The translations under genes and the position numbers were made by a program. Below are positions 1-64,000 of a stretch of DNA of 64,000 nt, piece by piece (the stretch's first letter is position 1; each line of letters opens with the position of its first letter). The notes under the pieces are model-generated. The model made no database searches. It saw only the letters and a list, made by a program, of their open reading frames with translations, and was not told the origin of the DNA. Source of the DNA: Candidatus Latescibacterota bacterium (GTDB lineage Bacteria; Latescibacterota; UBA2968; UBA8231); NCBI GenBank assembly GCA_965223905.1, contig CBDCXV010000001.1, positions 64,001 through 128,000 of the forward strand, read 5' to 3'.

Positions 1-225
1 GGCCCCGGCCCGGGCAAGCTCGTCGACCGAGGCGAAGGTCCGGATTTGCCTCTCCTGCCCCGGCTGCAGCTGCGCGGCGACGCGCTCGGCGAGATCCTCG
101 TGGCCGTCGGCGATGGCGCTCAGCTCGCAGGTCCCCTCCCGGTTGGCCAACTCCTGAACGTGCAGCGCGTGGTAGATGCCGATGCGGCCGACGCCGACGG
201 CGGCGATTTTGAGGAAAGCGGCCAT
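1..225 (-). CDS. Gfo/Idh/MocA family oxidoreductase, N-terminal part (runs off the window)
   Basis: Manual translation from the ATG at 225: MAAFLKIAAVGVGRIGIYHALHVQELANREGTCELSAIAD... This has a Rossmann GxGxxG+H start typical of the family. It starts 7 nt after the mtnP stop and is absent from the ORF track. Confidence 0.8.
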   Translation of the reverse strand, partial: MAAFLKIAAVGVGRIGIYHALHVQELANREGTCELSAIADGHEDLAERVAAQLQPGQERQIRTFASVDELARAGA

Positions 226-232
226 GCGGCGG

Positions 233-1114
233 CTACCTGAAATACCTGCCGTAGAGGGGCTCCAGCCGGGCCCTGGCCTCGGCGCCGATCGCCTCGGGCG
301 CGGTGATGATGGCGTGGCGTGCCGCCTCCAGGCACTCGCACTCCGACTCGGCCGGCAGGGCCGCCGCCACCTCGGCGATGATGCGGTTGGCGGCCTCGGC
401 GTTCGCCCTCAGCGTTTCGATCACCGCGGCGACCGACACGTCCTCCTCCTCCTCGTGCCAGCAGTCGTAGTCGGTCCCCATCGCCAGCATGCTGTAGCAG
501 AGCTCGGCCTCGCGGGCGAGCTTGGCCTCGGGGACCGCGGTCATGCCGATGACGGAGGCGCCGACGACCTCCTTGTAGTGGAAGGATTCGGCGCGGGTCG
601 AGAACTGCGGCCCCTCCATGCAGAGATAGGTCCCGCCTGCGTGCACGGTGGCGCCGCAGGCGCGTCCCGCGGCGGCGACCACGGCACCGAGCTCGGCGCA
701 GAACGGGTCGGCCATCGAGACGTGGCCGACGATGCCGTCGCCGAAGAAGGTGTGGGGGCGCAGGTCGCGGGTGCGGTCGAAGATCTGGTCCGGTATCACC
801 ATCTCTCCCGGCCTGATCCGCTCCTTCATGATGCCGACGGCGCTGGCCGAGAGCAGGTGGGTGACCCCCACCTGCTTCAGGGCATGTATGTTGGCGCGGT
901 AGGGAACCTCGGTCGGGGTCAGCCTGTGCCCCTTGCCGTGCCGGGGGATGAACCAGGCGCCGCGGCCGGAGATCCTCGCCTCGATCAGGGCATCCGAAGG
1001 GGGGCCGTACGGGGTCTCCACAGGGTGCTCGGCCACCACCTCGACCCCGTCCATCTGGTAGAGACCGGAGCCGCCGATTACGCCCAGGAGAACAGGTTTT
1101 GCCGATGTTGCCAT
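233..1114 (-). CDS. mtnP: S-methyl-5'-thioadenosine phosphorylase
   Basis: Motifs GVIGGSGLY, RHGKGH, YRANIHALK, EGPQFSTRAES, GMTAVPEAKLAREAELCY, TDYDCWH. Start taken at MATSAKP. Confidence 0.95.
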   Translation of the reverse strand: MATSAKPVLLGVIGGSGLYQMDGVEVVAEHPVETPYGPPSDALIEARISGRGAWFIPRHGKGHRLTPTEVPYRANIHALKQVGVTHLLSASAVGIMKERIRPGEMVIPDQIFDRTRDLRPHTFFGDGIVGHVSMADPFCAELGAVVAAAGRACGATVHAGGTYLCMEGPQFSTRAESFHYKEVVGASVIGMTAVPEAKLAREAELCYSMLAMGTDYDCWHEEEEDVSVAAVIETLRANAEAANRIIAEVAAALPAESECECLEAARHAIITAPEAIGAEARARLEPLYGRYFR

Positions 1115-1282
1115 GACTTGCTTCGAACCTGAAAGGTGGGTTTTCGCCGCGATTGCGCGGCGGCGCGAACGGCCTGTCGGCCTCCCTCCGGCGGCTGGCA
1201 CCGGGCAGGGGAACCGTGCCGGACCGTCCGCGAGGGGTCAAGCTAATCCCTTATATTCCGGTGGTCCATCGCCGGCTACCCC

Positions 1283-3637
1283 ATGCAGCCCATTCTCGTT
1301 CAAGTTTCCGTCCGCGATCTCATCGGCTTCGCGCTCCGCTCCGGGGACCTCGGATCCCCTTTCGTCAGCGCGAAGCGCGCCGTCGAGGGAACGCGCGGCC
1401 ACCAGTACGTCCAGGGTCTGCGCCCCGACGGATACGAGAGCGAGGTTTCCGTCTCCTTCCGCTACGAGGCCGATCCCGTCTCTCTCGAGATCAGCGGCCG
1501 CGCCGACGGGGTGCTCCTCGACGAGGACGGGCTGTTGGTCGAAGAGATCAAGACCACCTACGGCCCCTTCCATGCCGGACGCGGCGACGACCCGCTGCAC
1601 TGGGCCCAGGTCAAGATCTACGGCTACGTCCTCGGGGCTCGGCACCGCGTTTCCGAGGTCGACGTTCAGCTGACCTACCTGCAGCTCGGCTCCAGCCAAA
1701 TCCGCGAAGACCGGCGCACCTTCGCGATCGAAGAGCTCGCCGTTTTCTTCGAGGAGATCGTCACCCGCTATCTCCGCTGGGAACGCGCCTACCGCGAGCA
1801 CTGCTGGAAGCGGGACCGCTCGATTTCGGGGCTGCGCTTTCCCTTCCCGAGCTTTCGCCGGGGCCAGGAAGAGCTGTCCGCCTGCGTCGCCGACACGATC
1901 GCCGCGCAGGGCCGGCTCTACGCGGAGGCGCCGACCGGAATCGGCAAGACCATCTCGGTGCTGTTTCCCGCGGTCAAGGCGGTCGGGGAGGGACGCGTCG
2001 AGAAGATCTTCTACCTCACCGCCAAGACGAGCGGCCGCGCCGTCGCCGAAAAGGCGTTCGCCGACCTGCGGAGGGCCGGCCTCGATTTCAAGAGCGTGAC
2101 CCTCACGGCGCGCGACCGCATCTGCTTCAACGCCCGCGACGGGCGCCCCTGCGACCCGGAGACCTGCGAGTACGCCCTCGGGTACTACGACCGCGTCAAC
2201 GACGCCGTCGACGAGGCCTTCTCGCTGGCGGCGGCGACGCGCACCGCTATCGAGGAGGTTGCGCGGCGGCATACCGTCTGCCCGTTCGAGCTGTCGCTCG
2301 ACCTGTCCCTGTGGACGGACGCGATCATCTGCGACTACAACTACGTCTTCGATCCCAAGGCCTACCTGCGCCGCTATTTCCTCGATACCCGCGGGAAGTA
2401 CCTCTTCCTGGTCGACGAGGCCCACAACCTGGTCGAGCGCGCCCGCGACATGTACTCGGCCGAGCTCCGCAGGTCGGAATTCCGACGGTTGAAGAGGGGG
2501 CTCGGAGGCGACCACCCCCACCTCGCGAAGGAGCTGGCCGAGATCGACCGCTGTCTGCTCGGCGTCGCCGAGCGCTGCGAGCTGGAGGGGGACGGGGAGA
2601 ACTGGCTGGCGCGGGAAAAGCCGGAGGATCTGCTCTACCTGCTGGAGCGGTTCAACGCCATCGCCGAGCCCCTCCTCGCCCGCAACAGGGCTACGCCGTA
2701 CGGCGGCGACCTCCTCGACTGCTACTTCAGCGCCGGCGGCTTCCTGCGCGTCGCCGAGCTCTTCGACGAGCGCTACGTCACCTGCGCCGAGCGTTCCGCC
2801 CGCGACCTCCGTCTGCGCCTCTACTGCCTCGACCCCTCGGCGCAGATCCGCGCCGCCCTCAAGCGCGGCAAGTCCGCGGCCTTCTTCTCGGCGACGCTGA
2901 CCCCGCTCGACTATTTCCGCGACCTCCTCGGCGGCGACCGCCACGATTTCACCCTGTCGCTGCCCTCGCCGTTTCCGCAGGAGCACCTCGCGCTCCTGCT
3001 CGCCGACCATATCGACACCACCTGGCGCGGCCGCGGCTCCTCCTACGGCGACGTCGCCGAGTCGATCGCCGCCGCGGCCATGCAGCGCCGCGGCAACTAC
3101 ATCGCCTACTTCCCGTCGTACCGGTATCTCGAAGAGGTGTACGGGCGCTTTCCCGGCACCGCCGGCGTTCGCACCCTGATCCAGCGGCGCGGCATGAGCG
3201 AAGCGGAGCGCGAGCGGTTCCTCGCCGTCTTCGATGCCGACAACCGCGAGACCGTCGTCGGCTTCGCGGTGATGGGGGGAATCTTCGGCGAGGGTATCGA
3301 CCTGGTGGGGGAGCGCCTGGTGGGGGCGATCATCGTCGGCGTCGGCCTGCCCCAGATCTGCCTGGAACGCGACCTGATCCGCGGTTACTTCGACGAGCGC
3401 AACCTCCCCGGGTTCGCCTACGCCTACACCTACCCGGGGATGAACCGCGTGCTGCAGGCCGCGGGCCGCGTCATCCGCGGCGAGCGCGAGCGCGGGCTGA
3501 TTCTGCTCGTCGACCGCCGCTTCGCCCAGGAGCAGTATCGCGAGCTGTTCCCCGCCCACTGGAGCCGCCCCGACCGCACCCGCGGGGCGGACCGCATCAG
3601 GCAGGCTGCCGGAGGCTTCTGGAGCAGGACCGGCTGA
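1283..3637 (+). CDS. Rad3/DinG-like Fe-S ATP-dependent DNA helicase with N-terminal PD-(D/E)xK nuclease domain
   Basis: N-terminal GRADG...EEIKT, Walker A APTGIGKT, Cys cluster (ICF..C..C...CPFE), VDEAHN, SATL, QAAGRVIR. Confidence 0.9.
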   Translation: MQPILVQVSVRDLIGFALRSGDLGSPFVSAKRAVEGTRGHQYVQGLRPDGYESEVSVSFRYEADPVSLEISGRADGVLLDEDGLLVEEIKTTYGPFHAGRGDDPLHWAQVKIYGYVLGARHRVSEVDVQLTYLQLGSSQIREDRRTFAIEELAVFFEEIVTRYLRWERAYREHCWKRDRSISGLRFPFPSFRRGQEELSACVADTIAAQGRLYAEAPTGIGKTISVLFPAVKAVGEGRVEKIFYLTAKTSGRAVAEKAFADLRRAGLDFKSVTLTARDRICFNARDGRPCDPETCEYALGYYDRVNDAVDEAFSLAAATRTAIEEVARRHTVCPFELSLDLSLWTDAIICDYNYVFDPKAYLRRYFLDTRGKYLFLVDEAHNLVERARDMYSAELRRSEFRRLKRGLGGDHPHLAKELAEIDRCLLGVAERCELEGDGENWLAREKPEDLLYLLERFNAIAEPLLARNRATPYGGDLLDCYFSAGGFLRVAELFDERYVTCAERSARDLRLRLYCLDPSAQIRAALKRGKSAAFFSATLTPLDYFRDLLGGDRHDFTLSLPSPFPQEHLALLLADHIDTTWRGRGSSYGDVAESIAAAAMQRRGNYIAYFPSYRYLEEVYGRFPGTAGVRTLIQRRGMSEAERERFLAVFDADNRETVVGFAVMGGIFGEGIDLVGERLVGAIIVGVGLPQICLERDLIRGYFDERNLPGFAYAYTYPGMNRVLQAAGRVIRGERERGLILLVDRRFAQEQYRELFPAHWSRPDRTRGADRIRQAAGGFWSRTG

Positions 3638-3652
3638 GGCGCGTTCCGCCGG

Positions 3653-4711
3653 TCACCGGGAGCGCCGCGTGCGCACCGCCGCGGCGAGCTCTTCCAGCAT
3701 CTGCTCCGTCGTCTCCCAGGAGACGCAGGCGTCGGTGATGCTCTGCCCGTAGGTCGGCTCCCTGCCGGGGACCAGGTCCTGGCGGCCGGCGACGAGGTGG
3801 CTCTCGATCATGACCCCGAAAACGTTCTCGGCGGCGGCGGCGACCTGGGCGGCGACCTCGGCGCTGACGAGGGGTTGCCTGGCGTGGTCCTTGGCGCTGT
3901 TTCCGTGGCTGCAGTCGATCATCACCCGGAAGGGGAGGCCCTTTTCCCGCAGTTCCCCGGCCACCGAGGCGACGGACTGCCGGTCGTAGTTGCCGCCGCT
4001 GTTGGAGCCGCGCAGGATGAGGTGGCAGCGGTCGTTGCCTGTGGTGGCGACGATGGCCGAGATCCCCTGCTTGGTCACCGAGAGAAAGTGGTGGGCGCCC
4101 CGGGCCGCCAGGATCGCGTCTATCGCCAGCTGCACGCTGCCCCCGGTGCCGTTCTTGAACCCCACCGGCATCGACAGTCCCGAGGCGAGCTCGCGGTGCA
4201 CCTGGCTCTCGGTGGTGCGCGCCCCGATCGCTCCCCAGCTCGCCAGGTCGGCGATGAACTGCGGCGTTATGGTATCGAGAAACTCCGACCCTGCCGGCAG
4301 CCCGCCGTCGGCGAGATCGAGCAGGAGCCGGCGCGCCGTCCGCAGCCCCTCGTTGATGGCGAAACTGTCGTCGAGTCGGGGATCGTTGATCAACCCCTTC
4401 CAGCCCACGGTCGTGCGCGGCTTTTCGAAGTAGACGCGCATGGCGATCAGCAGGTCCTCCCGCAGGCGCCCGGCCGCTGCGGCCAGCCTGCCGCCGTAGT
4501 CGCGCGCGGCGTCGGGATCGTGGATCGAGCAGGGCCCGACGATCGCCACCAGGCGGTCGTCCTCTCCATTCATTATGCCGCCGATCTCGCGCCGGGCCGC
4601 GGCCACCGTCTCCGAGGCCTTCTCCGTGATCGGCAGCTCTTCCATCAGGATCGCCGGCGGCAGCAGCGGCCGCAGGTTGGCGATTCTCAGGTCATCGGTT
4701 GCTTGCAGCAT
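3653..4711 (-). CDS. 3-deoxy-7-phosphoheptulonate (DAHP) synthase, class I-alpha (AroF/G/H type)
   Basis: GPCSIHD, RVYFEKPRTTVGWKG, IGARTTESQVHRELASGLS, DCSHGNS, GQSITDAC. Start MLQATDDLRI with GAGGAG RBS. Confidence 0.95.
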   Translation of the reverse strand: MLQATDDLRIANLRPLLPPAILMEELPITEKASETVAAARREIGGIMNGEDDRLVAIVGPCSIHDPDAARDYGGRLAAAAGRLREDLLIAMRVYFEKPRTTVGWKGLINDPRLDDSFAINEGLRTARRLLLDLADGGLPAGSEFLDTITPQFIADLASWGAIGARTTESQVHRELASGLSMPVGFKNGTGGSVQLAIDAILAARGAHHFLSVTKQGISAIVATTGNDRCHLILRGSNSGGNYDRQSVASVAGELREKGLPFRVMIDCSHGNSAKDHARQPLVSAEVAAQVAAAAENVFGVMIESHLVAGRQDLVPGREPTYGQSITDACVSWETTEQMLEELAAAVRTRRSR

Positions 4712-4755
4712 CTTCTCCTCTTGCGACTTGGTTCCCGGAAGGAACGGGGCCAGCG

Positions 4756-5991
4756 CTAGCCGGTGACGGCCGCGGGGGGAGACCACCCGAAGCGGGCGAA
4801 GTTCTTCCCCGACAGGGCGTTCATCTCGTCGGCGCGGCGCAGCGTCTCGGCCACCTCCTCGCGCAGGTCGTCGGGCCGGTACGGAACCCCCTCCCGCACC
4901 GTGAGAACCGGTTCGATCTTCTGCGAACCGCTGTTCCGCTCCTTGTGGCAGTCAAAAAAATCGTATTTCCCCTCGGTAACTTCGAACGCCGCGAGGTCGG
5001 CGACCGTGCCGGGCCGCAGCGTTCCCAGCTCTTCGCGGCCGATGGCGGCGGCCGCCCGGGTGGTGGTGCGCGCGATCACCTCGCGCAGCCCAACCCCGAG
5101 GCTCATCAGCTTCGATCCGGCGTCGGCGAGGCTGTCTACGGTGCGCTCGATGCTGTGGGCGTGGATGTCGGTGCTGATGACGTCGGCGAGGAAGCCTTCG
5201 GCCAGCGAGGCGCGGGCAACCCCGAAGTTGAAGCTGCCGCCACCGTGGCCGACGTCGAACAGCACGCCGCGTTCGCGCGCCTCCCAGACCGCGTCGAGGA
5301 CGCGGTCGTCCTGCCCGATCACGAGGTCGCCGTGCCCCTGGTAGCAATGGGTTACGATGTCTCCGCCGCGCATTCCGGCGAGCACCTCAGGCAGCGGCAC
5401 CCCGGTGCCGATGTGGACCATGACCGGGACGTCCACCATGCCGGCAGCGGCGGTAGCGAGGCGGAGCGGTTCGACGCCGTTTTCCCCCACCTGGAAGCGG
5501 GCCTGGCGGACCTTCACACCGACGCAGATCCCGGGCCAGTTGTGGATCACACAGGCGGTGCGCTCCGGGTCGCCGTAGCGCAGGTCCTCCATCTCTCCGA
5601 CCGGCCCGTAGGTGAGACCGATCCCGGAGATGTGCACGAACGCCAGGGTGCGGGTGCGCGCCGGATCGGCGACGAACTCCTTGAAGCCGATGAAGTTTGC
5701 CCAGCCGGGGCTGCCGGCGTCGACAATCGTGGTGACCCCGGTGGCGAGGCAGTGGGCGTCCGCCTTGATGCCCCAGGTCGTGGCGCCGGCGTACACGTGG
5801 GCGTGGATGTCGATCCACCCAGGAGTGAGAATGCGCCCGGACAGGTCGATCCGCTCTCTTGCGTCGGCGGGATCGATCCCCTCCGAGACCGCGGCGATGA
5901 GACCGTCCTTCACGGCGACGTCCCTGACGGCGTCGATCCCCTGGGAAGGATCGATCACCGTGGCTCCGCTGAGCAGCAGGTCGTATTTCAT
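4756..5991 (-). CDS. Amidohydrolase/deacetylase, dihydroorotase-like metallo-hydrolase
   Basis: PGWIDIHAH, DAGSPG, GVKVR, MVHIG, THCY, DVGHGGGSF, ISTDIH. Confidence 0.85.
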   Translation of the reverse strand: MKYDLLLSGATVIDPSQGIDAVRDVAVKDGLIAAVSEGIDPADARERIDLSGRILTPGWIDIHAHVYAGATTWGIKADAHCLATGVTTIVDAGSPGWANFIGFKEFVADPARTRTLAFVHISGIGLTYGPVGEMEDLRYGDPERTACVIHNWPGICVGVKVRQARFQVGENGVEPLRLATAAAGMVDVPVMVHIGTGVPLPEVLAGMRGGDIVTHCYQGHGDLVIGQDDRVLDAVWEARERGVLFDVGHGGGSFNFGVARASLAEGFLADVISTDIHAHSIERTVDSLADAGSKLMSLGVGLREVIARTTTRAAAAIGREELGTLRPGTVADLAAFEVTEGKYDFFDCHKERNSGSQKIEPVLTVREGVPYRPDDLREEVAETLRRADEMNALSGKNFARFGWSPPAAVTG

Positions 5992-6064
5992 TTCTGCACT
6001 ACCCGTTGGCGGCGGCAACTCGATGCCTTTCCCCATGCTGGTTTCCAGGAGGGCTCGTCCGCCG

Positions 6065-7015
6065 TCAGGCAAACAGGGCCCCGACGCTTTCGCCGGTGTG
6101 AATACGCCGGATCGCTTCGGCCATCAGCGGCGCCACCGACAGAACCGTCATCTGGTCGAGCCGCTTTTCGGCGGGCACCGCCACGGTGTTGGTGACGGTC
6201 ACCGCCTCGACCGGCGAGGCGCGCAGGTTGTCGATGGCGTTGCCGACCAGCACGCCGTGGGTAGCGCCGGCGAAGACCCGCCGGGCTCCGGCTTTTTTCA
6301 GAGTGCGCGCCGTCTCGACGAAGGTGCCGCCCGTGGCGATCTCGTCCTCGAAGACGACGGCGTCCCTGCCCTCCACCTCCCCCACCACGTTGCCCTGGCT
6401 AACGCGGGTGTCGCTGACCCGGCGCTTGTCGATGATCGCCAGCGGCAGACCCAGCCGGGAAGCGAACTTGCCGGCCCGCCGGGCGCCGCCGGCGTCGGTC
6501 GCTACCACCACGGCATTCGCCAGGTCGCAGGTTTTGCCGATGTGGTCGGCTATGATCGGTATCGCCGTCAGGTGATCGACGGGGATGCCGAAAAAACCGT
6601 GCACCTGTTCGGCGTGCAGATCCATGGTCAGCACCCGGTCAGCACCCGCAGTTTCCAACAGATCGGCCATCAGCCGCCCGGCGATGGAGATGCGCGGCGC
6701 GTCCTTCTTGTCCGAGCGCGCGTACGAGTAGTAGGGGATCACCGCGGTGATGCGGCGCGCCGAGGCGCTGCGCAGGGCGTCGAGGGTAATCAGCAACTCG
6801 ACGATGTGGTCACTCGCCGGCTCGGTGAAGGCCTGCACGATGAAGGCGTCCCGTTCGCGCACGTTCTCGTCGATCTGCACCGAGAGGTTGTCGTTCGAGA
6901 AGCGGGAAACCGTCAGACTGCTGCGGCGAATCCCGAGGCAGCGGCAGATCTCATCGGCCAGGCCGGGATTGGAGCGGCCGGCGAAGACTCGCAGCTCATC
7001 GTTCATGCCATCCAT
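6065..7015 (-). CDS. prs: Ribose-phosphate pyrophosphokinase
   Basis: IPYYSYARSDKK, DLHAEQVHGFF, DAGG, KRR, EDEIATGGT, THGVL. Start is 7015 or 7006. Confidence 0.95.
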   Translation of the reverse strand: MDGMNDELRVFAGRSNPGLADEICRCLGIRRSSLTVSRFSNDNLSVQIDENVRERDAFIVQAFTEPASDHIVELLITLDALRSASARRITAVIPYYSYARSDKKDAPRISIAGRLMADLLETAGADRVLTMDLHAEQVHGFFGIPVDHLTAIPIIADHIGKTCDLANAVVVATDAGGARRAGKFASRLGLPLAIIDKRRVSDTRVSQGNVVGEVEGRDAVVFEDEIATGGTFVETARTLKKAGARRVFAGATHGVLVGNAIDNLRASPVEAVTVTNTVAVPAEKRLDQMTVLSVAPLMAEAIRRIHTGESVGALFA

Positions 7016-7144
7016 GCTTCTTCGATTCCGCACGTTCCGGAGTCTTTCGCCAGCCTGTCGATTTCCTTATTTCAACCGCCGTCGTTTCAAGTATAGAGCT
7101 TCGCACTCCCAGTGTCCTGTTTCAGAAAAAGAGGGAGGTTGTCC

Positions 7145-8146
7145 ATGGGAAACGTCCCACCCGAAAGCGGTATCCGCGTGCCCGCAGGCGACCTGCGCCG
7201 CCTCGTGCAGTCGCTGTTCGAGCGCGTCGGCATGAGCACCGCGCACGCAAGCACCATGGCAGAGCTGCTGGTGATCACCGACCTGCGCGGCGTCGTCAGC
7301 CACGGCACCTTCCAGACCGCCGGGTACTGCCGCATGATCCTCGACGGCCGGGTCAACCCCACCCCCGACATCGAGGTGGTCCGGGAGTCGACGACGGCGC
7401 AGACCCTCGACGGCGACGGCGGCATGGGCCACCTGCCCTGCAGGCAGGGGGCGGAGTGGGCGGTCGAGCGCGCCCTCGAGCACGGGGCGGCCGCGGTCAC
7501 CACGCGCAACCACTTCCACTTCGGGGGGGCCGGCAAGTACTCGCGCATGGCCGCGGCCCGCGACTGCATCGGGATCGCCGTATCCTCCCACCGCTACCAT
7601 CCCCGGCCCGGCAGCATTCTCGGGATCAAGGGTTCCTCGCCGATCAGCATCGCCCTGCCCGCGGGCGAGCAGCCGCCGATGGTGCTCGACATGTCCTCCT
7701 CGTTCCTGCCTTACGACGACGAGCTTTTCGAGCGCGCGCCCTTCGCCTACTTCAAGGAGATGGGGATCGCCGCGTCCGCCTACGGGCTCGGGGGAGTACT
7801 TGCCGGGATTTACAGGCCGGAATTCATCCCCCCCGCTTCACGGTGGGAATCGAACCAGGGCTCCTTCCTCGCCGCCTTTTCCGTCGAGAGCTTCATGGAC
7901 CCGGATGAATACAAGGCGGAGATGGACCGCTGGATCGGTGAGGCGCGCGCCCTCGATCCGCTCCCCGGGTACGACAGCGCCGAGCTGCCGGGAGGCCTGG
8001 AGTGGCGGCGGGAGCGGGAGTACGCCGAGGAGGGCCTCCCGGTCGGCGACGAGACCCGCCGCAGCCTCGAGGAGATCGCCGCGGAGCTCGACGTCGAGAC
8101 GCCGTTCTCCCGCTACCTGCACACCCGCTTCGGAGACGAGGCATGA
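7145..8146 (+). CDS. Ldh2 family (malate/L-lactate/ureidoglycolate-type) oxidoreductase
   Basis: DLRGVVSHG, LDGDGGMGH, NHFHFG, LDMS, LPG. GGGAGG RBS. Confidence 0.85.
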   Translation: MGNVPPESGIRVPAGDLRRLVQSLFERVGMSTAHASTMAELLVITDLRGVVSHGTFQTAGYCRMILDGRVNPTPDIEVVRESTTAQTLDGDGGMGHLPCRQGAEWAVERALEHGAAAVTTRNHFHFGGAGKYSRMAAARDCIGIAVSSHRYHPRPGSILGIKGSSPISIALPAGEQPPMVLDMSSSFLPYDDELFERAPFAYFKEMGIAASAYGLGGVLAGIYRPEFIPPASRWESNQGSFLAAFSVESFMDPDEYKAEMDRWIGEARALDPLPGYDSAELPGGLEWRREREYAEEGLPVGDETRRSLEEIAAELDVETPFSRYLHTRFGDEA

Positions 8147-9132
8147 GCGACCGCGTGCTCGGAACCTGCGTCATCGAATTCCGCGGCCGCGAGCCGGCCC
8201 GCCGCCTCGTCGAGGAAGCGGGGTTCGAGTTCGTCCACCGGCAGGGGAGCGCCCCCTGGCCGAACGAGGAGACCCGGGAAAAGCTGGCCGGGTTCAGCGG
8301 CATTCTCGCCGGGGGGGAGTACTTCACCCCCCATACAATGGAGCTTGCGGGCGATCTCAGGGTGATCGCCCGCAACGGAGTCGGCTACGACCGCGTCGAC
8401 CTCGACCTCTGCACCGAACGGGGCATCGTCGTCACCAACACCCCGGGAGCCATGGCGGACGCGGTGGCCGACCACGCCATGGCCCTGCTGCTGGCCGCGG
8501 TGCGCCACATCGTCCCTGGGGACCGGACGGTGAAGTCCGGCGGCTACCAGGTCGCGATCTCCGAGGACCTGTGCGCGATGACCCTCGGGCTGATCGGCTG
8601 CGGCCACATCGGCGCCCAAGTGGTCCGGCGCGCCCTCGGCTTCGGGATGGGCGTCCTCGTCGACGACCCCTTCCTCGAGCCGGGGCGGCTGCAGGAGCTC
8701 CGCGCCCAACCCGCGAGCCGCGAGCGGCTGCTGGCCGAGTCGGACGTCGTCAGCCTGCACCTGCCGATGTCGGAGGAGAACGCCGGGCTCGTCGACGCCG
8801 GCTTCCTCGCCGCGATGAAGAAGGGCAGCTATCTCATCAACACGGCGAGGGGAGGCCTGGTGGACGAGAAGGCCCTGATCGCCGCGCTCGAGAGCGGCCA
8901 TCTCGCCGGCGCCGGCCTCGACTGCCAGGCGACGGAGCCGCCGCAGGGGACGTCGCTGCGGCTCGTGCAGATGCCCACCGTCGTCGCCATGCCGCACTCC
9001 GCCTCGAGCACGGTCACGGCGCGGGAGCGGATGTCGATCGCCGCCGCCCAATCGATCGTCGACTGCCTGCAGGGACGGGTCCCCCGGTTCGTCGTCAACC
9101 GGGAAGTGCTGGAGAAGCTCGACCTCCGGTAG
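8143..9132 (+). CDS. D-2-hydroxyacid dehydrogenase (phosphoglycerate dehydrogenase-like)
   Basis: GVGYDRVD, NTPG, GCGHIG, SLHLP, INTARGGLVDE, EP, PHSAS. ATGA overlap with the upstream gene. Confidence 0.9.
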   Translation: MSDRVLGTCVIEFRGREPARRLVEEAGFEFVHRQGSAPWPNEETREKLAGFSGILAGGEYFTPHTMELAGDLRVIARNGVGYDRVDLDLCTERGIVVTNTPGAMADAVADHAMALLLAAVRHIVPGDRTVKSGGYQVAISEDLCAMTLGLIGCGHIGAQVVRRALGFGMGVLVDDPFLEPGRLQELRAQPASRERLLAESDVVSLHLPMSEENAGLVDAGFLAAMKKGSYLINTARGGLVDEKALIAALESGHLAGAGLDCQATEPPQGTSLRLVQMPTVVAMPHSASSTVTARERMSIAAAQSIVDCLQGRVPRFVVNREVLEKLDLR

Positions 9133-9156
9133 GGTCCGGAAGAGTTGGCGGCCAGG

Positions 9157-9933
9157 CTACGGCCGCGGCGGCGGGGTCGAATTGCCTGGCATGAAGAACT
9201 CGTACTTGTCGCGGTCGCCGTACCCCTCGATTTCGGCGGGGGAGATGCCCGGGCTCTCCATGGCGGCGCGCACGATCCGCTTGTTGAAGGGGTGCACGTT
9301 CCCGTCTCCGAGGTAATCGGCGACCGGCATCCACAGACTCTCGGCGATCTCCTCCTCCTGGATCGAGATCTCCTCCGAGACCGGGTGCAGCCGGCAGACG
9401 AAGTAGATGTCCGACTTGCCGTAGCGGTACCCGTGCCAGTGGCGGAAGCAGACCAGGGCGTCGAACTCCGTCTCCACCCCCGTCTCCTCCTGCACCTCCC
9501 GCATCACCCCTTCGACGAGATGCTCCCCCTCCTTCAGCGCCCCGCCGGGCAGCTTGTAGCGCGGAGGACTGCTCCCGGCGCGGTGATACCTCTCGCTGAC
9601 CACCAGCAGCTCCCGGCGGCTGTTCAAGGTCACCCCTCCGGCGCCGATGTAGTGGGAGGCGTACGACGGAATGAAGGCTCCGGGATCCAATCGATGCGTC
9701 AGCATCAGGTAGTCGTCGCCGCTGTGGTGGAAGGCGAACCCGGCCTCGACCGCCACCGGGATCAGCGCCGACAGCGAAATCGGAATCTCCAGCCAGACCA
9801 CGCGGTATTCGGAACGCCAGGAATCGAGCGACTCGCCGAGGTCGTGGGCGAAGCGGTGCGGGTCGGTCTGCAGACCGCCGGGATCGACGATGACCCCGCC
9901 GAAAGGGTTTTCACTGCTCGTTAGTACGGGCAT
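9157..9933 (-). CDS. NUDIX hydrolase (NUDT6-like)
   Basis: Nudix box PGGALKEGEHLVEGVMREVQEETGV. GFAFHH and GKSDIYFVC are typical of NUDT6-type enzymes. Confidence 0.85.
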   Translation of the reverse strand: MPVLTSSENPFGGVIVDPGGLQTDPHRFAHDLGESLDSWRSEYRVVWLEIPISLSALIPVAVEAGFAFHHSGDDYLMLTHRLDPGAFIPSYASHYIGAGGVTLNSRRELLVVSERYHRAGSSPPRYKLPGGALKEGEHLVEGVMREVQEETGVETEFDALVCFRHWHGYRYGKSDIYFVCRLHPVSEEISIQEEEIAESLWMPVADYLGDGNVHPFNKRIVRAAMESPGISPAEIEGYGDRDKYEFFMPGNSTPPPRP

Positions 9934-10288
9934 TGCAGATGGGAAGGTTGGATGCTGGAAAAGTCGGCCCTGCTCGCTTCGTACGGGGCGCGGGAACTGC
10001 CCGGGCCTTCCGGAGCGATTCACCACGGGCCGGGACATGTGAATGACACTTCGGAGCCCCGGAGCGTTGGCCGGCGAGCCTCCGGATCCGGGACGGCCGT
10101 AGACGTAGCTAGCGGCACCCGGCCCTGTCAACAGGCTCCGGGGGGCTCGGCGCTACCGCTGACTTTCGACAGGCGTGGCGGGCTGCCGCTGGCTTTGCCG
10201 GGCGTTTTCTGGAGCCGTAGGTTCGCCCCATGGAACACACCCCGTCGCGAAAACCGCTGCACCGGCCCACTGCCCCGTAGCCGCCGAG

Positions 10289-11623
10289 GTGCTCTCCTTG
10301 GAAATCGCCCGCCTCCTCGCAGGCCCGGCAACCGTAAGCCTGTCGTTCCTACTCGCAGCAGGTCAGGTCGAGCCGGTCGCCAGCCATTTCTACCTCTTCG
10401 CCTGGTACGGGCTGATCATCACCTGCGACCAGTGGGTGCGCAGGCTCGAAGGGAGGTCGCTGATCTCCCGCTGCGGACCGGGCTTCGGCCTGCTGATGCT
10501 CTGGTCCGCCGCGGCCTGGTTCTTCTTCGAGCTGATCAACCTCCGCCTCGAGAACTGGTATTACGTACTCGTCACCGACCGCGACTGGATTCGGGCGGCA
10601 GGAGTCTTCCTCGCCTTCGCCACGGTCTTTCCCGGAATCTTCTTCATCGCCCACCTGCTCTCCTGCCTGGGATTTTCACGGTCGATACGAGGACCGTCGC
10701 TGCCCGTGACGCCCCGGCGGCTGGCGCTGCTCCAGGTCGCCGGGGCAGCCTGCCTCCTGCTCGCACTCTGGTTCCCCAGCTACTGCTTTCCCCTGGCCTG
10801 GATCTTCGCGGTCGCCGCAATCGCTCCGATCAACTACCGGCGCGGCATCGACGGCCTGCTCAGGCAGCTCGAAGCCGGGGAGTACGCCCCGACCCTGCGG
10901 ATGTTGCTGGCGGGCCTGATCGCCGGGGGATTCTGGGAGCTGTTCAACTTCTGGTCGCGAGCCAGGTGGATCTACACGGTGCCGTTCTTCGAGGAGCTCA
11001 AGCTCTTCGAAATGCCGCTGGCCGGATTTCTCGGGTTTCCCCCTTTTGCGGTGGAGTGCGCCTGCCTCTACCGCCTTCTCGTGTGGCACCGGCTGGCACC
11101 GGCTTTCGGGGAGTTTTCAGGGCGGCAGCGGCACCGGAACCGGCCTCTGCTCCTACCGTTGGCAGCCGCAGCAGCGCTGCTGTTCTCCGCGGCCGTCTAC
11201 AGGGAGGTGGAGGAGCGCACCATAACCTCGCTGACGCCTCGCGTCGAAAGGGTGGAAGTCCTTGACCCGGAGGCGCGGGCAGCCTTGCGGGAAACCGGGG
11301 TTCGCTACCTGACGCAGCTTCAGGGCTTCGGTTCGGACCGACACTGGCAGGCGATTGCCGGCATCCTCGGCGAAGGGGAAGTCGCCGCCCTGAAACGCAC
11401 CGCTGAACTGTACCTCCACCAGGGAATCGGGGTGCGCTGGGGGAATCTCCTTCACAGGGCGGGAATCCAGAGCCTCGAGAACCTGCGCGGCCTGGAAGCG
11501 GATGAGGTTCTCGAGCGCTTGCAGGCTACTGCAATGGAAGGTGAGAGGTTGCCGCGTGCAGCCCAGATCTGTGTCTGGCGCAGAAGGCTGCCCGGGCCGG
11601 AACCCCGCGCTTTTGGTTTTTGA
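10289..11623 (+). CDS. Multi-pass membrane protein with C-terminal DUF4332-like (HhH) domain
   Basis: Multiple TM helices, WFFFELINLRLENWYY and FWELFNFWS..KLFEMPLAGFLGFPPF motifs, C-terminal QGIG..GNLLHRAGIQSLE. Start uncertain (ORF is open from 10175). Confidence 0.7.
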   Translation: MLSLEIARLLAGPATVSLSFLLAAGQVEPVASHFYLFAWYGLIITCDQWVRRLEGRSLISRCGPGFGLLMLWSAAAWFFFELINLRLENWYYVLVTDRDWIRAAGVFLAFATVFPGIFFIAHLLSCLGFSRSIRGPSLPVTPRRLALLQVAGAACLLLALWFPSYCFPLAWIFAVAAIAPINYRRGIDGLLRQLEAGEYAPTLRMLLAGLIAGGFWELFNFWSRARWIYTVPFFEELKLFEMPLAGFLGFPPFAVECACLYRLLVWHRLAPAFGEFSGRQRHRNRPLLLPLAAAAALLFSAAVYREVEERTITSLTPRVERVEVLDPEARAALRETGVRYLTQLQGFGSDRHWQAIAGILGEGEVAALKRTAELYLHQGIGVRWGNLLHRAGIQSLENLRGLEADEVLERLQATAMEGERLPRAAQICVWRRRLPGPEPRAFGF

Positions 11624-11654
11624 ATTCGGAAGCCAACCCGGAAAGAGTGGTCAC

Positions 11655-12478
11655 ATGCGAACCCCAATTTTCTCGATTCCGATTTTCTTTGTAATGACAT
11701 GGTCTCTACGGATGCGCAGTTCCAAGACCGGCTGTATCCGTTCATCGAGCTGACCGACGAGATGCGGGATCGCATCGACCTCAAGGACGGCTCCGTGGAT
11801 GACTGGTTGGAAGTCCTCGGCGAACCGACGTTGACGCCCCTGGATTTGGCACCCTACCCGAATTGGGGGGGACAGTACGATCCCTCCTCCTTCGACTTCC
11901 GCATCTGGCTGGCCTGGCACCATGGCGGTAATCACCTTTTCGTAGCAGCGGAGATGGTCGACGATTTTGTCCACGAGCGTTCCAACGACCGTTTCACAAG
12001 CGGACCAGGAATAACCAACGGCGACTTATCCCTGTGGTTTTTTGTCGACGGGGACAGGAGCGGTGGAAGCCTGTTCATCGACAACGCATCCGGGCTCACA
12101 AATCACATGGAGCAGGCACAATGTTACAGCGCGTTTCCTGGTTCATATGACGACGGCACCAACGTCTTTCTGCCTTGGGTCAGTCGTGATACCCCGGATT
12201 GGGTGCACCAGCCACCCCATGCCGACGGCGGCGGCGCCGTGATCGACAGCGAGCCACGCTTCGGCGTGTTGGAGTTTTACGCCACCCCATTCGATCGCCT
12301 GATCTGGGATGACCAGGACCAAAGTATCGTCTCCCCGTGGAGGGTACCGCTGTCGACAAAGTATCATGGGCCCGCATCAAGGCCAGCCTTTCGGAATAGC
12401 CGCACCGTATCCGGTAAATGGCCCGGAAACTGGTTGAGCTCCGCACTTGCGGGGACGGTCAGCCGCCCCTTTTCTTGA
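11655..12478 (+). pseudogene. Secreted CBM9/DOMON-like family protein, divergent paralog of 31088/34143, frameshifted in the signal peptide and 3'-truncated
   Basis: MRTPIFSIPIFFVM shifts frame at about 11697 into ...AQFQDRLYPFIELTD..IDLKDGSVDDW..GEPTLTPLD..YDPSSFDFRIWLAW..DGDRSGG..EFYATPFDRL. Similarity stops at about 12334, and the SWARIK tail is missing. Confidence 0.75.
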
Positions 12479-12645
12479 ACGTCGCTGACACAGCTGCTCA
12501 GGAGCACCGTTTCCGGAATTCCCGTCCCGCTACGTAGTCTGTCTCTTTTCTGATTGAATCGCACGCCGCCCTTCGGGGCCGTCAACGGACTGGCGCCCCC
12601 CTGGGCAGTTGAACCCCGGCCATAACCCGACAACCCCGGTAACCG

Positions 12646-13452
12646 ATGCCCGCCATCCTCTGTCCCAGATGCCACAAGCTGATAAGCAGCTCCGAAGCGC
12701 GCTGTCCCTTTTGCGGCCAGGTAAGGCCCGGGATGTGGGGTTTCACCTCGTGGTTCCGCAAGCTGGGGCTGTCCATCGATTTCCCCAACCTGATCACGAC
12801 GGTGTGCGTCATCCTCTACATCGTAGGATTGGCGATGGATCCCGGGGCGATCTTCACCACCTTCGACCTGTTCCGCTTTCTCGCGCCGAGCGGGACCGCC
12901 ACTCTGAAGCTCGGCATGACCGGGGTCGTGCCGGTGATGGTGCACGGGCACTGGTGGACGATGATCACGGCGATCTATCTGCACGGAGGCCTGCTGCACA
13001 TCCTCTTCAACATGCTGTGGGTACGGCAGCTTGGACCGATGGTCAGCGAGCTGTTCGGGCCGTTCCGGCTGTTCACCATCTTCACCGTTTCGGGCGCCTG
13101 CGGTTTCGCCCTCTCGGTGCTGATGGGAAACGCCTACACCCTCGGGGCCTCCGGGTCGATCTTCGGGTTGCTGGCCGCCGCCATCGTCTTCGGCCGCCAG
13201 CGCGGCAGCTCCATGTTCACCCGCCACTTCCTGCAGTGGGCGATAATTCTCTTCATCTTCGGCTTCCTCTTCGCCGGCGTCGACAACTGGGCCCACGCTG
13301 GCGGGTTCGCCGGCGGCTACGTCACCGCCTACGCCTTCAGCCGCGATTTCGGCGCCCGCGAGGGAATCGGCACCTACCTGCTGGCCGGCGCCCTGCTGGC
13401 CCTGACCGTCCTCGCCTTCCTGTTCCAGTTCATCGCCGTCATATCCGCGTGA
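12646..13452 (+). CDS. Rhomboid family intramembrane serine protease with N-terminal zinc ribbon
   Basis: CPRC..CPFC, HGGLLHILFNM, catalytic GASG, NWAHAGGF. Confidence 0.9.
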   Translation: MPAILCPRCHKLISSSEARCPFCGQVRPGMWGFTSWFRKLGLSIDFPNLITTVCVILYIVGLAMDPGAIFTTFDLFRFLAPSGTATLKLGMTGVVPVMVHGHWWTMITAIYLHGGLLHILFNMLWVRQLGPMVSELFGPFRLFTIFTVSGACGFALSVLMGNAYTLGASGSIFGLLAAAIVFGRQRGSSMFTRHFLQWAIILFIFGFLFAGVDNWAHAGGFAGGYVTAYAFSRDFGAREGIGTYLLAGALLALTVLAFLFQFIAVISA

Positions 13453-14105
13453 GCGCGGAACTCCTGGCCTTCTTCGACCGCGACGGCCGCAGGCTCGGTT
13501 CCAAGACCCGAGCCGAGGTGCACGGGGACGGGGACTGGCACTGGCTGGTGTTCGTCTGGTGCGCCTGGCTGCGCGGCGCCGAGCCGGTTCTGCTGCTGCA
13601 GCAACGCGGGCGCCGCGGCGATCCCTTCGTCCGCAGTCTCGATGCCCCGGCAGGGGGCCACGTCATGGCCTCCGAGTCGCACCGGCAGGCGGGAGTGCGC
13701 GAGTTCGAGGAGGAGGCCGGCATCCTCCTCGGGGAGCGGGATCTGCACTATCTCGGCAGCACCCGGCTCGAAGGGCAGGAGCGGAATTGCTCCCGTGTTA
13801 TCCAGCACTCCTACCTGGTGGTCCGCGAAATCGGACTGGAGGAGGTGTCGTTCAGCGAGGAGAGCGACGGCTTCCTCCACGCGCCGCTGAAACCGCTGCT
13901 GCAGTTGCTCGAGGGGAAAACGCAGAGTGTCGAGGCGACTGTCCGCTATGCGGGGGGGCCCGGAGAACCGGGGCGCACGGCTGTCACCTCAGAGGCCTTC
14001 GCACGCTATCCGGCCGACATCGCCGCGGTGATCGCGAAGTCGCTGCGGGCCATCGAGCTGTATCTCGCCGAGGGGGGAAAGGTCGATCCGCTGCTCTGGA
14101 GGTGA
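13449..14105 (+). CDS. NUDIX hydrolase (IPP-isomerase-like subgroup)
   Basis: GTG overlapping the rhomboid stop; RAEVHGDGDWH, LLQQR, AGGHV..ES..AGVREFEEEAG. Confidence 0.8.
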   Translation: MSAELLAFFDRDGRRLGSKTRAEVHGDGDWHWLVFVWCAWLRGAEPVLLLQQRGRRGDPFVRSLDAPAGGHVMASESHRQAGVREFEEEAGILLGERDLHYLGSTRLEGQERNCSRVIQHSYLVVREIGLEEVSFSEESDGFLHAPLKPLLQLLEGKTQSVEATVRYAGGPGEPGRTAVTSEAFARYPADIAAVIAKSLRAIELYLAEGGKVDPLLWR

Positions 14106-14200
14106 TACGGCTGCCCGGTCGGGTGTTCCTTCGCCTTCGTTACAGAGACGCGCTACCGGGTCGAATGGGCGGGGATTCGGAAGGGAAGGCACGCCGCATT

Positions 14201-14265
14201 CGGAACGCTCTTCGAGCGTTTCAGGGAACGGCTAAGCCGTTCCCAACACGAACCCGAAGGGTTCG
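14201..14265. repeat. Cluster of three consecutive REP-like hairpins
   Basis: GAACGCTC-TTC-GAGCGTTT, GGGAACGGC-TAA-GCCGTTCCC, CGAACCC-GAA-GGGTTCG. Confidence 0.6.
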
Positions 14266-14284
14266 CGCCAGCATGGTCGCGGTG

Positions 14285-14423
14285 CGCAGCCCGGATGACG
14301 CCTGAGCGAGTCGTACCGACCGTGTACTGCGAGCGAAGGCAACCCCGCGAGCCGGGGTCGAGGGAAAAAATCGCACAGATGAGGCTCCGATTGAACCGCT
14401 TGAACCGCGATTTTTCCCTCAAG
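14285..14423. repeat. Dispersed structured repeat, copy 1 (MITE/REP-like)
   Basis: GAGGGAAAAAATCGC...GCGATTTTTCCCTC inverted repeat; homologous to about 43845-43984. Confidence 0.7.
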
Positions 14424-14476
14424 GTCGGTGGGAGGAGGAATTGGTGAATTTGGTGAATATTGATGGGACAGCGCAC

Positions 14477-15130
14477 TCAGGCGAGGACCAGCACCTGCCC
14501 GTCCTCGACGCGGACCTCGTAGGACTCGACGGCGCGCCCCGGATGGGAGAGGCACTCGCCGCTGGCGACGTCGAACTGCCAGCCGTGGCGGCTGCAGGTG
14601 ACGGTGCTACCGTCCAGGCTGCCGAGCCCGAGGTAGCCGCCCTGGTGCAGGCAGGTGTTGGAGATGGCCAGGAAACGCCCGCCGGCGTTGAAGACGGCAA
14701 TGGGCTTGTCTCCCACTCCCACCTGCACGACCTTGGCGCCGTTCTCCTCGATCTCGTCCGCCCTGGCGACTGCGGTCCATTCCGCCTCCGCCGCGGGCTC
14801 CTCGGCGCTGCCCGGAAGATCGAGGGAGCGCAGCACCTGGATCGCGTCGACGACGTTCACGAGGCCGGCCGCCGGGTAGGCGCACAGGATGGCGTCGATC
14901 ACCTCGTCGCGGCTCGCCCCTTCGCGCATGGCGCGCGGGATGTACTGGCGCAGTCCGCGCGGCGAGAAGTTGACGACCTTGGTGACGATGGAGATCAGGA
15001 AGCGCGTCTTGGGATCGAGGTGCCGCCCCGACTCGCGGAAGAACGACAGCAGGTGACCCATCGCCTCGGGGCGCTCCTGCGACAGCCACTGCAGGCCGCT
15101 GATATTCTTTTTCTCTTCGCCGTCGCTCAC
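14477..15130 (-). CDS. Carboxymuconolactone decarboxylase (CMD)-like domain fused to a Rieske [2Fe-2S] ferredoxin
   Basis: LDPKTRFLISIV..AMREGASRDEVIDAI (CMD), then CLHQGG..CSRHGWQFD (Rieske). GTG start with GGAGG RBS. Confidence 0.8.
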   Translation of the reverse strand: MSDGEEKKNISGLQWLSQERPEAMGHLLSFFRESGRHLDPKTRFLISIVTKVVNFSPRGLRQYIPRAMREGASRDEVIDAILCAYPAAGLVNVVDAIQVLRSLDLPGSAEEPAAEAEWTAVARADEIEENGAKVVQVGVGDKPIAVFNAGGRFLAISNTCLHQGGYLGLGSLDGSTVTCSRHGWQFDVASGECLSHPGRAVESYEVRVEDGQVLVLA

Positions 15131-15266
15131 GGTGCCGCCTCCCGGAATGAAATTCGCCTGGAGTATACAGGTCCCCCCGGGAGAGTCAATTTGGCCGCGC
15201 CCGGAACCGCCGCCGGAACCGCAATTCGTTGAATGGGAACTGCCGAATACCGAATTTATTCTCTTC

Positions 15267-16010
15267 ATGATCACCGTTGACAAAGTCACCAGGAAATACG
15301 GGGCCCTGACCGCGGTCGACGACGTCAGCTTCACCGTCGGCCGGGACGAGATCGTCGGCTTCGTCGGTCCCAACGGGGCCGGCAAGAGCACCGTCCTCAA
15401 GATGCTGTCGACCTACATCTACCCGACCGCCGGCACCATCTCGGTCGCCGGCTTCGACGCCGCCGAACAGCCTCTCGAGGTGCGCCGCGCCATCGGCTAC
15501 CTCGCCGGCGACACGCCGCTCTACCGCGACATGCGCGTCGACGACTTCCTCCGCTTCGTCGCCAGGGCCCGCGGCCTGCGGGAGGGTGAGCTCGAGCCGC
15601 AATTCGAGCGCACCGTCGAGCTGTGCGGCATCGGCTCGGTGCTGCCGCAGCGCATCTCCCAGTGCTCCACCGGGTTCCGGCAGCGCCTCGGCCTCGCCTC
15701 GGCGATGATCCACGACCCCCCCATCCTCCTGCTCGACGAGCCGACCCACGGCTTCGATCCGCTGCAGGTGATCGCCTTCCGCGAAATGCTGCGCGAGCTG
15801 AAGTCCGGGCGCGCCATACTCTTCAGCACCCACATCGTCCCCGACGTCGAGGCGATCAGCGACCGCGTGCTGATCATCCACCAGGGCCGGCTTCTCGGCG
15901 ACGGCACCATACAGGAGCTCGCCGCCGGGTCCGGCATGGAGGGGGCCGCTCTGGAAGAGATCTTCGCGCACCGGGTGCGCGCCAGCTCAGGGGACGATGG
16001 CGGCCGCTAG
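15267..16010 (+). CDS. ABC transporter ATP-binding protein (GldA-like)
   Basis: GPNGAGKST, signature STGFRQR, LLDEPT, STH. Confidence 0.92.
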   Translation: MITVDKVTRKYGALTAVDDVSFTVGRDEIVGFVGPNGAGKSTVLKMLSTYIYPTAGTISVAGFDAAEQPLEVRRAIGYLAGDTPLYRDMRVDDFLRFVARARGLREGELEPQFERTVELCGIGSVLPQRISQCSTGFRQRLGLASAMIHDPPILLLDEPTHGFDPLQVIAFREMLRELKSGRAILFSTHIVPDVEAISDRVLIIHQGRLLGDGTIQELAAGSGMEGAALEEIFAHRVRASSGDDGGR

Positions 16011-16788
16011 CGAATCCCCGGCCGCAGCCGGTTCCTCCTCCCGCGACCCGGGATTCGTCGCAGGCACCTGGGTAGTCGTGCAGCGGGAGCTCGCCGCCTG
16101 TTTCGACTCGCCCATCGCCTACATCTACGCCACGGTCTTCCTCGTGCTTTCCGGCACCACCTTCATGAACTCCTTCTTCCTGCGCTCCGTCGCCGACATG
16201 TCCCCCTTCTTCGAAACCCTGCCGTTCCTGCTGATTCCGTTCGTCCCGGCGATGACGATGCGCACCTGGTCCGAGGAGCACGCCCAGAACACCTTCGAGC
16301 TGATCATGACCCTGCCGCTGCGGTCGATCCAGTTCGTCGCCGGCAAGTACGCCGCCGCCCTGCTGTTCTACCTCCTCGTGCTGGCCGGCACCACGCCGAT
16401 CGCGGTGATGCTGTTCTGGCTCGGAGACCCCGACTTCGGACTGATCTTCTCCAGCTACCTCGGGGCCTTCTTCCTCGGGTCGTTCTTCCTCTCGTTCGGC
16501 GTCTTCGTTTCCGGCCTGACGCAGAACCAGATCGTCTCCTTCGTGCTCGCCACGCTGCTGGGGTTCCTGTTCGTCCTCAGCGGCCACGAAAAGGTAGTTG
16601 CCGTGCTCGACGGCCTGGCCCCGGGATGGGAGCTGGGCAGCCGGATCTACCAGTCGGTCTCCGTCATGCCGCACTACGAGGCCTTCACCCGCGGCGTCGT
16701 CGGGCTCGACGGGTTGCTCTATTTCCTGCTGATGGGCGCCTTCTTCCTGTGGATGAACGAGATCACCCTCAAGCGCATCAAATACTGA
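15997..16788 (+). CDS. ABC-2 type permease (GldF-like)
   Basis: RELAACFDSPIAY, PAMTMRTWSEE, GKY, TQNQIVSF, HYEAFTRG; six TM helices. Confidence 0.88.
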   Translation: MAAASESPAAAGSSSRDPGFVAGTWVVVQRELAACFDSPIAYIYATVFLVLSGTTFMNSFFLRSVADMSPFFETLPFLLIPFVPAMTMRTWSEEHAQNTFELIMTLPLRSIQFVAGKYAAALLFYLLVLAGTTPIAVMLFWLGDPDFGLIFSSYLGAFFLGSFFLSFGVFVSGLTQNQIVSFVLATLLGFLFVLSGHEKVVAVLDGLAPGWELGSRIYQSVSVMPHYEAFTRGVVGLDGLLYFLLMGAFFLWMNEITLKRIKY

Positions 16789-16792
16789 CCCG

Positions 16793-19700
16793 GTGTCCCG
16801 CTTCGCCCTCCAGTCCCTCCTCTGCTTCCTCCTGCTCCTGGCCATTTCGGTCTTCGGCAGCCGGGTCCTCGAATCGGCCGGGCCCGCCGAGATCGACTTC
16901 GTCGGGCTCTCGCCGGCTTCCCTGACCTCGAAGACGCGCGCCCTCCTCAAGCGGCTCGACGGCAGAGTGACCCTCACCCTTTTCGTCTCGCCGCGGGAGC
17001 GCATGCCGTCGCACCTGAAAGAGGTCGAAGGGGACGTCCGCGCCCTGCTGTCGGCGTTCCGCTCGGCCGCCCCCGACCGCGTCGACACGCGGGTCGTCTA
17101 CCCGGAGCTGAGCGGGGACGCCGGGGCCGCGTACGCGGCGCGCCGCAAGGTCTCCCCCATCAGCGTGCGGCGCATCGAGAGGGACGAGCACGGCGAGGAG
17201 AAGGTCTGGTCCTCCCTGGTGCTGAGCTTCGAGAGCCACCCGGAGGTGCTCATCCAGGGGATCGAGGATACCGACCTGCCCTTCCTCGAGCAGTGGGTGC
17301 GCGCCCATCTGCAGACCCTGTTCGCCCCGCCGCAGGCGGATTTCGCCTTCTCCGCTCCGGCCAGCGGCGGGTTCGTCGAGTTTCCGCAGTTCCTCAGCCA
17401 GCACGGCCCGGTGGTGCAGGTCGACCTCGACCGCTCCCCCTACATCCCGCCCGACACCGACATGCTCTTCTGGTTCGCGCCGCAGCAGGTGACCGACCGG
17501 CACATACAGCAGCTCAAGAGGTTCGTCGCCTCGGGGCGGACCGCGGTCCTCGCCGGCAGCTCGTACGAGGCCACCTACCACGCCCGCGGCGACTCGGTGC
17601 TGTTCCGCATGGCCGATGGGCCCCGGGCCTGGAGCGACCTGCTGCGCCCCTTCGGCCTGCGGCCCATCCCCGATCTGCTGCTGGACCGCAACGCCGGCGC
17701 CCTGCCCGTGCGCCTCGCCGACGGTTCGGTCCGCGAAGTCGAGGCCCCCTTTCACCTGCGCAACCTGCCCGCGTTCCGCGACTTCCGGCGATTCCGCACC
17801 CCGGCCCGCGGCGGCCTGAGCTTCGTCGCCGCCAGCCCGCTTGCCGTAGACCCGGGCCGCGCCGCCCAGGCCGGGTACGAAGCCCAGGTGGTCGCCACCA
17901 CCACCGAGCACGCCTGGGTGCGCCCCCTCACCGGCGACCTGCTGTCGGGGGCCGACCTCGCCGCCTCCCTCACCGTACCGAAGCAGAACCTGATGGTGCT
18001 GCTGACCCCCGGCGATCCCTGGGCCGGCCGGCTCGTCGTCCTCGCTTCCGCCAGCGCCTTCCGCGACGGCATACTGCGCCAGCCGGGGTACGGCCACTCC
18101 GTCGTGATAGACGACCTGGTGCGCACCTTCGCCTCCCGCGACCGCCTGATCCGCGCCGAGGTCGACCGCGCGCAACCGGCCGAGCTGCCCCCCCTGACCG
18201 GCGCTTCCCGCCTGCTGTGGCGGCTGCTCGTGGCCGGTCTCGCCCCGGTGCTGATACTGGCGTACGGGTGGTGGCGTTTCCGGAGATCCGGCGACTTGTC
18301 CGGATTGCGCCTGCTGGCGCCGCTGCCCTGGGTGCGGGCCGGGGCCGCGGTCCTCCTCCTCGTCATCGCCCTGGCGACCGGGGTGGTTGCCCTCTTCTCC
18401 CGCATCGACGTCGACCTGACCGCAGGCGGCGTCAACACCCCTTCCGCGAGCGTCGTCGAGTCGCTGGCGCAAATACGGGACGAGCTGACCGTCGAGCTCG
18501 TTCTCTCGCCGCGGGCAAACCTGCCTGCGAGCCTGAAGACGCTGGAGCACCGGGTCGCCGAGCCGTTCGCCGAGGCCGGGGTGGAGGTGACCGTGGTGAG
18601 GCCGGAGGCATTGCCCCCGCCGGCGAGGAAGGACCTCGTGAAGGCGGGGATCGCCCCGTTCGAGGTGGAGCAGGTGCGCCGCGACACCGTGGTCTCCAAG
18701 AGCGTCTGGAGCGGGCTGCTGCTGCGCCGGGGCGACCGCGTCGCCGCGATCCCGCGGCTGGACGACCGCACCTCGATGCATCTCGACTTCCTGATCGCCG
18801 CGGCCCTCCGCCGCCTGGAGAGCGGCGAGCCCCCGCTGGTGTCGGTCGTCTCCGACCTGCCGCGGCTGTCTCCTGCCGAGGCCCTGGAGGACTACCAGAA
18901 GAAGGGGTTGAGCGCCCCGAGGGGGACCGACGTGTACAGCCACCTCAAGCGCATGCTCGCCGCCTACGGGTACCGCGTTCATCACGTAAACCCGCGCTAC
19001 CCGCAGCTGGCCCCGGACTCCGACGCCGTCCTGTGGCTGCAGCCGCGCCGCGATTCGGGCGAGGTCATCCTGCAGCTGAGCCGCCATCTCGCCGGCGGCG
19101 GCACCGCCATCGTCGCCATGCAGCACTTCAACATCCAGCCGCGCCAGTACCGGGGAACCGGCTTCGAGACCGTGTACTGGCCCCAGCCCCAGTTCCAGGA
19201 CCTCGACCGCTACCTGCGGCTGATCGGCGTCGAGCAGGTGCGCCAGGTGCTCATGGACCGCACGCGCCACCACCTGCGGCTCGACACCCAGGTCAACCGC
19301 ACCGCGGTGCGCGAGTACGACGCCCAGGAGGTCGCCCTGCCGTTCCTGATCCGCACCGTCGGCGAGCGCTACGACCCCGCCTCGCCGATAACGCGGGACC
19401 TCGGCGACCTGCTGTTCATCTGGGGAAACAGCTTCGACCTCGGCGGGCTTCCGGAGTCGTTCGCGAGCCAGGTGCTGATCGGCACCTCGCCGCAGTCCTG
19501 GAGCTATCCGTGGAAGGGGGGTTGGCTGCCTCCGGAGTCGCTGTCCCAGCCGCAGGAGGTGTCGGGGCCGCAGCCGCTGGCCGTCGACCTGCGCGGCGAG
19601 TTCCCCGAGGCGCACTTCGTGGAAGACGAGGAGGGACGCAGCAACCTCGAGCCGCTGCCGGCTCCCGGACGCCGCGGCCGCCTGGTGCTGGTCGGCTGTT

Positions 19701-19972
19701 CGGAGATGTTCAAGAACGAACACCTGCAGATGCCCGGCTTCGACCACGACCAGCTGCTCCTCAACCTTCTCGCCGACGCCGTCTACGGTCCCGGCATGAC
19801 CCGGCTGCAGGCGCGCACCCGCCAGGCGCGCGGCTTCGCCTACCACGACCCCGCCGGCAGGGCGGTCTGGCGCCTCCTCGTCATCGTCGCAGCTCCGCTC
19901 GCCCTAGGCGCCGTCGCCCTGGTCCGCTATCGCCGGCGCTCCCATCCCGGCGCTGCCGGGGGGCCGTCGTGA
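16793..19972 (+). CDS. GldG-like ABC transporter auxiliary protein with two tandem GldG-type modules
   Basis: Two modules (SLTSKTRALLKRLDGRVTLTLFVS...GRLVVLASASAF and DLTAGGVNTPS...GRLVLVGCSEMF), each followed by TM helices. Confidence 0.8.
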   Translation: MSRFALQSLLCFLLLLAISVFGSRVLESAGPAEIDFVGLSPASLTSKTRALLKRLDGRVTLTLFVSPRERMPSHLKEVEGDVRALLSAFRSAAPDRVDTRVVYPELSGDAGAAYAARRKVSPISVRRIERDEHGEEKVWSSLVLSFESHPEVLIQGIEDTDLPFLEQWVRAHLQTLFAPPQADFAFSAPASGGFVEFPQFLSQHGPVVQVDLDRSPYIPPDTDMLFWFAPQQVTDRHIQQLKRFVASGRTAVLAGSSYEATYHARGDSVLFRMADGPRAWSDLLRPFGLRPIPDLLLDRNAGALPVRLADGSVREVEAPFHLRNLPAFRDFRRFRTPARGGLSFVAASPLAVDPGRAAQAGYEAQVVATTTEHAWVRPLTGDLLSGADLAASLTVPKQNLMVLLTPGDPWAGRLVVLASASAFRDGILRQPGYGHSVVIDDLVRTFASRDRLIRAEVDRAQPAELPPLTGASRLLWRLLVAGLAPVLILAYGWWRFRRSGDLSGLRLLAPLPWVRAGAAVLLLVIALATGVVALFSRIDVDLTAGGVNTPSASVVESLAQIRDELTVELVLSPRANLPASLKTLEHRVAEPFAEAGVEVTVVRPEALPPPARKDLVKAGIAPFEVEQVRRDTVVSKSVWSGLLLRRGDRVAAIPRLDDRTSMHLDFLIAAALRRLESGEPPLVSVVSDLPRLSPAEALEDYQKKGLSAPRGTDVYSHLKRMLAAYGYRVHHVNPRYPQLAPDSDAVLWLQPRRDSGEVILQLSRHLAGGGTAIVAMQHFNIQPRQYRGTGFETVYWPQPQFQDLDRYLRLIGVEQVRQVLMDRTRHHLRLDTQVNRTAVREYDAQEVALPFLIRTVGERYDPASPITRDLGDLLFIWGNSFDLGGLPESFASQVLIGTSPQSWSYPWKGGWLPPESLSQPQEVSGPQPLAVDLRGEFPEAHFVEDEEGRSNLEPLPAPGRRGRLVLVGCSEMFKNEHLQMPGFDHDQLLLNLLADAVYGPGMTRLQARTRQARGFAYHDPAGRAVWRLLVIVAAPLALGAVALVRYRRRSHPGAAGGPS

Positions 19973-20997
19973 CCCGGCTTCTGCCCATCCTCGGCGCCGT
20001 CCTCGCCGTGCTGATCGGCGCCGATCTCTGGATCGACCAGCACCAGAAGGAGATGCGCCTCGAAGCCGGAACCTTGCTGCCGCTGTTCGACCCGGCGGAC
20101 GAAGTCGTGCCGGAGCGCATCCGCCGCATCGAGGTGCGGGCCCCGGGAGGCCGCCACCTCTGGGTCTACGAGAAGCAAGGCAGGATCTGGCGCTACCCGT
20201 CGTACCATGGCGCCTACGTGCAGGAGGACCGCGTCGACTTCCTGCTGCGGAGCCTGCTGGAGACCTACGGGACCGTCGTCTCGGGAGACGACCGCGACTA
20301 CGGGTTGCTGCCGCAACAGGCGGTCGAGGTGCTTCTCGCGGAGGACTCGGGAGTGCTGGCCGACGTGCTGGTTGGCCGCGGGGCTCCGGGCCGGCGCACG
20401 GGGGAAGCCTACGTGCGCCGCAACCGCGACGGCGCCCGTATACGGCACCTGCACGCCAACCCCCGCCACGCCCTGGCCGGCGGCAATCCCCCGATGCTCG
20501 ACCCGTTTCTTTTTCCCAAGGTGCTCGAGCGAAACACCATCGTGCAGATCGATTTCGCCAGCGAAAAACCGGCGCCCCGGCAGCTGCGACGGGTGCCGCG
20601 GCCGCCCCCGGCGGAAGGTCCGTACCTGCCGCGGCCCGGGGAGTACGCCTACGACTGGGTGGCGACCTTCGACAGCGGCACCGACACCTGTCTCACTGCC
20701 AATCTCTTCGCCTACACGGCGTTCCTGAAGGAGCTCCGCTTCGAGAGCCTGCGCGACCCGCGGGCGGGCGGCTACGGATTTTCCGACGGCGAGCGCATCG
20801 AGCTGACCGACGAGGACGGGACCGTCGACGTCCTGCACCTAGGCCGCAGGGAAGGGGACCTGGTGTTCGTGCGCAACGAGGCGGCCGGTCTCGTCTGCGC
20901 CGTCGACTCCGGCAGCGCCGGGCTGCTGTTTCCCGGCCGTAGCGCCCTCACCGACACCCTGCCCGAGCCCTCGCCGTACCGGCTGGCGCGGCAATGA
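19969..20997 (+). CDS. DUF4340-like membrane-anchored protein of the Gld-like ABC operon
   Basis: GTG overlapping the upstream stop; N-terminal TM; DYGL, LVGR..YVR and GYGF..LHLG repeats; usual operon position. Confidence 0.7.
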   Translation: MTRLLPILGAVLAVLIGADLWIDQHQKEMRLEAGTLLPLFDPADEVVPERIRRIEVRAPGGRHLWVYEKQGRIWRYPSYHGAYVQEDRVDFLLRSLLETYGTVVSGDDRDYGLLPQQAVEVLLAEDSGVLADVLVGRGAPGRRTGEAYVRRNRDGARIRHLHANPRHALAGGNPPMLDPFLFPKVLERNTIVQIDFASEKPAPRQLRRVPRPPPAEGPYLPRPGEYAYDWVATFDSGTDTCLTANLFAYTAFLKELRFESLRDPRAGGYGFSDGERIELTDEDGTVDVLHLGRREGDLVFVRNEAAGLVCAVDSGSAGLLFPGRSALTDTLPEPSPYRLARQ

Positions 20998-21029
20998 AAA
21001 AAGCGCCCCCGGGAAACCCCGGGAGCGCT
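20997..21029 (-). terminator. Intrinsic terminator between convergent genes
   Basis: Stem AGCGC-C-CCCGGG / CCCGGG-A-GCGCT with an A-run on the left (U-tail on the minus strand). Confidence 0.7.
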
Positions 21030-21131
21030 CCGTATCACAGCTCTGGCTTTGTCTTGATGGCTATGCGGTAAGTAAGTCTGCGAACGAGGCGCCCCGGCGA
21101 CAGAATTCACCCGGGTTTCGCCGGGCAGGCA

Positions 21132-22622
21132 CTAAGGCAGCGAGGTCGTCCCCATCAGGTAGCGGTCGCACTCGCGGGCGGCGCCTCGTCCCTCGTTGAT
21201 CGCCCACACGACGAGGCTCTGCCCCCGTCTCATGTCGCCGGCGGCGAACACCCCCTCGACGCTGGTGGCGAAGCGGTCGTGCCCGGCCCTGGCGTTGGAA
21301 CGCTCGTCGCGCTCGACGTTGAGCTGATCGAGCACCGGGTCCTCCGGTCCGAGGAACCCCATCGCCAGCAGCACGAGATCGGCCGGCCACACCTTTTCGG
21401 TCCCGGGGACCGGCTGCGGCGCCATGTGGCCGCCGGCTCCCGGCGCCCATTCGATCCCCACCGTGTGCAGCTCCCTGACGTTGCCTTCGCCGTCGCCGAC
21501 GAACCTCGTGGTGTTGATCAGGTAGGTGCGCGGGTCCTCGCCGAAGCGGGCGGCCGCCTCTTCCTGGCCGTAGTCGAGCAGGTAGACGTTCGGCCACTCG
21601 GGCCAGGGATTGTCCGGGGCGCGCTCGTCGGGCGGCCGCGGCATGATTTCGAACTGCGTCAGGCTCCTGCAGCCGTGGCGCATCGAGGTGCCGACGCAGT
21701 CGGTGCCGGTGTCGCCGCCGCCGATGACGATGACGTGCTTGTCCCTTGCGGAGATGTAGTTGCCGTCGGCGTGGCCGGAGTCCATCAGGCTCTTCGTGTT
21801 CGCCGTCAGGAACTCCATGGCGAAGTGGACGCCGTTGAGCTCGCGCCCCTCTACCGGCATGTCGCGCCCCTTGGTCGCCCCACCGCACAGGACCACGGCG
21901 TCGAACTCCTCGATCAGCCGCGGCGCCGGGATGTCCCTGCCGATCTCGGTGTTGGTGACGAACTCGACCCCCTCGGCCTCCATCAGCTGCAGCCGCCGCG
22001 TCACCACCGCCTTGTCGAGCTTCATGTTCGGGATGCCGTACATCAGCAGGCCGCCGATGCGGTCGGCGCGCTCGTACACGGTGACCCAGTGTCCGGCGCG
22101 GTTCAGCTGCGCGGCGCAGGCGAGGCCCGCGGGCCCGGATCCGACGACGGCGACCCGCCTGCCGGTTCGTTTCTCCGGCGGCTCGGGGAGCACCGTGCCG
22201 GCGGCGAAGCCGTGGTCGACGATGGCGGCCTCGATGTTCTTGATCGTCACCGGGGGCTCGTTTATGCCGAGCACGCAGGCCCCTTCGCAGGGAGCGGGGC
22301 AGACGCGCCCGGTGAACTCGGGGAAGTTGTTGGTCTTGTGCAGCCGCTCCAGCGCGTCTTCCCAGAGGCCGCGGTAGACCAGGTCGTTCCACTCCGGGAT
22401 CAGGTTGTTGATCGGACAGCCCGACCCCTTGTCGCTGCGGCTCATCGACGCCCCGGTGTGGCAGAACGGGACGCCGCAGTCCATGCAGCGCGAACCCTGG
22501 TCCCGCAGCTTCTCCACCCCCATGTGAAGGTGGAACTCGTCCCAGTCCTTCACCCTTTCGAGCGGAAATCGATCCCGCGGCAGCTCCCGCTCGATCTCCA
22601 TGAATCCGGTCGGTTTGCCCAT
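21132..22622 (-). CDS. gltD: Glutamate synthase small subunit
   Basis: [65 protein letters not shown]. Confidence 0.97.
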
Positions 22623-22766
22623 TACTTCAACCTGCCACGGTGTTGCTTGCTGATCGGCGCTCGCCGAGCGGGAGCGAGCCTTCCAACCACACGGGAGCCA
22701 AAACAAAGTTTTCGCGACTCGCGCGCTTGCGTACGCGCAGGCTCGAGGGCGCTGCAGAGCGCGCGG

Positions 22767-22798
22767 CGATCTCCATGGATCCGGTCGGTTTACCCATT
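22767..22798 (-). repeat. Duplicated first codons of gltD
   Basis: CGATCTCCATGGATCCGGTCGGTTTACCCATT matches 22592-22623 CGATCTCCATGAATCCGGTCGGTTTGCCCATT at 30/32. Confidence 0.85.
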
Positions 22799-23095
22799 CG
22801 GTTTCCCGCAAGCGCTTAGAGGTAGGTCACTGAGCACCTCCCTGTTGGAAGCGTTTGTCTGAGGACTGATGTCCGTACTTTCAATCATTTTTCGAGATTT
22901 TCTAATGTCACTATTGCTCGGATTCCTGCAGCGGACAGTCACTGTTGACACAAAATCTCCGGATCAATCTGAAAAATGGCCCTCTGCATTGAGATCCCGT
23001 GAAACTACTCGCTACAACTTATGTTGCCCTCGGCCATTTTCTCTTCCACAATTTCCACTTGTTGAAGAATGTTCACGCCAATGTATCCCTATTCT

Positions 23096-24169
23096 TTACT
23101 TTAGCGTAGAGGTGGGCTCCCAAGTGAACTCAACATCCGGGCTCTGATCTTGAAGAATCTTCATCGCTGCGGCCCAGGACTGACCCCACTGATTACTGAA
23201 GACGTACGTCTTTCCTTCGTGGATAAATAGATCTCCTTCGCTGGTATGCCAACGTCGATCGTCGTATCGCCTACCATTCGTTTCTGCGTCGGCAGTTGCC
23301 AATCGATGAAACTCGTTCCTGTCTTGAGTTTCCCCCTCGATCCCAAACCAAACCCTGCTACCCTTCACTGGTGCCAGCATCTCCGCGATGGCATTCGGCG
23401 TTTTCCCACTTTCATTGAGGTATTTGACTACGAGCAGAATCGCGTTTCGTTTCCATTGAGACCGATAGACGGTCCCGTCAATGGTCACATCAAACCTCGT
23501 GAAGTCCGCGTTCGACTTCAGAGTCTGTCTCTCCTGCCTCTTCTTCTCCCGAACCTGGATCTGGTAATCAGCTGCCTCGGGCAATGGAACCACCTGTTGA
23601 ACATCAATAAAAACATGCCCATCATACGCATATGATTGGATCCGAACGCACCTGATATCGAGATCCTTCTCGTTCAGCCAAATCACAGAACTAGTTAATT
23701 CCCGTGAGAAATCTGCAGATACAAGAACAATTCGGACGTCTTGGGCAAATCTGTCCTCGTCAAGATTCTCCCATTCCAGGAATTCCAAAAGCAAAGTCTC
23801 CGGGTCACCGTCTTTTCCCCTTCGCCGAAGGTAGTTCCCGAATATCTCTATGGAGTTCGCGGCAGTTAGCGTAGAAACCATCGCTGCGTAGCGGAGCGCC
23901 TGAAGCTCCATGTGTCCACCATCTGGAGTTCGCTTCAACTCAACAACAACCAGATTGGCATCTCGGTCCACGCCAAGCAGGTCGATTCTCCTGCGCGATT
24001 CCTCCCAATCCCCGAACTCCTCTGCGATTATCAGGACATCTTGCGCCACAACCTCGATTTGGTGGCGAAGAAGCCTTTGAAGATCTCTACGCTCGTGGAG
24101 TTGGACCTCGCTAAAGGTTGTTGGCTCGATTGCCTCTATCTTGTCTTTTGTGAGTTCGAATATGGCCAC
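23096..24169 (-). CDS. NucS/EndoMS-like PD-(D/E)xK endonuclease with uncharacterised C-terminal domain
   Basis: ERRDLQ, EEF, RIDLLGVD..LVVVELKR, QALRYAA, C-terminal FSNQWG. Visibly lower GC than its flanks. Confidence 0.75.
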   Translation of the reverse strand: MAIFELTKDKIEAIEPTTFSEVQLHERRDLQRLLRHQIEVVAQDVLIIAEEFGDWEESRRRIDLLGVDRDANLVVVELKRTPDGGHMELQALRYAAMVSTLTAANSIEIFGNYLRRRGKDGDPETLLLEFLEWENLDEDRFAQDVRIVLVSADFSRELTSSVIWLNEKDLDIRCVRIQSYAYDGHVFIDVQQVVPLPEAADYQIQVREKKRQERQTLKSNADFTRFDVTIDGTVYRSQWKRNAILLVVKYLNESGKTPNAIAEMLAPVKGSRVWFGIEGETQDRNEFHRLATADAETNGRRYDDRRWHTSEGDLFIHEGKTYVFSNQWGQSWAAAMKILQDQSPDVEFTWEPTSTLK

Positions 24170-24219
24170 TCTTCTCCTCGCTTCTCACCAAAAGAGCAAA
24201 ATGCATGTCCGCTGATTTT

Positions 24220-28821
<4,602 letters not shown>

Positions 28822-28849
28822 CGATCGGGAGATCCGAATTTCGGTTCAG

Positions 28850-28985
28850 GGGAAGGGGTAAATATAGTGCGCCGAATCTTCATGTCAAACAAATTATTGA
28901 CACCTGATTACTGTTTGCGGCCAGGAAACATTCTTTATATGCATTAATTTGACCATTTATTGACATTTTATCTTATATTTCGCCC
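28850..28985. promoter_or_regulatory. AT-rich divergent promoter region with TGTCAA-N8-TTGACA palindrome (28883-28902)
   Basis: Sharp AT-rich island between gltB and the Lrp gene; several TTGAC hexamers. Confidence 0.55.
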
Positions 28986-29026
28986 GATTCAGGCCATCGA
29001 CGATCCAACCGTGCGAGACTTCGACC

Positions 29027-29602
29027 ATGCGTGACCTCGATCAGCAGGAGAAAACCATCGCCCGCGCCCTCATCCGCAACCCGCGGCGTTCGGACAACCG
29101 CATCAGCGCCACGACCGGGATTCCGGTGCGCACCGTGAGCCGCAAACGCCAGCGTTTGGAACAGGAAGGTATTCTGAAGTACTACACCGCCGTGGAGATG
29201 CAGGGGAACGGCACCTCGCGCTTCACCACCCAGCACATGATCATCATCAAGTTCACCCTCGGCGTGACCCGCAGCCAGATCGTCGAGGAGATCCGCAGCG
29301 AGCCCAACGTCGCCAACGTCTTCAGCGAGCTGATACGCGACAGCTTCATTGCCGAGACCGACGGACAGGTGGCGCTGGTGATGATCGTCGAAGGAGAATC
29401 GGACAGCGACGTCGCCGACAGCCTGCAGGGGAAGATCATCCCCTCGCTCCAGAAGAACCACGGCAGGGACTCGATCGACGAGCTGCGCACCATTCGCCTG
29501 CTAGGCACCATCCGCCGCGAGCACAACTACCTTCCGATGGTCAACATGAGCGCCGCCGTGCTCGACGACGACTGGCCTGACGAGGCGATCTTCGTCGGTT
29601 AG
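29027..29602 (+). CDS. Lrp/AsnC family transcriptional regulator
   Basis: N-terminal HTH NPRRSDNRISATTGIPVRTVSRKRQRLEQEGIL; divergent from gltB. Confidence 0.75.
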   Translation: MRDLDQQEKTIARALIRNPRRSDNRISATTGIPVRTVSRKRQRLEQEGILKYYTAVEMQGNGTSRFTTQHMIIIKFTLGVTRSQIVEEIRSEPNVANVFSELIRDSFIAETDGQVALVMIVEGESDSDVADSLQGKIIPSLQKNHGRDSIDELRTIRLLGTIRREHNYLPMVNMSAAVLDDDWPDEAIFVG

Positions 29603-29890
29603 ACCCTGGGGCATTCAGGAGGCGGATTCTGGGGGGAACATCGCTTCCTTTTCCATCCCTCCGACGTTACTCGGCCACCCCTTGCGAGCCGGCAGCCTCC
29701 GGGTGAATTGCCCTTCCCGCCGGGATTTGCCTGGTTGTCCCATGACTGAAATAACTCCTTGACATGCCCCCCTTTTTTGCGGCACGTTGCACTCAGTCTG
29801 GTCACCACCGGCAACGGGCGGGGACGAGGTTAGATGGTCGGTGAAGCGATGCCGGGGTGATTCCTCTCACTGCAAGGCGGTTTGGAAGGT

Positions 29891-30511
29891 ATGACCTCCC
29901 GCAAGCCTGCAGTACTGATCTCCTGCGGTCTGATCCTGGGCCTGACCGGCGGAGTCGCCGTTCTCCTCCACCTCAACTCCCAAGCCCGCGCCCGCCACTT
30001 CGATCCCGCGCTCCCGGCGCTCCCCTCCGCGACACAGCTTCTGGCCGCCACCCGGCAGTTCGACCCTTCCCTCGCTTCCATCGACCTCCAGTTGCTCCAC
30101 GAGGCCCGGCCGCTGCCCCGCTCCGGTCTGCTGCAGCTTTACCGGGTCTCCGACAAGGGCCGGCCGGTCTACGACCTGGCGCTGGTGCGCCACGACATCG
30201 CCTGCGGCACCTGCCGCGACCTGCTGGCCGCCGTCTACCTGGACGCCTTGACCCAAGAGGTCGCCGGGGTGGCCCCCCTGGAAGCCTGGGAGAAGGAGGG
30301 CGGCTCCTTCGCTCCGGACGCCTTCCTGGCGCAGCTGAAAGGGACTTCCCTGGGCGATTCGCTGCAGGTCGGCCAGGACCTGGACGGCATCAGCGGGGCG
30401 ACGCTGACGGTCGGCGCCATGCTGACCGAGCTGCGCGGGCTGCGTTTCTGGTTCACCTCGAGAACGGCAACCCGAGGCATGACACGAACGGATTACATGC
30501 CCGCAACCTGA
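29891..30511 (+). CDS. Membrane-anchored FMN-binding (RnfG/NosR-type flavinylation) domain protein
   Basis: N-terminal TM, CGTC, FLAQLKG, flavinylation motif DGISGATLT. Confidence 0.7.
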   Translation: MTSRKPAVLISCGLILGLTGGVAVLLHLNSQARARHFDPALPALPSATQLLAATRQFDPSLASIDLQLLHEARPLPRSGLLQLYRVSDKGRPVYDLALVRHDIACGTCRDLLAAVYLDALTQEVAGVAPLEAWEKEGGSFAPDAFLAQLKGTSLGDSLQVGQDLDGISGATLTVGAMLTELRGLRFWFTSRTATRGMTRTDYMPAT

Positions 30512-30927
30512 GCAACCACGAAAGCTTCGACATGCGCCCGTCGTGGTCTCCTGACGGATCCTGGATAGCCTTCCAGAGTACCCGCTACGGCGAAAGCGAA
30601 ATCTGTATTGTCAACGCCGACGGCGGCGAAGTGGTGAATGTCAGTAATCATCCTGCTCGCGACGAAGCGCCTTCGTGGTCTCCTGACGGTTTGGAGATCG
30701 CTTTCGCATCGAACCGAAGCGGTAGTTCTGACATCTACCGTATCGCCGCTGATGGATCGGCTGTGAACAAGGTCACGCAGGGTCCGGCCAACGACAGGGA
30801 GCCGGCGTGGTCTCCTGACGGAAGAAGTATCTGCTTCGTCTCCAACAGACGCGAGACCGTCTTGGAAGCGTTCTCCCAGTGGATAGCGCGCCCTGTTGAG
30901 GGGGCCATTAGAGCCATAGAGCCTTGA
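30478..30927 (+). pseudogene. TolB/PD40 beta-propeller fragment lacking its 5' end
   Basis: Three (S/A)WSPDG..I(A/C)FxS repeats in a different frame from the FMN gene; no convincing own start. Confidence 0.7.
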
Positions 30928-31087
30928 GCTGAATCCGCAAGAACGACAGTCCGGGTGGGTCGACCGGTCAGTCGCTCATAGGAAGAATGTCGCAAGGGTC
31001 AGAAAATGAACCCATGTGGATCGCAACGCTGGTGATGCCGACCGGTTCAAGATACCGGGACCGCCCCTCTGGCAGGAGGATTACAGG

Positions 31088-32023
31088 ATGCAACAACCCA
31101 TTTGGCTCAAGTTCGCCCTCTCATTGGCAGGCTTCCTCTCTGTCGCAGACGCCCAACCCCCGGACCGCATCTATCCTATCGTGGAGTTGACCGACCGCGA
31201 CGTCGCCGAGATCGACGTTACGGACGGTTCCGTCGAGGACTGGGAAAACATCGTCGGGGAGCCCACGCTCACCCCGCTGGACTTCGCGAAAACCCTACTT
31301 AGATCGTACGATCCTTCTGATATGGATTTTCGCATCTGGCTTGGATGGCACGATGCCACTGACCGGATCTTCTTCGCCATGGAGAGGGTCGACGACGTAT
31401 ACGTCAACGACTTCGACCGCAAGGATGAGAGTCTGGGCAATAATATTATGAGTTTGCACGACTCCTCGGTTTCGTTTGCCGTTGACGGAGACCACTCAGG
31501 TGGCGCGGTGTCCCCCGAGGAATCTTCAGAGGATTGGCTGCAGGACGTCCGCCAGGCGCAGGTTTTCCATGCGCTCGGGGAGGTTTTCGACGGGGGCTCC
31601 CAGCTTGGCATCTTCCCCCATTCGATTCATATGGGTGCGGACTGGTTCAGTCAGCCTCCGTTTGCACACGGAAGCGGCGCAGTGGTTGGCGGATCCCCCA
31701 TCTTCTCGGTGACGGAATTCTACGTGACGCCGTTTGACCGCTTTGTATCGACGGGTCCGGAAGACAGTGACGTGTCCGATCTGTTCGGCGGAAAGATCAT
31801 CGGTTTCAACATTCAGGTATACGACGTTGATGATCCTAGGCGCAACCGGGAGACCGTCCACCTGCTAGCAGCCCCCCCATCCCACGATTTTTTTAGGCCT
31901 CTGTTGGCGATGTCAGCAGACGACTTCGCCGACGGGGTTCTGATTACGCCGGATGGCTTGTCATCCGAAGATTCGGCGGTCGAAAGCGATTCCTGGGCCC
32001 GGATCAAGGCGACTTTCGAATAG
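31088..32023 (+). CDS. Secreted CBM9/DOMON-like protein with C-terminal SAVESDSWARIKA motif, copy A
   Basis: AGGAGG RBS, Sec signal (..VADA|Q), DGSVEDW, DDVY, DGDHSGG, EFYVTPFD, IGFNIQVYDVD. Fold call is inference. Confidence 0.8.
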   Translation: MQQPIWLKFALSLAGFLSVADAQPPDRIYPIVELTDRDVAEIDVTDGSVEDWENIVGEPTLTPLDFAKTLLRSYDPSDMDFRIWLGWHDATDRIFFAMERVDDVYVNDFDRKDESLGNNIMSLHDSSVSFAVDGDHSGGAVSPEESSEDWLQDVRQAQVFHALGEVFDGGSQLGIFPHSIHMGADWFSQPPFAHGSGAVVGGSPIFSVTEFYVTPFDRFVSTGPEDSDVSDLFGGKIIGFNIQVYDVDDPRRNRETVHLLAAPPSHDFFRPLLAMSADDFADGVLITPDGLSSEDSAVESDSWARIKATFE

Positions 32024-32153
32024 TTTCCCCCAAGCCCGAAGGGTACAGGGAACACCAATCGCGGGGTCGAGGCCTCTCCGCTGCGAGCGGGTGTGGACTA
32101 TCATCCTATGGACCTGTCCCAGTTCGACAGGTTCTCCCCCACACCTTCTCTCC

Positions 32154-33728
32154 GGGTGTCTTAGCTGATTGTTACGGTTTCGGTGGTTGTTTTTAGGTTT
32201 TCTCGGTACTGCTGAAAGACCCGGTCAAGCGTTCCATTGTACAAGGCGCAGCGCAGGGCCAGAATGGCGTTGCTGTTTTCCTTATACCACCAAGCGCCCG
32301 ACCGTTTCAGACGAACGTGGCCGATGAAGCGATGCGCCGATTCGATCGCCCCCGACCCGATCGGGTATCCGCCCTTGCGATGGCTGCCGAAATCGACCTG
32401 GTGCAGTCGCTTTTGCAGGTAGGTCAAGGCCGTGCCGATGGCCTCTCCGGCCTCTTCCGAGAGCGGCTGCATGCGCTGCAGACCCCAGACCACGCCGCTG
32501 CCCTCGCCGCAGAACAGGCGCGCCAGGGTCGCTTCCAGCCAATGGGCAGCACGCGCCGCATCGGCGCCGTATTGGGCCTCGGCCACCGCGTGCAGGTAGC
32601 TGCTGCAATGGTAGTAGTCGAGGATCTGACGGGCGCTCGGGAACAGCTCTTCCACCCACTTCCAGATCCACGGAGCGCCATCTCCGATGGCACACAAGCG
32701 CACCTGATCCTCCGGGATCAGCCCCGCCTCCTTGACCTGGCGCAAGGCCGCGCCGAAGGCCTGTTCGTTGCCCATCTGGTGCCAGGAGATCAGCTGCTCG
32801 ATGCGCTCATCGTCTATCAGGTAGAAGCGAAAGCCCTTGGCTTCGTGGTATTCCCCCTGCCAACGCCTTCGCCGAGCCCGGCTCTTCTTGCGTCCGGGAC
32901 GGGTGCCTTTGGCGGTCTGGGGACGACTGGGCACGTCGGCCGCGTCGATGGCCAACACCACGATCGGCCGCCACTTGCGACCGGCGGCGGCTTGCGCAAT
33001 GCGATCCTGGATATCGGCCGCGTCCGGACACACCTGCAGCACGTCCAACGACCCGGTCTGTTGCAGCACCTCGTGAATCACACAATCGCTCATCGACGCG
33101 TCGGTGAGCTCGTCCAACAGTTCGGCGGCGCGCCGGTGGGGCATCTCCAGCCCCAGCTTGACCCCGGCCTGCTGCACGTCCCACTGCTTGCGCTGCGCCG
33201 ACAGGCCCAGGGCCTCGTCCAGCGGATAGAACCCGTGGTGACAGCCAACGCAGTAGAAATAGGGACGCTCCAAGGTCACCGGCCCGAGCAGCGTCTCCAC
33301 CGTGCGCGAGCGAGACGGGCGCGCTCGCAGCAGGCCTTTGCACTTGGGGCAGGCCGCCTCTTCCTGGGCCAGGAAATGGCCGTGGCGGCGTTCGACGAAG
33401 GCTTCCACCAAGGCCGCGGTGAGCCCGGAGCGCTCTTGAGACATCGCCGCGGTGATCTCCATCAACGTCGGCGCACAAGATCCGCGCTCGCTCATTTGCG
33501 TCTCCACCCGATCCAGCCATTGGTCCAAGGCTTCATGCGCCCGGCTTCGAAAGCGGTCCTGACTCTGCCGCTCCTGAAAAACTTCCAGAGAGAGAATCGC
33601 ACTCATCGCTCCCCTTCTTTCTGAAATCAGGGGAGCGCGCCGCAGGGGATGCGGAAAAAGAAAGCAACTTACTGTAAAATATACACATACGCACCTGAAT
33701 TGCGCTATAACAATTACTTAAGACGCCC
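32154..33728 (-). mobile_element. Complete IS element, ISKra4-like, 1575 bp
   Basis: Imperfect 21-bp IRs GGGTGTCTTAGCTGATTGTTA / GGGCGTCTTAAGTAATTGTTA; 8-bp TSD TTCTCTCC at 32146-32153 and 33729-33736. Confidence 0.9.
32161..33606 (-). CDS. DDE transposase, ISKra4/UPF0236-like
   Basis: CPKC..RPYFYC..C zinc ribbon, IGDGAPWIW, LDYYH, GYPIGSGAIESA, RLKRSGAWW. Confidence 0.9.
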   Translation of the reverse strand: MSAILSLEVFQERQSQDRFRSRAHEALDQWLDRVETQMSERGSCAPTLMEITAAMSQERSGLTAALVEAFVERRHGHFLAQEEAACPKCKGLLRARPSRSRTVETLLGPVTLERPYFYCVGCHHGFYPLDEALGLSAQRKQWDVQQAGVKLGLEMPHRRAAELLDELTDASMSDCVIHEVLQQTGSLDVLQVCPDAADIQDRIAQAAAGRKWRPIVVLAIDAADVPSRPQTAKGTRPGRKKSRARRRRWQGEYHEAKGFRFYLIDDERIEQLISWHQMGNEQAFGAALRQVKEAGLIPEDQVRLCAIGDGAPWIWKWVEELFPSARQILDYYHCSSYLHAVAEAQYGADAARAAHWLEATLARLFCGEGSGVVWGLQRMQPLSEEAGEAIGTALTYLQKRLHQVDFGSHRKGGYPIGSGAIESAHRFIGHVRLKRSGAWWYKENSNAILALRCALYNGTLDRVFQQYRENLKTTTETVTIS

Positions 33729-33878
33729 TTCTCTCCATGAGGTGGACCCCATTCTTTGGACAGCCCGACAGCAGAATTAATAAAGTTGATGCCTCCCGGG
33801 AGCTACCTTCAATAGGTGTGGAAAAAGAGAAAAGGCGACCCTATAGCCGATGCAGGAACTTGAAAAGGAGGTGCAGCC

Positions 33879-34020
33879 GTGAGGGCGAAGTGGATCGGTG
33901 TCTTAACGCTGGCATCGGGCTAGTCTTCTCCAGTCAGGTCCACGGACATTTCGGTGCCAGGATCCTCCCCATATTCGAGATCACCGATGACATGCTCGCA
34001 CAGATCGAGCTGGACGGTCG
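33879..34020 (+). pseudogene. N-terminal fragment of a fourth member of the secreted family
   Basis: AAGGAGG RBS; GTG RAKWIGVLTL-(1-nt slip)-IGLVFSSQVHG|HFGARILPIFEITDDMLAQIELDG aligns with DRIYPIVELTDRDVAEIDVTDG. Confidence 0.6.
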
Positions 34021-34142
34021 GTCAGCTCATGTCCGCCATGCTCAGCGAGCCCAACCAGCAGGTCGAGATCAGGACCGAGGCGGTCCTGGATCCACAGCGC
34101 CCTGAGCTCTCTTCTCCGCCACAATTCAGGAGGGATTACAGG

Positions 34143-35072
34143 ATGCAACAACCCATTTGGCTCAAGCTCGCCCTCTCATTGGCAGGCTTCCTCTCTGTCG
34201 CAAACGCCCAACCCCCGGACCGCATCTATCCAATAATGCAGTTGACCGACCGCGACGTCGCCGAGATCGACGTGACGGACGGTTCAGTCGATGACTGGGA
34301 GTATATCGTCGGGGAGCCCACGCTCACCCCGCTGGACTTCGCGCAAACTTTTAATAGCTACGATCCTTCTGATATGGATTTTCGCATCTGGCTTGGTTGG
34401 CACGATGCCACTGACCGAATTTTCTTCGCCATGGAGAGGGTCGACGACGTATACGTCAACGAATTCGACCGCGAGGATGAGAATCTGGGCATTCTGATTC
34501 ATCACGACTCCTCGGTGTCGTTTGCCGTTGACGGAGACCACTCGGGCGGGGCGGTGTTCCCCCAGGAACGTTCAGAGAATATCTTGCAGGACGCTTGGCA
34601 GGCGCAGGTTTTCCATGCGCTCGGGGAGGTTTTCGACGGGGGCTCCCAGCTTGGCATCTTCCCCCTTTTGCATCAGGTGAGTGACGACTGGTTCAGTCAG
34701 CCTCCGTTTGCACACGGAGGCGGCGCAGTGGTTGGCGGATCCCCCATCTTCTCGGTGACGGAATTCTACGTGACGCCGTTTGACCGCTTGGTACCGACGG
34801 GGGATCCGGAAGACAGTGACGTGTCCGATCTGTTCGGCGGAAAGATCATCGGTTTCAACATTGAGGTATTCGACGTTGATGATCAGCCTGGGGTGGAGAC
34901 CATCCACAAACTAGCAGTCCCCCCATCCTACGAATCTTATAGTCATCTGTTGTTGATGTCAGCCGACTACTTCGCCGACGGGGTTCTGGTCACGCCGGAT
35001 GGCTTGTCATCTGAAGATTCGGCGGTCGAAAGCGATTCCTGGGCCCGAATCAAGGCCAGCTTGGCGGAATAG
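34143..35072 (+). CDS. Secreted CBM9/DOMON-like protein with C-terminal SAVESDSWARIKA motif, copy B
   Basis: Close paralog of 31088-32023 from the RBS to the last codons. Confidence 0.8.
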   Translation: MQQPIWLKLALSLAGFLSVANAQPPDRIYPIMQLTDRDVAEIDVTDGSVDDWEYIVGEPTLTPLDFAQTFNSYDPSDMDFRIWLGWHDATDRIFFAMERVDDVYVNEFDREDENLGILIHHDSSVSFAVDGDHSGGAVFPQERSENILQDAWQAQVFHALGEVFDGGSQLGIFPLLHQVSDDWFSQPPFAHGGGAVVGGSPIFSVTEFYVTPFDRLVPTGDPEDSDVSDLFGGKIIGFNIEVFDVDDQPGVETIHKLAVPPSYESYSHLLLMSADYFADGVLVTPDGLSSEDSAVESDSWARIKASLAE

Positions 35073-35129
35073 CCGAGCTAACGTCCGGGTACTACCCCCG
35101 GGTGCCGGCCTCCGGTGGTTCCGCCAGCC

Positions 35130-36527
35130 TTAGTCCGCTTCCTTCACCGCGTTGACCAGATCGACCACCGCCTCCCTGGCGCTGCCGAAGTACATCAGCG
35201 TGTTGTCGGCCGCGAACAGCGGGTTGGCGATGCCGGCGAACCCCGGGCTCAGGGAGCGCTTGATCACCACCACGGTGCGCGCCTTGTCGACATCGAGAAT
35301 CGGCATGCCGGCGATCGGTCCGGAGTCCGCGACCCGGGCCACCGGATTGACGACGTCGTTGGCCCCTATCACGAGCACGACGTCGGTCTGCTCGAAGCCC
35401 GGGTTGACGAGGTCCATCTCCTTGAGCTGCTCGTAGGGAACCTCGGCCTCGGCCAGGAGCACGTTCATGTGCCCCGGCATGCGCCCGGCTACGGGGTGGA
35501 TGGCGTACTCGACCTCGATGCCGCGCGCCTCCAGCAGGCCGGCGAGATCGCGCACCGCGTACTGGGCCTGGGCGACCGCCATGCCGTAGCCCGGCACGAC
35601 GACGACCCGCCGCGCCGTGTCGAACAGCATGGCCACCTCCGCGGCCGACGTCGACTTCACCTTGCCTTCGTAGACCTCGTCGTCCCCTCCAGCGGGTCCG
35701 GTCCCGGCGCCGACCCCCCCGAAGAAGACGTTGCCCAGCGAGCGGTTCATGGCGCGGCACATGATCTGCGTCAGGATCAGCCCGGAGGCGCCGACCAGGG
35801 ACCCGGCGATGATGAGGATGTTGTTCTGCAGCACGAAGCCGGTCGCCGCGGCGGCGAGGCCGGAGCAGGAGTTGAGAAAGGCGATGACCACCGGCATGTC
35901 GGCGCCCCCGATGGCGACGACGACCGCGGCCCCCAGCAGGCTGGCCGCGGCCGCCAGGACCCAGTATGCCTGCGGGGACGACGGCTCGGCGACGACCCAG
36001 GCCGCCGCCGCCAGGGACGCGGCCCCGAGGAGGGCGTTGAGAAGCTGCCGGCCGGGAAACAGCAGGGGGTTTCCCGCCATCAACTCCTGAAGCTTGGCGA
36101 AGGCGATGACGCTGCCCCAGAAAGTCACCGCCCCGATCAGCCCGGACGCCGCGGTGGCGACCGTGAACTGAGCCGCCGGAGCCGCTTGCGACAGGCTGCT
36201 CTCAGCGAGGGCGGCGCCGGCGACCAGCACCGAGGCAACCCCCCCGAAGCCGTTGAACAGCGCCACCAGCTGCGGCATCGCCGTCATCTCGATGCGGACG
36301 GCGAGCACCCCGCCGACCAGGGCGCCGGCGACCACCCCGGCGAGGATCAGCTCGAAGCTGAGGATCTGGCGGCTCAGCAGCGTCGCAACCACGGCAAGCA
36401 ACATGCCGCAGGCACCCAGCAGGTTGCCGCGCACCGCGGTGCGCGGATGGGTGAGCCCCTTGAGGCCGAGGATGAAGAGCACCGCGGCCGCGAGGTAGGC
36501 GGCGGCGATCAGGGTGTCGAACGGCAT
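35130..36527 (-). CDS. pntB: NAD(P) transhydrogenase subunit beta
   Basis: MPQLVALFNGFGG, GGADMPVVI, VPGYGMAVAQAQ, HPVAGRMPGHMNVLLAEA, GANDVVNP. Confidence 0.97.
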   Translation of the reverse strand: MPFDTLIAAAYLAAAVLFILGLKGLTHPRTAVRGNLLGACGMLLAVVATLLSRQILSFELILAGVVAGALVGGVLAVRIEMTAMPQLVALFNGFGGVASVLVAGAALAESSLSQAAPAAQFTVATAASGLIGAVTFWGSVIAFAKLQELMAGNPLLFPGRQLLNALLGAASLAAAAWVVAEPSSPQAYWVLAAAASLLGAAVVVAIGGADMPVVIAFLNSCSGLAAAATGFVLQNNILIIAGSLVGASGLILTQIMCRAMNRSLGNVFFGGVGAGTGPAGGDDEVYEGKVKSTSAAEVAMLFDTARRVVVVPGYGMAVAQAQYAVRDLAGLLEARGIEVEYAIHPVAGRMPGHMNVLLAEAEVPYEQLKEMDLVNPGFEQTDVVLVIGANDVVNPVARVADSGPIAGMPILDVDKARTVVVIKRSLSPGFAGIANPLFAADNTLMYFGSAREAVVDLVNAVKEAD

Positions 36528-36531
36528 GCTG

Positions 36532-36813
36532 TCAGGAGCGGCGCTTGAACATACCGAGCATGCGGTGGGTGACCAAGAACCCGCCGACGACGTTGACCGT
36601 CGCCAGGACCACCGCGGCCAGCCCCAGCCAGGCGGCCAGCTCGGTCCGTTGCGACCCCGCCGAGAGCAGGGCCCCGATCAGGGTTATCCCCGAGATGGCG
36701 TTCGACCCCGACATCAGCGGCGTGTGCAGGGTCGGGGGGATCTTGGTGATGATCTCGAAGCCGACGAAGACCGCCAGGACGAACACGGTGACGGCCGCTA
36801 CCAGGGATTCCAT
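36532..36813 (-). CDS. pntAB: NAD(P) transhydrogenase subunit alpha, part 2 (membrane)
   Basis: PPTLHTPLMSGSNAISG, NVVGGFLVTHRMLGMF. Confidence 0.95.
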   Translation of the reverse strand: MESLVAAVTVFVLAVFVGFEIITKIPPTLHTPLMSGSNAISGITLIGALLSAGSQRTELAAWLGLAAVVLATVNVVGGFLVTHRMLGMFKRRS

Positions 36814-36821
36814 TTCTTCCT

Positions 36822-38036
36822 TTATCCGTCGCCTTTCACGGCGGTTGCCGCCGCGGGCTCCGTTGCTCCGGGTTGCCCGGCGCGGGGGGTCGGACCCATC
36901 GCTTCGAGGACGCGGTCGCAGACGACCCGGCCGCCGCGGGTCACCAGGGTGGCGGCGGTGATCTCGTCGGCCGGGTCGAGGTGCAGCCGGCCCTCGTCGT
37001 CGAGCAGATGGGTGAGGAAAGCTGCGAGATTGTGGCTGTACATCTGGCTGGCGTGGTAGGGCACGGTTGCCGGCAGGTTGGCGGGCCCAAGGATGTGAAC
37101 GCCGCCGTGGCCGACGGTTTCACCCGCCCGGGTCAGCTCGCAGTTGCCCCCCCGTTCCGCGGCGAGGTCGACGATGACCGAGTGCGGCGCCATCGCCTCG
37201 ACCGCCTGCCGCGGTATCAGCACCGGCGCCTTTCGGCCCGGCACCGCGGCGGTGGTGATGACGACGTTGCAGCCGCGGACGATCTCGCCGAGGGCCTCCT
37301 GCTGGCGTCGGTAAAAATCGGCGTCCTGCACCCTGGCGTAGCCGCCGGCTTCCTCGGCGTCGCCGGCCTCGACGTCGAGCTCGACGAACTCCGCTCCCAG
37401 GCTCTCCACCTGCTCGCGCACCGCCGGGCGCACGTCGTACCCCATGACCACCGCACCGAGCCGCTTGGCCGTCGCCAGCGCCTGCAGCCCCGCCACTCCT
37501 GCCCCGATCACGAGCACCCGCGCCGGCGTCACCGTGCCGGCGGCCGTCATCATCAGGGGAAACATCCGCGGCAGCTCCGCGGCGGCCAGCAGGACCGCCT
37601 TGTACCCGGCGATGGTCGCCATCGACGACAGCGCGTCCATGCTCTGGGCCCGCGTCGTGCGCGGCATCAGCTCTACGGCGAACAGGAGGACGCCGGCCGC
37701 GGCCACCGCTTCGATCGCGCCGTGCGCCTCCAGCGGCTCGGCGAATCCCAGCACCGCCTGATCCCTGCGAAGCAGCTCCAGGTCGCCGCCTGAGGGATTG
37801 GCGCCGTGGGTCCGTACCTGGAGGATGGCCTCGGCGCCGGCGAAGACGTCGCTCCGCGAAGCGGCGATCTCCGCGCCCGCGGCGGCGAATTCCTCGTCGG
37901 TGAAGCCGGCGCCGGCGCCGGCGTTGGACTCGACGACCACCCGCACCCGTTCGCCGAGACGGGATACCGATTCGGGCGTCAGCGCGACGCGCCGCTCCCC
38001 CGGAAAGGTCTCCGCAGGAACGCCGGCGGTCAGCAA
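36822..38036 (-). CDS. pntAA: NAD(P) transhydrogenase subunit alpha, part 1
   Basis: ERRVALTP, PRTTRAQSMDALSS, GAGVAGLQA, DLAAERGGNC. TTG start is approximate. Confidence 0.95.
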   Translation of the reverse strand: MLTAGVPAETFPGERRVALTPESVSRLGERVRVVVESNAGAGAGFTDEEFAAAGAEIAASRSDVFAGAEAILQVRTHGANPSGGDLELLRRDQAVLGFAEPLEAHGAIEAVAAAGVLLFAVELMPRTTRAQSMDALSSMATIAGYKAVLLAAAELPRMFPLMMTAAGTVTPARVLVIGAGVAGLQALATAKRLGAVVMGYDVRPAVREQVESLGAEFVELDVEAGDAEEAGGYARVQDADFYRRQQEALGEIVRGCNVVITTAAVPGRKAPVLIPRQAVEAMAPHSVIVDLAAERGGNCELTRAGETVGHGGVHILGPANLPATVPYHASQMYSHNLAAFLTHLLDDEGRLHLDPADEITAATLVTRGGRVVCDRVLEAMGPTPRAGQPGATEPAAATAVKGDG

Positions 38037-38300
38037 GGCGGCTCTTCCAAAGATCTCGGGGGATGCACGGGGGAAACCGAAGACCTGCGGCGGAGGGCAG
38101 GGCGCCCGGACACGGAGCCTCGAGTGGTCCTCCAGGCTCCCGGGTGGCAAGGCCCCTGAGGAAGGCCTGCCGGGGGTGTCCGGCGCAAGAGCAGGATATG
38201 GTTGGGACAGGACACCAAATACAGCTGCCTCAGGCGGCCCCGACCGGCCTCCCGCGCCAACGGTGCGCGGAACCGGCTCCGCGGAATCCCCGGGGAAAAT

Positions 38301-38600
38301 TCAGCGGTGGGCGGCAAGTTTGTCGCGGTACTTCTTGAGCTGGGAGCTGACGTGATCGTAGGCGGCGCTGATCGACTTGAACAGGTTGTCGTCGTCCGAC
38401 TCGCCCCTGCCCACAAGCTTCTGCTGCGGAACCTTGACGATGATTTCAACCGCGGTGCCGTGCTTCGCGCGCCTTTCCAACACCACCTCGCAGTCGACGA
38501 TGCGGTCGAAGTAGTGATCGAGCTTGGCGCATACTTTTTCGATATGCTCTTTGGTGGAGTCCGATACAGTAGTGTGCTTAGCGGTGATTCTGACTGGCAT
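38301..38600 (-). CDS. hpf: Ribosome hibernation promoting factor (short HPF/RaiA)
   Basis: ITAKH..KEHIEKVCAKLDHYFDRI..NLFKSI..QLKKYRDK; AAGGAG RBS. Confidence 0.88.
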   Translation of the reverse strand: MPVRITAKHTTVSDSTKEHIEKVCAKLDHYFDRIVDCEVVLERRAKHGTAVEIIVKVPQQKLVGRGESDDDNLFKSISAAYDHVSSQLKKYRDKLAAHR

Positions 38601-38697
38601 CGCATCTCCTTTCAGGTGACCGGGCAGGGTCGGCAAGTCGAAAAATTCAAAGATACCGACACCGCCGTACGGGTCAACAACACCATCCCGAACCCGC

Positions 38698-40688
38698 GTG
38701 ATTAAACAGATTCCCGAGACCTATGTCGCCTTTCTGAAAGGAAGGGATCGCGAAACCCCGGATGATGGCGGACTGACGCCGATCTCGCTGCTCATCGGAA
38801 TCGGATTCGCCGTTTTCTCCGCGATTGCCGAGCCATACGCGGTTGTGATTCTCCGCACTTCGGAGATCACCTGGTCCTACTTTCCGATCTGCGTCGGGCC
38901 TTCCGTTCGTCCTCCTGGTGTTCTGCAACTCCTTCGCCAAGCGGATCGCCGGGCGAGGGCTCCGGCGCGGCGATCTGGTAACCATTGCCATCATGGGACT
39001 GGCGGCCAGCGGGCTGCCGGTGTTCCTGGTCAGCTTCGTTTTTGCCATCATAGCGACCCCGTACTACGGTGCTACCGGCGAAAACCGGTGGGCTGAGTTC
39101 GCGCAGCCCCACCTCCCGAAATGGGCGGTTCCCACCGACGAAAAAGCACTGCTGCCTTACTTCGAAGGGCTCCCGCCGGACGCCGAGGGTGGAATGCCAC
39201 TGTATGCATGGCTCGGTCCCCTGCTGTGGTGGTTCAGTCTGTTCGCCGCCCTCTTCTTCCTCTGCCTTTGCCTGGTGGTCGCTTTGCGCCGTCACTGGGT
39301 GGAGACGGAACGACTGCCCTTTCCAGTGGCCCAAATCCCGCTGCTGCTGACCGCGGAGAGCCGCGGCTCGGTACTGCCCCCGATCTTCCGCGCCAAGGCC
39401 TTCTGGGTCGGCTGCAGCATTCCGTTTCTGATCATCTGCTTCAACATCGCTTCCTACTTCGAGCCCGGCCTGCCGCGCATACCGGCCTTTTCCGGCGGCG
39501 ACCTCGCAATCATCCCGGGGCCCATCCGCCAGCCCAGGGGAATACTCTACTTCCCAATCATCGGCTTCGCCTACCTGGTTACCGCCCCGGTTACTCTCAG
39601 TATCTGGGTTTTCTACCTGCTGGTGGCGATGGAGGGATCCCTGCTCAAGGTGCTCCACGTAAGCACGGCTCCGGACCCGTTCGTGATCGCGGGCTTCGAA
39701 ATGACCCCTGTGGCAGGACTGGGGGGCTTTCGTGGCCATGGTCGTGCTGGCATTGTGGCTCGCGCGGCGACATTTGCCAAACGTTCTCCGCCAGGTACTG
39801 GACCGTTCCACAAGAAGCGACGCCGGCGAACTGTTGTCCTACCCCACCGCCGTCTTCGGGGGGATTGCGGCGTCGCTCTACCTCGTCGGGTGGTTCACCG
39901 CCTCCGGGATGGAACCCTGGGTCGCTGTTCTCTGTCTGTTGTTCGCGGTGGTGATTTTCCTGGGAATCACCCGCATCGTCACTCAGTCAGGCGTGCACTT
40001 CCTGACCACACCGGTGACCAGTCAGGGCCTGGTGTTGGCTCTTACCGGAACCGCAGTGCCGCCACCCACCCTTATGGGTCTGGCATTGACCAATGTCTGG
40101 TGCGGGGACGTGCAGTCGATCTTCATGGTGTCGGCGGCCCACGCGGCGCGCCTGAACACTTTGTGCCAGCGGCGCCGCGGCCTGGTTCTGGCAATGGGGA
40201 TTTCGGTGACCGTCAGTTTCTTCACCACCTCATTCTTCCTGCTTTCCCTGGCGTACGACCTCGGGGCTCTGAACCTGCGGTCGATCCTCAACCTCTCCTC
40301 CGGCCACGGCGCCACCGTGTTCAACGGCGGCGTCGCCCAGATGCAGCAGCCTGTCGGCACGGACTGGACACGCCTTCTGTTCTTCGTCCTGGGAGCGACC
40401 GTGTACGCGGTTGTCGCCTACCTTCACTACCGGGTGGCCTGGTGGCCGCTCCACCCGGTCGGGCTGACCATTGCAATTACCTGGATGGTGCGCCAGATCG
40501 TTCTTTCCGTTTTCATCGCCTGGTTTCTCAAGATGTTGATCCTGCGATATGGCTCGGTTCAACTCTTCGGACGCCTACGCCCATTTTTCATCGGTCTGCC
40601 TGTCGGTTTCTTTCTCGGCGTCGGCGTCGGTGGGATCGTCGACCTCATCTGGTTTTTCGGGGTCGGACACGCGATTCTGCACGGCTGA
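38698..40688 (+). pseudogene. DUF6785/DUF6784-type polytopic membrane protein (putative transporter) with two +1 slips
   Basis: Continuous protein across three frames (slips at about 38897 and 39706): RRHWVETERLPFPVAQ, SIWVFYLL, WWPLHPVG, RPFFIGL. May be intact if the slips are read errors. Confidence 0.7.
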
Positions 40689-40723
40689 AAAAAAGGCCTC
40701 GCCCCCTTGCCGGGACGAGGCCT
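40688..40723 (-). terminator. Intrinsic terminator downstream of gltA
   Basis: A7 run followed by the AGGCCTCG...CGAGGCCT stem. Confidence 0.7.
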
Positions 40724-40748
40724 GGGAATCGGCTCGTGTCGGGTTCCC

Positions 40749-42038
40749 TCAGGAGCGCTCCTCGAGCGGGACGTAGCGCTGTTCGACGGGGCCGGTGTAG
40801 ACCTGGCGCGGCCGGTGGATGCGCCCCCCGGTGATGAAGCGGTCCTCGTACCAGTGCGCGATCCATCCCGGCATGCGGCCGATGGCGAATATCGCCGTGA
40901 ACATCGACTTGGGAATGCCGAGGGCGCGCAGGATGACGCCGCTGTAGAAATCGACGTTGGGGTACAGCTTGCGCTCGATGAAGTAGTCGTCCTTCAGGGC
41001 CGCCTCCTCCAGCTCCCGGGCGATGTCGAGCATGGCGTCCCGCTTGCCGAGGCGGCCGAGGACGATCTCGCACTGCTGCTTAATGATCATGGCGCGGGGA
41101 TCGAAATTCTTGTACACGCGATGCCCGAACCCCATGAGCCGGATGCCGGCGGTCCTGTCCTTGACCTGCCGCACGTACTCCCTGACCGGGATCCTGCTCT
41201 CCATCAGGTTCTCGATCATGCTGACGACGGCGACGTTGGCCCCGCCGTGCAGCGGGCCCCACAGGGCGCTGACGCCGGCTGCCACCGCGGAGAACAGGTT
41301 GCCGCCGCTGCTGCCGACCATGCGCACCGTGGATGTGCTGCAGTTCTGTTCGTGATCGGCGTGCAGGAGCAGCAGGACGTCGAGGGCGCGCTCTTCCTCG
41401 GGATCCGGCTCGTAGTCGTTGTACGGCTGGGTGAACATCATGTGCAGGAAGTTGGCGGTGTACTTGAGATCGTGCCGCGGGTAGGGCATGTTGTGGCCGA
41501 GGTTCTGCTTGTAGGAATAGGCGGCGATGGTGCGCACCTTCGACATGATGCGCGCCGCGACTTCCTGGAACACGTCGACGTCTTCGACGTCGAGCAGCTC
41601 CGGATAGTAGCAGGTCAGGGCGCTGAGCACCGCGGACAGCACCGCCATCGGCGGGGATCCCGGGGGGAACAGGGTCATGTGATGCCGGATCTGCTCCCGC
41701 AGCATCGCGTGCTCACCGAGCAGCGTTCTGAACGACTCGAGCTGTTCCCGGGTCGGCAGCTCCCCCCAGATCAGGAGGTAGGCCGTTTCGATGAAGTTGC
41801 TTTTCTCCGCCAGCACCTCGATCGGGATGCCCCGGTACCGCAGGACCCCCTGCTCGCCGTCTATGTAGGTAATGGAGCTGAGGCAGGAGCCGGTGTTGCC
41901 GTACCCTTCGTCGAGGGTGATGTACCCGCTCTGCGCCCTTAGAGCGCCGATGTCGACAGCCCGCTCCTGCTCGCTGCCGACCACTACGGGAAGGTCGATT
42001 TCCCCGTCGTCCAGTATGAGTCGGGCGGTATCCGCCAT
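40749..42038 (-). CDS. gltA: Citrate synthase (type II)
   Basis: HADHEQNCST, WGPLHGGAN, MGFGHRVYKNFDPRA, YPNVDFYSG. Confidence 0.97.
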   Translation of the reverse strand: MADTARLILDDGEIDLPVVVGSEQERAVDIGALRAQSGYITLDEGYGNTGSCLSSITYIDGEQGVLRYRGIPIEVLAEKSNFIETAYLLIWGELPTREQLESFRTLLGEHAMLREQIRHHMTLFPPGSPPMAVLSAVLSALTCYYPELLDVEDVDVFQEVAARIMSKVRTIAAYSYKQNLGHNMPYPRHDLKYTANFLHMMFTQPYNDYEPDPEEERALDVLLLLHADHEQNCSTSTVRMVGSSGGNLFSAVAAGVSALWGPLHGGANVAVVSMIENLMESRIPVREYVRQVKDRTAGIRLMGFGHRVYKNFDPRAMIIKQQCEIVLGRLGKRDAMLDIARELEEAALKDDYFIERKLYPNVDFYSGVILRALGIPKSMFTAIFAIGRMPGWIAHWYEDRFITGGRIHRPRQVYTGPVEQRYVPLEERS

Positions 42039-42092
42039 GAAGATCTCCTGTTGTGGGGGTTTCAGCAGGGCCGGGGATAGTAGCCCGCTGAT

Positions 42093-43787
42093 ATGGGAGT
42101 GTCAAACAAACCGTTAGAGGGTCCGTACGGCAGGCGCAGGCGCCTGTTTCGGGGGGGTGCTTTGCTGTCGCTTGCCGCCCTGGCGGGGGCCTGTATGTAT
42201 CGCTTTTTCGGCCACGATCTGGTGCGCTCGCTCTACCGGGGTGAATGGCCGTGGCTGTCCCACCTGGTAAAGCGCCGGGGGGAACACCCGGTCGAGTACT
42301 ATCTCGAAGTCGCCGACCGCGCCGCCTGCGGCCTGCTGCTCTGGAGCGTTCTGGTCTTCCTGCTGTACTGGGCCCTGCGGGAGCTGGGCGGCCGCCGTCC
42401 CGCCTCGCTGCTGGGCGATCCGCGGTGGCGCCGGCTGACGACGGCGACCGCCGCGGTCTGGCTCCTATTCCTGTTGCGGATCCCCCTCTTTCAGGCCCTT
42501 CCCTGGTGGTTCTGGTCGCTTGCCGACAGGCCGCTGCCCCTCTGGTGGCTGTTCGCCTCCCTGGCCTTGGGGAGCGCCGGAGCCTGTTTCGCCGTGTCGA
42601 GCCGGCCCCACCGCCACCTGCCGAACCTGCTGCTGCTCGTCGCTCTCTGCTACACCCTGCAGCTTGGATTCGGCCTGATGGAAGGGCGCGGCCTGCAGTC
42701 GCTGTCCGACCGTCTCACCGGCAGCGGCGGACATGCGCGCCTGGCTCTCGCCGGCACCGAGTGGACCCCCGGGCACCTGTTGCGGAACTACCCTTCCATG
42801 GTCGCCAACCAGGAGCTGCCGCACTTCCCGCACGCCACCAGACCGCCCGGCCCGGTGATCGCCTTTTCACTTCTCGACCAGTTGGCCCGTCACCTGCCGA
42901 TTTCCGGAAATGGCCGGCAGGATGCGGTCGCGCGGCTCGCCGCCCTGCTGTTTCCCCTGATGGCCTCCCTGACCCTGTTTCCGCTGTGGGGGTTGTGCCG
43001 GCTGGCGATCCCCGGCGAACGCGAGGCCTGGATGCCGCTCCTGCTCTACGTCTCGGCACCGAGCCTCCTGCTGATGGTCCTCCACCTCGACCAGTGCCTG
43101 TTTCCCCTGATCGGCACCACCTTCCTCTACCTGCTGGCACGGGCCCTGACCGCAAACAGGTTGCTCCCGGCATTCGCCGCGGGCATCTGTCTGTATGCAG
43201 GGATGTACTTCAGCTTCGGGCTGATCGCCCTGGGGGCCGCATCGACGGCTCTGATCCTGCTGTTCGCGCGCACGCGGCAGGCCTGGAGGCAGGCCGGAAC
43301 CGCCGCGGCCGCGCTGCTTGCAGGGGCTGCGCTTGTGCACCTGGCGATGTGGTTCGCTCTCGGGTACGACGCTCTGGCCCAGTTCCGCTTCGGCATGGCG
43401 GCTCACCAGGCCTTCAAGTTCCCGCAGTGGGGCTTCGGCCACACCCTCTACTTCGGCGCCCTCAACCTCGTCGAGTTCGCCCTCTGGTGCGGACCGGCCC
43501 TCGCCCTCCTATGCGGAGCGCAGTTGTTCCGCTCCTGCAGAAGCTGGCCGCCCGGGACCGTGGCCGACCTGCTGGTGCTGGCGCTGGCCGTCGCCCTGGC
43601 GGGGCTCGTTCTGTTCGGGCGCACCGCCGCGGAAACCGCGCGCCTGTGGCTCTTCCTCCTGCCCCTGGTGGCCCTCGCCGGCGCCCGTTACCTCGGCGAA
43701 ATCACCCCTGGCCGCGGTGCCGGCTTCATCCTCGCGCTGCAGCTGGTCACCGTGCTGGTCCTCAAGAAGTGCCAGGATCTGTTCTGA
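42093..43787 (+). CDS. Polytopic membrane protein, probable GT-C glycosyltransferase
   Basis: More than 10 TM helices, HATRPPGP loop, HLDQ, ETARLWLF. Start uncertain. Confidence 0.6.
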   Translation: MGVSNKPLEGPYGRRRRLFRGGALLSLAALAGACMYRFFGHDLVRSLYRGEWPWLSHLVKRRGEHPVEYYLEVADRAACGLLLWSVLVFLLYWALRELGGRRPASLLGDPRWRRLTTATAAVWLLFLLRIPLFQALPWWFWSLADRPLPLWWLFASLALGSAGACFAVSSRPHRHLPNLLLLVALCYTLQLGFGLMEGRGLQSLSDRLTGSGGHARLALAGTEWTPGHLLRNYPSMVANQELPHFPHATRPPGPVIAFSLLDQLARHLPISGNGRQDAVARLAALLFPLMASLTLFPLWGLCRLAIPGEREAWMPLLLYVSAPSLLLMVLHLDQCLFPLIGTTFLYLLARALTANRLLPAFAAGICLYAGMYFSFGLIALGAASTALILLFARTRQAWRQAGTAAAALLAGAALVHLAMWFALGYDALAQFRFGMAAHQAFKFPQWGFGHTLYFGALNLVEFALWCGPALALLCGAQLFRSCRSWPPGTVADLLVLALAVALAGLVLFGRTAAETARLWLFLLPLVALAGARYLGEITPGRGAGFILALQLVTVLVLKKCQDLF

Positions 43788-43844
43788 CGCCCGCGGCGGC
43801 CTGTGCTGCTCGGCATGAGTAATTGCCCTGCCAAGGGCGTCGAG

Positions 43845-43984
43845 GCGCCCAGCCCCCAGGGCGCGACCGAGGTGGGTTGGGGTACCCACCGAGAGGGCGC
43901 AACGCCTGGGGCCGGGATTGAGGGAAAATCGCACATGCGAGGTTTTCGATTGAACCGCGATTGGACCGCGATTTTTCCCTCAAG
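43845..43984. repeat. Dispersed structured repeat, copy 2
   Basis: GAGGGAAAATCGCACATGCGAGGTTTTCGATTGAACCGCGATTGGACCGCGATTTTTCCCTCAAG aligns with 14360-14423; preceded by nested hairpins. Confidence 0.7.
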
Positions 43985-45176
43985 AGGATCGGCGCCATTG
44001 TGGGCAAGGAATTGTGCCGAGTGGCACTATACGGTCCGCCAGGAACCGCGCCGACAGCTCGTGGCCGAGCGCCGTGAAGTGTCCGTAGCCGCCGTGGTAG
44101 ATCTCGTTTCCCCTTTCGATCTGCTCGATGAAGGGCTCGCGCGGATAGGCGTAATCGATCTGCAGCCAGGCCAGCTTTTTCAGGATCCCGGCCTCGATCC
44201 GCTCCCTGTCCCGGCGGAATACCGGGCGAGACGCCCCCGGGTCGCGGCGATAGCGCCGGATGTCGATGACGTCCTGGAGGAGCAGGGGATCGGGTATCAG
44301 ATAGACGAAAAAGCCGATTTCGCGCTGCCGCAGGTGGCCGGCGATCCCGTCCAGCAAGCGCCCGGCAACCGCTGTCATTGCCTGCAGGTGAGCCTCCGAC
44401 TTGCCGAATTCCGGGGTGGCGATCATGCCGGCGTCCCGCGCCAGGGCGGCGATGCCCGGGGTGGCCTTTACTGCGTGCTTCCAGAACAGGCGGGCGACAA
44501 CGGAGCGGGCCAGCACGTTGTCCCGCAGCCAGTAGCGCAGCGAATAGGGGGGAGCCGGGAAAAAGGTCGGCTCGCCGTCCGCCAGGTCGAAGCGGGGGAC
44601 CGATGCCGAGGCGAGGGGGGCGAAGTTGTCCTGCAGGTCGTTGCCGAGGAAGAGGACGAGCACCACGCTGTCCGGGTTCCAGTCGGCGGCGCGCTCGCGC
44701 ACTGCGAGGAAGTGGGACCCGAGACCGTAGCCGTGCACCCCCCCAGTTCACCGCCTCGAACTCTCCTGCACCGCGCCGCGACAGGTCGCGCGCCAGGCGC
44801 TGGGAGAAGTTCGCCTCGATGTCGACCTGGTAGGCCTCGAGGAAGGAATCCCCGAGAAAGAGGATGCGGCGGCGGCCTGCGGCCGGCCGCGGCGCCCGTT
44901 CGCGATCGTGAAACCCGCGGCTGTTCGTGGTCACTACCCGCGGGGGGCCCTCCACCTCGCGAGTCCAGGGAATGCTCAGGTGGGGCCGCCCGCGAAAACC
45001 GAGGAGCTCGTCGTACTCCAGGGTGGCCTGCTCGACTTTGACGAACCGGGGCAGGAGCAGCTCCGCAGCAGCAGGACCGCGGCCGTCGCCGCGGCGACGA
45101 CGGCGCAATTCACCGCCAGGGTGCGCAGCGGGAAAGAAACGCCGCCGGCCCTGTCCGAAGTAGCCCTCACCGGCAT
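43980..45176 (-). pseudogene. SGNH/GDSL hydrolase-like protein (cell-envelope acylation type) with two frameshifts
   Basis: N-terminal TM, TNSRGFHD, FLGDSF, N(W)G(V)HGYG, FLGNDLQDN, GHFTALGH. Slips at about 45065 and in the C7 run at about 44740. Confidence 0.75.
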
Positions 45177-45246
45177 GGCGAACCCCCGCGGTATGTTCCC
45201 GGCGCTGGTCCCGATTCCCCTCCGGATGGGCCCCGCATCTTCGCGC

Positions 45247-45462
45247 CTACCTGACCGCTATGAAGTAGTGGATGACGAACCAGACCCCCGAGGTGGCGAA
45301 CTGCCCGAGAATGACCCCGATGAAGAAGGGCCTCGTGGCCACGTACAGCTTCACCCCGCCGTATTTGACGATCGCGGTCTTGAACAGCCAGCCGAGAAAG
45401 ACGCTGAAGAAGGCCGAGCCGAAAACCGCGCTCAGGGGCAGCCCCAGGGGATGCAGGGGCCA
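45247..45462 (-). pseudogene. C-terminal remnant of a second DUF6784-type membrane protein
   Basis: Manual translation WPLHPLGLPLSAVFGSAFFSVFLGWLFKTAIVKYGGVKLYVATRPFFIGVILGQF...* matches the C-terminus of 38698-40688. Confidence 0.75.
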
Positions 45463-45479
45463 GCAACGACGGCAAGAAA

Positions 45480-45845
45480 ATGCGCAAGCCTGTGGTTGCC
45501 CCCGAATGGGCCTGCAACTTTGTCATCGATGAAGACGATGTCAGCACCGAGGTCGACAGCCCCGCTGCCGGGATCACCGCCAGGGAGATATCGCTCTCGC
45601 AGAATTTCCCGAATCCGTTCAATCACACAACCCGGATAGATTTCGCCCTGCCGGAGTCCGCCGAGGTGGAGATATCCGTTTACGACCTGAGCGGCCAGAG
45701 AATACGGACCCTTGTCCGGGAATTCGTGACCCGGGGGAAACACACCGTCAGGTGGGACGCATCCGGTCTGACGACAGGCGTCTATCTGTACCGGATCAGG
45801 TCCGGCAACTTCGAGGACGTGAAACGGGCAACGTTGATCAAGTGA
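45480..45845 (+). pseudogene. Orphan T9SS-type/FlgD C-terminal sorting domain (5'-truncated gene)
   Basis: LSQNFPNPFN..IDFALP..VYDLSGQRIRTL..WDASGLTTGVYLYRI..KRATLIK; no signal peptide or passenger domain. Confidence 0.75.
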
Positions 45846-45929
45846 GGAATGCCTGCTGGTTGCGGCACCGCTGCAGGCTGTCCAGCCGCCCGTGAATCTG
45901 GCGGGTGGCAGTCCGGAAGGTAGTCGCGC

Positions 45930-46583
45930 TCAACCGCTTTCTGGGAGGTGGGTCGCAGGCGATTCCCCGGGAGCTCTTTGGCCGCTGTCGGGATTATTCG
46001 GCTTCAGTTTCGATTTGCCCGCACGAAATAACCACCTGGTGAATCGAAACCCCTGCTGCAGGATCAGGTCGATCAGGGCATCTTCCCTTCTTTCGCGGTA
46101 GAACTCCGCCTCCGCGCGATCCGGGGGCGGGACGGCCCACCTGGGGAAGGGGAAGGGGGGCGGCATCTCTTCCCGCATCGAGCCGGGAGCTGGCAAGAAC
46201 ACCGCAGGGATCGGCAGGGAGGAAATCAACTCGCCCTCCTCGACAAGCAGGGATGACACCGCCAGCCTCGGAAGGGCACCGCCCGTGCGGTGGATGTTGA
46301 GTCTTCCCCGTTCCGGGTCGAGCCGCTCACGGACAACCCATCCCGGCTTCCTCTCCCCAGCAGACCCTTCCGAAAGCCATTCCCAGACCTGGTAACCTGC
46401 GGCGCCGGACACCCTCGCCCAGCTAAGAGTCGCCAAGCCGTCCGACTGGGTGCAGTACACCGCGGCCGGCGCGGGGATTCCCGCTTCGGTCCGGGAGACT
46501 TCTCCTGCAGGCTCCGCGTTCGCCCACGTCGAGGTCAGAAGAAGGACGGGCAGCAGTCCGTTTCTTGTCAGCATGGCATGCAT
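45930..46583 (-). CDS. Hypothetical secreted protein
   Basis: Signal-like MLTRNGLLPVLLLTSTWANA|E; FN3-like LSWARVSGAAGYQVW. Confidence 0.5.
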   Translation of the reverse strand: MHAMLTRNGLLPVLLLTSTWANAEPAGEVSRTEAGIPAPAAVYCTQSDGLATLSWARVSGAAGYQVWEWLSEGSAGERKPGWVVRERLDPERGRLNIHRTGGALPRLAVSSLLVEEGELISSLPIPAVFLPAPGSMREEMPPPFPFPRWAVPPPDRAEAEFYRERREDALIDLILQQGFRFTRWLFRAGKSKLKPNNPDSGQRAPGESPATHLPESG

Positions 46584-46648
46584 CCCTTCTGAGCTCATTC
46601 TCGTAGGTCCGGCCCTTGCCTTGAAGCGTACGGTCAATATACAGGATA

Positions 46649-46822
46649 GAGGTAGCAGACCAAACGAACCGCCGAGCAGCAGTCGGGGCTCGGACCCCCC
46701 GCACATGTACACCCTGTCGCAGAGGTTCGGCCTCCCAGCCGGTACGGGGGTCAGAGTCACCCTGGGGGGCCCAATGACCCGTGGCCTCCGATTGCGCCGG
46801 GACTCCCACAGAGATCTATTTC
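46649..46822. ncRNA. Candidate structured RNA or leader (unclassified)
   Basis: Nested stems GAGGTAG/CTATTTC, GCAGTCGGGG/CTCCGATTGC, GACCCCC/GGGGGTC. Confidence 0.3.
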
Positions 46823-46953
46823 AACAGATGCTGCAGGAAGAAGTGCCCCATGCTACCGGCAGCTGAAGGTGCCTTCGCCGGCCACGACCTACCTCCTCCA
46901 GACCGATGCAACGGATTTATTTCAGGCCTGCCGGTTTCGTACCTTAAACCGTC

Positions 46954-49900
46954 GTGACTTTTCTCGCCCGCACCCGCCTTCTCCCGTTGCGAGCGTGGCT
47001 CATCCTGCTCGCACTGCTCTCTTCTTCCATTTCCGCGGCTCCACTCGAGCTGACTGAATCGCCAGGAGGGGACCTCATCCTGCGGCTGCGTCTCGACGCC
47101 CAGGAGGGGCGCCACCTGACGGCGACCGAAATCGACGGCCGGCTCACCCACCAGCTTGCCTTTCCCGATCTGCCGGCCCGGCTGACTTCGCCGGCCGGCG
47201 TCGAGCTGCCTTTCGCCGCCCACCTGCTCGCAGCTCCTCCCGGGGCCGGCGTCGAGCTCGAGGTGCTGGAGGCGCGGTTCACGGAGCTCGAAGACATCCT
47301 GCTGCCGCCTGCCCCTCCGTCAGCGGAGATCAGCCGTCCTTCGGGTCTCGTCGAAGCCGAGTACCTCGGCATTCTGCGCGGTGTCGACGCCTACGGTCTG
47401 CGGCTGTTTCCGGTCTCGTACGACCCCGGGCTGCGGCGGCTCTCGGCCTGCACCGACCTGCGGGTAGCGGTCCGGTTTTCCGGAGGCGGGCGTTTCAAAC
47501 CGGCAACGGGCGGGGACGGCGCCTCCCCGCTTTACGGCGCCTTCCTCAATCCGCCGGCAGAGATGCCGCCGCGGGCGGCGGCCAAGCGCGCCCGTGTCGA
47601 CGACCGCGGTGCCTGGTACGACCCCTCCCTCCCGTGGGTCAAGGTGAAGGTCGCTCACGACGGCGTCTTCCGCATCGACCGGAGCTGGCTGGCGGCGCGC
47701 GCCGTCGACCCCGGGGAAATCGACCCCCGCACCTTGCGGCTGTTTCACCTCGGCAGCGAACAGCCGCTACAGGTTTTCGGGCAGGAGGATGGCTCGTTCG
47801 ACGAGAGCGATTACCTGCTTTTTGCGGGCCGCTTCCGGCGCGACAAGGCCGGGCAGGTGGGAGAAAAGGATTTCGAGAGCATCTACGGCCGCGAGAATCT
47901 TTACTGGCTTACCTGGGGCGGAGAGACGGGACGGCGGTTCCAGCCCCAGTCCGCGGAACCGGATGCCGGGTACCCCATCGCCGAATTTTTCTGGACCACC
48001 GCCCATTTCGAGCAGGATCTGTGGTTCCAGGTTTTCGCGGATGCGCCTGACATCAACCGCGATCACTGGTTCTGGAGACGCCGCCCCATCCGCGGTCTCG
48101 ATGTCGACACCCCCGGCTCCGCGGTGTTCACAGGAGAGCTCGTCGCCCCTGCTTTCGGAGAGGAGTACGGCGCCCGGCTGCGGGTCGCCCTGCACGGACA
48201 GACCCCTGCCCACCACACGGTGCTCAAGCTGAACAACCAGCACATCGGGGACTATCTCTGGCGGGGACAGGTCGAGCTTCAGATTGAGGAGGAGATCTCC
48301 TCTACGTTCCTGAGGAAGGGCACCAACAGGCTGCTCGTCCAGGCGTTCGCCAGCGCCACCGAAGGGCGGGATCAGACGCTCTTCAACTTCTTCGCCATCG
48401 ACTACCGCGCCCGGCATGTGGCCTGGCCCGGATACCTGCGCTTCACCCACGAGCCCTCTACGGGCAGGCAGGTGGTCGTATTCGACTTTTCCCATCCGGA
48501 GATCCACCTGTTCGACACCGCGCGCGAGATCGTTTTCTCCGGGCTGCGGATAGACAGTACCCGCGCGCCGCTCTATACCGCCGTTTTCGAAGACGAAAAC
48601 CGGACGAAGGCCGAATACGTCATCGTCGACAGCGCCAGCATCCGCACTCCCGGCGGGGCGTTGGATTCACCTTCCCGTTTGCGAACGACACATCCGGGAG
48701 CCGACTACGTGATCATCTCCCATGAAGACTTCCTCGACGCCGCCGAACGGCTGGAAGGCCATCGCCGGGAGAGCGGCCTAGCCGCCGAAATCGTCGACGT
48801 CGAGGACATCTACGACGAGTTCTCGCACGGACTGATGTTGCGCGAGGCGATCGGCGCCTTCATCTCCCACGCCTACCACAACTGGGAGCGGCCCCCGCAG
48901 TACGTGCTGTTGCTCGGGGACGCCACCTTCGACTACCGCAACGTCCAGGGCGGGGGACAGCCCTGCTATGTTCCCACCCTCTATTACCATGCGCGCAGGC
49001 GCGGCCATTCACCCAGCGATTACCTCTACAGCCTGGTCGACGGCGACGACCTCCTGCCGGATGTCGCGGTCGGCCGCCTCGCTGTCGAGAGCGCCGCGGA
49101 AGCGAAGGGGGTGGTCGACAAGATTGTCCGCTACGACACCGAGCCTGCCCCGGGGGACTGGCGCAGCCGCGTCATCTACCTGGCGAACCACCACTCCAAG
49201 GATGTGTTCACTCTGCCCAGCGACGAGCTTGCCTCCCGCTTCAGCGAGCCGTTCGGGTTGCAGTCGGTCAAGATCTACAACCCCGACGAGCAGCACCTCC
49301 CCAACCCCACGGGGAAGGCGTTCCTCGACGAGCTCAACGCCGGAGCGCTGCTGGTGAACTTCAACGGCCACGGCGCCGCCGGCACGATGCAGTACCTGTT
49401 CTCGCTGCAGTTCCCCGACTGGGACTACCTCTCGCAGGTCGACAACGGCCGTCGCCTGCCGCTGGTGACGGCGCTCTCCTGTCTCAACGGAATGTTCGTC
49501 AACCCGCACACCGAGGCGATCGGCGAAGTCTTCACCGACCGCGCCGACGGCGGCTCGATCGCCTACATCTCAGCCTCGGCGCAGAGCTTCATCTCGCAGA
49601 ACGATCTCCTCGGCCAGCATCTGTACGGGCAGTTCTTCGACGAGAGAACCCTGGCCTTCGGCCCGGCCCTGAACGCCGCCAAGGTCCAGGTCCTTGCGGC
49701 GCACTCCTCCTGGACCGCTTCCGCCCTGACCATGCAGCTGTTCGGCGACCCGGCGCAGGAGCTCGCCCTGCCGCGGCTGCCCGACTATCAGCCGCTCGAG
49801 CTCGCCGCGGGAGAAGAGCTGGTGAGCGGCAGCATCGTCCCGGTCGCCGCGGTCCTGGCCAACAACTCCCGCGCCACCCAGGACAGTCTCACCGTGCTCG

Positions 49901-52476
49901 TCGCCGCCCGCGGAGAGGCAACGGAGGACACCCTCTACTTCGAACGCCTGGCGCCGTTTGCCGGCAGCCACCGCCTCTCTTTCGATTGGCACATCGGCGA
50001 GCGCCGCGGCGAGCACCTGCTCGAGCTCGTCGTGGACCCGGACGACCTCCTGGCCGAGCTCGATGAAGGCAACAATTCCGCCGCGGTCGCCGTCGATATT
50101 CTGTCCCCCCTCGTTCCGGAGCTGCTGTTTCCACCTGCCGGAGCCGTGCTGCCGGCTGCGGCAGCGAGCTTCGAAGCGGTGATCGAAGGGCAGGGGGGGC
50201 AGGTCGAGTTCCAGCTTTCGACAAGCAGCGGTTTCGTTGCCGGAAGCTCCGCCCTGTCTCCTGCGGTCGACGCCGTCGATGGATTAGCGGTTTTCGCCCC
50301 AACCCTCCCCGAAGGGACCTGGTTCTGGCGCGCCCGCGCCATGGACGGCTCATCGGCCGGGCCCTGGAGCGCCACCCGTTCCCTTTGGCTCGGCGACGAA
50401 GCCGAGGCGCTTCCGGGGGAGCAGCAGCGCTGGCGACAGAACGCGGTGCAGATGGCCGGTGGGGGCCTCGAGTCTCTCGAGCTCGACGGGGAACTGCTAC
50501 GGGTGACGCGCAGTTCCACACCGCTCAGGCCGGGAAGCGCCACCCGCGAGGACGGGTACACGGTGCGCGATCTCGAGGGCGCCGGGGTGCTCGTTACCGA
50601 CGGGACCTATCTGTATGCCAAGCGCTGGTACAACGACTCCTCGACCATCTATCCCGGCACCGACTTCTTCACCCGCATCGGGACCGGCCTGAACGGAACC
50701 GTGCGCACCCGCAACTACGGCACCTTCGGGGATTCGACCACGGGGGGCATCTCCGCCACCTTCCACAGCGACGGCTACATCTACAGCGAAAGCAGCCGCG
50801 CCTTCGAGCTCGAGCGGATTTCCCTGGCCACCGGTCGCCTCGATACCGTGGCGGTGCCGGACGGCCTGCTCGAGTGGAAGTCCGGCAAGGTCGAGGACGG
50901 CCACTCCCTCATCACCTCCGACGGCGAGCTCGTCTACAACGTGGCGATGAGCGCCGCCTCAGGGACCCGCACCGCCTGGGGCGTTCGCGTTTTCGATCCC
51001 GCGGACGGTTGGCGGCTGCTGCGCGAGTTCACCTCACCGCCGACGGAGAACGGCTTCACCTTCGAGTGGACCGACGGCATCCTCGCCGACGGCGAGCGCC
51101 TCTACTTCATCGAGTTCGGGGGACAGCGCCGCATTCGCATGGTAGACTCCTTGGACGGGCGCTTCATCGACGAATGGATGAGCGACCAGGACACCACGCG
51201 CGTGATTTCCGGGCAGTACGACTGGATCAACAACAAGGCCTGGCTGGGAGATCTTCTGGGGTCGGCGGTCTTTCGCTACTCCGGGGCGGGCATCCCGGTT
51301 GCGGGGACCGCCCACAGCGGCGCCATCGGCCCTTCCGAGCGCTGGCACAGCATGACCGTCGAGGGTTCCGGAGCGGTGACCACCGACGTTCAGGCAGCCG
51401 GCGACGGCGGCTGGGTGACGCTGCCGGGATTCTCCGGTCTCCTCCCCGGAGCGGTCGATCTGTCGGCGATCGATGCGGTCGGGAATCCCGTGCTGCGTCT
51501 GCGCGCCACCCTGAGCGACTCGACCCGGGAGGGTGCTTCCGCAGCCCTCGGCAGCTGGGAGGTGGTGTCGGTTCCAGCCCCCGACCTGCGGGCCGTGGCC
51601 GCCGCGGTGGACCAGGAGGATAGCCGTTTCGCCGTCGACCTGACCGTCCGCAACCTCTCTCCCTTTGCCGTCTCCGGCGCCCTGGTTGAGCTGCTGTCCG
51701 GCGAGAGGGCGATAGCAGGGGCAACCCGGACGCTGCCGGTCCTGGAGCGCGGGGTTGCCGGCCGGATTCGCATCGAGCTGGACGAGCAGCCGGAAGATTT
51801 CCCCCTGTTCGCCCGGGTATCCATTGCCGGTCGGCCCGACGCCCACCCCCGCGACAACATGATCCGCCTCCCGGTGGAGCCGAAGACCCTCCGTTTCTCT
51901 GCGCAGCAATGGCCGGCCGGAAAACCGTTCCTGCACGGGGATCCCCTTCTGCCGGGCCGAGCGCTGGTGATTCGCGCGCCCTTCGTCGAGTCGGGACGGA
52001 TCCTCCTAGCGGTCGACGGAGCCCCGCAGCAGCCTGACTCGACGTTTGCCGCTTCCCCCGATTCGGGAGTGCGCGTGCTGTACCGGCCGGCGCTGCCACC
52101 GGGCCGGCACCGGGTGCAGGTGCGCCTGTTCAGCGGCGACAGGGAAGTCGGGTCGGAAATAATCGCCATCGTCGTTGCCGAGGAGCTGGCGCTTGCCAAC
52201 GTGCTGGTGTACCCGCACCCGGTCAGGAAGCGGACCGCCATCACCTACGTGTTGTCGCACGAGGCGGAGGTGAGCGTCGAGCTGTTCAGTCTCAGCGGCA
52301 GGCGGGTGGTGCAGCTCGGTCCGCAGCAGCAGAAGGCGGGGTTCGGACAGCTGGAGTGGGACGGCAGGGACGGCGACGGAAACCTCGTCGCCAACGGCAC
52401 CTACCTCTACCTGATCGAAGCCGCGGCCGGGGAAAGACGCGTCCGGCAACGAGGGGCCCTGGTGATCGTCAGGTAG
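46954..52476 (+). CDS. C25 family cysteine peptidase (gingipain/PorU-like) with propeptide, CARDB-like and C-terminal FlgD/T9SS-type domain
   Basis: Signal peptide, DIYDEFSHG, YVLLLGDA, PSDYLY, AVGRL, catalytic NFNGHG and ALSCLNG, LFGDPA, VDPDD..ELDEGNN, VYPHP..WDGRDGDG..VANGTYLY. Confidence 0.88.
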   Translation: MTFLARTRLLPLRAWLILLALLSSSISAAPLELTESPGGDLILRLRLDAQEGRHLTATEIDGRLTHQLAFPDLPARLTSPAGVELPFAAHLLAAPPGAGVELEVLEARFTELEDILLPPAPPSAEISRPSGLVEAEYLGILRGVDAYGLRLFPVSYDPGLRRLSACTDLRVAVRFSGGGRFKPATGGDGASPLYGAFLNPPAEMPPRAAAKRARVDDRGAWYDPSLPWVKVKVAHDGVFRIDRSWLAARAVDPGEIDPRTLRLFHLGSEQPLQVFGQEDGSFDESDYLLFAGRFRRDKAGQVGEKDFESIYGRENLYWLTWGGETGRRFQPQSAEPDAGYPIAEFFWTTAHFEQDLWFQVFADAPDINRDHWFWRRRPIRGLDVDTPGSAVFTGELVAPAFGEEYGARLRVALHGQTPAHHTVLKLNNQHIGDYLWRGQVELQIEEEISSTFLRKGTNRLLVQAFASATEGRDQTLFNFFAIDYRARHVAWPGYLRFTHEPSTGRQVVVFDFSHPEIHLFDTAREIVFSGLRIDSTRAPLYTAVFEDENRTKAEYVIVDSASIRTPGGALDSPSRLRTTHPGADYVIISHEDFLDAAERLEGHRRESGLAAEIVDVEDIYDEFSHGLMLREAIGAFISHAYHNWERPPQYVLLLGDATFDYRNVQGGGQPCYVPTLYYHARRRGHSPSDYLYSLVDGDDLLPDVAVGRLAVESAAEAKGVVDKIVRYDTEPAPGDWRSRVIYLANHHSKDVFTLPSDELASRFSEPFGLQSVKIYNPDEQHLPNPTGKAFLDELNAGALLVNFNGHGAAGTMQYLFSLQFPDWDYLSQVDNGRRLPLVTALSCLNGMFVNPHTEAIGEVFTDRADGGSIAYISASAQSFISQNDLLGQHLYGQFFDERTLAFGPALNAAKVQVLAAHSSWTASALTMQLFGDPAQELALPRLPDYQPLELAAGEELVSGSIVPVAAVLANNSRATQDSLTVLVAARGEATEDTLYFERLAPFAGSHRLSFDWHIGERRGEHLLELVVDPDDLLAELDEGNNSAAVAVDILSPLVPELLFPPAGAVLPAAAASFEAVIEGQGGQVEFQLSTSSGFVAGSSALSPAVDAVDGLAVFAPTLPEGTWFWRARAMDGSSAGPWSATRSLWLGDEAEALPGEQQRWRQNAVQMAGGGLESLELDGELLRVTRSSTPLRPGSATREDGYTVRDLEGAGVLVTDGTYLYAKRWYNDSSTIYPGTDFFTRIGTGLNGTVRTRNYGTFGDSTTGGISATFHSDGYIYSESSRAFELERISLATGRLDTVAVPDGLLEWKSGKVEDGHSLITSDGELVYNVAMSAASGTRTAWGVRVFDPADGWRLLREFTSPPTENGFTFEWTDGILADGERLYFIEFGGQRRIRMVDSLDGRFIDEWMSDQDTTRVISGQYDWINNKAWLGDLLGSAVFRYSGAGIPVAGTAHSGAIGPSERWHSMTVEGSGAVTTDVQAAGDGGWVTLPGFSGLLPGAVDLSAIDAVGNPVLRLRATLSDSTREGASAALGSWEVVSVPAPDLRAVAAAVDQEDSRFAVDLTVRNLSPFAVSGALVELLSGERAIAGATRTLPVLERGVAGRIRIELDEQPEDFPLFARVSIAGRPDAHPRDNMIRLPVEPKTLRFSAQQWPAGKPFLHGDPLLPGRALVIRAPFVESGRILLAVDGAPQQPDSTFAASPDSGVRVLYRPALPPGRHRVQVRLFSGDREVGSEIIAIVVAEELALANVLVYPHPVRKRTAITYVLSHEAEVSVELFSLSGRRVVQLGPQQQKAGFGQLEWDGRDGDGNLVANGTYLYLIEAAAGERRVRQRGALVIVR

Positions 52477-52619
52477 CGATCCCGGGACGGGGCGCGGCCC
52501 GATGCCGCCGGGGATGGCCGGGTGGACGGGAGGGTATGGTGGCCTTTCAGGTCCGGCGTCCGGCAGGGAAATGGGACGATGTGGCCGGCTGGATCGGCCC
52601 GCTCCCTGTCCGCGGCCAC

Positions 52620-53195
52620 TCACCGTATCAGTCGGTCGACCTGAGCGAGGATTTCATCAGGTGCCGGGCGGTCGGAGACGTTTTCCCCTACGTATCTCCA
52701 CTCGATGTGGCCCCCGGGAGTAATGATGAAAACGGAAGGTGCCGCCAAGCTGTCGTTCAGAAGGTTGTAGACCCCGTAGTCCCTGGCCACCGCGGCGTCC
52801 TCGTCCGACAGAATGGCAAATTCAGCGCCCGTCAGCTCCACCATTTCCAGCCCTTTGGCGGCGTTATCGGTGCTGATGGCCGCCAGCGACACGTTCCGCT
52901 CCAGGAACCCGGGATACGCTTCTGCCAGCTGACCTAGCTGGACTTTGCACCCACCTCAGAAGAATCCCCTGTAGAATACCAGTACCGCTGCGGCGCGGTT
53001 TTCGAGCAGATCGGACAGGGAAACGGAAGTCCCGTACGCAGCAGGCAAGGTGAACGCAGGCGCCCGGTCCCCCGCAGAAACCGCTTTGGAGTCGCAGCCG
53101 GCGAGCGCGGCCAGGGCCGCAGCTGCCAGGGGCAGGAACACCGCACCTGCGAAACTTCCGCGGTCCGGGAGGCTCTCCGGCCGTGTGTCGATCAC
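52620..53195 (-). CDS. Peroxiredoxin/AhpC-TSA-like lipoprotein, selenoprotein (UxxC)
   Basis: Lipobox LAGC, GDRAPAFTL, VLVFYRGFF-TGA(52958-52956)-GGCKVQL, then ILSDED..VARDYGV..PSVFII in the same frame. Confidence 0.85.
52925..52941 (-). promoter_or_regulatory. Putative bacterial SECIS hairpin
   Basis: CCAGCT-AGGTC-AGCTGG; the loop starts 20 nt after the UGA and has G at its second position. Confidence 0.6.
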
Positions 53196-53266
53196 GTCTT
53201 CGCGGCCCGGTTCCTGGATGTCGAGGCTGATGTCACCGCTTTTTTTGCGGGATGCCTTGCGGCCAC

Positions 53267-53566
53267 TCAGCCGGAGGCCTGCCCGCGCACCGTCTCGATC
53301 TTGTCGTCGCGCTCCCTGAAGATCCTGTCGCGCACCTGGTTCATCTCTTCCTGAAACTGGCGCTGGTGCTCGGCGAATGCCTGCGGGTCGGCCTCCTGGG
53401 CGAGCCTGGCGATGCGCTGTTTGAGGGCGATCTCCTGTTCCGCCCACTTGGCCTCGTATTCGTTCCTGATGGCGGCGATGGCGGCGAGCTGCTCTTCGCT
53501 CAGCTTCTGTTGATTGTCGACCAGCTTTTCGGTCTTCGCCATCGCGAGTTCGATTGCAGATTTCAT
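53267..53566 (-). CDS. Small coiled-coil hypothetical protein
   Basis: MKSAIELAMAKT...; AAGGAG RBS; host-like codon usage. Confidence 0.8.
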   Translation of the reverse strand: MKSAIELAMAKTEKLVDNQQKLSEEQLAAIAAIRNEYEAKWAEQEIALKQRIARLAQEADPQAFAEHQRQFQEEMNQVRDRIFRERDDKIETVRGQASG

Positions 53567-53789
53567 TTCAGACTCCTTTGCAGCGGGTCGGCCCGGGGAT
53601 ACCTTGCAGAATGGATGGCGCCGGACCGCAAGTCACGGCCGCGCCGGATCGGAGAGAGCTTCGGAAGTCGCCACAAGCCGCCGCCTGTAGGCACGGCGCA
53701 TGGGAGGCGGTTGGCGGGACGGTAATTGCGCCCAAAATACAGGTGCGCAGATCAGCGCACAACAGACCTGAAACAGGGGAGAGAGGAAA

Positions 53790-54242
53790 ATGTCGAAGCA
53801 GTGGAAAGTGTACCTCGCCGGGGAAATCCACAGCGACTGGCGAGAGCGGATCGTCAGCTCCGCGGCGCAGAGGCAGCTTCCGGTATCCTTCACCGCCCCG
53901 GTAACCGATCACGCCGCCAGCGACAACTGCGGCGTCGAAATTCTAGGCCCCGAGGAATCCGGGTTCTGGAAGGATCAGAAGGGGGCTCGAATAAACGCCA
54001 TTCGCACCCGCACCCTGATTCGGGACGCCGATGCGGTAGTGGTCCGCTTCGGCGGCACCTACCGGCAATGGAACGCCGCCTTCGACGCCGGCTTCGCCTC
54101 CGCCCTGGGCAAGGCGATCATCGTCATGCACGACGCCGACATCGCCCACGCCCTCAAGGAAGTGGATGCCGCGGCTCTCGCGGTGGCGGAGACGACCGGG
54201 CAGGTGGTCGAGATGCTCGCCTACGTCACTCGGGAAGGGTGA
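53790..54242 (+). CDS. YtoQ family protein (nucleoside 2-deoxyribosyltransferase-like)
   Basis: VYLAGEIHSDWRE, PVTDHAASDNCG, YRQWNAAFDAG, HALKEVD. Confidence 0.88.
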   Translation: MSKQWKVYLAGEIHSDWRERIVSSAAQRQLPVSFTAPVTDHAASDNCGVEILGPEESGFWKDQKGARINAIRTRTLIRDADAVVVRFGGTYRQWNAAFDAGFASALGKAIIVMHDADIAHALKEVDAAALAVAETTGQVVEMLAYVTREG

Positions 54243-54245
54243 TGC

Positions 54246-56768
54246 TCAGCCGCCGTTGGAACGGCCGAGCTGGTCGGCGAAAATGAAGAAATCCTCGAAA
54301 TCGACTTCGCCGTTGCCGTTGAGGTCGTAGATCGCCCGCTCCCCCCTGGCGGGGTGGCCGAAGGCGTCGACAAACAGGTAGAAGTCGGCGAAGTCCACGG
54401 TGCCGCTGCCGTCGAAATCTGCGGCGAGGGCCTCCGGAGGGGGAGGGAAGGGCGTGGGAACCGATGCGGCGTCGGATGTCGTCACGGCCAGCGGCCCGGC
54501 GCCGGAAAACCGCAGCGTCAGCGCGCCGTTGGAGTACGAGCTACCCGCCAGCTCGCCTGAGAAATCCGTCGCCGTGACCGGATCGGACAACGCGAGGACA
54601 ACGTCGGTACCTCCGCTGCCCTCACGCAGGAACCCGCTGGCACTCCCAGCAGCGAACGCCAGGCTCAGGTCCGTCTCGTTGGACGCGGAAAACACCTGGA
54701 CCCCGTCAATGGACAAAAGGGTTGCACCGATCAAGGTGAACTCGCTGAGCGCCTCGGCGGCGAAGCTCGCCAGGCCGAACCCCGCGTCGCTGGTCAGAGT
54801 GCCGAAAGCCGTTGTCACCGATATCGTGCCGCCCTCGGCGGCGCTCCAGGCGTAGTCGGTCGTCCCGCCCTTCTCCACGCTGACCGCCTCCCCACCCGTG
54901 GCCGCAGGGGCCGCGATGACCGGTTCGGCATCGGTCAGGGCCCGCGGAAACAGCACCGCGAGATAGTCGACCTCGGCGCCGCTTTCCCGAACGCTCAGCA
55001 GGGTATGGGTCGGCTCTTCGCGATAGGCGAACGAGTGTATCGCCTCGGACTCGGTGAAGGTGCGTCCTTCCCTGGCCGGCATGAACGCCAGCAGTTCCGC
55101 CTGGGAGCGGGTCCAGCGGGCGAGACTCCCGCTACGCCGGTACGATCCCCCGCTGGTGCCTCCTCCGTTGCCGTGCAGGCGCCACTCGTACCGATGACTG
55201 CTCCCGTCTCTGACCTGGTCGCTGACGACGAAGTAGCGCTTGCCGACGAACATGACGCGGCGCCGGATGCCGACCCCCTCGTAGGCCGCCGCCACCTCGG
55301 CGTAGTCGAGGGAGTCGCCGGTGAAGTAGCGCTGTATGTAGGCGTCGTTGCCGCCATCCACTGCCTGGCCGAGCACGGTGTCGAGCGGGGGACCGCTGCC
55401 GTCGACGAGGATCAGGCTGTGGCTGGGACCGGCGTTCACCTTGTGGTGGTTGCTGAAGTCGATGTAGCCGCCGTCGACGGCCAGCATTTCACCGGCCGCG
55501 TAGATCAGGAAACTGGTCTCGTCGGCGTGCTCATGCCCCAGTCCCTGCGCGCGCGCGCGCCCGTGCTCGCCGCGCAGCAGCATGTAGGTCGCGTTCTCCG
55601 ACCAGTCGCTGCGAAAAACCGCGTCCCCCGCCTCCGGCATGATGACGGTGGGGCCGTATTCCGGTTCCAGGGCGGCGATCCCGTCGTCGTACAGGGCGAT
55701 CGCGTCCATTTCGGAAAACTCCCGCACGTACTGCACGAACGAGTTGTTCTGCCAGTCCCACAGGTGCACGGGCCCGTTGGCGTCGACGGATGCGAGATAG
55801 TGGCCGTAAAAGTCGTCGAGATGGCTGTCGTCGATGTTGGGACGGCGTCCGTTCGGAAGCCGCAGGTTGAGCGACCAGTCGTGCATCAGGTCGACTCCAG
55901 GGTTTTCGAACAGGTCGGTTCCTGTCAGGCGTTTCAGTGCAAACATGTACGGCAGGTACAGGTCGGCGGCGTAGCGGGCGTAGAACGGACCTTCCGCATA
56001 CCCTCCGTCGGACCCGTCGATCTGGTGGTCGAGGGATCTCGTCACCAGATCGAAGGCGCGGTCGGCCCAATCCCCCGGACTGCTGCCGCCCCTGCCCGGG
56101 TGGTCGGCCAGGGCGAACGCGGCCAGCCCGAGCCCGGCGTAAGCCCGTATGTGCCAGTTGTTGAGATGGAGAATGGCGGGATTGCGCGGATCCGGTGTTT
56201 CGTGCAGGCGGATTTTTATCGAGCCGAGGAACCCCAGATCGATCTCCCGGATCACGATGCCCTTGTGAATCCGCTCCGCCTCCTCGGCCAGGATTTCGCG
56301 GATCTCTTCTCGCGAGGCGGAATCCGCACTCAAATATCCGTCGAGCATGTCGTAGGCGACGGCGTAGAGGGCGACTACCTCCCCCTCGTTGTGGGGTTCC
56401 CCGAGGTCTCCGCCGCGGGGCGGAAACTTCATGTCGAGCATGATCTCGACCGCCCGTTCCGCGAAGGCGGTCCTGTCCGTCATCAGGTATGCAAACGCCA
56501 GACTCTTGGCGTAACGCGCCTTGCTGCGCTCGACAGCGAAGGTGGAGGGAACGTTCTCGGCACGGTTGAGCACCGTCTGCCACCACCCCGAATACGGGGA
56601 GCGCCGGATCCGCTCCCGCAGCACCGGAACGTCGGATGCGGAAAACAGCAGGCTGGGGTGTGTTTCACCGGGCAGGGTGACCTGCGCCGTTGCGGGAGTT
56701 GCCGCTCCGGCGAACAGGATAGCTGCAACAAGATGGAGAATGACTATCGACCTGCTGATGGAGGGCAT
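54246..56768 (-). CDS. Heparinase II/III-like polysaccharide lyase with C-terminal dockerin/EF-hand-like repeat
   Basis: Signal peptide, HPSLLF, NNWH, DGGYAEGPFY, FRSDW, HEHADETSF; C-terminal ADFDGSGTVDFADF..YDLNGNGEVDFEDF. Confidence 0.85.
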   Translation of the reverse strand: MPSISRSIVILHLVAAILFAGAATPATAQVTLPGETHPSLLFSASDVPVLRERIRRSPYSGWWQTVLNRAENVPSTFAVERSKARYAKSLAFAYLMTDRTAFAERAVEIMLDMKFPPRGGDLGEPHNEGEVVALYAVAYDMLDGYLSADSASREEIREILAEEAERIHKGIVIREIDLGFLGSIKIRLHETPDPRNPAILHLNNWHIRAYAGLGLAAFALADHPGRGGSSPGDWADRAFDLVTRSLDHQIDGSDGGYAEGPFYARYAADLYLPYMFALKRLTGTDLFENPGVDLMHDWSLNLRLPNGRRPNIDDSHLDDFYGHYLASVDANGPVHLWDWQNNSFVQYVREFSEMDAIALYDDGIAALEPEYGPTVIMPEAGDAVFRSDWSENATYMLLRGEHGRARAQGLGHEHADETSFLIYAAGEMLAVDGGYIDFSNHHKVNAGPSHSLILVDGSGPPLDTVLGQAVDGGNDAYIQRYFTGDSLDYAEVAAAYEGVGIRRRVMFVGKRYFVVSDQVRDGSSHRYEWRLHGNGGGTSGGSYRRSGSLARWTRSQAELLAFMPAREGRTFTESEAIHSFAYREEPTHTLLSVRESGAEVDYLAVLFPRALTDAEPVIAAPAATGGEAVSVEKGGTTDYAWSAAEGGTISVTTAFGTLTSDAGFGLASFAAEALSEFTLIGATLLSIDGVQVFSASNETDLSLAFAAGSASGFLREGSGGTDVVLALSDPVTATDFSGELAGSSYSNGALTLRFSGAGPLAVTTSDAASVPTPFPPPPEALAADFDGSGTVDFADFYLFVDAFGHPARGERAIYDLNGNGEVDFEDFFIFADQLGRSNGG

Positions 56769-56820
56769 GCGTCCGGAAATTTCACCTCGAGGGAACGCAG
56801 CTTTGACCGGGTGCAACGGC

Positions 56821-57423
56821 TCACCTCCAGCCGAGCAGGCGCCCGGCGTTCAGCCCCCAGGTGAGGCCCAGGTAGAAAAAATCCAGGCCGAGGTTTACGC
56901 GCACCCCCCCGGCGGGCCCGGAAGGGGAATCGAAAAACATGCCGATTGTGCCGTATGGGGTGCGTGGCTTGCGGCCTCGCAGACCGAGTCCGGTGTACAG
57001 CTTGCCCGGCTTGTTGGCCACGATGACGGTTTCCACGGGCACGAAGCTGATGTCGCCGCTGAACGAGCGCAGCACCTCCGTGCCGGCCGAGCACCGATAC
57101 GACGGCACGGAGTATCCCAACGAATCGATGCAGGCGCTGACTCCGCCGGGGCCGTAGATCCGCTGGTACCGGGGGTTGTCGTTTTCTTTCTGCAGGAAAA
57201 CCAAATCGAGCAGCGAGACCGATGCGATCAAGCGGAAACGCGCGGCGAGCACGCTCAGTCCGACAGGCACCGCGATCCCGGGACCGCGTTCGATGTTGGT
57301 GATCCCGAGGCCTACCGTTCCATAGAGTCCGCTGCCGTCAGACCCTGCTTCCTCGATCAGCTGGGCCTGCGCGACAGAGACCGTGGCGGCTGTCAGCAGG
57401 AGAGTGGTACGGAACAGGGGCAT
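56821..57423 (-). CDS. Hypothetical secreted protein, possibly an outer-membrane beta-barrel
   Basis: Signal peptide (AQA|Q); alternating Gly/aromatic strands. Confidence 0.6.
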   Translation of the reverse strand: MPLFRTTLLLTAATVSVAQAQLIEEAGSDGSGLYGTVGLGITNIERGPGIAVPVGLSVLAARFRLIASVSLLDLVFLQKENDNPRYQRIYGPGGVSACIDSLGYSVPSYRCSAGTEVLRSFSGDISFVPVETVIVANKPGKLYTGLGLRGRKPRTPYGTIGMFFDSPSGPAGGVRVNLGLDFFYLGLTWGLNAGRLLGWR

Positions 57424-57665
57424 GGAGGAACGGATTCTCGCTCAGTGGGTTCGAGGAGCCGTGAAAGGTATGTGCAGCCGGGGGGGGATCAAGGTCTGGT
57501 CTCGACATGACGGTATGAAATTCCCGCGGCAACGGCCGCCATGGCTTTCTGACCTCCGGGAAACCATCAGCCCTTGAAAAAAGTCATCCGGGCTGCGGCC
57601 GGCCCCGCGTGGAGCAACTATCAACTGGCTGTTATATTCCGATCCCCGAAGCGGAGGTGCAACGC

Positions 57666-58578
57666 ATGTCCTTGAGCCCAAGTCAGGTAGAAGAGTTTCA
57701 CACCCGGGGATACCTGGTGGTTCGCGGCCTGTTTCCCGAAGTGGATCTCCAGCCCTTGATCGCGGACATGGAGGATATCATCGAGGATGCAGCCCGCGAA
57801 CTGCGGAATCGGGGAAAGATCGATGACCTCCATGCCGGTGCCCCCTTCGAACAGCGCATCGCCCTGCTGACCCGGGACTCCGGCGAGTCGATCCAGGGAC
57901 AGGTTTCGTTCCCTTTGAACCTGCGGCGGCCGATATTCGATTTCCTGCACAACAGCCGACCTGCTGGATGCCGTCGAGAGCCTGGTCGGCGAGGAGATCT
58001 TCTGCAACCCCACCCACCACGTGCGGCCCAAGCTGCCCGAGTCGCATCTGACCGAGCAGGACCACTACTGGATTCAGCTGTCGCCGCTGCACCAGGATGC
58101 GGCGGTCCTGCTGCCTGAAGCGGACGATACCCTCGTCGTCACCTCATGGATTCCGCTCGTCGACTGCGACGAGGCCAACGGCACGATCAGGGTCGTACCC
58201 GGACTGCACCGCGGGGCCTTGCGCCGCCACGTCCGCTGCCCCTATGGGTGGCAGATCGCCGACGACGAAATGCCGGCGGAGGAACCGGTCTCGATACCCG
58301 TGAGAAAAGGGGACGTCGTTTTCATTCACTGCCGCACGCCGCACGGTTCCGGTCCCAACAAATCCGGTCAGGTTCGCTGGAGCATGGACCTGCGATGGAA
58401 CGACGCGCGCAAGCCTCACGGACGCCCGCTGCCCGGTCTGCTGGTGCGCAGCCAAGCCGACCCCCGCGTGAACGATCCGGCGACCGCGGCCGGCCGCCAC
58501 GCGGCATGGGTCGAGGAATGGCGGGATGCCCAGGCGGACACGAAGCCGCGCCGTATGTATCGCTGGCCAGATGCCTGA
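57666..58578 (+). pseudogene. Phytanoyl-CoA dioxygenase (PhyH) family protein with one +1 slip
   Basis: EEFHTRGYLVV, RPKLP, HQD, SWIPL, NGTIRVVPG, HGSGPN..RWSMDLR. Slip at about 57957. Confidence 0.8.
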
Positions 58579-58608
58579 CTTGCTGTCGGGAGGCAGGGTG
58601 GTTGTGTC

Positions 58609-59418
58609 TCAGAAGGCGACGAAGCCGCCGCAGACCGGGATGCATTGACCGGTGACATAGTCGGACAGGTCCGTCACCAGGAACTCGACGACCTTGGCGC
58701 AGTCTTCGGGCATTCCCAGCCTTCCGAGGGGAATTTGCTCCTCGAGCTTCTTCCTGGTTTCCGGCTCGTTGCGCCCCTGCGCCAGCGCCCGGGATGAAAG
58801 GATGAACCCCGGGGCGATGCAGTTTACGTGGATCCCATGGGGTCCCAACTCGGCCGCCAGCACGCGGGTGTACTGGATGACGCCGGCCTTCGACACCTTG
58901 TAGGCCATTCCCCCGCCGTCGCGCCCGCTCCACATGCCGGCCTGCGACGCGACAGTGACGATCTTGCCTCCCTTACCCCGCTTGCGCATCGCCTTTCCCA
59001 CCTCCTGGCAACAGAAAACGGTACCCGTCAGGTTGATCTCCATCAGGTAACGGTACGTCTGTTGCGACGTCCCCGTGGCGCTCTGGTCCGGGTCGGTGGT
59101 CAGGTTTCCGCCGGCATTGGTTACCAGGATATCGATACCGCCGAGCTCGGCCACGGCCGTCTCCACCATCGCTGCCACCCCGTCGCGATCGGTTACGTCC
59201 GCTTCGATGCCGAGAGAGCGCCGTCCAAGGGACTCGACCTCGGCCGCCACGGATCCAGCCGTCAGCTGCTCTCCGAATTCGACCGCCGCATCCAGCCTGA
59301 TGTCGTTGACGACGACGGCGGCGCCCAGCCGGGCCAGATGCAGAACATAGGCGCGTCCGAGGCCTCGGGCCCCACCGGTCACCAGGGCGACTTTGCCTTG
59401 GAGTTTCGGCTCATCCAT
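58609..59418 (-). CDS. SDR family oxidoreductase
   Basis: TGGARGLG, NAG, YKVSK, VNCIAPG, YVTGQ. Confidence 0.92.
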   Translation of the reverse strand: MDEPKLQGKVALVTGGARGLGRAYVLHLARLGAAVVVNDIRLDAAVEFGEQLTAGSVAAEVESLGRRSLGIEADVTDRDGVAAMVETAVAELGGIDILVTNAGGNLTTDPDQSATGTSQQTYRYLMEINLTGTVFCCQEVGKAMRKRGKGGKIVTVASQAGMWSGRDGGGMAYKVSKAGVIQYTRVLAAELGPHGIHVNCIAPGFILSSRALAQGRNEPETRKKLEEQIPLGRLGMPEDCAKVVEFLVTDLSDYVTGQCIPVCGGFVAF

Positions 59419-59529
59419 CGTTCACCGGTTTCGTTCCGACCCCCAGTCCCTGCTGCAATCGAGAGAAAATGCGGAGCTCGGGGGCAAACCGTCCCTTTCC
59501 GCCCTCATAGAAAAAATCCGCTGAAACTG

Positions 59530-59566
59530 AAAAGAGCGGCGCACCGCTCGAAAGCGCGCCGCTCTT
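59530..59566 (-). terminator. Intrinsic terminator downstream of the sigma factor
   Basis: AAGAGCGGCGC...GCGCCGCTCTT 11-bp stem with an A-run. Confidence 0.65.
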
Positions 59567-59601
59567 GTTGGAAAAACCGGAATCCGGGCCGGGCCTTCTT
59601 T

Positions 59602-60453
59602 CTAAACCTCCTCGGCCAGTGCCTGCAGGAACTGGTAGCGCGACGGATGCCGGAGCCGGCTCAGTGCCCTCTCCTTTATCTGCCGCACACGCTCGCGCGT
59701 AACCCCTATCAGGCTGCCGATCTGCTCGAGGGTCAATGCCTCCTTGCCGTCGAGTCCGAAATAGAGACGAATGATCCGCTGCTCCCTGTCGTCGAGACTG
59801 GCGAGGACGCTTTCGAGTTGGTTCCTGGCGGAATCGCGCATCACGTCCGAATCCGGAGCCCGCTGGCTGGTGTCGGGCAGGACGTTCATCAGCGAGCGCT
59901 TCTCGTCGTCTTCGAAGGCGCCGTCGAGAGAGCTCACGGGGCGAGCGCTGAGAATGGCGTCGGTGACGACGTCGGCCGGCAAATCGAGCTCCTTGGCGAT
60001 CTCGTCGACATCCGGCTCCTCTTCGCGGCCCTGTCCCAGCCGTCTGGAGGCTTTCGAGATGTCTTTCAGGAGGCTCAGTTTGTTGAGCGGGAGCCGCACA
60101 GTGCGCACGTGCTCGGCGATGGTCTGCAGGATGGATTGACGGATCCACCAGACCGCGTAGGAGATGAACTTGTAACCCCTGGTTCCGTCGAAGCGCTCGG
60201 CTGCCGTCATCAACCCGAGATTGCCGGCGCTGATCAGATCTGCAAAAGAGAGGCCCCGATTCTGGTAATTCTTTGCTACGTCGATGACGAACCGCAGATT
60301 CGCCTGAACCAATTCATCACGGGCTTCCATGTCGCCGTCTTTGATGCGCGCGGCGAGTTCGACTTCTTTCTCACGAGAAAGCGGCTCGGAGTGGGCAATA
60401 TCGTCGAAATAAGACCGTAGAGAGCTCTCGCGGTCGCTGAGGGTTTCCAGCAT
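59602..60453 (-). CDS. RNA polymerase sigma70 factor, short RpoD/SigA type lacking region 1.1
   Basis: ANLRFV, DLISAGNLGL, KFISYAVWWIRQSI, TLEQIG..VTRERVRQIKERAL. Confidence 0.93.
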   Translation of the reverse strand: MLETLSDRESSLRSYFDDIAHSEPLSREKEVELAARIKDGDMEARDELVQANLRFVIDVAKNYQNRGLSFADLISAGNLGLMTAAERFDGTRGYKFISYAVWWIRQSILQTIAEHVRTVRLPLNKLSLLKDISKASRRLGQGREEEPDVDEIAKELDLPADVVTDAILSARPVSSLDGAFEDDEKRSLMNVLPDTSQRAPDSDVMRDSARNQLESVLASLDDREQRIIRLYFGLDGKEALTLEQIGSLIGVTRERVRQIKERALSRLRHPSRYQFLQALAEEV

Positions 60454-60996
60454 GACTCTCCTTCTGTTTGTGGATTATTAATTAGGGGGGCCTGAAAACG
60501 CGAAACTCCTCTCTCCTTCGCGATTCCGGCCGAATGGTGTGCAGAAAGTGCAGCCTTCGCCTTTTATGATACGGCGCGACAGATGCCAGAGCAACTAATT
60601 ATTCCAGACTCCGGCCACGACTCTGTAACGTCATATAACATATTGTTTTATATACGGTTATGTTTTCCAAGATATCGACCAGGTGCTGCCCCAAGCGGCC
60701 TAAGTCGCTCGGAGAAAGATCCTTAGCGCCGAGATGCCCGATTATCTCTACCATCCTTGCTTGCGGGTTTTCGCCTGCAACAGCGGAGATTTCCAGCTGC
60801 CATGCGGCGGTCTGCGGATCGCCGAAATCCCCGAAATCCTGCTTCCTGGACCGTCCTCGATACACGCGAGACGTGCTCGTGAAATAGCGCCTTGTCCCGG
60901 AAGCGGGGCCGCAGGAACGGCACCCGAGCCTGAAATGAGCTGGGCGGCTTGATTGCGGAACCCTGTGGGACACGGCAACAACCCGGAGGAATCCCC

Positions 60997-62442
60997 ATGC
61001 GCCAGAAGCGAATCATCTACCACAACGACGCCCGCCATTACTACCTGTTCGTGTTCGAGCCCCCCATCTCCCTGGAGGACGCCTGGACACCGGTCGATGA
61101 AGTTGCCGGCACCGCGGTCGATACCATCGCCTACGGGATCCAGCGCGGCGACGGTTTGTTCTACCCTTCCGATGTCGCGTTGCAGTTCGGCTCCGACATG
61201 ATGCCTTTCGAGCAGGCGGCCTACTGGCGCACCTGGCACAACATGAAGAGTCTCGAAGAGCGCGGGCTCGATCCGCTGCAGCTTCTCATCGACCGCGCTC
61301 ACGACAAGGGCATGGACTTTTTCGCCACCGTTCGCCTGGGCAGTTACGGCGGCATGGACCCGGCCCACGCGGTAGCCCAGGGCGGGCGCGGTCTAGGTGC
61401 CCCGGAAGTCCGCGAAGGCCAACGCGCCATCGTCGAAGAGCTCGTGAACCGGTACCCGCTCGAGGGTGTCGAGCTCGACCTGGCGATTCCGGGAGGCGGC
61501 TCCCTCATCCAGCCGGAAGAAGCCGAGTCCCTGATCCCGGAGCTCACCGAGTACGTCGCGCAGATATCCCGCATGGTGCGAGCCGGACGCGACGGCATTC
61601 AGGTTGGAGTGCGCGCCCTGCCGACGGAGGAGCTCAACCTGGGGCAGGGGCTCGACGTGCGCGCCTGGCTGCAGAACGGCTCCCTCGATTTTGTCATTCC
61701 CATGCGCTACGGCTACATGGTTCTCGATCCCAACATGCCCAGCGATTGGCTGTTGGATGCTGCGCATGACGCCGACGTTGCGTTTTTCGGATGTCTCCAG
61801 CCGTACGTCGACGACCAGATTACGGGGGCGGCCGTGCGCCAGTTTCCCAGCAGCGAACAGATGCGGGCCGCGGTCGCCAATCAGTGGAGCAAGGGAGTGG
61901 ACGGCCTCTACACCTGGTTCATGGACTGGCCGCTGGGGGATGCGCAGCGCAGCATGTTGAGTGAAATGGGGGACCCCGACCTCGGGGCGCGGAAGGACAA
62001 GCAGTACGTCCTCGTGCGCACTCCCGAGGACGACCACTTGCACTACCGCTCACCTTTGCCGATTCGAATCGCGGCCGACGATGTGGGGACTCGCCATCCG
62101 GTGCCCTTCTACATCGCCGACGACATCGAGGGGGCCGGCGATCAGATCCGCGAGGTACTCCTCGAAATCGTGGTAACCGACCTGGTTTCGACCGACCGCC
62201 TCGAGATCCTGCTCAATGGGGAATCCCTTCAGAACGAGGCCTGCCGCCGCGGCTTCGGCGATCCGATCAACCGCTACGGCGCCCAGGCGCTGACCTTCGA
62301 TCTACGCGGCGTACGCCCCCGGAAAGGAGACAACCTTCTGGAAATCACCCTCGATGGCCGGGCATCCGGATTGGCGAGCCCACTGGTCGTACGCGAGGTG
62401 AAGATCACGGTCAATTACCACCCCTTTCCCGCACGCCTGTAG
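60997..62442 (+). CDS. Glycoside hydrolase-like TIM-barrel protein (family 10-like/DUF187-like)
   Basis: IIYHNDA, GLDPLQLLIDRAHDKGMDFF, EELVNRYPLEGVELD, GLDVRAW, GVDGLY; C-terminal beta-sandwich. Confidence 0.7.
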   Translation: MRQKRIIYHNDARHYYLFVFEPPISLEDAWTPVDEVAGTAVDTIAYGIQRGDGLFYPSDVALQFGSDMMPFEQAAYWRTWHNMKSLEERGLDPLQLLIDRAHDKGMDFFATVRLGSYGGMDPAHAVAQGGRGLGAPEVREGQRAIVEELVNRYPLEGVELDLAIPGGGSLIQPEEAESLIPELTEYVAQISRMVRAGRDGIQVGVRALPTEELNLGQGLDVRAWLQNGSLDFVIPMRYGYMVLDPNMPSDWLLDAAHDADVAFFGCLQPYVDDQITGAAVRQFPSSEQMRAAVANQWSKGVDGLYTWFMDWPLGDAQRSMLSEMGDPDLGARKDKQYVLVRTPEDDHLHYRSPLPIRIAADDVGTRHPVPFYIADDIEGAGDQIREVLLEIVVTDLVSTDRLEILLNGESLQNEACRRGFGDPINRYGAQALTFDLRGVRPRKGDNLLEITLDGRASGLASPLVVREVKITVNYHPFPARL

Positions 62443-62548
62443 GGGCGTGAGTGCGCGCAGGCAAGGGTCGCTATTTCAGGCGGAGGCCCTGGCGAACTCT
62501 GGAAAATGCCCGCCGCTGCATTCAACCGCCGGCCGGCCCTGGTTCCGG

Positions 62549-63587
62549 TCAGGTCGCCACGCCGAGGTCGGCGGCGACGGTTTCTATCTGCGACCACACC
62601 CCATCGGCAATCGGAATCCCCTCGGCTGCGCGGCGTTCCTCGGTTTCGAAGTCGAGCTCTCCCGGCACCAGGACGCGCTCGAACCCCTCGGCATACGCTG
62701 CTGATTTGGCGTAGGCGACGTACTCGCCGAGCTCCTTGCGGAAGGCCCCTTGAGAGGTGAACGCGGCGATGTCGATGGCGAGAATCCAGAAATTGTTGCT
62801 CTCGCCTCCCATGCGTTCCTCGGTGGCGCCGGTCAGAACCGTGCTCAAAACCTGGGCCATCATCGCAAAGCCGAAACCTTTGTAACCCAGGGCTCCACCC
62901 ACCGGCAGGATGGCCCCTCCGGGCCGGCCGTAGAGCGCGTTCGGGTCGGCGCTCGGCCTTCCTGCCGCGTCGACGAGCCAGGTTTCGGGCAGGTTCTTCC
63001 CGCTGTCCCTGCTCAGGCGCACCTTGCCTTCCGAGATGGCGCTCGTAGCCGCGTCGAACAGGATCGGTCGGCCCGGTCGTCGGGGCCGCCATCGATATCG
63101 GGTTGGTTCCGATGCGCCCCTCGCGGCCGCCCCAGGGCGCTACCCAGTGACCGCTCGGCGAGCCGCCGCTGCAGGCTGCAAGTCCCACCATCCCCGCCCC
63201 GGCGATGGCCTCGGTGTAGAGGCTTAGGCAGCCGACGTGCTGAGTCCGGTAGAGGGCGACCGATCCGAGGCCCTGCCGGCCAGCCTTGGCCACCGCCATC
63301 CCGGTAGCGGTGCGGGCGCCGATCTGTCCGAAGTTCCAGTTCAGGTCGAGAAGGGCCGTCGTAGGGGTTTCCCTGACCGTTTCGATCCCGGCGCCCGGCA
63401 CGATCTCGTTTTTGCGGATGTTGCCGACGTACTGCGGGATCCTGAGGACGCCGTGCGAGTCGAGACCTTTGAGGTTGGCGCCCACGAGGTGGTCGGCCAC
63501 GATCCGGGCGTCCTCCGGGAGTACTTCACACGCTTTGAAGATGTCGGACGTCAGTTGGCGCAGGCGGTCTGGCTGGTGCGTCTTCAT
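62549..63587 (-). pseudogene. Second Ldh2 family oxidoreductase with one +1 slip
   Basis: ANLKGLDSHGVLR, GTNPIS, (slip at about 63072) PILFDAATS, GGALGYKGFG, VLVPGE. Confidence 0.8.
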
Positions 63588-63981
63588 CCGCTGCCTCGGT
63601 TTTTGCATGATGAAGTACTGTCGTTGGCGCGCGGGTCGCAGATGGGTTCCGTCGTTGCTGGCTCTTTCCGCAGCTGCACGGTCGCGTGTTCGGCCAGCCG
63701 GTACTGCAGACCCCCAGGTACGCCCGCCTCGGATGTTCTGGCTCCGAGTTGAAGAGAGCGGAGCCGTGTCGGACACCCAAAGCCTGTGTACCGGTTCGGC
63801 GAGTGGTGGAGTTGCCCTGGAATGAAGAGCGTGTTCCGGAACCGCCGCAGGGCCGGCATCCAGGCATGCAGAAAGAAGGATGAAAGTAGAAGGTTGCCCG
63901 CCATCCGCGAGAGACAGTGGGATTCTGAATTCCGAGCCCGGAAGCAGCGTCCCTTTCTCTCAGCAGTTATTGCGGGGGGTG

Positions 63982-64000
63982 TGGTGCCGAAGGTGGGACT
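63982..64000 (-). tRNA. tRNA 3' end, probably tRNA-Leu; partial at the window edge
   Basis: Reverse complement AGTCCCACCTTCGGCACCA reads as T-arm 3' side, acceptor stem and ACCA; the anticodon is outside the window. Confidence 0.65.

Follow-up and report, generated by a model that had tools for sequence, protein, structure and literature searches.

A tandem pair split by an insertion sequence

The window analysed here, 64,000 nucleotides of a 1.7-Mb contig from a Candidatus Latescibacterota bacterium, carries two neighbouring genes on its plus strand, which we call A and B. Copy A (31088..32023, stop codon included) encodes a predicted secreted protein of 311 amino acids with a CBM9-type fold, and matches the HMM of its family with E 8e-145. 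Copy B (34143..35072), recognised by its ORF, by alignment and by the family HMM, encodes a 309-residue paralogue; a longer GTG-initiated ORF overlaps it from 33954, with homology absent upstream of 34143. Over their full length the two proteins share 254 of 311 residues (82%) with five gap positions, and similarity at the DNA level extends from about 10 nt before the ATG to the stop codon. Directly upstream of A is a PD40 gene encoding a TolB-like beta-propeller repeat (30403..30927, plus strand; PF07676, E 1e-36).

Between A and B lies an ISKra4-family insertion sequence of 1576 bp on the minus strand (32153..33728), with a transposase ORF at 32161-33606 (NF033572, E 4e-74), imperfect terminal inverted repeats and a target duplication of 5-7 bp (TTCTC/TTCTCTC). 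On either flank of it, the A-B spacer (plus strand, 32021..32152, resuming 3' of the element at 33729..33795) matches the 244-nt spacer of a related array on contig C6, with 95-96% identity in the first half. The genome holds 14 copies of the element at 99.8-100% identity, and contigs of three runs show empty-site joints, where the spacer lacks it. The array of A and B has been split by a recent ISKra4-family insertion.

Two further broken relatives had been announced for the window in the initial annotation, of which one is a broken gene indeed (11624..12475, plus strand; HMM columns 18-237, E 3e-69), its tail piece lying in another frame at 12313-12396 (columns 295-314, E 2e-4) and columns 238-294 being absent. 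The other is only a short N-terminal remnant of a more divergent member, directly upstream of B (about 33914..34015, plus strand; columns 13-46, weak hmmsearch E of 0.003).

The same annotation had raised the concern that A and B might be strain haplotypes of one gene, placed in tandem by the assembler. The bin probably contains a mixture of strains to some degree, given an estimated contamination of 5.11%, a flank of the C6 array that is 93% identical to the flank of A, and an overlap of C6 with contig C4 at 99.2%. Several findings speak against such an artefact. Substitutions at 10% of nucleotides (95 of 921 aligned) and indels distinguish A from B, with spacer and insertion sequence between them on the long contig; the junction from spacer to next copy recurs in contigs of three runs that belong to three studies; and tandem arrays of the family are present in the single-contig genomes G002 and G012, with tandem copies also in G001. 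A and B are true paralogues and adjacent members of a tandem array, and we regard a haplotype origin as exceedingly improbable.

The family to which they belong is very large, lineage-specific and unnamed, and consists of apparently exported proteins of about 300 residues. It spans 1090 clusters at 50% identity (E <= 0.001) and occurs in all 63 sampled genomes of the taxonomic family; the three genomes of the genus gave 66, 102 and 91 matches, and G012 gave 38. This genome alone contains 93 ORF pieces of the family, of which 23 are full length, and the many broken copies fit birth-and-death evolution with decay.

A CBM9-type sandwich with hypervariable loops

An AlphaFold2 model of A (mean pLDDT 83.4) bears out the earlier assignment to a CBM9/DOMON-type sandwich. 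VIA-align places it closest to the CBM9 modules of Caldicellulosiruptor kristjansonii CBM9.3 (7nwn, Z 19.4; 7nwo, Z 18.9) and Thermotoga maritima Xyn10A CBM9-2 (1i82, Z 18.7), with 186-188 residues aligned to 7nwo and 1i82 at an rmsd of 2.4 A and 186-194 across CBM9 structures; Foldseek matches the CBM9-type fold with E 1e-8. Judged from the model, then, these proteins are CBM9 beta-sandwiches, sharing the sandwich over the whole module. They differ from CBM9 (PF06452) in standing alone behind a signal peptide, whereas CBM9 is appended to a xylanase, in being about 70 residues longer, with the extra length between the aligned ends (model 27..287 against chain 0..188), in having only 14-15% identity, and in occurring in about 100 copies per genome with hypervariable loops. 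No Pfam or NCBIfam model matches the family, and both A and B fall below the Pfam CBM9_1 threshold; PF06452 is nevertheless matched by two weak members of the family as well as by two long, fused relatives, and is carried by 37%, 13% and 94% of members of the nearest Atlas clusters. BACUNI_03838 of Bacteroides uniformis (PDB 4jpq), a stand-alone putative carbohydrate-binding protein, shares the fold (Z 16.9 over 201 aligned residues) at 8% identity; neither an expansion nor variable loops of that protein came to light in these data.

The model also resembles DOMON-like heme subunits (7b04, Z 10.8; 2ivf, Z 10.6) and, more distantly, the cytochrome domains of cellobiose dehydrogenase (Z 5.5-6). 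The fold might accordingly serve a non-glycan role, for instance as a DOMON-like carrier (heme or redox) or as an adaptor for protein binding, the loops then facing a protein partner, and it would suit such a role that PD40 paralogues adjoin family genes at four other loci and that a fifth has a 25-aa fragment. The CBM9 matches, however, reach far higher Z scores and extend over the whole CBM9 domain, and related sequences carry PF06452, so that we consider this improbable.

Residues 1-22 of A (31088..31153; B, 34143-34208) read as a Sec signal peptide, with a basic n-region, a hydrophobic core and A-D-A followed by Q. The region is conserved among 99 homologues and is modelled as a helix (residues 8-21) of low pLDDT; export of the family proteins is inferred from it. 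At the other end lies a conserved 20-residue tail, SSEDSAVESDSWARIKATFE (31961..32020; B, 35010-35069), modelled with pLDDT below 50. Of 68,173 ORFs searched, 76 have the tail motif within their final 14 residues, compared with 9 in a random-position control, and its carriers include proteins with LVIVD, PD40, FGE-sulfatase, FlgD_ig and CBM9_1 domains, which makes the tail a candidate sorting or anchoring tag.

The six peptide patches by which the initial annotation had told A from B are all found, at A residues 68, 112, 142, 178, 250 and 262. They fall in five or six hypervariable segments: HV1 (residues 67-73, 31286..31306, with indels; B, 34341-34358; HMM columns 70-75), HV2 (residues 112-124, 31421..31459; B, 34473-34505; columns 114-126), HV3 (residues 141-156, 31508..31555; B, 34554-34601; columns 143-159), which contains a short helix according to DSSP, HV4 (residues 174-184, 31607..31639; B, 34653-34685; columns 181-189), and HV5 with HV6 (residues 250-279, 31835..31924; B, 34884-34970; columns 250-278). 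The picture of a constant framework with indel-rich variable loops holds well beyond this locus: across four genomes, 36 independent paralogue pairs show their pN peaks in the same columns, hypervariability of the HV1 columns extends to 31 pairs from other subfamilies, and indels are in-frame and mostly concentrated in loop columns. The CBM9 sugar site is an aromatic clamp borne on loops and differing among modules (PMC8280721). Placed around that site by strand order, HV3 would be the counterpart of the loop bearing the first aromatic clamp residue, and HV6 would lie at the expected position of the second clamp tryptophan (Trp175 of 1i82).

Evolution of the loops

Differences between A and B are clustered (variance 3.69 per 15-nt window against a shuffle mean of 1.37, with none of 5000 shuffles as high). 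The longest identical run is 70 nt (shuffle mean 46, P 0.033), and a reported 67-nt block (31553-31619 = 34599-34665) is an exact match that cannot be extended at either end. The codon count of the last patch was likewise reproduced (9 non-synonymous and 1 synonymous among 18 codons), but with non-synonymous and synonymous sites at about 3.4:1 this ratio is near the neutral expectation.

The rates do not sustain the strong diversifying selection that had been proposed for the loops. When the loop columns are taken from other subfamilies, 31 pairs of those subfamilies give a loop pN/pS of 0.91; the value is 1.55 between A and B (P 0.15) and 1.34 in five pairs of the A/B subfamily (P 0.086), neither of these two being significant; a site-wise test of 265 columns found none individually significant. 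A maximum-likelihood omega for the A/B subfamily is marginally above 1 in the loops (1.43; 2dlnL 3.94 against omega = 1). In the scaffold the corresponding values are 0.25 for pN/pS and 0.38 for omega, which points to a scaffold kept by purifying selection.

Most of these rates fit unconstrained drift equally well, with a loop pN/pS of 0.94 in 32 paralogue pairs as a further near-neutral value and with not one site significant. The loops could then be drifting neutrally, with conversion, in a redundant and decaying expansion without selected diversity of specificities, and the many frameshifted or truncated copies (the surplus of pieces over full-length ORFs, copy C6d, and the broken gene in the window) would belong to such a decay. 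Several observations weigh against relaxed constraint as the only process. In six orthologue-like pairs, all from genomes other than this one, loop pN/pS is 0.66 when pooled, below the value for the paralogue pairs, and two of the six keep their loops (pN 0.05-0.07) despite a scaffold pS of 0.17-0.18, which suggests some constraint on loop sequences; the family is retained throughout its taxonomic family; one pair of loops is nearly shared with another species (below); and the loop omega of the A/B subfamily is, if anything, elevated. We therefore hold relaxed constraint alone to be rather unlikely, although it is the most serious of the alternatives.

The copies are mosaics in which loops are replaced as entire blocks. 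A PHI test detects recombination (P 0.0015; 53% of informative site pairs incompatible), and among 90 loops of 18 close pairs, 23 are at most 3% divergent while 26 are at least 20% divergent. HV3 and HV4 of A are 97% identical to those of a copy in G002, another species, with only 81% overall identity, and HV6 of B is 95.7% identical to that of the C11 copy. A strict donor search across 89 sequences and five loops yielded one explicit donor only, so that block replacement is seen but its sources mostly are not.

The scarcity of donors, the all-or-nothing divergence of loops within a close pair, and a synonymous divergence that is higher in loops than in scaffold (0.30 against 0.205; 0.226 against 0.136 for A and B) might suggest that the loops are rewritten by a dedicated mechanism, either a diversity-generating retroelement (DGR) or some other system of localised hypermutation, as the initial annotation had also entertained; the raised synonymous divergence may partly reflect misalignment. 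The genome contains six RVT_1 matches, none of which adjoins A or B, and the four that are full length comprise three group II intron maturases and one retron Ec67-type reverse transcriptase. No template-like repeats were found at these four loci, nor any extra copy of A or B loop DNA outside the paralogues. A DGR has a single variable region, unlike the family, in which five or six patches vary separately and carry in-frame indels. Some loop variants are also common to several species. Targeted diversification is accordingly very improbable here.

A probable germline repertoire of putative binding modules

The explanation that we favour, and consider fairly probable, is a germline repertoire in which secreted CBM9-like binding modules have become diverse through duplication, through mutation and indels in the loops, and through gene conversion. 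Each protein would consist of a Sec-type signal peptide, one CBM9-fold sandwich and the conserved 20-residue tail. Its five or six loops would acquire replacements and in-frame indels about as fast as expected under neutrality, or a little faster, and would be exchanged blockwise between paralogues, with the near-identical scaffold DNA between loops providing the homology for gene conversion. Two of the loops would correspond to the two aromatic sugar-clamp loops of CBM9, as strand order suggests. The most likely targets of the modules are glycans or other surface ligands, bound outside the cell with the loops as putative binding surface, and selection is the presumed force maintaining loop diversity. 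The description of the system as antibody-like is apt for its architecture but not for the source of its diversity, which is germline and spread over many genes.

Similar combinations of constant and variable parts are found in other systems. In Borrelia vlsE, Neisseria pilE/pilS and Anaplasma msp2, segmental gene conversion alters variable segments in a constant frame, with one expression site and promoterless silent cassettes. The family shares with them the constant frame and the conversion between paralogous sequences, but every copy examined here is complete as a gene, having a start, a signal peptide and a conserved upstream spacer of its own. In targets of diversity-generating retroelements, too, the ligand-binding surface varies on a constant scaffold, whereas this family has several separate variable patches with indels, and the four full-length reverse transcriptase loci of the genome show neither a DGR-type enzyme nor a template repeat. 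Wolbachia wsp is an outer-membrane beta-barrel encoded by one gene per genome and varying between strains, in contrast to the soluble-type sandwich described here, with dozens of genes within one genome. A surface protein of a symbiont, it resembles the family in its discrete hypervariable regions, set in a conserved framework and shuffled by recombination into mosaics (PMC2843615).

Copies A and B and the family to which they belong

Copy A (31088-32023, an ORF of 311 aa) and copy B (34143-35072, 309 aa) lie on the same strand and encode proteins that are identical at 254 of 311 residues, with five gap positions. Their DNA likeness extends from about 10 nt 5' of the ATG to the stop codon, and the 95 differences in 921 aligned nucleotides are clustered: the variance across 15-nt windows is 3.69, compared with 1.37 after shuffling, a value that none of 5000 shuffles equalled, and the longest identical run reaches 70 nt (P 0.033). 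The initial annotation had described an identical block of 67 nt, six variable peptide patches and, in the last patch, nine non-synonymous codons to one synonymous; on re-checking the sequence, the block and the patches were found exactly as claimed and the codon count was correct. The underlying observation of a constant framework with variable loops is real, and it reaches far beyond these two copies. Hereafter, the hypervariable loop segments are termed HV1 to HV6 and the remainder the scaffold.

A search with copy A (tblastn) yielded 77 matches in its own genome, and an HMM of the family recovered 93 ORF pieces, of which 23 are full length at E <= 1e-20 and many are split, and hence broken. 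Among 21 related genomes, three members of the same genus contain 66, 102 and 91 matches, one other genus 38 and the rest 0-8, with no family match in any of the eight genomes from two other taxonomic families. In a sample of 151 genomes from the phylum, with up to 15 matches scored per genome, the family occurs in all genomes from its own taxonomic family (63 of 63), filling about 1% of several 7-Mb genomes. Matching genomes were absent from two other families of that sample (f2, 0 of 30; f4, 0 of 19), and weaker matches were seen in f10 (13 of 13), f6 (2 of 2), f13 (3 of 3) and f9 (1 of 6). Public protein collections contain 465 homologues that are similar in length; all either lack a name or are called 'hypothetical', and one is labelled Candidatus Latescibacteria. 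Clustering at 50% identity gives 1090 clusters (E <= 0.001).

The possibility that A and B are two strain haplotypes collapsed in tandem by the assembler was rejected, as 10% of their nucleotides differ, besides indels, and both are placed on one contig of 1.7 Mb; tandem arrays of the family are also present in single-contig genomes. A related array on another contig of this genome, C6, holds four intact or nearly intact copies and a frameshifted one, with a flank 93% identical to that of A. C6 may be a segmental duplication or a co-binned strain (the estimated contamination of the bin is 5.11%), and it overlaps another small contig, C4, over 6 kb (C6:26435-32468 and C4:1-6033; 99.2% identity), which hints at either strain heterogeneity or redundancy among the contigs of the bin. 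Either origin of C6 leaves the conclusions on A and B unchanged.

A CBM9-like fold and a short C-terminal tail

Neither A nor B has a Pfam or NCBIfam match; both fall short of the gathering score of PF06452 that is used for CBM9, and this model is absent even at E <= 1. A family profile compared with the sequences of solved structures gave a chance match only (an antibody light chain, E 1.3). The fold was nevertheless guessed rightly at the outset as a CBM9/DOMON sandwich. An AlphaFold2 model computed from an alignment of 99 homologues (pLDDT 83.4, pTM 0.84, with low confidence for the N-terminal 21 and last 16 residues) has the CBM9 beta-sandwich fold: CBM9 modules rank first in Foldseek (E 1.4e-8 to 4.2e-8), and VIA-align gives the predicted model Z scores of 19.4 to 7nwn, 18.9 to 7nwo (rmsd 2.4 A over 186 residues), 18.7 to 1i82 (rmsd 2.4 A over 188/189), 16.9 to the stand-alone protein 4jpq and 10.6-10.8 to DOMON-type heme subunits. 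PF06452 occurs on 37%, 13% and 94% of the members of the nearest Atlas clusters, whose commonest phyla are Latescibacterota, Gemmatimonadota and Poribacteria. Two weak family members of this genome (C2:359755-360753 and C10:1836983-1837903) reach the PF06452 threshold, and the fused long relatives P0122 and P0123 carry PF06452 together with FlgD_ig, one of them being named by its source as a T9SS sorting-domain protein.

CBM9 modules have three calcium sites, bind carbohydrate at the reducing ends of glucans or xylans and belong to enzymes as non-catalytic modules. The present family is further marked by invariant acidic residues and a VDGDHSGG motif. Rather than being appended to a glycoside hydrolase, A and B are stand-alone proteins of about 310 aa; none of the three longer family proteins found has a recorded hydrolase domain, and 142 of the best 150 cluster representatives are shorter than 400 aa, most of them about 300 aa. 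The N-terminus reads as a predicted Sec signal peptide. From the fold of the model, the PF06452-bearing relatives and this signal-peptide reading, we place the family as a divergent, stand-alone and apparently exported branch of the CBM9-like fold.

In CBM9 modules the sugar is gripped by an aromatic clamp. One clamp residue belongs, in CBM9.3, to a short helix within the loop that joins strands 4 and 5, and the other is, in TmCBM9-2, Trp175 of 189, in a loop near the C-terminus; according to the authors, CBM9 accommodates widely differing binding sites by varying the clamp and its surroundings (PMC8280721). By DSSP strand order and aligned ranges, the clamp positions (Trp71 and Trp175 of 1i82) would fall in HV3 and HV6. 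Trp, Phe or Tyr is present in HV3 and HV6 of most of six close copies, at varying, unconserved positions. If the variable loops do surround the CBM9 groove, the family would be a natural library in which one stable scaffold bears many loop-encoded specificities.

Both proteins end in a tail of 20 residues with the approximate consensus TAVE-x3-SWGRIKAxF (31961-32020 in A and 35010-35069 in B). This tail is found in the last 14 residues of 76 out of 68,173 ORFs, as against 9 at random positions, and 50 of the 76 belong to the family. The same ending is found on about 15 further exported proteins, whose domains are unrelated; five of the ten scanned have Pfam domains, each a different one (FlgD_ig/CarboxypepD_reg, LVIVD, CBM9_1, PD40 and FGE-sulfatase). 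When the family was compared by profile with the CBM9_1 protein of this group (L088), only the signal peptides aligned. No Pfam or NCBIfam model recognises the tail, nor do A and B match the T9SS C-terminal sorting domain (about 75 residues; PF18962/TIGR04183). Since the genome has 29 matches to the classical PF18962 tail elsewhere, the short tail is something else. It may serve as a tag for sorting or anchoring that has yet to be described, and may mark an undescribed route of export or anchoring. The best PF18962 match of the genome lies within the window, in a 145-aa open frame at 45606-45827 (109606-109827 of the contig; E 3e-10).

Family and tail both appear to be undescribed in the literature searched: no printed description of the family came to light there, and the tail motif led only to an unrelated densovirus paper. 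The family likewise lacks a name and a Pfam or NCBIfam model. In the passages searched, papers on sponge symbionts refer to CBM9 or CBMs only within CAZyme counts; their supplementary tables might list such proteins.

Loop variation, selection and exchange between copies

In four genomes, 36 paralogue pairs that are independent of one another in phylogeny (61-98% identical) have pN/pS values of 0.25 to 0.89 over the whole gene, and pN peaks at the same HMM columns throughout, at about 69-77, 113-128, 141-162, 179-190 and 249-280, where gaps and insertions are likewise concentrated. The variable loops are a property of the whole family. Because sites must not be picked by the very differences under test, loop columns (HMM 70-75, 114-126, 143-159, 181-189 and 250-278) were defined on the 31 pairs outside the A/B subfamily, in which pN/pS is 0.91 in loops and 0.25 in scaffold. 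For A and B the corresponding values are 1.55 (P 0.15) and 0.22, and for the five A/B-subfamily pairs pooled 1.34 (P 0.086) and 0.34. Maximum likelihood on ten sequences (GY94) gives an omega of 1.43 for loops (lnL -1326.47 when free versus -1328.44 at omega = 1; 2dlnL 3.94) and 0.38 for scaffold, and none of 265 columns has a significant non-synonymous excess (smallest P 0.108). Loop ratios of 0.91-1.55, the likelihood test and the absence of significant columns therefore do not demonstrate the strong diversifying selection that had been proposed for the loops.

Among 32 within-genome paralogue pairs, pN/pS is 0.94 in loops and 0.35 in scaffold, and among six orthologue-like pairs from two related genomes (G001 and G002) it is 0.66 and 0.31. 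In two of these six, a small orthologue sample, conservation is higher in the loops than at synonymous sites of the scaffold, which suggests that loops are not simply free to drift. Overall, the scaffold is conserved and the loops change about as fast as expected under neutrality, or slightly faster, with hints of constraint once a variant exists. The main rival to a repertoire of binders, neutral drift of loops in a decaying expansion, would accord with the near-neutral loop rates and the many broken copies; with the orthologue-like pairs pointing away from free drift, we regard it as rather unlikely.

Of the informative site pairs in the six close copies that are intact, 53% are incompatible (PHI P 0.0015), and the partitions are block-wise along the gene: A clusters with B in mid-gene and with C6a, a copy of the C6 array, in the last loop region. 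Of the 90 loops in 18 pairs with a scaffold difference below 8%, 23 are at most 3% divergent and 26 at least 20% divergent, so that loops change as blocks. At HV3 and HV4, A shares 97% identity with a G002 copy whose overall identity to it is 81%, and the last loop of B is 95.7% identical to that of a copy on contig C11; no second copy of the remaining loops of either gene is present in the genome, and a strict within-genome search for donors returned one case among 89 sequences by five loops. These incompatibilities, block partitions and all-or-none loop divergences show gene conversion by segments between copies. Synonymous divergence is higher in loops (0.30) than in scaffold (0.205), which fits homogenization of the scaffold by conversion, import of divergent segments or, in part, misalignment.

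Targeted diversification, the other mechanism initially put forward, found no support: surveys of RVT_1 matches, repeats and loop DNA revealed no dedicated diversifier. A diversity-generating retroelement was rejected, there being no RT of that type among the four full-length ones, no template repeat at their loci and no match of A/B loop DNA to anything except paralogues. None of the six RVT_1 matches in the genome is near A or B, and the four full-length ORFs among them encode three group II intron maturases and a retron Ec67-type RT. No direct repeats of at least 40 nt occur at these four loci apart from an unrelated pair of 62 nt (L033:2612-2755; 82 nt apart, 95% identical, just 3' of a maturase ORF), and indels are common in the loops, whereas a template repeat matching the variable region would be expected to show adenine-specific differences and no indels. 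The retron Ec67-family RT/endonuclease (L034, at 29083-32742 of the contig and outside the window; NF038237, E 3e-212) is encoded about 64 kb upstream of A.

Segmental conversion between copies is shared with silent-cassette systems of antigenic variation. Unlike those systems, with a single expression site and promoterless partial cassettes, six of the seven close copies here are complete, with start codon and signal peptide, and the array units share a conserved spacer of 244 nt. Family fragments do exist; no donor role was found for them with respect to the unique loops of A or B.

We favour, and consider somewhat probable, the reading that the family forms a germline repertoire of CBM9-like binders that are exported and whose binding loops have been diversified by mutation, indels and gene conversion. 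A far more specific form of it strikes us as doubtful: that this sponge-associated Latescibacterota lineage has, as a hallmark, a germline repertoire of up to about 100 exported, 'lectin-like' CBM9-fold binders per genome, in which the sugar-clamp loops are cassette-like hypervariable segments shuffled between paralogues over near-identical scaffold DNA, creating a combinatorial set of specificities directed at the surface glycans of host or prey, or at phage, with delivery by the so far undescribed short tail that is shared with unrelated exported proteins. A bolder variant would ascribe to a localised mutational process both the higher synonymous divergence of the loops and their all-or-none replacement, for which few donors can be traced. 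If the variable loops do lie around the groove, such a library would offer insight into the recognition of host or food glycans by uncultivated symbionts, a model for the building of bacterial binding diversity by gene conversion and a scaffold for engineered binders.

Surroundings of the two genes

The interval between A and B corresponds to the 244-nt spacer of the C6 array (95-96% identity), interrupted by an ISKra4-family element of 1576 bp (32153-33728) with a target duplication of 5-7 bp and a transposase ORF matching NF033572 (E 4e-74). As the 14 copies of this element in the genome are 99.8-100% identical, its insertion between A and B is recent, and the element is recently active. The empty-site form and the junction from spacer to next copy are both present in contigs from three public runs; the depth of the element in public runs is far above that of its flanks. 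Contigs of four public runs compared over 30500-35500 are short unitigs, a length at which within-population loop variation is not resolvable. Beyond spacer position 189, the region upstream of B departs from that of A and contains a weak match to the family N-terminus (HMM 13-46, E 0.003), a remnant of another member. At 11624-12475 the window has a third, broken member.

Immediately upstream of A is a PD40-repeat gene (30403-30927), close paralogues of which are found no more than 3 kb from family genes at four more loci of the genome (C6:7831-8277, C10:2133444-2133866, C11:1699188-1699595 and C11:556144-556377), with identities of 97%, 79%, 62.5% and 48% among the four; a fifth has only a 25-aa fragment of it near a family gene. 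This recurrent neighbour could be part of a duplication unit or a functional partner. The 5' part of its long GTG frame is overlapped by an ORF of 209 aa (29882-30511) that has an N-terminal membrane helix and no Pfam match at E <= 0.01.

Pieces from one RNA run (X16) fall on the insertion element and flanking genes only; at 95% likeness no piece matches A or B, and so they permit no inference on the expression of A and B. An RNA run labelled sponge metagenome contains a piece of 183 nt identical to the flanking gene. Elsewhere in the window, G+C content falls to 0.564 at 22001-24000, against 0.62-0.72 in the remainder.
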